Part shown: piece by piece, positions 1-32,000 of the stretch | How the letters are laid out: each line of letters begins with the position of its first letter | Numbering within the stretch: the stretch's first letter is position 1 | Assembly (NCBI GenBank): GCA_021650915.1 | Contig: CP091279.1 | Location: forward strand, 1,380,001 to 1,412,000 | Origin: Candidatus Brocadia sp. | GTDB lineage: Bacteria > Planctomycetota > Brocadiia > Brocadiales > Brocadiaceae | DNA length: 32,000 nt | Direction: 5' to 3' | The notes under the pieces: generated by a model | Seen by the model: the letters and a program-made list of their open reading frames with translations, nothing else | Databases searched by the model: none | What the model was told of the DNA's origin: nothing | Made by a program: the position numbers and the translations under genes

Positions 1-8007: not shown

Positions 8008-8447
8008 CAAATATTTGGGATGATTTAATGGGTTCTGATGACCCAATTTATGTTGTTCAAACTTCCACTAAAGCAATCCAACGTTGCCTCCTCATGACCA
8101 CCGACCCCGGCGATCTTGTTCTGGACATTACTTGCGGCAGCGGCACTACTGCTCACGTCGCCGAGAATTGGGGCAGAAGGTGGATCACTTGCGATACTTC
8201 CCGTGTCGCAATAACCCTTGCCAAGCAGCGCCTGATGACGGCGGTGTATGATTATTATGAACTTGCCCATCCGCATGAAGGCGTTGGCAGTGGTTTTCAA
8301 TACAAGACCGTTCCGCACATCACCTTAAAAAGCATTGCCAACAACGAGCCTCCTGCCCAGGAAACCTTATATGACCAGCCGTTTATAGATAGCAAGCGAT
8401 TACGGGTAACCGGCCCATTCACCGTTGAGGCGGTTCCGGCACCAACA

Positions 8448-8524
8448 GCAGTGATGAGTGGCGAGGGGTTAGTGATTAGTGAAAGAAACTCGCTAACCAC
8501 TGACCACTATCCACTAACCACTGC
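8448..8524. repeat. cargo-less heptamer-armed palindromic insert inside the mod ORF
   Basis: GCAGTG...CACTGC closes an imperfect hairpin. The left arm carries GTTAGTG/ATTAGTG units. The right arm carries four tandem 7-mers, CTAACCA CTGACCA CTATCCA CTAACCA. It translates in frame as VMSGEGLVISERNSLTTDHYPLTTA. Confidence 0.55.
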
Positions 8525-8996
8525 AATAGCCCGTAGTGGCGAAACCCTTCGCCAAAGCAACTGGCGGGATGAACTGCTGCGCGCAGGCGTACGGGCAAAA
8601 GGCGGCAAGTTAATCGAATTTATACGGGTAGAGCCGTTAAGCGGCACACGTTATTTGCAGGCAGAGGCAGAGACGAAACCCACCCCTGACCCCTCCGGGG
8701 GAGGGGAAAAAACGCAGAGAGTATTGGTCTGCTTTGGCCCGGAACATGCACCACTAGAGCAACGCATGGTGGAACTGGCATTGGAAGAGGCCATGCACCT
8801 GAAACCCAAGCCACACATGGTCTTATTCTGTGCCTTTCAGTTTGACGAAGAAGCCGCAAAAGACATTGATGAAACAAACTGGCCCGGAGTTACCCTGCTC
8901 AAAGCCCAGATGAACGCCGACCTGCTCACCGATGACCTGAAAAAGAAACGCAGCAGCAACGAAAGCTTCTGGCTTATTGGTCAGCCGGATGTGAGA

Positions 8997-9421
8997 GTGA
9001 TTAGTGGAGAGTGGTTAGTGGATAGTGAAGGGAGGCAAATACTACTATATGACAACGGTAAAAAGTTATCGGGACTTGATAGTCTGGCAGAAATCAATCA
9101 CATTGACAAAAAAGATTTATGCGTTTACGCAGCTATTTCCCAAAGAAGAGATTTATGGACTGACTTCACAGATGCGCAGGGCAGCCGTATCTATTGCATG
9201 CAACATAGCGGAGGGACAGGCGAGGAACAGCACGGGGGAATTCATTCAGTTCCTGGGCATTTCCAAGGGGTCTTTAGCCGAATTGGAGACATTGCAGTTG
9301 CTGTCAAAAGAAATGAATTTCCTGACGAAGGAAAATTATTTGACTTTATCAAACAATTGCGCAGAGATAAACAAATTGTTGACTGCATTAATCAAATCAC
9401 TATCCACTCGCCACTAACCAC
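8997..9421 (+). mobile_element. IVS-like element: heptamer-repeat inverted arms enclosing a four-helix-bundle protein gene, embedded in the mod ORF
   Basis: The left arm has tandem 7-mers TTAGTGG AGAGTGG TTAGTGG ATAGTGA (9001-9028). The right arm is TCACTATCCACTCGCCACTAACCAC (9397-9421). GTGGTTAGTG+GATAGTGA pairs with its complement across a 7-nt bulge. Confidence 0.5.
9049..9417 (+). CDS. four-helix-bundle protein (23S rRNA intervening-sequence protein family, TIGR02436-like), 122 aa
   Basis: MTTVKSYRDLIVWQKSITLTKKIY...LTSQMRRAAVSIACNIAEGQARNSTGEFIQFLGISKGSLAELETLQLL carries the family hallmarks (dL.vWqk, Q.rRAa.Si..NIAEG, F..FL.iA.GS..El.t). The ATG at 9049 is preferred over the GTG at 9025. 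The gene lies entirely inside the mod ORF in the +1 frame. Confidence 0.8.
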   Translation: MTTVKSYRDLIVWQKSITLTKKIYAFTQLFPKEEIYGLTSQMRRAAVSIACNIAEGQARNSTGEFIQFLGISKGSLAELETLQLLSKEMNFLTKENYLTLSNNCAEINKLLTALIKSLSTRH

Positions 9422-9771
9422 GAAACACATGTCGCAGATCGAAATCCTCGGCTTCGATTACTACAACCCCAAAACCGGAACCGTGGAAAGCGGCGGCAAG
9501 GGCGACATTGCCATGTGGATGCTCGACACCGATTACGATGGCCGCAGTTTATTCCCTTCACAGGTATTCTTCCCCATGGCAGGAGACAAAGAAGGCTGGG
9601 CAACCTTGGCTAAAAACCTGAAGGCCGAGATTGATGAAGAAAAGATAGGGGCGTTCAGGGGAACGGTATCTTTGCCGTTTACCCCGGGCAAGGCAGTGGC
9701 TGTAAAGATCATTGATGCCAGGGGGATTGAGAGTTTGAAGATTATACGATTGTAGGTATCAAAGTAATTTT

Positions 9772-10038
9772 GTAACAATTTAGTTTTTTGAAAATCCCGA
9801 AGGGATGACATGATTATAGAAAAACCGCACCACCCTATTCAACCCCGTAAGGGTGAAATATCGAAAAAATAGCGATACTATGCCACCCCTTACGGGGTTC
9901 ACCATGATTGGATAACGCTATGCTATAATCATGACATCCCTTCGGGATTACAGAAACAATATTTTGTACACTCGCAGTGAGTGTGAGCGAAAGTACGCTG
10001 AATAGCTACGAGAATTTTTCAAAAAACTAAATTGTTAC
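9772..10038. mobile_element. 267-bp MITE (copy 1) with an 8-bp target-site duplication
   Basis: TIRs are GTAACAATTTAGTTTTTTGAAAA (9772-9794) and TTTTCAAAAAACTAAATTGTTAC (10016-10038). TSD GTAATTTT lies at 9764-9771 and 10039-10046. The paralogous empty site AAAGTAATTTTGTAGC is at 12263-12278. The interior has a long hairpin (AATCCCGAAGGGATGACATGATTATAG ... CTATAATCATGACATCCCTTCGGGATT). Confidence 0.8.
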
Positions 10039-10046
10039 GTAATTTT

Positions 10047-10449
10047 GTAGCTATGGCAAAACAAACCGATGGCTTCGGCGCAGATTCGGTTACACGGTAC
10101 AGTTTACAAGACACAGAACGTCTTGTTAGACGTTCCCGCGCAGGGCGTATAAAAGGAAAAATCCCGAAGGGATGGCATGATTATAGGAAAAAATACACCG
10201 CAATATTCAACCCCATAGGGGTGAAATATCGGGAAGATATTGTGCGGATGCTACCTGGCGCAGCACAGCCGCAACCAAATTTCCTTTATGAAAGCGGGGA
10301 GATTGCTTCGGAAAAGGCCCTCGCAATGACAGCGACCATGCACTTTGATGGCACACTGCACGTTGTCATTGCGAGTGAAGCGAAGCAATCTTTCACTCAT
10401 AAAAAACGGCACCTCCTGAAAGGGGTTTGTGAAAAAACTTACAAAAAAA
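10047..10449. repeat. composite repeat 'R2', copy 1 (non-coding despite a 149-codon ORF)
   Basis: About 98% identical by eye to 12274-12676 and partly present in reverse orientation at 445-527 and 2035-2147. It is built from MITE half-hairpins and the CTCGCAATGACA (10320-10331) / TGTCATTGCGAG (10364-10375) inverted pair. Confidence 0.75.
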
Positions 10450-10877
10450 GTAACAATTTAGTTTTTTTGGTAACACTTTAGTTTTTTGAAAAGGTAGGGG
10501 CGAAGCATTTGCCTGCTTGGGGTGTGAATGCATTTATGCCAGTTTATGGCAAATGCTTCGCCCCTACACCGTGCGGCAACATCGTTATTATGGTAATTTT
10601 TCAAAAAACTAAAGTGTTACGTTTTTTGAAAAATCCCGGAGGGATGACATGATTATAGAAAAAGCGCGCCACCATATTTAACCCCATAGGGGTGAAATAT
10701 CGGGAAGATAGCGATACTATGTCACCCCTTACGGGGTTAACCATAATTGCATAACGATATGCTATAATCATGTCATCCCTTCGGGATTAAAGAAGCACTA
10801 TTTTGTTCGCTTGTAGTGATTGTGAGCGAAAGCACGCTGAAGAGATACGAGAATTTTTCAAAAAGCTGCATTGTTAC
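10450..10877. mobile_element. MITE copy 2, whose left TIR is interrupted by a nested mini-MITE
   Basis: GTAACAATTTAGTTTTTTT (10450-10468) is followed by the nested element, then GTTTTTTGAAAAATCCCGG... through TTTTCAAAAAGCTGCATTGTTAC (10854-10877). The body is near-identical to 12677-12944. Confidence 0.7.
10470..10620. mobile_element. 151-bp mini-MITE nested inside the TIR of MITE copy 2
   Basis: TIRs are GTAACACTTTAGTTTTTTGAAAA (10470-10492) and TTTTCAAAAAACTAAAGTGTTAC (10598-10620). They flank the palindrome GTAGGGGCGAAGCATTTGCC...GGCAAATGCTTCGCCCCTAC (10494-10567). Flanking GTTTTTT(T)G is duplicated on both sides. Confidence 0.7.
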
Positions 10878-10914
10878 AAAGGTTTGAAGGTTTTAAAATT
10901 ATGGAGGCGCATGT

Positions 10915-11235
10915 ATGGGAAGGATATGTCATATAGAATTGCCGAAAGACAAGATCGCCGATTTTTGCAGGAAGTGGAAGATTCGGGAATTTTCCATTTT
11001 TGGATCGGTATTAAGAGAGGACTTCCATCCTGACAGTGATATTGATGTGCTTGTAACCCTCTCGGAAGAGGCAAAGAATACCCTGTTTGACCTTGTTCAC
11101 ATGAAAGAAGAACTTGAGCAGATATTGGGAAGAGGGGTTGATTTGGTCAGCCGCCGGGGCATAGAATCCAGCAGAAACTATATCCGCAAAGAGGCTATTT
11201 TAGGAACAGCAGAGACCGTATATGCAGAGAGATAG
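10915..11235 (+). CDS. MNT-type minimal nucleotidyltransferase (antitoxin of an HEPN/MNT pair), 106 aa
   Basis: The signature is FGSVLREDFHPDSDIDVLV (GS-x9/10-D-x-D). SD GGAGG sits 7 nt before the ATG. The gene overlaps the downstream HEPN frame by 14 nt. Confidence 0.8.
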   Translation: MGRICHIELPKDKIADFCRKWKIREFSIFGSVLREDFHPDSDIDVLVTLSEEAKNTLFDLVHMKEELEQILGRGVDLVSRRGIESSRNYIRKEAILGTAETVYAER

Positions 11236-11551
11236 GGCCTACATGCTCGATATCATTGAGGCAGCAAAACTTGCTGTTTCATACATTGAAGACAAGAGAA
11301 GGGAAGATTTCTTAAAGGATGTTCAGTGTCAAGATGCCGTAATAAGGAGGCTTGAAATTATCGGTGAAGCGGCACGATGCATAACGGATAAGACAAAGAC
11401 TGCTTTTCCCTGGCTTCCATGACGAGAGATGATTGGCATACGTAACATCATGATCCATGAATATGATGATGTAGACCTTGATACAGTTTTTAAAACTGTA
11501 CAAAAAGACTTGCCATCGTTGATCAAATCCCTTGAAGAAATTCTAAAATAA
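11222..11551 (+). pseudogene. HEPN/DUF86 toxin gene with an in-frame TGA (11420-11422) upstream of the R-x4-H motif
   Basis: MQRDRAYMLDIIEAAKLAVSYIED...LEIIGEAARCITDKTKTAFPWLP*REMIGIRNIMIHEYDDVDLDTVFKTVQKDLPSLIKSLEEILK*. The same frame stays DUF86-like through the stop. RNIMIH (11441-11458) lies after the stop. Confidence 0.75.
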
Positions 11552-11567
11552 ATGCAGGAGATATATA

Positions 11568-11858
11568 ATGGGAAGGGACGATGTCCTTGCTATTTTGCGA
11601 GACTTTAAACAGCGCTTTGCCGAGAAATATGGAATCCTGGAGATAGGCATCTTTGGTTCAACTGCGCGGGATGATGCGCGGGAAGACAGCGATGTTGACA
11701 TCTGCATTAAAACAAAGACTCCTGATCCATTTGCCATTGTCCATATCAAGGAAGAGATTGAAAGCCGGATACGGAAACATGTTGATATAGTCCGGATACG
11801 TGAAAAGATGAACCCTTTTCTTAGGGAGCGCATAGAAAAAGAGGGCATCTATGCCTGA
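11568..11858 (+). CDS. MNT-type minimal nucleotidyltransferase (antitoxin), 96 aa
   Basis: The signature is FGSTARDDAREDSDVDICI. SD GGAG lies upstream. Its stop overlaps the start of the next gene by 8 nt. Confidence 0.8.
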   Translation: MGRDDVLAILRDFKQRFAEKYGILEIGIFGSTARDDAREDSDVDICIKTKTPDPFAIVHIKEEIESRIRKHVDIVRIREKMNPFLRERIEKEGIYA

Positions 11859-12240
11859 CAAGAACCTTGTTCTGTCAATACTTCAACAGATAGATGAGTC
11901 CCTTGAAAAAATCAAGGGCCGTGCGGTACAAATTTATAGCGCAGATGATTTCACCAATTCGCCGTCCGGTATGGAAAAGTTAGACAGCATCTGTATGCAG
12001 TTCATCGCTGTCGGAGAAGCCTTGAAAAAGATAGACAAAATAACCGGCGGTGGCCTTCTCTCTAAATATCCTGAAATAGACTGGAAAGGCGTCATGGGTT
12101 TTCGGGATATCATAGCCCATCATTATTTTGATATTGACGCGGAAGAGATATTCTGGATATGCGCTCATGAATTATCGCCGTTATCCGCTGCTATTAAAAG
12201 TATGATAAAGGAGATGATGCAAGGGGGATTGAGAGTTTGA
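11851..12240 (+). CDS. HEPN/DUF86 domain protein (toxin), 129 aa, with its 3' end running into a duplicated copy of the mod 3' end
   Basis: FIAVGEALKKI and the R-x4-H motif RDIIAHHYFDID are present. The last ~25 nt (from 12215) are a copy of the mod terminus 9713-9755, read in another frame. Confidence 0.75.
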   Translation: MPDKNLVLSILQQIDESLEKIKGRAVQIYSADDFTNSPSGMEKLDSICMQFIAVGEALKKIDKITGGGLLSKYPEIDWKGVMGFRDIIAHHYFDIDAEEIFWICAHELSPLSAAIKSMIKEMMQGGLRV

Positions 12241-12676
12241 AGATTATACGATTGTAGGTATCAAAGTAATTTTGTAGCTATGGCAAAACAAACCGGTGGC
12301 TTCGGCGCAGATTCGGTTACACGGTACAGTTTACAAGACACAGAACGTCTTGTTAGACGTTCCCACGCAGGGCATATAAAAGGAAAAATCCCGAAGGGAT
12401 GGCATGATTATAGGAAAAAATACACCGCAATATTCAACCCCATAGGGGTGAAATATCGGGAAGATATTGTGCGGATGCTACCTGGCGCAGCACAGCCGCA
12501 ACCAAATTTCCTTTATGAAAGCGGGGAGATTGCTTCGGAAAAGGCTCTCGCAATGACAGCGACCATGCACTTTGATGGCACACGGCACGTTGTCATTGCG
12601 AGTGAGGCGAAGCAATCTTTCACTCATAAAAAACGGCACATCCTGAAAGGGGTTTGTGAAAAAACTTACAAAAAAA
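12215..12676. repeat. second copy of the mod-3'-end segment plus composite repeat 'R2' (copy 2)
   Basis: 12215-12273 matches 9713-9771 with 1 mismatch seen. 12274-12676 matches 10047-10449 with about 8 differences seen. It lacks the MITE present at 9772-10038. Confidence 0.8.
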
Positions 12677-12944
12677 GTAACAATTTAGTTTTTTGAAAAA
12701 TCCCGGAGAGATGACATGATTATAGAAAAAGCGCGCCACCATATTTAACCCCATAGGGGTGAAATATCGGGAAGATAGCGATACTATGTCACCCCTTACG
12801 GGGTTAACCATAATTGCATAACGATATGCTATAATCATGTCATCCCTTCGGGATTAAAGGAGCACTATTTTGTTCACTCGTACTGATGGTGAGCAAAAGT
12901 ACGCTGAATAGATGCGAGAATTTTTCAAAAAGCTAAATTGTTAC
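12677..12944. mobile_element. 268-bp MITE (copy 3)
   Basis: TIRs are GTAACAATTTAGTTTTTTGAAAA (12677-12699) and TTTTCAAAAAGCTAAATTGTTAC (12922-12944). CAAAAAAA is present on both flanks, which is a possible 8-bp TSD but is low-complexity. Confidence 0.7.
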
Positions 12945-12971
12945 CAAAAAAAAGAAGTTTTTATACAGTAA

Positions 12972-13293
12972 TACTCTATAGTCGATGCGGCAAAAGAGGC
13001 AGTTTCTTTTGCTCACGGGAAGACCAGAAAATCGTTTGATGAAAACCGAATGCTGATGCTTTCCCCTGGTTAAGGATATTGGGATTATAGGCGAGGCTGC
13101 CACCCATGTTTCAGAGAGTTGTCGCGAGGAGTTTCCCCATATCCCCTGGAGAAGTATAACCAACATGAGAAACCGGCTAATCCATGCCTATTTTGATATA
13201 AATCTGGATATTGTCTGGCAGACGGTTACCGATAACCTTCCCTCTCTCATAACCGAATTTGATAAAATACCTTCCCTTAAGAAGGATTTATGA
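12972..13293 (+). pseudogene. HEPN/DUF86 remnant: 5'-truncated and frameshifted, with its stop overlapping the res start
   Basis: Frame 0 reads YSIVDAAKEAVSFAHGKTRKSFDENRMLMLSPG* (stop at 13071). Frame +1 continues LVKDIGIIGEAATHVSESCREEFPHIPWRSITNMRNRLIHAYFDINLDIVWQTV...KKDL*. One extra C in the CCCC run at about 13063-13066 explains the shift. No start codon remains. Confidence 0.7.
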
Positions 13294-16103
13294 AGAAGAT
13301 AGATAAACTCATCATCAATTCCCCTTACGAAGAACCACGGCAGTATTGGGAATATGTAAGGGATACACGGGAATTCGTCAGGCAGGATGGCAGAAGACCC
13401 GCAGGGTATGTTGTGGCTTCAGAAAGCTCAAAATCATTTGATGACCCCGGGACTTTTATCGAGATTAAGCTGGTCAATACTATCCGTCCAAGGGTAAAAA
13501 AGTGGAGAGAAGACGGCTATCCAGGGATTGCAGGGATTACCAAAAGATTGCTGCAGCACTGGCAAGACCCGGAAGAACGCAAAGACCGGAGATTTTTCTT
13601 TTGCCAGCTGGAGGCCATTGAAACCCTGATATGGCTTACCGAAGCGCCGGAAGCAGACCGCACAGGTATTGACATTTCCGGCGATGGCGGCGATTTTTCG
13701 CGATGGTGCTGCAAGATGGCTACGGGTTCGGGCAAGACGATTGTCATGAGCATGCTCATTGCATGGCAAATCCTGAATAAAGCAGCCAATAACAAAGACA
13801 CGCACTTCTCCAAAAATATATTGGTTGTTGCGCCGGGCTTGACGGTCCGCAATCGTTTATCGGTGTTGAATCCTTTCGACAAAGAAAACTACTATGAGGA
13901 ATTCAACATCGTTCCATCGGGTTTGATGGAATCACTTCGGCAGGGAAAGGTAAAGATCGTCAACTGGCACACTCTTGCCTGGGACAGCGAAGAAAGACTG
14001 GCAAAGAAGAAGACCGTTGATAAACGGGGAGCCAAAAGCGATGAGGCATATGTGCGGGATGTGCTGGGCGATATGGCAAATGCAACAAATCTTATCGTTA
14101 TTAACGATGAGGCGCACCATGCCTGGCGTGTTCCGGCAGAAAGCAAAATGAAAGGCGTAAAGAAAGAAGATATTGAAGAAAGCACCGTTTGGGTGGGTGG
14201 ACTGGACAGGATTCACAGGGCAAGGGGCATCATCCGGTGTTTCGACTTATCGGCCACGCCATTTGCCCCATCAGGCAAAAAGGCAAATGAAGAGGCCTTA
14301 TTTCCCTGGATTGTCAGTGATTTCGGGTTGAATGATGCGATTGAGTCTGGATTGGTAAAAACGCCGCGGGTTGTCATTCGTGATGATGCCAATGTTGATG
14401 AGAATCTGCGTTCACGGCTCTATCATATTTACATGGATGCCACCGTGAAAGATGACATCAACCGGAAGGCAGAAGAAGGAGAACCGCTTCCCGACCTCAT
14501 TAAAAATGCCTATCTGCTTTTAGGTAAGGACTGGAAGGCCGCTAAAGACGACTGGGAAAAGGCCGGACATAAAATTCCACCGGTGATGATCACCGTTGCA
14601 AACACCACATACACATCAGCCCGCATCAAATATGCCTTTGATCACGATGCCTTTTTCCTGTCCGTTGCCGGGCTGGTGGATTTGTGCGATCAGGAAAAAA
14701 TACTGCAGATTGACAGCAGGATCCTTGACAAAGCAGAAGCCGAAACAGAAGAAGCAGGCACTGACGGAAAAAAACCAGAGGAAAACGATGACAATCAAAC
14801 CAAAGAGAAGAGGCTAACCAAAAAGCAACAGGCTGAATTATTAAGGAAAACGGTTGACACCGTTGGCAAGACCGGAGAGCCAGGCGAACAGATACAAAAT
14901 GTGATTTCTGTAGGCATGCTCAGCGAAGGTTGGGATGCCAAAACAGTTACCCACATTATGGGCCTGCGGGCATTTAGCAGCCAGTTATTGTGCGAACAGG
15001 TGGTAGGTCGTGGTTTACGGAGGACTTCGTACGATGTAGGAAAAGACGGTTTATTTGAACCAGAGTATGTGAACATCTTCGGCGTGCCTTTCACCTTTAT
15101 GCCTCACGAGGGGACCGACGGGCCGCCCCCACCGCCTCCACCCCCAAAAACCAGGATTGAACCGGTGGAAGAAAAGGCGGAACACAAAATTTCATTCCCG
15201 AACATCCTGAGGATTGACCATGTGTACCAACCGCAACTGTCTCTTAACCTGGAAAAGGTCAAACCGCTTGAACTTGACCCGTACGAATCAATCACAGGGG
15301 CAGAGTTAGCCGCAATTATCGCGGGAAAGCCAAATCCGGCGGCGCTGACTGAGATCGATTTAAAAGAAATTGGCGAGAAATTCCGCATGCAGTCTATCAT
15401 TTTCAGAATTGCATCCTCGATTTACAATTCAGAAAAAAAACCAGACTGGAAGGGAAGCAAGGAAACGTTTTTGATTCAGCTTATTGGCATTATTGAACAA
15501 TTCATTTATTCGGACAGAATCAGGATAAAAAATCCGTTATTCAATGAGAATGAAGTAAAAAAGAGAATCCTGAGTATGCTGAATTTGAACAAGGTCATTC
15601 AGCATATCTGGAATGAACTACGGGCAGAGAACACGACTCAGCTCACTCCGGTTTTTGACAAGGAACATCCTATCCGTTCGACTGCTGATGTGCGCACCTG
15701 GTGGACAAGCAAACCATGTGAGGGTTTTGGGAAAAGCCATATCAATTTTACTGTAGTTGACAGCAAGATGGAATTTCTTGAGGCACGAACCATCAATGAT
15801 TGCGAGGCTGTGGAATCATTCGTGAAGAACGACCATTTAGGTTTCGCCATTCTTTACAACCATCAGGGAGTGATCAGGAGATATTTTCCCGATTTTATTA
15901 TCAGATTGAAGAATGGAGAATATCTCATTCTTGAAACCAAAGGGCACGATAGTGAACAGAATAAAACCAAGAGGGCATTTTTAGACGAGTGGTGCAAGGC
16001 AGTGAATCATCATGGTGGTTTTGGCAAGTGGACTGGGGCGGTGTCTTTCGATCCCAACGACCTTGAAAAGGTGTTACAAGATGTCAATAATTATACGAAA
16101 TAA
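13290..16103 (+). CDS. res: Type III restriction enzyme Res subunit: SF2 helicase/ATPase with a C-terminal PD-(D/E)xK-like nuclease (937 aa)
   Basis: Walker A is KMATGSGKT and the DEAH box is VINDEAHHAW. Motif VI-like GRGLRR is present. The C-terminal YFPDFIIRLKNGEYLILETKG is a D...E-x-K nuclease core. The frame is uninterrupted. Confidence 0.85.
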   Translation: MKKIDKLIINSPYEEPRQYWEYVRDTREFVRQDGRRPAGYVVASESSKSFDDPGTFIEIKLVNTIRPRVKKWREDGYPGIAGITKRLLQHWQDPEERKDRRFFFCQLEAIETLIWLTEAPEADRTGIDISGDGGDFSRWCCKMATGSGKTIVMSMLIAWQILNKAANNKDTHFSKNILVVAPGLTVRNRLSVLNPFDKENYYEEFNIVPSGLMESLRQGKVKIVNWHTLAWDSEERLAKKKTVDKRGAKSDEAYVRDVLGDMANATNLIVINDEAHHAWRVPAESKMKGVKKEDIEESTVWVGGLDRIHRARGIIRCFDLSATPFAPSGKKANEEALFPWIVSDFGLNDAIESGLVKTPRVVIRDDANVDENLRSRLYHIYMDATVKDDINRKAEEGEPLPDLIKNAYLLLGKDWKAAKDDWEKAGHKIPPVMITVANTTYTSARIKYAFDHDAFFLSVAGLVDLCDQEKILQIDSRILDKAEAETEEAGTDGKKPEENDDNQTKEKRLTKKQQAELLRKTVDTVGKTGEPGEQIQNVISVGMLSEGWDAKTVTHIMGLRAFSSQLLCEQVVGRGLRRTSYDVGKDGLFEPEYVNIFGVPFTFMPHEGTDGPPPPPPPPKTRIEPVEEKAEHKISFPNILRIDHVYQPQLSLNLEKVKPLELDPYESITGAELAAIIAGKPNPAALTEIDLKEIGEKFRMQSIIFRIASSIYNSEKKPDWKGSKETFLIQLIGIIEQFIYSDRIRIKNPLFNENEVKKRILSMLNLNKVIQHIWNELRAENTTQLTPVFDKEHPIRSTADVRTWWTSKPCEGFGKSHINFTVVDSKMEFLEARTINDCEAVESFVKNDHLGFAILYNHQGVIRRYFPDFIIRLKNGEYLILETKGHDSEQNKTKRAFLDEWCKAVNHHGGFGKWTGAVSFDPNDLEKVLQDVNNYTK

Positions 16104-16143
16104 GCATGTTCTTCTAAGAAACGGATTTTACGTGGAATACCGT

Positions 16144-16218
16144 GCAGGGCAGGTTTGAAACCTGCCCCTACGAGACAATATTATTTATAGAGAGCATTTT
16201 CAAAACGCTAAATTGTTA
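16144..16218. repeat. GTAG-type palindrome plus a single MITE TIR downstream of res
   Basis: GCAGGGCAGGTTTGAAACCTGCCCCTAC (16144-16171) is followed by TTTTCAAAACGCTAAATTGTTAC (16196-18). It may double as the res terminator. Confidence 0.55.
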
Positions 16219-16270
16219 CCAATTCTTTTAGTAGAAACACACAAACACAAAGACTATTTCGGAGGAGAGA

Positions 16271-16930
16271 ATGAAGATTATTTCTTTTGGCGACATCCAT
16301 GAAGACATCAGGAATCTTAGTATGATGAGGTCAGAACTGGAAACGGCAGAGCTGATTGTGTTGTCCGGAGATTTGACCAATTGCCACGGAAAGGCAGAGA
16401 CGAAAAGAGTATTAGATGCCATAAAAAAATATAATAAACACCTCCTTGCACAGTATGGCAATATGGATATGCAAGAGACCGATAGCTATCTGTCTCAGGA
16501 AGGGATAAACCTGCATGGGAATGGATATCTGCTTGGAGACGTCGGCATCTTTGGTTGCGGCGGTTCAAGTGCGACTCCCTTTCATACGCCGTCAGAAATC
16601 AGCGAAGCAGAGATTGAGCGGTTCCTCACAGACGGTTTTAACAAAGTAAAAGACGCGCGTTGGAAGATCATGGTCTGTCATACCCCACCAAAAGACACAA
16701 CAACAGACATCATTCAAAATGGCATGCACGTGGGGAGTCAAACGGTTAGGGATTTTATTCTTAAATTCAAGCCCCATGTCTGTATATCGGGTCACATCCA
16801 TGAATCGAGGAACAAGGACAAAGTAGGTGATACCATTGTTTTAAACGCAGGTATGTTCCGGGACGGGTGGTATATTGAGGTCGTTATCGATAAAGGCGCC
16901 CTGTCTGCAGCGCTGAAATCCATTGCTTAA
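16271..16930 (+). CDS. calcineurin-like metallophosphoesterase (219 aa)
   Basis: The motif series is FGDIH, SGDLT, YGNMD, CHTPP and SGHIHES (D-x-H / GD / GN-x-D / H / GH-x-H). Confidence 0.75.
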   Translation: MKIISFGDIHEDIRNLSMMRSELETAELIVLSGDLTNCHGKAETKRVLDAIKKYNKHLLAQYGNMDMQETDSYLSQEGINLHGNGYLLGDVGIFGCGGSSATPFHTPSEISEAEIERFLTDGFNKVKDARWKIMVCHTPPKDTTTDIIQNGMHVGSQTVRDFILKFKPHVCISGHIHESRNKDKVGDTIVLNAGMFRDGWYIEVVIDKGALSAALKSIA

Positions 16931-17554
16931 CCGGATGTTGGCAAACTCCAGTCCATTTTGACGCTGGTTTGACGGAAAGCAACCGGTTGCCTTTCACGCC
17001 GACATGATGATTTTTCTCCTCGCGCACATAATTCATTCCCCGTCCTTCTTTAACGCCTGAATAATCCGTGCTATGGTTTCTCTTGCTACCGCCTGCCGTC
17101 GCGGTATCTCTTCATGCGTGGCTGAAAAAGGCGGAGGGTGGGTTAAACGGAGCGAAACCACCTTTACCGCTGACCGTGCACCACATTTTTTGCAGACGAC
17201 ATGGATAAACGACTGTGCTTCTTTCACCGCGTGGGAGGTCAAGCATCTCCCCGAACAATAAAAATGAGGATTTGATTAATAACAAAAAAATGGTATAGTG
17301 TTAAGATTATAGAGCTGGCGCATAAGCGAAAAGATTCGTTGTAAATCAGGGAGAAGAGGCGATAGGACGGGGCAATAATTTTGTAAAGTCTACAAAAAGA
17401 TATCAAGAACGGCAGCATGAAAAGGCTTGTTTTTCAGGGGAGATGAAAAAATATTTGAAGAAAAGAGGGGAAAAATTACAAAATAGTCGTGCCCATCTTG
17501 TATAATAAATCAGGCAAACTATTCGAAATACCATACAAGGGAGGGCACAGTGAA

Positions 17555-18130
17555 ATGATACCATTATTGAGGAACACAAGCCAGCAAAAACCATTATTCC
17601 ATATCATTCATGAAGACGACAGATATTTGCTGAATACCGATGATGCGGAGTGGTTTCAGGTATTGTACCATTTTCGATACGAAAGATATGTGGGGTTTGG
17701 AGTAGACTATTATAATGCGCTGCATGAATTTAACCAGAAGCAGGCCAGGGAGCGAGAAGAGCGAGGAGTTGAGGGGGAGAAAGATGCGAGGGAGACCAAG
17801 GAGGAAGCGCGGCAGAGATTGCTCTTTTCACGGGTAACCATGCAGGCAGAGGGTGAGAGAGGAGAAGGGGTTTTATTCGAGGTAAAAAGAGAAGATTTGT
17901 CGCTATCGGGGGTATCTCCGGAGAGTATAGCGCCTGGCAAGGTGCCATTTCGATTTGGGGGGGAAAAAGCCGAAGTGTTTTTTTGCTTTGCTGAAGAGTT
18001 TTATCGGTGCAACGATAATGGGGTTTCCCGCCGAGCCGGAAAAGGTGTACCGGTTATTGAAGAGCAATCCCAGTTTTGCGCGGGTATGTGGATTTATTCC
18101 CAGACACGTCAGGGACGAGTATTGCAGTGA
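17555..18130 (+). CDS. IS-internal ORF of unknown function (possible orfA or N-terminal part of the transposase)
   Basis: ATG at 17555 follows the SD AAGGGAGGG. The middle is charged and E/R-rich. I recognised no family. It overlaps the transposase frame from 17955. Confidence 0.3.
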   Translation: MIPLLRNTSQQKPLFHIIHEDDRYLLNTDDAEWFQVLYHFRYERYVGFGVDYYNALHEFNQKQAREREERGVEGEKDARETKEEARQRLLFSRVTMQAEGERGEGVLFEVKREDLSLSGVSPESIAPGKVPFRFGGEKAEVFFCFAEEFYRCNDNGVSRRAGKGVPVIEEQSQFCAGMWIYSQTRQGRVLQ

Positions 18131-19161
18131 GCACATACCAAGCCTTCGGAAGCTGGAGCAGTTTGACCAGATCATGAGAGAAAGCGGGATATGGGCGAGG
18201 ATAAAAGTGGAAGAGGTGAAAGCGAACATAACGAGTGGGATCATAAGAAAGGAAAATGAGTTGGTGGGAGACACGACCCATTATTACGCGTATTCGGGCT
18301 TTGAGACCGTAGTATATAAAGATGCGAGTGGCAAAGAGCAGAAGAAATCGCAGTCAAAGGTAACCAAGAGGTGTGGTTGCGAAGATAAGCAGGGGTGCAG
18401 TCATTCGTGGGGATTGAGTGATGATGGGGCGGGGACAATCGTAAAATCCGGGGGAAAGATGTATTGGGGTCACAAGGCAAGTGTGCTTGGGTATCCCCGT
18501 CAAGGGATACCCTTAGATGCGCGTGCGATAAAGGATGCGGCGACCTTTGATGGAATGACCTTATACCCGCACGTGAAGGAAGTCTTTGAGATGTATCCGG
18601 AGATTCAACCGTCGGTAGAAAGGGTATTGTATGATAGCGCAGGCGACAGTGATGAAATCAAGAAGAAATTCAGGGAGGATCTGGGTATAGAGGTAAAGGT
18701 GTCTTTCAATCCAAGAAGGAAAAAGGAGATCACGGAAGATTTGCCACGAGGAATAGACAAGATTACACCGTATGGTATTCCGGTGTGTAAGGCGGGATAC
18801 GAGATGGAATATCAGGGGGATGAGATACGAACATGAGAAGTTTATCTATCAAGCGCCAAAGGATTCAGACAATGCGCCGGTATGTCGCGCTTGTTATCAT
18901 CGCGAGGATTGTTGCCCAAACGCTACCGGTGGCAGGATAATCAATATCTCGTTTGATCTCTTGCCACACATAGACCCCAAAGACCCTCCGATGGCGAAGA
19001 GGTACAAGGCCATCATGTCCCGTCGTCCTGCGGTGGAAAGGATGATAAAACGGTTGAAGTGTGACTTTGGGGATGATCGGCTCACGAAGCGGGGAAACGA
19101 TTCGTTCCAGGCATACCTGGATAAAACCATGATTGCGTTTCATGTCTTGTTAAGAAACTAA
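17955..19161 (+). pseudogene. DDE transposase (DDE_Tnp_1 / IS4-IS5-like) split over two or three frames
   Basis: The catalytic candidates are VGDTTHYYA, LYDSAGDSD and SRRPAVERMIKRLKCDFGDDRLTKRG (the classic Y-R-E/K-containing C-terminal block). Frame changes are needed in the overlaps 17955-18130 (G7A5 at 17957-17968) and 18772-18836 (G5 at 18815-18819). Confidence 0.7.
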
Positions 19162-19431
19162 ATCTGGTTTTCAGCGTAAAAGAGTCGTCGTGTGGAGGGA
19201 TGGTACGTCTGGAATTCGGCTTATTTGGTCTGGTGTCCTCTGACGAATCGTTTTTCTCTCTCTTTGACCTCGCTTTTGAGTGAAATCCGTTTCTCTGTCA
19301 ATGCACACATGATGCAGTTCCGCCTTTTCATGGCTTGTTTTTTAGTTTATGCGCAGGCTCTATAGATTTTCAATGCCTGCTTTATCATATTCCTTTGTGT
19401 ACGTACTTCTTTTTGTGCGCGTTTATTGACC

Positions 19432-20673
19432 ATGAATGTTCTCAGGAATTTCACTACCTATCTGTTGCCAAAGGGTTTTGGCAGCGTCGTTTTCTTCCTT
19501 TTATCGTCACTCATTTTTTTACCCATGAACGCCTTTTCAGAAAATGACCGGCTAAAGAGTTTCCCGGAACAGGTTGCCATTGACGACATCATTCACATAC
19601 CTACCGGTGAAAAGGTGCAGTTTGTTCATTTGGAAAACTTTCTCGATTGTGCCCGCATCATCTATGTCGGTGAAATTCATGCCAATAAGGCGTCACATCA
19701 GGTTCAATTGAAGATACTCAAGGCGTGTTATGAAAAATTTGGAAACAACCTTACGGTAGGAATGGAGATGTTTACCCGGCCGTATCAGCCTTTTTTGGAC
19801 CAGTGGACCGCAGGTGAAATTGATGAGCAAAAATTTCTGGAGGAAACGCATTGGGATAAGGAGTGGGGATACGATTATCTTTTGTACAAGGACATCTTTG
19901 ACTTTGTTCGTGAAAAGAAAATCCCCCTCATCGCTTTAAATGCGCCGAAGGAACTGGTGCGCATGGTAAGTAAAAAGGGCCTGAAGGACTTAACCGAAGA
20001 AGAAAGAAAGCTGCTCCCCGAAATTGACACATCCGGTTTCTTTCACCGTGTCTATCTGGAGCGGGCCACCCGCGAACACAGGGACCATGCGGCCGCTCTG
20101 GAAAGATACAACGACGTACAATGTTTATGGGAAGAATACATGGCCCAGACGATTGCAAACTATCTGTCCTCGTGGGAAGGAAAGGACAAAAAGATGCTCG
20201 TATTTGCCGGAAACGGCCATATTATCTATGATTTTGGCATTCCAGCACGGGTGTTTCGCCGTAATTTCCTGCCCTACCACACCATCTATCCAGCCGAATT
20301 TCAAGGGAATAAACCGACCTCTGACCAAAATCTGTTTTTGTCAGACATCCCCCTGGAGCCTGCTGATTTTGTCTGGGTTATTCCCCCACAGGCCGCGATG
20401 GAAAAGAGGATCTATTTAGGGGTTCAGATCCAAAAAAACACCGATCATACATTGATCATTGAAGCAATAACGCCGGAAAGTCCGGCTCAAAAGGCTGGAT
20501 TCCAGATAGGTGACACGATCCTTTCCGTCGATGGGAAAACGGTGAAAAGCGTTATGGAACTGGTGCATTACCTCCAGACGAAGCGCTTTGGAGAAACCTG
20601 CACGGTGGTAATCGAACGGAGCGGAAACAGTATTTCCTGTGAAGTCACTCTGTTTGAGATAAAACATCCATGA
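19432..20673 (+). CDS. ChaN-like haem-binding/uptake family protein fused to a C-terminal PDZ domain; signal peptide
   Basis: ATG at 19432 precedes a hydrophobic leader. IIYVGEIHANKASHQVQLKIL...VGMEMF...LIALNAP is typical of the ChaN/Cofac_haem_bdg family. The C-terminal GVQI...ITPESPAQKAGFQIGDTILSVDGKTV is a PDZ fold. Confidence 0.65.
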   Translation: MNVLRNFTTYLLPKGFGSVVFFLLSSLIFLPMNAFSENDRLKSFPEQVAIDDIIHIPTGEKVQFVHLENFLDCARIIYVGEIHANKASHQVQLKILKACYEKFGNNLTVGMEMFTRPYQPFLDQWTAGEIDEQKFLEETHWDKEWGYDYLLYKDIFDFVREKKIPLIALNAPKELVRMVSKKGLKDLTEEERKLLPEIDTSGFFHRVYLERATREHRDHAAALERYNDVQCLWEEYMAQTIANYLSSWEGKDKKMLVFAGNGHIIYDFGIPARVFRRNFLPYHTIYPAEFQGNKPTSDQNLFLSDIPLEPADFVWVIPPQAAMEKRIYLGVQIQKNTDHTLIIEAITPESPAQKAGFQIGDTILSVDGKTVKSVMELVHYLQTKRFGETCTVVIERSGNSISCEVTLFEIKHP

Positions 20674-20745
20674 GCCTCTGGCTTACCAGGAAGAAGGGGA
20701 TGGATCACCTCATAAATAAATTTTCTTAATTATTTTACACCTACC

Positions 20746-23430
20746 ATGCAAACAAAGCTATCACCGCAATATAATCCCAAAGAAATCGAAGACAAATGGT
20801 ACCATTTCTGGGAGCAAGAGGGAAGTTTTCACAGCGTGCCAGACTCATCAAAGAAGCCCTATACTATCGTTATCCCTCCCCCCAATATAACCGGCGTCCT
20901 TCATATGGGACATGCCCTGAACAATATTCTTCAGGATATTTTAATCCGCTGGCGACGCATGCAGGGATACAACACCCTCTGGATGCCAGGCACAGATCAT
21001 GCCGGTATTGCCACCCAAAATGTGGTTGAGCGGGAACTGGGAACCAAACGAATCAAGCGCGAACAACTGGGGCGGGAGCGTTTTGTGGAAGAGGTCTGGA
21101 AGTGGAAGAAGAAATACGGCTCAACCATTATTCAGCAATTAAAAAAGCTGGGAAGCTCGTGCGACTGGGAACGTGAGCGGTTCACCATGGATGATGGCCT
21201 TTCCGCGGCAGTAAAAGAAACCTTTGTGCGTCTCTTTCAGCGCGGATTAATTTACAAGGGCACCTACATCATCAACTGGTGTCCCCGCTGCCGCACAGCG
21301 CTGGCCGATGACGAGGTCGAGCACGAGGAGCACGATGGACACCTCTGGCACATAAAGTATCCGTTCAGGGACGCCCCGCATCTCTTTATGATTGTGGCTA
21401 CGACACGCCCCGAAACGATGCTGGGAGACGTTGCCGTAGCGGTAAACCCGCGTGATGACCGCTATAAAGACATGATCGGAGAATCCCTCACCCTGCCCGT
21501 TGTTGGCAGAGAACTGCCAATCATTGCTGATGAATTTGTCGATCCGTCCTTTGGAACGGGCGCAGTAAAGGTAACCCCTGCCCATGACCCAAACGACTTT
21601 GAAATGGGAAAACGGCACAACCTGACTCCCCTCGTTATTATGCAGGAAAATGGCGCCATGAACGAACTTGCCGGGGATTACGAGGGAATGGACAGATTTG
21701 AATGCAGAGATGCCTTAGTAGAAGAATTAAAGTTGAAAAAATTTATCGAAATGGTTACTCCTCACAAACATTCGGTAGGGCATTGTTATCGCTGCCACTG
21801 CGTTATCGAGCCTTACCTTTCCGAACAGTGGTTTATCAGGATGCGACCCCTTGCGGACGCTGCTATCAAGGCGAGCCAAAAGAAGTCTGTGACGTTCTTT
21901 CCGGAACGATGGGAAAAGATATACCTCAGTTGGCTGGAGAATGTGCGGGACTGGTGTATCTCACGGCAGATTTGGTGGGGTCACCGTATTCCTGCCTGGC
22001 ACTGTCAGGACTGCGGAGAAATTACCGTAGCCGTGGAAGCGCCGGCGGAGTGCATCAAATGCAGCGGCAGCACGCTGAAACAGGACGAGGATGTGCTTGA
22101 TACCTGGTTCAGCTCTGCCTTATGGCCTTTTTCCACCCTGGGCTGGCCAGCGGAGACACCGGAGTTGCAGTACTATTATCCCACATCTACCCTGATAACT
22201 GACCGGGGAATCATCTATTTCTGGGTCGCACGCATGGTCATGATGGGGCTCGAGTTCATGAACCACGTCCCCTTCTCCAATGTTTATATCCACGGAACCA
22301 TCCTCGATGAACAGGGACGGAAGATGAGTAAATCCCTGGGAAATGGCATAGACCCTCTCGTTATGATTGATCAATACGGCGCGGACGCCCTGCGATTTTC
22401 GATCATTGTCCTGACCACAGAGGGACAGGACATCAAACTCGCCGAGAGCAGGTTTGAGATGGGGCGCAACTTCACGAATAAGCTGTGGAATGCGGCACGC
22501 TTTATCCTGATGAATTTGGGAGAGGAACATCCACAAGAAATCACTATCGAATCCGCGGATTATCACTTTGAAGACACGTGGGTCCTGAGCCGGTTAAATT
22601 CCACAATCAAGGCGTGCACGTTATACCTGGAACAATTCAAATTCAATGATGCAGCCATGAAGGTCTACGATTTCACCTGGCATTCCTTCTGTGACTGGTA
22701 CCTGGAGATCGTAAAGACACGCCTCTATGAGCCGGTAAGCCAGAAAGACAAAAAGGTGGCGCAAATCGTGCTGGCAAAGGTCTTTCATCAGATACTCCAC
22801 CTGCTCCACCCTTTTGTCCCTTTTATTACCGAGGAGTTATGGCAGCATTTACAAAGTACGGTTGTAAAAAACAGAATCGATATCCATAAAAATATGCACA
22901 GCAAGTGTCTCATGAGCAGCTTCTGGCCGAGGGCAGATAAACGTTATGAGGATCAATCCGCGGAAGAAATCATGATCATCCTGCAGGACATCATTCGGTC
23001 TATCCGGAATATCCGGAGTAAAATGAATATCCGTGATAAGCAAAAACTGGACGCCGTCATATCCCTCTCCGAAGACGTCGGATATGAATTGAGCGGGCAT
23101 TCAGAACTCCTGAAGCGAATGGCCAGTATTGAGCACTTACAAATCGGTGTGAACCTTACAAAACCTGCCAATGCCGCTTGTGAGGTTCTTGGGAAAATAC
23201 AGGCCTTTGTCCCGCTTGCAGGCATTATTGATCCAGGCGCTGAAAAGGAGCGCCAGACAAAACATCTGAAACAACTCGAAGATTACTTAATAGTGGTTCG
23301 GGGCAAACTGGAAAACAAGAATTTTACTGCGCGAGCGCCTGCTCATGTGGTAGCATTGGAACAGAACCGGGAAAAGGAACTGTTAGAACAAATAACGAAA
23401 GTAAAACTTATTTTAAATGATCTTGGATAA
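20746..23430 (+). CDS. valS: valine--tRNA ligase (894 aa)
   Basis: The class I HIGH motif is PPPNITGVLHMGHAL and the KMSKS motif is GRKMSKSLGNGIDP. The editing-domain block TTRPETMLGD and a C-terminal coiled coil are present. Confidence 0.95.
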   Translation: MQTKLSPQYNPKEIEDKWYHFWEQEGSFHSVPDSSKKPYTIVIPPPNITGVLHMGHALNNILQDILIRWRRMQGYNTLWMPGTDHAGIATQNVVERELGTKRIKREQLGRERFVEEVWKWKKKYGSTIIQQLKKLGSSCDWERERFTMDDGLSAAVKETFVRLFQRGLIYKGTYIINWCPRCRTALADDEVEHEEHDGHLWHIKYPFRDAPHLFMIVATTRPETMLGDVAVAVNPRDDRYKDMIGESLTLPVVGRELPIIADEFVDPSFGTGAVKVTPAHDPNDFEMGKRHNLTPLVIMQENGAMNELAGDYEGMDRFECRDALVEELKLKKFIEMVTPHKHSVGHCYRCHCVIEPYLSEQWFIRMRPLADAAIKASQKKSVTFFPERWEKIYLSWLENVRDWCISRQIWWGHRIPAWHCQDCGEITVAVEAPAECIKCSGSTLKQDEDVLDTWFSSALWPFSTLGWPAETPELQYYYPTSTLITDRGIIYFWVARMVMMGLEFMNHVPFSNVYIHGTILDEQGRKMSKSLGNGIDPLVMIDQYGADALRFSIIVLTTEGQDIKLAESRFEMGRNFTNKLWNAARFILMNLGEEHPQEITIESADYHFEDTWVLSRLNSTIKACTLYLEQFKFNDAAMKVYDFTWHSFCDWYLEIVKTRLYEPVSQKDKKVAQIVLAKVFHQILHLLHPFVPFITEELWQHLQSTVVKNRIDIHKNMHSKCLMSSFWPRADKRYEDQSAEEIMIILQDIIRSIRNIRSKMNIRDKQKLDAVISLSEDVGYELSGHSELLKRMASIEHLQIGVNLTKPANAACEVLGKIQAFVPLAGIIDPGAEKERQTKHLKQLEDYLIVVRGKLENKNFTARAPAHVVALEQNREKELLEQITKVKLILNDLG

Positions 23431-23436
23431 GGAACT

Positions 23437-24810
23437 ATGAAAATACGATATGTAACTTCTTTGTTATCAATCAGCATCGTGTATTGTATTCTGATTTCGA
23501 CCCTTCATGCTGATGCGCCAAAGCCGAACGCTATGACCAATAGATGTCCGACCTGTAATAAGACATATCCGGAGGGAACAAAATTTTGCGGTGATGACGG
23601 AGCAAAATTATCTGAAATCGCCGCAAAGATGATATGTCCGGAATGTAAAAAAGAGGGTATTGCGGGTGAAAAGTTTTGCAAAGAACACGGGAAAAAACTC
23701 ATTCCCTTCACAGAAACACCTCCGGCAAAGGATGTTGATACTCTGAATCAAAAGAAAGAACTGGCAAAGAAATACTATAAAGAAGGCTCGGATTTTTGTG
23801 ATGCCGAATCATACGATTCAGCCATAGCATCCTATAAAAAAGCGGAAGAGGCCTTTCCTGATTTTCCTGCCCTCCATTACAATATGGGTTGGCTGTACAG
23901 TAAACTGGGAAATGTGGAACAGGCAATTCATCACTTGCAAAAATATATTGTCCTTGCTCCTGACGCCAGCGATATTACTGAGGTGCAGAGTTACATCGTC
24001 GTTCTGAAAAATGCTGCAGAAAAACGCAAACAGGCTGTGGATACCTTTAAAAACAGAGACGATACCATGAAAAAGGCGCTCATGGAACAAAAGGGGAAAT
24101 ATGGCAGTGTCCTGGTGCCAGCCGGTGAATTTGTCATGGGCACAAACGAAGCGCGGGAAGATACCTACCCTGAACATCGGGTCTACCTTGATGCATTCGA
24201 AATCGATCGTTATGAGGTAACAAACGCACAGTACTGGGAATTCTTAGAGTATATGAAGAAAACAAACGATCACAGCAAATGTTTTAAAGGTGAGCCCAGC
24301 GGAAAGAACCATACTCCACGATTCTGGGAGAATGAGTATTATAATAATCCGGACTTTCCCGTTGCGCGAATTGACTGGTATGACGCTTATGCGTATGCCG
24401 CATGGGCTGGGAAACGGCTCCCGACGGAAGCGGAATGGGAAAAGGCAGCGCGGGGATTGGACGGGAGAAAGTTTCCGTGGGGAAACGAATGGGACCCCGC
24501 CCGGTGCAATCTCAGTGGTGATCCCAAACCCGTTGGCAGCAATGAAGGCGGAAAGAGTGTTTATGGTTGTTATGATATGGCAGGCAGCGTTCACGAGTGG
24601 TGCGCCGATTGGTACCTGGATACCTATTACGCTGAAGCTCCCTCTAAAAATCCGAAAGGCCCGGAAGATGGTCTTCGCCGCGTCATACGGGGCGGTTCCC
24701 GGTTTTCCCAGCCATTTCAGGTAAGGACAAATACCAGAAAATCTGAACAACCGGACCTCTTTAATGTAGCGCTAGGATTTCGCTGTGCAAAAGATGTAAA
24801 AGCAAAATAA
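23437..24810 (+). CDS. membrane-anchored protein: double zinc ribbon + TPR + C-terminal FGE-sulfatase (SUMF1/EgtB/PvdO-type) domain (457 aa)
   Basis: It has an N-terminal hydrophobic segment and two ribbons, CPTCNK..KFCGDDG and CPECKK..KFCKEHG. TPR-like YNMGWLYSKLGNVEQAI follows. The FGE blocks are VPAGEFVMG, YEVTNAQYWEF, RLPTEAEWEKAARG, RVIRGGS and GFRCAKD. Confidence 0.75.
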   Translation: MKIRYVTSLLSISIVYCILISTLHADAPKPNAMTNRCPTCNKTYPEGTKFCGDDGAKLSEIAAKMICPECKKEGIAGEKFCKEHGKKLIPFTETPPAKDVDTLNQKKELAKKYYKEGSDFCDAESYDSAIASYKKAEEAFPDFPALHYNMGWLYSKLGNVEQAIHHLQKYIVLAPDASDITEVQSYIVVLKNAAEKRKQAVDTFKNRDDTMKKALMEQKGKYGSVLVPAGEFVMGTNEAREDTYPEHRVYLDAFEIDRYEVTNAQYWEFLEYMKKTNDHSKCFKGEPSGKNHTPRFWENEYYNNPDFPVARIDWYDAYAYAAWAGKRLPTEAEWEKAARGLDGRKFPWGNEWDPARCNLSGDPKPVGSNEGGKSVYGCYDMAGSVHEWCADWYLDTYYAEAPSKNPKGPEDGLRRVIRGGSRFSQPFQVRTNTRKSEQPDLFNVALGFRCAKDVKAK

Positions 24811-24871
24811 TCGAGGAAATGCACGGTCACTGTTTCCAAAAACAGGGAACTTTCATGGCGTAATTTTTGTT

Positions 24872-24900
24872 TTTAAAAATAAGTATTTATGCCCTATAAT
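24872..24900 (+). promoter_or_regulatory. possible sigma70-type promoter for the YHS-domain gene
   Basis: TTTAAA (24872-24877), a 17-nt spacer, then TATAAT (24895-24900), about 55 nt upstream of ATG 24957. SD AAAGGAG lies before the ATG. Confidence 0.35.
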
Positions 24901-24956
24901 ATTGTGTAATGGTTTAGTATTTAATTCGAGGTTTTTGTTTTGAAAGGAGTAATTGA

Positions 24957-25277
24957 ATGAAGCGTTTTGGGTATTTTGCAGGTGTTGTCGCTCTTGTAGG
25001 TATGGTCATGACCACATATGTCGCCACATCGACATATGCATCGGGTTGTTGCGGCACAAAGGAGGCTTCCGCTGCTGAAAAGGCCGATTCCAAGTGCCTG
25101 GTTTGTGGAAAGGCTATTGATAAAGATAAAGGCGTGAAGGTCGAATGCGAAGGAAAATCCGTCACTCTTTGCTGCAATGATTGCGCCGCCGCTTTCAAGA
25201 AGGACCCTTGCAAATTTTGTGATGATGAAAAATGCGAGAAACGGAAAGAACATCATCACCAGGAAGGCCATCATTAA
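24957..25277 (+). CDS. secreted Cys/His-rich YHS/TRASH-like metal-binding protein (106 aa)
   Basis: A signal-like N-terminus is followed by CLVCGKAIDKDKGVKVECEGKSVTLCCNDCAAAFKKDP, the YHS/TRASH pattern (C-x2-C ... FC-x2-C..F..dP). It has 11 Cys in total and a HHHQEGHH tail. Confidence 0.65.
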   Translation: MKRFGYFAGVVALVGMVMTTYVATSTYASGCCGTKEASAAEKADSKCLVCGKAIDKDKGVKVECEGKSVTLCCNDCAAAFKKDPCKFCDDEKCEKRKEHHHQEGHH

Positions 25278-25322
25278 AAGGTCGTATTACACGGCAAATT
25301 AGCAAAGTATCTTTATAACAAA

Positions 25323-25366
25323 AGGCGTTCTTGTATCGGAAAGATGCAAGGACGCCTTATTTTATT
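25323..25366. terminator. bidirectional rho-independent terminator between convergent genes
   Basis: The stem AGGCGTTCTTG (25323-25333) / CAAGGACGCCT (25347-25357) has one G-U pair and a 13-nt loop. TATTTTATT follows on the plus strand and a T-rich run follows on the minus strand. Confidence 0.6.
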
Positions 25367-25375
25367 AAAAAAATA

Positions 25376-25723
25376 TCAAATCAACTCTTTTATTTTATCC
25401 TTCAACTCCTTCAGATTTGAAGATTTGATAACATAGGCATTCGCAGACCACGACATAAAATCATCCTTATAACAACTATACGCCGTATTAATAATAATAG
25501 GGATTTTTTTATGTTCACTCAGAATTTTCCCCATTGCTTCGATTCCGTTCATCTTAGGCATCGTAATATCCATAACAATCAAGTCAGGCAATTGTTCCCT
25601 TACTTTTTTTATAGCCTCCAGTCCGTCCCGGGCGGTAATAATATTATATCCTTCCCGTGACAGTTCCTGCTCGTAAAGTAAGAGTTGGTTTTTATCGTCT
25701 TCCACAACGAGAATGGTTTTCAT
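25376..25723 (-). CDS. single-domain response regulator (CheY-like receiver, 115 aa)
   Basis: KTILVVEDD, the phospho-acceptor context DLIVMDITMPKMNG, and the conserved T/K positions (INTAY...K) are present. The start overlaps the kinase stop by 4 nt. Confidence 0.85.
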   Translation of the reverse strand: MKTILVVEDDKNQLLLYEQELSREGYNIITARDGLEAIKKVREQLPDLIVMDITMPKMNGIEAMGKILSEHKKIPIIINTAYSCYKDDFMSWSANAYVIKSSNLKELKDKIKELI

Positions 25724-27459
25724 CTTTCACCTCCTGAAAGTTCTGCCGGTGCATTTTTTATAGGCAGGAAAATAGAAAAGGTTGACCCTTCCTTCACAAT
25801 ACTCTTTATTTTAACAAAGCCATTGTGATCATCGATAATCTTTTGTGACACAGCCAATCCGACACCGGTTCCGTCTACCTTTGTCGTAAAAAACGGAACA
25901 AAGATATTTTGCATAACTTCCGGCGTCATACCTTCGCCCGTATCGGTAATATCAATTTTGACATATTCATCTTCCGTCATGGTCTCCAATAGTAATTTTC
26001 CGCCCTGCGGCATGGATTCAACAGCATTTTTTATCAGATTTACAAATACCTGCTTCATTTGCATTGGATCAACAACAATCTTCGGTATCGTTGGATTAAA
26101 TTTTTTCATCAAGTGAACATGACCACTTTTGAAGTACGGTTCCATCAGGGAACAGGTATTCTCTAACAGTTCGTTTATTTGCGTTAATATCCTGACCGTT
26201 TCAATAGGCTTGCTAAAATCCATAATATTTGCAAGAATCTTTTCAAGCCGGTTCACCTCCTCAATAATAATCTCCGTATTCTGTTTAACCTTTTTATGAT
26301 CAGCATATTCCCGCGATAGAATTCGAGCATATCCGCCTATCGTTACGAGCGGATTCCGAATCTCATGTGCAATATACGCCGACATGTTCCCGATAACGGC
26401 AAGTCTTTCCGAACGAATCAACCTTTCCCTGGTTTCTCTCAGCTGTCGATTTTTTTCCCCTAATTTTCGATATACCTCCGCATTCGCAATTGCCAATGCC
26501 GCCCGATTTGCAAAAATACTCAAAAGTTCCACCTGTTCCGCAGTTATCGGTTTACCGTTGTAGACATTATCTGCACAAATTACCCCAATCACTTCGTTTT
26601 TCGCCACGAGCGGCACGCAAACAAATTCGTTTGCACCGAGCTTATTTACAAATTTTTTATCAATATTTGGATTGCTAAAGGCATCCTTCTCCAGGATTGT
26701 TTTTTTTGAATTTACACAGGAGACAATAATTTCCTTTTCATCCGTTAAAGAGAAAGCCATCAATCGTGTAATCATGTGCAACGGCGTATCATACCGATAT
26801 GTTTCCGCCGATGCTTTAACAAGATCTTCCAGACCCTCGTACTTATCTGCTATTTCATTCCAAATCTTATTTGCCTCTTCCAGACTGGAGGGACCAACGG
26901 CCATCTTACCGTAAACAATATTCTGCTTCTTTTCCACCAGAAAGAGCCTTGCGCGATTAAATCCCAGCGCAGAACCGGCAGTAACACAGGTCAGGATCAA
27001 GTGCAGCAGCCGGTCAATCTGCAACGTCCCCTGCATTAACTCTGCAAGTTTTCTCAATAAAGAAAGCCGGTGAACCTTCTCTTCCTGCCGGGTAATATCT
27101 AAGGAAAGTTTCAGTAAGTGGGTAATATTATCCTTCTCATCTCTTATGGGCGTTGTAATATTTTTAATATATTTTCTTTCTCCCTTATCAGTAACAAGCT
27201 TGATTTCACAGGATACTTTTTCGCCTGTGGTAAGCGCTTGATAAACAGAACAGTGCTGAATATCCTGACATTCGCATTTATATACCTCACGGCACTTTCT
27301 CCCAACAGGATCATAGGGTAAACTGAGCATGCAGGAAAGCCGCTTGTTCGCCCAAAGAATATTAAGCTCTTTGTCCAGCAAGGCTAATCCGGCTTCGAGC
27401 GCATCCGTAAGATTATTTATGACATTGTTAATATTATCTTTTAAAACATTCGTTATCAT
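25720..27459 (-). CDS. sensor histidine kinase with N-terminal Cys-rich PAS-like and GAF domains (579 aa)
   Basis: The HisKA H-box is AYIAHEIRNPL. The HATPase_c blocks are NLIKNAVESM (N box), DTGEGM (G1) and GTGVGLAVS (G2). A GAF-like region lies at residues ~150-320. Confidence 0.85.
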   Translation of the reverse strand: MITNVLKDNINNVINNLTDALEAGLALLDKELNILWANKRLSCMLSLPYDPVGRKCREVYKCECQDIQHCSVYQALTTGEKVSCEIKLVTDKGERKYIKNITTPIRDEKDNITHLLKLSLDITRQEEKVHRLSLLRKLAELMQGTLQIDRLLHLILTCVTAGSALGFNRARLFLVEKKQNIVYGKMAVGPSSLEEANKIWNEIADKYEGLEDLVKASAETYRYDTPLHMITRLMAFSLTDEKEIIVSCVNSKKTILEKDAFSNPNIDKKFVNKLGANEFVCVPLVAKNEVIGVICADNVYNGKPITAEQVELLSIFANRAALAIANAEVYRKLGEKNRQLRETRERLIRSERLAVIGNMSAYIAHEIRNPLVTIGGYARILSREYADHKKVKQNTEIIIEEVNRLEKILANIMDFSKPIETVRILTQINELLENTCSLMEPYFKSGHVHLMKKFNPTIPKIVVDPMQMKQVFVNLIKNAVESMPQGGKLLLETMTEDEYVKIDITDTGEGMTPEVMQNIFVPFFTTKVDGTGVGLAVSQKIIDDHNGFVKIKSIVKEGSTFSIFLPIKNAPAELSGGER

Positions 27460-27576
27460 AACAATCCACGCTTCATTTCATTGCGTTATCAGCCTTCATT
27501 CTCCTGTTTTTTTGACATTACCGCATGAAATCCGTTTATGAGTTTCTCCCGGCATCACTCTTTACACGAAAACAGG

Positions 27577-29043
27577 TTATCCCTTTTTAACCATCTTTTC
27601 ATAGAGTGCGAGATATTCTTTTGCGCTTTTTTCCAAAGACCAATCCTGTGACATCCCATTTATCATAAGATTTTTCCACTGTGTCTTGTCTTTAAACAAA
27701 TCTACAGCCCGGACAATTGTGGCAAATAACAGATCTGCATTATAGTTCTTAAATGAAAATCCATTCGCCCTTCCTTGCTTCACTGGCGCTTGGCGAACGT
27801 CGGTAATGGTGTCAGCAAGCCCGCCCGTGCTTCGCACAACCGGAACGGTCCCGTACTTGAGACTGTACAATTGATTCAAACCGCACGGCTCATACCGTGA
27901 CGGCATTAAAAAAATGTCTGCACCCGCCTCAATTTCATGTGCTGAACGTTCATCAAAACTCAATTGTATTGCTACTTTGGCAGGATACGTTCGCGCATAC
28001 CTTTTAAATACTTCATGGTACCACGGATCACCCGTACCTAGTAAAACAAGTTGAATATCCATCTTCATTAAGTCCTGGAATTTATCCACAACTAAATCCA
28101 ATCCCTTTTGGTCTGTCAGGCGCGTTATCATTCCAATCAGGGGACAATCCCGTTTCGGAAGGTTGTATTTCTTTTGCAATGCCTTTTTGCAAAGTTGTTT
28201 TCCACGAAGGTTTTTCGATCCGTAGTTTGCACAAATGAATTTATCGGTTTCCGGATTCCACAAGGCATAATCAATGCCGTTCATAATCCCGTAGAGGTCT
28301 CCTGCCCGCTCTCGCAGTACACCATCGAGACCCACCCCATATTCAGGCGTTTGAATCTCCGCGGCATACGTTTTACTTACGGTTGTAATCAGGTCACTAA
28401 AGACAATCCCACCCTTCAGGAAATTTAATTTGCCGTAGAATTCCAATTGTTTTGCGTTGAAAAGACTCCAATCCAGCCCCGTTAACTTCATATCCCAATG
28501 CCAAAAGCAGCCCTGGTATGCAAGATTGTGAATGGTCATAACTGATTTTGTATTTTCGAAAAACGACCTCCCGGCATACCTCGTTTTCAAATAGACCGGG
28601 ACAAGACCGGTCTGCCAGTCATTACAGTGCACAATATCCGGACGCAGCCTGAGCCTTTCAACAACTTCGAGAACGCCCAGGGAAAAAAATATAAACCGTT
28701 CACTATTATCCTCAAAATCCTTCGGTATCCCAGGGTAATTATACAAACCATCACGACCGTAATATTGTTCATTGTCAATAAAATAGACAGACACCTGCGA
28801 GTCCGGCAAAAACCCCTTATAGACAGACCCTGATTTTATTTTATTGCCAATTCTCACCTCGAACCGGATGTCTGTTTTTACCAAAGGGCAAGCGCTTTCT
28901 TTTATCGAGCGATAGAGGGGCATAAGCACCATAATTTTTACCCCTAATTTTTGCAAGTTTCTGGGAATTGCGCCGGCCATATCAGCAAGACCGCCGGTTT
29001 TTGCAAACGGAGCAACTTCAGATGATAAATAGGCAACGTTCAC
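27577..29043 (-). CDS. glgA: glycogen synthase (488 aa)
   Basis: The N-terminal [27 protein letters not shown] is the canonical GlgA KTGGL motif. The C-terminal GT-B blocks [31 protein letters not shown] are present. Confidence 0.9.
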
Positions 29044-30065
29044 GATCGTGCAGAGCCCGCTTTCTTTTCTATATCTGTTTCTCTGAGAAATTCAGCGGCA
29101 TTTTCCGGTGAGACGGTGTTGATATAAAAACCGCTCCCCCATTCAAAACCTGCAACCCTGGTTAACCGCGGGATGATCTCGATATGCCAGTGATAATGCT
29201 CAATCTCTCCAAGAGTGAATGGCGTCGTATGAATAATATAATTGTAAGGGGGGAACTCCAGTGAAGCCTCTAGCTTGAGAAGGACGTTACGCAATACGTG
29301 AGCCAGCTCTTCCGCTTCAAGCTTTTGTAAATTCTCAAAGTGGGAGGCATGAACCTTAGACAGAATCCATACCTCAAAGGGGAACCGGGAGGCATAGGGC
29401 GCAAAGGCAACAAACATCTCCCCATCATACACGATACGTGTTCCGGTGGCGAGTTCCTGCTGAACCATATCACAGAAGAGACAACGGCCCCGGTATTTGT
29501 AAAATTCTTCGCATCCGTTCATTTCATGCATAACCGATATCGGTACAATAGGGGTAACAATTAATTGTGAATGAGAGTGCTCCAGGGTAGCGCCGGCGGC
29601 CGTTCCAACATTTTTGAAAAGCAATCCGTAGTTGAATCGTCGGTCTTTTTTCAAATCAATAAGCCGGTCCCGGTATGTCCATAATATTTCCTCTACCTGT
29701 TTGTCCTCAAGCTCTGTCAATGAAGCAATGTGTTTTGGACTTTCAACAATTACCTCATGCGCCCCGATACCATGCATGGAATCATAGATGCCTTCACCAT
29801 GTTTGTTTAACTTGCCTTCTATCCTTAATGCCGGAAATTTATTCGGCACAACCCGTACTCTCCACCCCTTTGAATTTGCCTGAGTGCCCCTTTCCCTATA
29901 CGACATGATCTCAGGCGGTGTCTTGTCCTCGTTGCCCTCACAAAAAGGGCAAAATCCTCCTCGTATGAGCTGCGGCTCCGACTTAAAGTCGGTCGGTCGC
30001 ATAGCCCTTTCCGTAGCAATAATCACCCAACGACTTGAAATAGGGTCTTTTCTCAGTTCCGGCAT
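29040..30065 (-). CDS. galT: GalT-family hexose-1-phosphate nucleotidyltransferase (341 aa)
   Basis: A zinc site CPFCEGNE, the active-site H-x-H-x-Q as EHSHSQL, and a second half-domain HWHIEIIP are present. The stop overlaps the glgA start by 4 nt. Confidence 0.75.
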
Positions 30066-30775
30066 GTTTCATTACCCTCCACTGTCATGCGAAATACTCT
30101 GAAAATCGTTTTATTATACCTGCCATATCATTTTTTCAAAATCTATCGATGGTACAGAAAAGCTATACTCCACAGGCTCACAATTTGTGATTTATAGTAG
30201 TTCAACACGGACAAACAGAGTTTGTCCATGCCACCTTATTATCAATTTAAAATTCACATTTTATGAGCATCTTGAGTATAAATACCGCTCTGCACGGTAT
30301 TCTTTGAACAATCTCGTTTTTCAACACCAATTCAGGAAAGATGCCACATCAATACCCAGCAAAAGGCCTGTCGAAGCAAAAGGATGAGATAATTCAATGA
30401 TCTTTTCGAAAGAGACACTGAAATACCCCTTCTCAGCGTAAACACGGCTTTTATTGTTCACCTGAAACCGCAGTGGTCTATCTATCAAAAAGGAAGTAGA
30501 AATTTGCCGTAACTATTCACCGTAATATCTTTCGCTATCGCTACGGCCTGAGTACATCATCCGCCTTCCAACGCTCCTGCCACATCCTTTGCCGCACGGC
30601 TTATCTCTTCAAGCAAAAGTTTCATCTCTTTCGTTCACTGCTGCTTTTCATCCTCTTCTCACACATCCTCCAATTCTCTCAGAGACGACACCCAGTACAG
30701 AGCGCGTGCGTACAAACGGTATTGTATTGTCTTTATATTATGGCTGCAGCTAATGCAAGTAAAACGCAATCTTGA

Positions 30776-32000
30776 TCATTGAGGTTGAATATTTTGAAGT
30801 GATTTTTTCCGTGATTCCTTAGGATGAACGATCCGTTTCCAGTATTCATCGAATTGGAACTTGGGGCTATGTTCGCTATCATGACATACCAGACAAGTTG
30901 TCTCATCCGTTGAACTGTAGGCATCGTTTACATTTTTTACGTGTTTATTCCCGGCGCCATGGCAGCTTTCACACCCAACATGAAATAAGTTCTGATTTTT
31001 TTCGGCATTTAAAAACCCAGACACATTCCCATATCCTGTCGTATGACACTGAATACACTCCGGGTCATATTGATGTCCAACGCCTGCCAGGGTATGATAA
31101 GCAATGCCATGTGCTGTTTTCAACCAGTGATCGTATATTATCTTATGACACGCACTACAGGTAAAACTCCCCGCATAAGCGAGACCATTTGGAAGAGGCG
31201 CCTGTGGAATGCTACTTAATAAATCTTCATCTTTTAATATATTTTGATATTCCTGTAACAAGGAAACCATCTCTTGTGACCCCTGAAAGGAATGGTCTAA
31301 CGGAATAATTTCAACCGACTTTCTTTCTAACATTTTCTTATCCACTCCATACGTTACTATTCCAATATACTTTCCCCCCATTCCGGAAGAAACAATCGGG
31401 GTGTCTTGAACGTATGTTATTGCGTCCTTTGGCTCTTCTATATGGTGACCTGTTATAACTAAGCCTATTTCCGGGAAATATTTTGCAATTTCCTTTGATT
31501 CCTCCAGCGGGGCGTGTGAGAGTAACACAATGAGATTTACCTTATTTCTCAATTGTTTTATGTAAGGCTTTAGAGCCTTTATGGGTTCAGAGAGAGTCAC
31601 ATATTCACTCAGATTGGGATCAAGAAACGACTTCGAAAGAATACCCAAAAAGGCAATTTTTACCCGGGAATCAAAGTCACAACATTCCTTTATCACAGAT
31701 TGATTGATTTTTATAGGAAATGGGGCATTAAAGCTTACATTGGAGGAAAGGAATTCTACGCCTTGTGACTGAGATAAAAAACTGAGCACCTGTGGGTTAA
31801 TTTCAATATCCTTTTCGCCAAGATTATGCAAGATATAGCCCATGAATCCTAACGCACGGGAGAGTGTCTCCATTTTTATTTCATCTTGTCTGCCACTACC
31901 TTTCGGCAGATCACCAAGACTTACCGGCAAGACGCATTTTTTTTGTTTCTTAACAAAATCTATGAATGAATACCTCCTGGAAATACCGCCCAGTTGCCCT
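30776..32000 (-). CDS. metallophosphoesterase/5'-nucleotidase-like domain fused to a C-terminal tetrahaem cytochrome c; 5' end outside the window
   Basis: There are four CxxCH motifs (CSACH, CIQCH, CESCH, CLVCH) in the last ~110 aa. The upstream part has ...VSLGDLPKGS.., LLSHAP and ITGHH phosphoesterase-like blocks. The frame stays open upstream of the listed TTG start to the window edge. Confidence 0.7.
   Translation of the reverse strand, partial: GQLGGISRRYSFIDFVKKQKKCVLPVSLGDLPKGSGRQDEIKMETLSRALGFMGYILHNLGEKDIEINPQVLSFLSQSQGVEFLSSNVSFNAPFPIKINQSVIKECCDFDSRVKIAFLGILSKSFLDPNLSEYVTLSEPIKALKPYIKQLRNKVNLIVLLSHAPLEESKEIAKYFPEIGLVITGHHIEEPKDAITYVQDTPIVSSGMGGKYIGIVTYGVDKKMLERKSVEIIPLDHSFQGSQEMVSLLQEYQNILKDEDLLSSIPQAPLPNGLAYAGSFTCSACHKIIYDHWLKTAHGIAYHTLAGVGHQYDPECIQCHTTGYGNVSGFLNAEKNQNLFHVGCESCHGAGNKHVKNVNDAYSSTDETTCLVCHDSEHSPKFQFDEYWKRIVHPKESRKKSLQNIQPQ

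Follow-up and report, generated by a model that had tools for sequence, protein, structure and literature searches.

In REPIN-RAYT systems one gene lies between inverted copies of short palindromic repeats that also occur without the gene elsewhere in the genome. Rickettsia palindromic elements (RPEs) and other in-frame MITEs are small palindromes that sit in frame in protein-coding genes and add a tolerated peptide to the host protein. The cyanobacterial STRR and Beggiatoaceae TAACTGA repeats have been described as intergenic direct arrays whose origin is not known, and small dispersed repeats are reportedly the subject of a paper by Elhai et al. from 2008. The intervening sequences (IVS) in the 23S rRNA of Coxiella burnetii, Leptospira and CPR bacteria carry an S23p/PF05635 ORF. 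The stem of the Coxiella IVS contains tandem heptamers (GACAGAT) just upstream of its S23p ORF and undergoes RNase III cleavage (PMC4990558).

We analyzed a 32,000-nucleotide stretch of Candidatus Brocadia sp. (hereafter the window) and compared with these systems two heptamer-armed elements, A and B, located in mod, the methyltransferase gene of a Type III restriction-modification (R-M) system. Element B has a left arm at 8997..9028 (GTGATTA GTGGAGA GTGGTTA GTGGATA GTGA) and a right arm at 9397..9428 (TCACTAT CCACTCG CCACTAA CCAC...), neither assigned to a strand. The arms are 32 nt long and 81% complementary, with a core (8997-9020/9398-9421) of 88%, and as terminal inverted repeats they form a long stem around an ORF. 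The preliminary description had placed the element at 8997-9421; the start held, but the right arm reaches 9428, ~7 nt further, and overlaps the final codons of the enclosed gene together with its TAA stop. This gene (9049..9417, + strand) is nested in mod, its codons beginning 1 nt after the mod codons, and encodes a 122-aa four-helix-bundle (4HB) protein of the TIGR02436/PF05635 family. A Shine-Dalgarno (SD)-like GGGAGG, read from the sequence, lies directly inside the left arm at 9030..9035 (+ strand), as expected from the earlier proposal that the gene has an SD of its own, and the orthologous cassette L089 has AGGAGG 9 nt upstream of its ATG. A search of the + strand in 8300-9750 found no sigma-70-like promoter.

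Element B therefore resembles the 23S rRNA IVS in having a homologous 4HB ORF of ~120 aa inside stem-forming terminal inverted repeats, in its sense orientation in the host transcript and in having no promoter of its own. The analogy, already drawn in the preliminary description, was strengthened by the tandem heptamers that also lie upstream of the S23p ORF in the Coxiella IVS stem (PMC4990558). On the other hand, element B is hosted by the mod ORF and not by 23S (or 16S) rRNA; rRNA was found neither in the window nor at 12 related loci, and the elements had no match in Rfam. Because its host is a protein-coding gene, element B has to be frame-neutral and free of host-frame stops, which it is. 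The two also differ in the SD, which is intact in element B and weak or removed in Coxiella.

The assignment of 9049-9417 to the 4HB family of the IVS, made earlier from the letters alone, was confirmed by profile searches: the protein matched PF05635 with E = 6.9e-39 and 132.8 bits (cut-off 33.8), TIGR02436 with 128.3 bits (cut-off 24) and NF008911 with 153.4 (cut-off 137). It was 99% identical to a Ca. Brocadia protein annotated as 'four helix bundle protein' and matched the pentameric PDB entry 2gsc_A (E = 1.5e-22, sequence similarity only). Residues R44, S48, N52 and E55 were invariant in the 4HB alignment and form the RxxxSxxxNxxE pattern, the conserved motif of Xcc0516 homologues (PMC3936711). 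Four Brocadia assemblies had the same 4HB protein at the mod locus; in L001, whose mod ORF was read, this ORF is in frame through the cassette. Avd, the accessory protein of diversity-generating retroelements (DGRs), belongs to the same four-helix-bundle superfamily, and its homology with 4HB has been discussed (PMC10053308). However, the match to the bAvd-like PF22296 was weak and under the cut-off (E = 1.6e-7), the score against the Avd equivalog NF033474 was 25.5 relative to a cut-off of 80, no large ORF of the window contained an RT domain, and the window had no template/variable repeat (TR/VR) pair. Membership of a DGR was thus rejected.

Element A (8448..8524, no strand assigned) is a heptamer-armed hairpin without cargo, with a left arm at 8448-8482, a 7-nt loop at 8483-8489 and a right arm at 8490-8524; the arms are 35 nt each and 77% complementary. 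Its RNA fold reached -39.3 kcal/mol (z = -7.25; 0/200 shuffles as good), the opposite strand folded equally well (-42.1 kcal/mol), and DNA parameters gave z = -5.1. TRF detected period-7 arrays at 8493-8522 in element A and at 9002-9027 in element B, both short (3-4 units) and imperfect (78-82% matches). Between the two elements the left arms were 85% and the right arms 77% identical. These arrays, and arms that are 77-88% complementary, agree with the initial view of two heptamer-armed elements, one cargo-less and one cargo-bearing. In the mod frame element A translates as AVMSGEGLVISERNSLTTDHYPLTT, while the arms of element B translate as VISGEWLVDSEGR and ITIHSPLTTK. The Mod homologue alignment placed element A in a hypervariable linker, and AF2 gave its residues a pLDDT of 26-37. 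The site of element A is therefore variable, and the element does not interrupt conserved sequence.

With RPEs the elements share a palindrome in an open ORF, absence from orthologues and multiple copies, and element A, like a cargo-less hairpin found in frame within a carB-like gene (L142), behaves as an in-frame palindrome. RPEs differ in carrying no gene and in not being built of heptamers, whereas element B holds a whole gene that overlaps its host in a different frame. The arrangement of a 4HB gene between inverted repeats that also occur gene-less is reminiscent of REPIN-RAYT. In that system, however, the flanked gene encodes a Y1 transposase whose catalytic residues are known, and REPINs are intergenic; here the flanked gene is 4HB, which has no enzymatic domain, and not a Y1/HUH transposase. 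With the STRR and TAACTGA repeats the elements share tandem 7-nt units of the AGTNNNN type, and the arms of locus L085 (AGTTATC/AGTTGTC) are the complement of the Beggiatoaceae TAACTGA. Those repeats differ in being known as direct intergenic arrays, and their literature, as far as it was searchable, contained nothing that connects them with a flanked 4HB gene or with nesting in frame.

The mod gene of the window is a pseudogene, split by an insertion sequence (IS), and its L001 copy is intact. The 5' part (5385..6621, + strand; PF01555, E = 3.2e-16) is truncated by the IS and collinear with the intact 991-aa mod of the sister genome L001; this orthologue matched PADLOC MTase_III with E = 4e-147. 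The 3' part (8008..9755, + strand; ORF called at 8028-9755) contains the PF01555 C-terminal motif and was aligned with 104 homologues. Between them lies an ISH6-family IS of 1386 bp (6622..8007, - strand) with a transposase ORF at 6672-7904 that matched NF041731 (ISH6) with E = 6.5e-57, under that profile's cut-off. The IS is flanked by a 9-bp target duplication, CAAATATTT, at 6613-6621 and 8008-8016, and its junctions were mapped by comparison with L001, which is 99.9% identical and does not contain it. This IS is separate from the heptamer elements. The res gene of the same system lies at 13290..16103 (+ strand; PF04851 ResIII; PADLOC REase_III, E = 3.8e-11), so that a beta-class N6/N4 methyltransferase domain (PF01555), a PADLOC MTase_III match and a neighboring ResIII ORF together identify a Type III R-M Mod. 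The frame of ORF 8028-9755 is open across both elements; the earlier claim that they sit in frame in mod is thus correct as to the frame, but the gene itself is no longer intact. A PF01797 gene adjoins mod in L006 only.

Comparison of Mod homologues identified element B as an insertion polymorphism at a surface loop of Type III Mod. An insert of ~140 aa occupied the same loop in 34/105 homologues, and since the remaining 71/105, including the closest one, have a short loop without element B, the element is an insert. In that closest homologue (L088) the site is empty at 85-95% identity. The alignment check proposed in the preliminary description therefore found the segments to be insert-specific, with the site of element A being a variable linker. 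On the Mod tree, insert status required at least 9 changes. Cassettes with AGTGGTT arms occupied this Mod site in the window and in L006 (4HB 83% identical), and cassettes with AGTTTTT arms occupied it in L089 and L090 (4HB 57-61% identical to that of the window), while Mod identities were alike between the two kinds of pair. The insert was retained over Mod divergence down to ~58% identity. Among close relatives 4HB and Mod identities roughly co-varied, so that vertical inheritance, or homologous recombination between mod alleles, may account for much of the spread. No target-site duplication was visible at element B, and the hypervariability of the occupied Mod loop prevented the exact ends of the element from being located.

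The 4HB gene of the window had no host-frame stop, relative to a mean of 4.1 after synonymous-codon shuffling (P = 0.005), which excludes chance as the source of the stop-free host frame. Host-frame stops were absent from 18/18 nested genes (permutation mean 3.1), un-nested 4HB genes had 6.6 stops in the corresponding frame, and in the +1 frame stops were not depleted. Three loci of GC-rich genomes (L017, L021 and L076) had no +2-frame stops but short covering frames (P = 0.01-0.09) and were treated as ambiguous. Amino acid identity was 83% in the 4HB frame as compared to 59-61% in the other two, and the host frame did not exceed the third frame in conservation (0.59 vs 0.61, 0.49 vs 0.50 and 0.89 vs 0.89). 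These results show protein-level purifying selection on the 4HB frame, and they show a host frame that is kept stop-free across the cassette while its peptide is not conserved. With stops purged in every nested copy and a host peptide conserved no better than the third frame, the earlier suggestion that the elements are selected to be frame-neutral passengers gained support. The locus is a natural case of overlapping genes, with ~120 codons in two frames of which the second is selected for openness only.

Arms were sought across the 4HB family by unbiased Smith-Waterman alignment, in which the left flank was compared with the reverse complement of the right one, with a mismatched-locus control. 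At a score of at least 30, which controls passed in 4/150 cases, complementary tandem-heptamer arms were detected in 53/79 sampled 4HB loci, drawn from all phyla. Duplex folding of 110+120-nt flanks was dropped because it over-extended the stems and gave poor z-scores. The heptamer sequence varied among loci with a common AG(T/G) core, AG being present in 47/53 arm heptamers, and 4HB identity was 53% for similar-arm pairs and 48% otherwise (P = 2e-4, family-wide). A long same-strand ORF ran through the 4HB gene in at least 11/80 loci, plus partial cases, and this host ORF was always in frame +2 and never in +1 (the host codon begins 1 nt before the 4HB codon). The identifiable hosts of nested loci were R-M methyltransferases, either PF01555 Mod or Eco57I/MmeI-type; one C39-peptidase host was also found. 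This recurrence of the nested form in methylase genes of many bacterial phyla points to a widespread, apparently undescribed lifestyle. We searched the literature, with thin coverage of subscription-journal papers, and found no earlier account of nested 4HB cassettes.

Most family members were sense-oriented and located between cistrons of housekeeping operons. Un-nested copies had a same-strand neighbor upstream in 53/63 cases and downstream in 48/61, with median gaps of ~55 nt, and separated such gene pairs as sdhA and sdhB, sucC and sucD, or nuoC and nuoD. The association of 4HB with R-M genes that had been mentioned in the preliminary description was thus seen for the nested copies but not for the un-nested ones. 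Cargo-less copies of a locus's own heptamer lay nearby in 20/54 loci, relative to 17/528 for foreign probes. A metagenome scan found a 4HB gene near only 3/80 loci with AGTGG arrays; in that census the 'intragenic' hairpins of L110, L116 and L118 were left uncounted because the ORFs around them, on high-GC contigs, were spurious. When 15 host-frame 'shadow' peptides were combined into a profile, it was too diffuse to be useful and returned one meaningless match from a 5.8-billion-protein database, and single-sequence phmmer against representatives was used in its place.

We consider elements A and B to be, probably, the cargo-less and gene-carrying forms of one family of frame-neutral palindromic passenger cassettes with an IVS-like build. 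Such a cassette would consist of tandem heptamers with an AG(T/G)NNNN core, an SD, the 4HB gene and complementary heptamers, and would lie in sense orientation within host transcription units without a detectable promoter of its own. As a selfish or nearly neutral passenger it would be transcribed via read-through, translation of the 4HB protein would start internally at the cassette's SD, and a copy landing in a gene would survive only as a frame-neutral, stop-free loop insertion. Since 7 = 1 mod 3, gain or loss of an arm unit could re-phase the host frame. By analogy, the arm stem may be the counterpart of the RNase III-cut stem of the 23S rRNA IVS. There was no transposase, integrase or reverse transcriptase in the cassette or, apart from the ISH6 transposase, in the window; in view of this and of the lack of a visible target-site duplication, we infer cassette mobility from distribution alone. 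A purely random passenger would not predict near-exclusive nesting in R-M methyltransferases, which counts against the passenger model.

An alternative that we regard as somewhat unlikely is that the cassette is an RNA-processing module, in which RNase III would cut the arm stem formed in the mod transcript; the cut would free a mini-mRNA for 4HB and inactivate the mod mRNA or tune it down, so that the cassette would exist mainly as a post-transcriptional R-M regulator. The stems are indeed very stable (z = -7.25 for element A and -3.75 for element B) and enclose exactly the SD and the ORF, no internal promoter was detected on the + strand in 8300-9750, and the homologous Coxiella stem is cleaved by RNase III (PMC4990558). 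However, the mismatches in 54 stems (G·U 35, A·C 47, other 107) showed no sense-strand wobble excess, so that this comparison of G·U with A·C did not support selection of the stem at the RNA level, and the antisense strand folded as well as the sense strand. Purging of host-frame stops implies that ribosomes on uncut read-through mRNA matter, and the same cassettes lie in housekeeping operons, where R-M regulation is irrelevant. We think it doubtful, too, that the two forms are an autonomous/non-autonomous mobile pair, with 4HB as a trans-acting specificity factor that maintains or disperses hairpins, the gene cassette as 'master' and element A-like copies as its miniatures, possibly via an RNA/cDNA route. 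The 85% identity of the left arms of A and B, the own-type heptamer arrays or hairpins near cassettes (20/54 loci vs 3% of controls), the way arm type follows 4HB lineage at the same Mod site and family-wide, the strict sense orientation in transcription units, which fits an RNA intermediate, and the weak, sub-threshold bAvd-like match would all be in agreement with it. Nevertheless, the 122-aa helical bundle has no catalytic domain, the window has no RT and the Avd equivalog score is far under its cut-off, target duplications were not seen, 4HB genes are near only 3/80 metagenome loci with AGTGG arrays, and clustering of like hairpins is equally explicable by local duplication or slippage.

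Two further readings concern the host frame, and we consider both highly improbable. According to one, the ~140-residue host-frame translation is a functional, overprinted part of Mod kept for the benefit of the host. AF2 predicted host-frame residues 321-372 with a pLDDT of 80-90 and strands that pair across both arm translations, and the insert persists down to ~58% Mod identity; this predicted confidence could mean that the peptide is more than filler, which would count against the passenger model. On the other hand, pLDDT fell below 45 at residues 373-420, the alignment signal used by AF2 derives from the constraint on the 4HB frame, the closest homologues have no insert, and identity in the host frame is the same as in the unconstrained third frame, for which reason a folded domain was rejected as the reading of the AF2 confidence. 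The other reading is a phase-variation switch, in which slippage of 7-nt units would switch the mod frame between on and off, much like the tetra- and pentanucleotide repeats of phase-variable Type III mod genes. Phase variation is a classic property of Type III mod genes, a unit of 7 nt is not divisible by 3 and the arrays lie within mod. But the arrays are short and imperfect, the same 4HB protein occurs in the four Brocadia assemblies with the one mod ORF that was read (L001) in frame, and the same arms flank intergenic cassettes, where no frame exists.

Beyond the passenger-cassette reading of this locus, a bolder generalization, which at present we would call speculative and rather unlikely, is that the TIGR02436 4HB is the signature gene of ubiquitous, unrecognized mobile cassettes with tandem AG(T/G)NNNN heptamer arms, whose gene-carrying and cargo-less forms are one system colonizing transcripts. 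If true, the system would colonize rRNA, operon spacers and the loops of R-M methyltransferases, evolving a stop-free second frame in the loops, and would explain the cyanobacterial and Beggiatoaceae heptamer repeats as well as the rRNA intervening sequences. Because of the Avd kinship and the strict sense orientation, an RNA/cDNA intermediate or 4HB-guided hairpin recognition could then drive the spread. The passenger-cassette reading itself already links three puzzles that as a rule are treated apart, namely rRNA intervening sequences, dispersed heptamer repeats and 4HB genes in R-M and CRISPR loci; it is also in agreement with reports of 4HB genes wedged between cas genes, e.g. cmr3 and cmr2. 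With it a large uncharacterized family, with thousands of 'four helix bundle protein' annotations, gains a genomic lifestyle as a heptamer-armed cassette in host transcription units. In the NCBI annotation of five related genomes the 4HB gene was called and the enclosing methyltransferase dropped, so that these enzymes are missed in R-M inventories and in the interpretation of methylomes.

The window region was identified as a Type III restriction-modification (R-M) locus of a Candidatus Brocadia-like planctomycete. Its 4HB (four-helix-bundle) protein matched Ca. Brocadia entries at 99% identity, and four Brocadia assemblies were collinear with the locus. An insertion sequence of the ISH6 family (1386 bp, 6622-8007; transposase ORF at 6672-7904, minus strand; 9-bp target duplication CAAATATTT) interrupts the methyltransferase gene mod, which encodes a PF01555 domain (PADLOC MTase_III E = 4e-147 for the intact orthologue). 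In a sister Brocadia locus (L001, 99.9% identical) this insertion sequence is absent and mod is an uninterrupted 991-codon ORF.

We analyzed the two heptamer-armed elements within mod. Element A (8448-8524) is a cargo-less hairpin of 35+35 nt with a 7-nt loop, and its RNA fold had an energy of -39.3 kcal/mol (z = -7.25). Since the opposite strand was equally stable when folded, element A is a palindrome at the DNA level. The arms of element B (8997-9028 and 9397-9428) are built of 7-nt units of the same kind; TRF detected period-7 arrays at 8493-8522 in A and 9002-9027 in B, and the left and right arms of the two elements were 85% and 77% identical, respectively. Element B encloses a Shine-Dalgarno sequence (GGGAGG, 9030-9035) and a 122-codon ORF (9049-9417) whose product clearly belongs to the 23S-rRNA intervening sequence (IVS) family (PF05635 E = 6.9e-39; TIGR02436 128 bits, cut-off 24) and has a pentameric relative in Xanthomonas, 2gsc. 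No sigma-70-like promoter was seen upstream of this gene on the same strand. The mod frame is open across both elements, its codons beginning one base ahead of the 4HB codons. The arms, the family assignment and the open frame had all been proposed in the preliminary description, and each was borne out by these analyses. Near its 5' end the 4HB gene has 36 nt (9083-9118, AAGTTATCGGGACTTGATAGTCTGGCAGAAATCAAT) in common with another cassette, L089, though the proteins are only 61% identical, which hints at nucleotide-level constraint or recombination there.

The same description had claimed that A and B are in-frame inserts, and the homologues retrieved with the C-terminal fragment of Mod upheld this. 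They fell into two length classes: in 34 of the 105 aligned, ~140 residues separate WLIGQPDV from VEVxGFDYYNPKT, while the other 71 had a short loop at the element B site, typically IKSGDDKGKY. The cassette site is empty in L088, the closest relative of the window Mod (identity 85% for the N-part, 95% for the C-part), and insert status required at least 9 changes on a neighbour-joining Mod tree versus 27.6 with shuffled labels. The element A site is a hypervariable linker in which other lineages hold other hairpin-like peptides. The segments are thus no regular part of intact homologues, which would have refuted the claim, and A and B are inserts. A third variable Mod linker carries a small G/C palindrome (8682-8706, CCCCTGACCCCTCCGGGGGAGGGG) in the window, other palindrome-derived peptides in homologues and a heptamer hairpin (LTTNHLPLTT) in L006, a Bacteroidota locus with an orthologous cassette.

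An alignment-based scan of one genome per GTDB species yielded 80 4HB loci from many phyla, at 45-71% identity. When each upstream flank was compared with the reverse complement of the downstream flank by unbiased local alignment, 53 of 79 loci scored at least 30, versus 4 of 150 mismatched-locus controls. The arms were tandem heptamers in nearly all cases and their sequence varied by cassette (AGTTTCA, AGTGACG, AGTCGGG, AGGGTGT, AGCGAAT and AGCTCTC; AGTGGTT in the window), with AG in 47/53 and AGT in 26/53. The left arm stops a few to ~45 nt upstream of the start codon and is followed by the Shine-Dalgarno sequence, and the right arm starts at, or slightly before, the 4HB stop codon. This layout resembles the Coxiella 23S rRNA IVS, whose 28-bp terminal stem is cut by RNase III and which has GACAGAT heptamers in tandem ahead of its S23p ORF (PMC4990558). 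In the family as a whole, 4HB identity was slightly higher between cassettes whose heptamers are similar (53% vs 48%, P = 2e-4). Among cassettes in the same Mod loop, those of the window and L006 share AGTGGTT arms and 83% 4HB identity, while in L089 and L090 the arms are of the AGTTTTT type and 4HB identity to the window is only 57-61%; Mod identities among the four are alike (N-part 66-72%, C-part 84-92%). These comparisons indicate that arms and 4HB gene travel together.

At least 11 of the 80 loci (L008, L011, L030, L038, L039, L043, L054, L065, L066, L069 and L085) had nested 4HB genes, that is, a long same-strand ORF passed through the entire gene and extended 250-3800 nt upstream and 280-3400 nt downstream; L009 and L025 were partial cases. 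The host frame was +2 in all nested loci (its codons one base ahead of those of 4HB), as in the window, and never +1. All hosts that Pfam could name were R-M-type DNA methyltransferases: five PF01555 Mods from two subfamilies and six Eco57I/MmeI/N6_Mtase enzymes, in four of which (L043, L054, L065, L066) the cassette lies immediately upstream of motif I. A phmmer search with the window's shadow peptide (the host-frame translation of the 4HB gene) against 1.84 billion representative proteins matched 31, and those inspected or named by Pfam were mostly Mod fragments, with one type IIG-like protein (P0245). The sole non-methyltransferase host found was P0270, a 1617-aa protein with a C39-peptidase domain and a shadow-frame cassette at ~245-316 flanked by arm-like VLGARSGVQG and VLGARSRVLG, so that the restriction to methyltransferases appears strong but not absolute.

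To assess the two frames, synonymous codons were permuted within each gene, keeping protein and codon usage. Host-frame stops were absent from 18 of 18 nested or candidate genes against a permutation mean of 3.1 (P from 0.0005 to 0.23 per gene; 0.005 for the window), while un-nested genes had 6.6 stops in the equivalent frame versus 8.0 expected. Codon permutation revealed no depletion of +1 frame stops in nested or un-nested genes. Between the window and L006, amino acid identity was 83% in the 4HB frame, 59% in the host frame and 61% in the third frame, and L005 and L008 likewise conserved the 4HB frame above the other two. The frame identities and the absence of stops together indicate that the 4HB protein is under purifying selection and that the host frame is selected for openness only. 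AlphaFold2 modeling of the window Mod fragment gave a pLDDT of 26-37 for element A and <45 for residues 373-420, and 80-90 for residues 321-372 (the host-frame translation of the left arm and the initial third of the 4HB gene); we regard the latter as a probable alignment signal inherited from the 4HB constraint.

Un-nested cassettes lay between ORFs of their own strand (upstream neighbour 53/63, P = 3e-8; downstream 48/61, P = 8e-6) at a median gap of about 55 nt, roughly the arm length. Their neighbours were housekeeping operon genes, not R-M genes: sdhA/sdhB three times, sucC/sucD twice, nuoC/nuoD, tRNA synthetases, ATP synthase and others. The 18 such genes inside cas operons in an earlier survey, e.g. 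between cmr3 and cmr2 (PMC3936711), are consistent with the same wedging habit. In 20 of 54 loci, a 16-nt probe taken from the cassette's own arm detected more arrays up to 5 kb away on either side, versus 17 of 528 with foreign probes. Several of these arrays form hairpins without cargo, as element A does (the mod of L085 has three; others are in L054, L068, L077 and L087). A metagenome scan with AGTGGNNAGTGGNNAGTGG returned 80 loci that held 28 cargo-less hairpins, mostly intergenic, and three of the loci had a 4HB gene; one hairpin (L142:539-658) sits cleanly in frame in a carB-like gene. Cargo-less copies accompany gene-carrying cassettes.

Selection on a structure in the sense RNA alone is expected to let G·U pairs persist but not A·C. 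Mismatches within 54 stems comprised 35 G·U, 47 A·C and 107 others, and this signature was therefore not found. Judging from the mismatches, arm complementarity looks to be kept in the DNA itself, unless the arms are young or have been homogenised; the spectrum is compatible with RNase III cleavage of the transcript, which requires a stem only. The reading with the best support is that of a passenger cassette, which would be transcribed by read-through and express 4HB via its own Shine-Dalgarno sequence. Such a cassette would occur wherever sense-strand insertion is tolerated, namely in the helices of rRNA, the spacers of operons and the surface loops of enzymes that are large and non-essential, and within genes only stop-free, frame-restoring versions would persist. 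Two properties of the heptamer arms would ease frame-neutral nesting. The unit length is not divisible by three, so an array would be read in all three phases and would therefore have to be stop-free in each or contain variant units; the second unit in the window, GTGGAGA, avoids a TAG otherwise met by the host frame. Gain or loss of one unit would move the frame by one. As for the methyltransferase bias, we conjecture a safe harbour, in which imprecise deletion is lethal (an addictive R-M Mod, an essential operon or rRNA).

More radically, the co-occurrence of cassettes, arm types and cargo-less copies suggests that 4HB might serve a mobile system of master and miniature copies, like RAYT/REPIN, as its trans-acting factor. 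At the descriptive level, the finding of these cassettes is well supported. Taken singly, 4HB proteins, IVSs in rRNA, heptamer repeats and palindromic elements lying in frame are already known. The searchable literature yielded no report of complementary heptamer arrays generally flanking 4HB genes, of their operon-wedged, sense-oriented placement, or of nested copies in frame within methyltransferase genes, the second frame being purged of stops.

Several other features were observed at the locus. The ~700-nt gap upstream of mod holds inverted-repeat pairs at 4707-4735/5116-5144 and 4865-5074 (93% and 73% complementary). Two MNT/HepT (nucleotidyltransferase/HEPN) toxin-antitoxin pairs (10915-12240) lie inside the locus between mod and res (13290-16103), the first HepT seemingly split into ORFs 11222-11422 and 11429-11551. 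The terminal 67 nt of mod, together with the next ~300 nt, recur 2.5 kb downstream (9713-10338 vs 12215-12565, 96-99% identity), a repetition suggestive of an insertion or duplication that placed the MNT/HEPN block between mod and res. A ~282-bp MITE-like element, of a repeat family distinct from the heptamer elements, flanks the toxin-antitoxin genes in three copies (9760-10041, 10599-10880 and 12666-12947; 81-92% identical), each with terminal inverted repeats and an internal palindrome (AATCCCGAAGGGATGACATGATTATAG). In L006, and only there, a PF01797 Y1/IS200-RAYT-type transposase gene lies between mod and res (6998-7459 of that locus). NCBI annotation of L001-L006 calls the nested 4HB gene and not the surrounding mod, even where an intact mod ORF of 966-991 codons is present; nested cassettes therefore cause methyltransferases to drop out of annotation.
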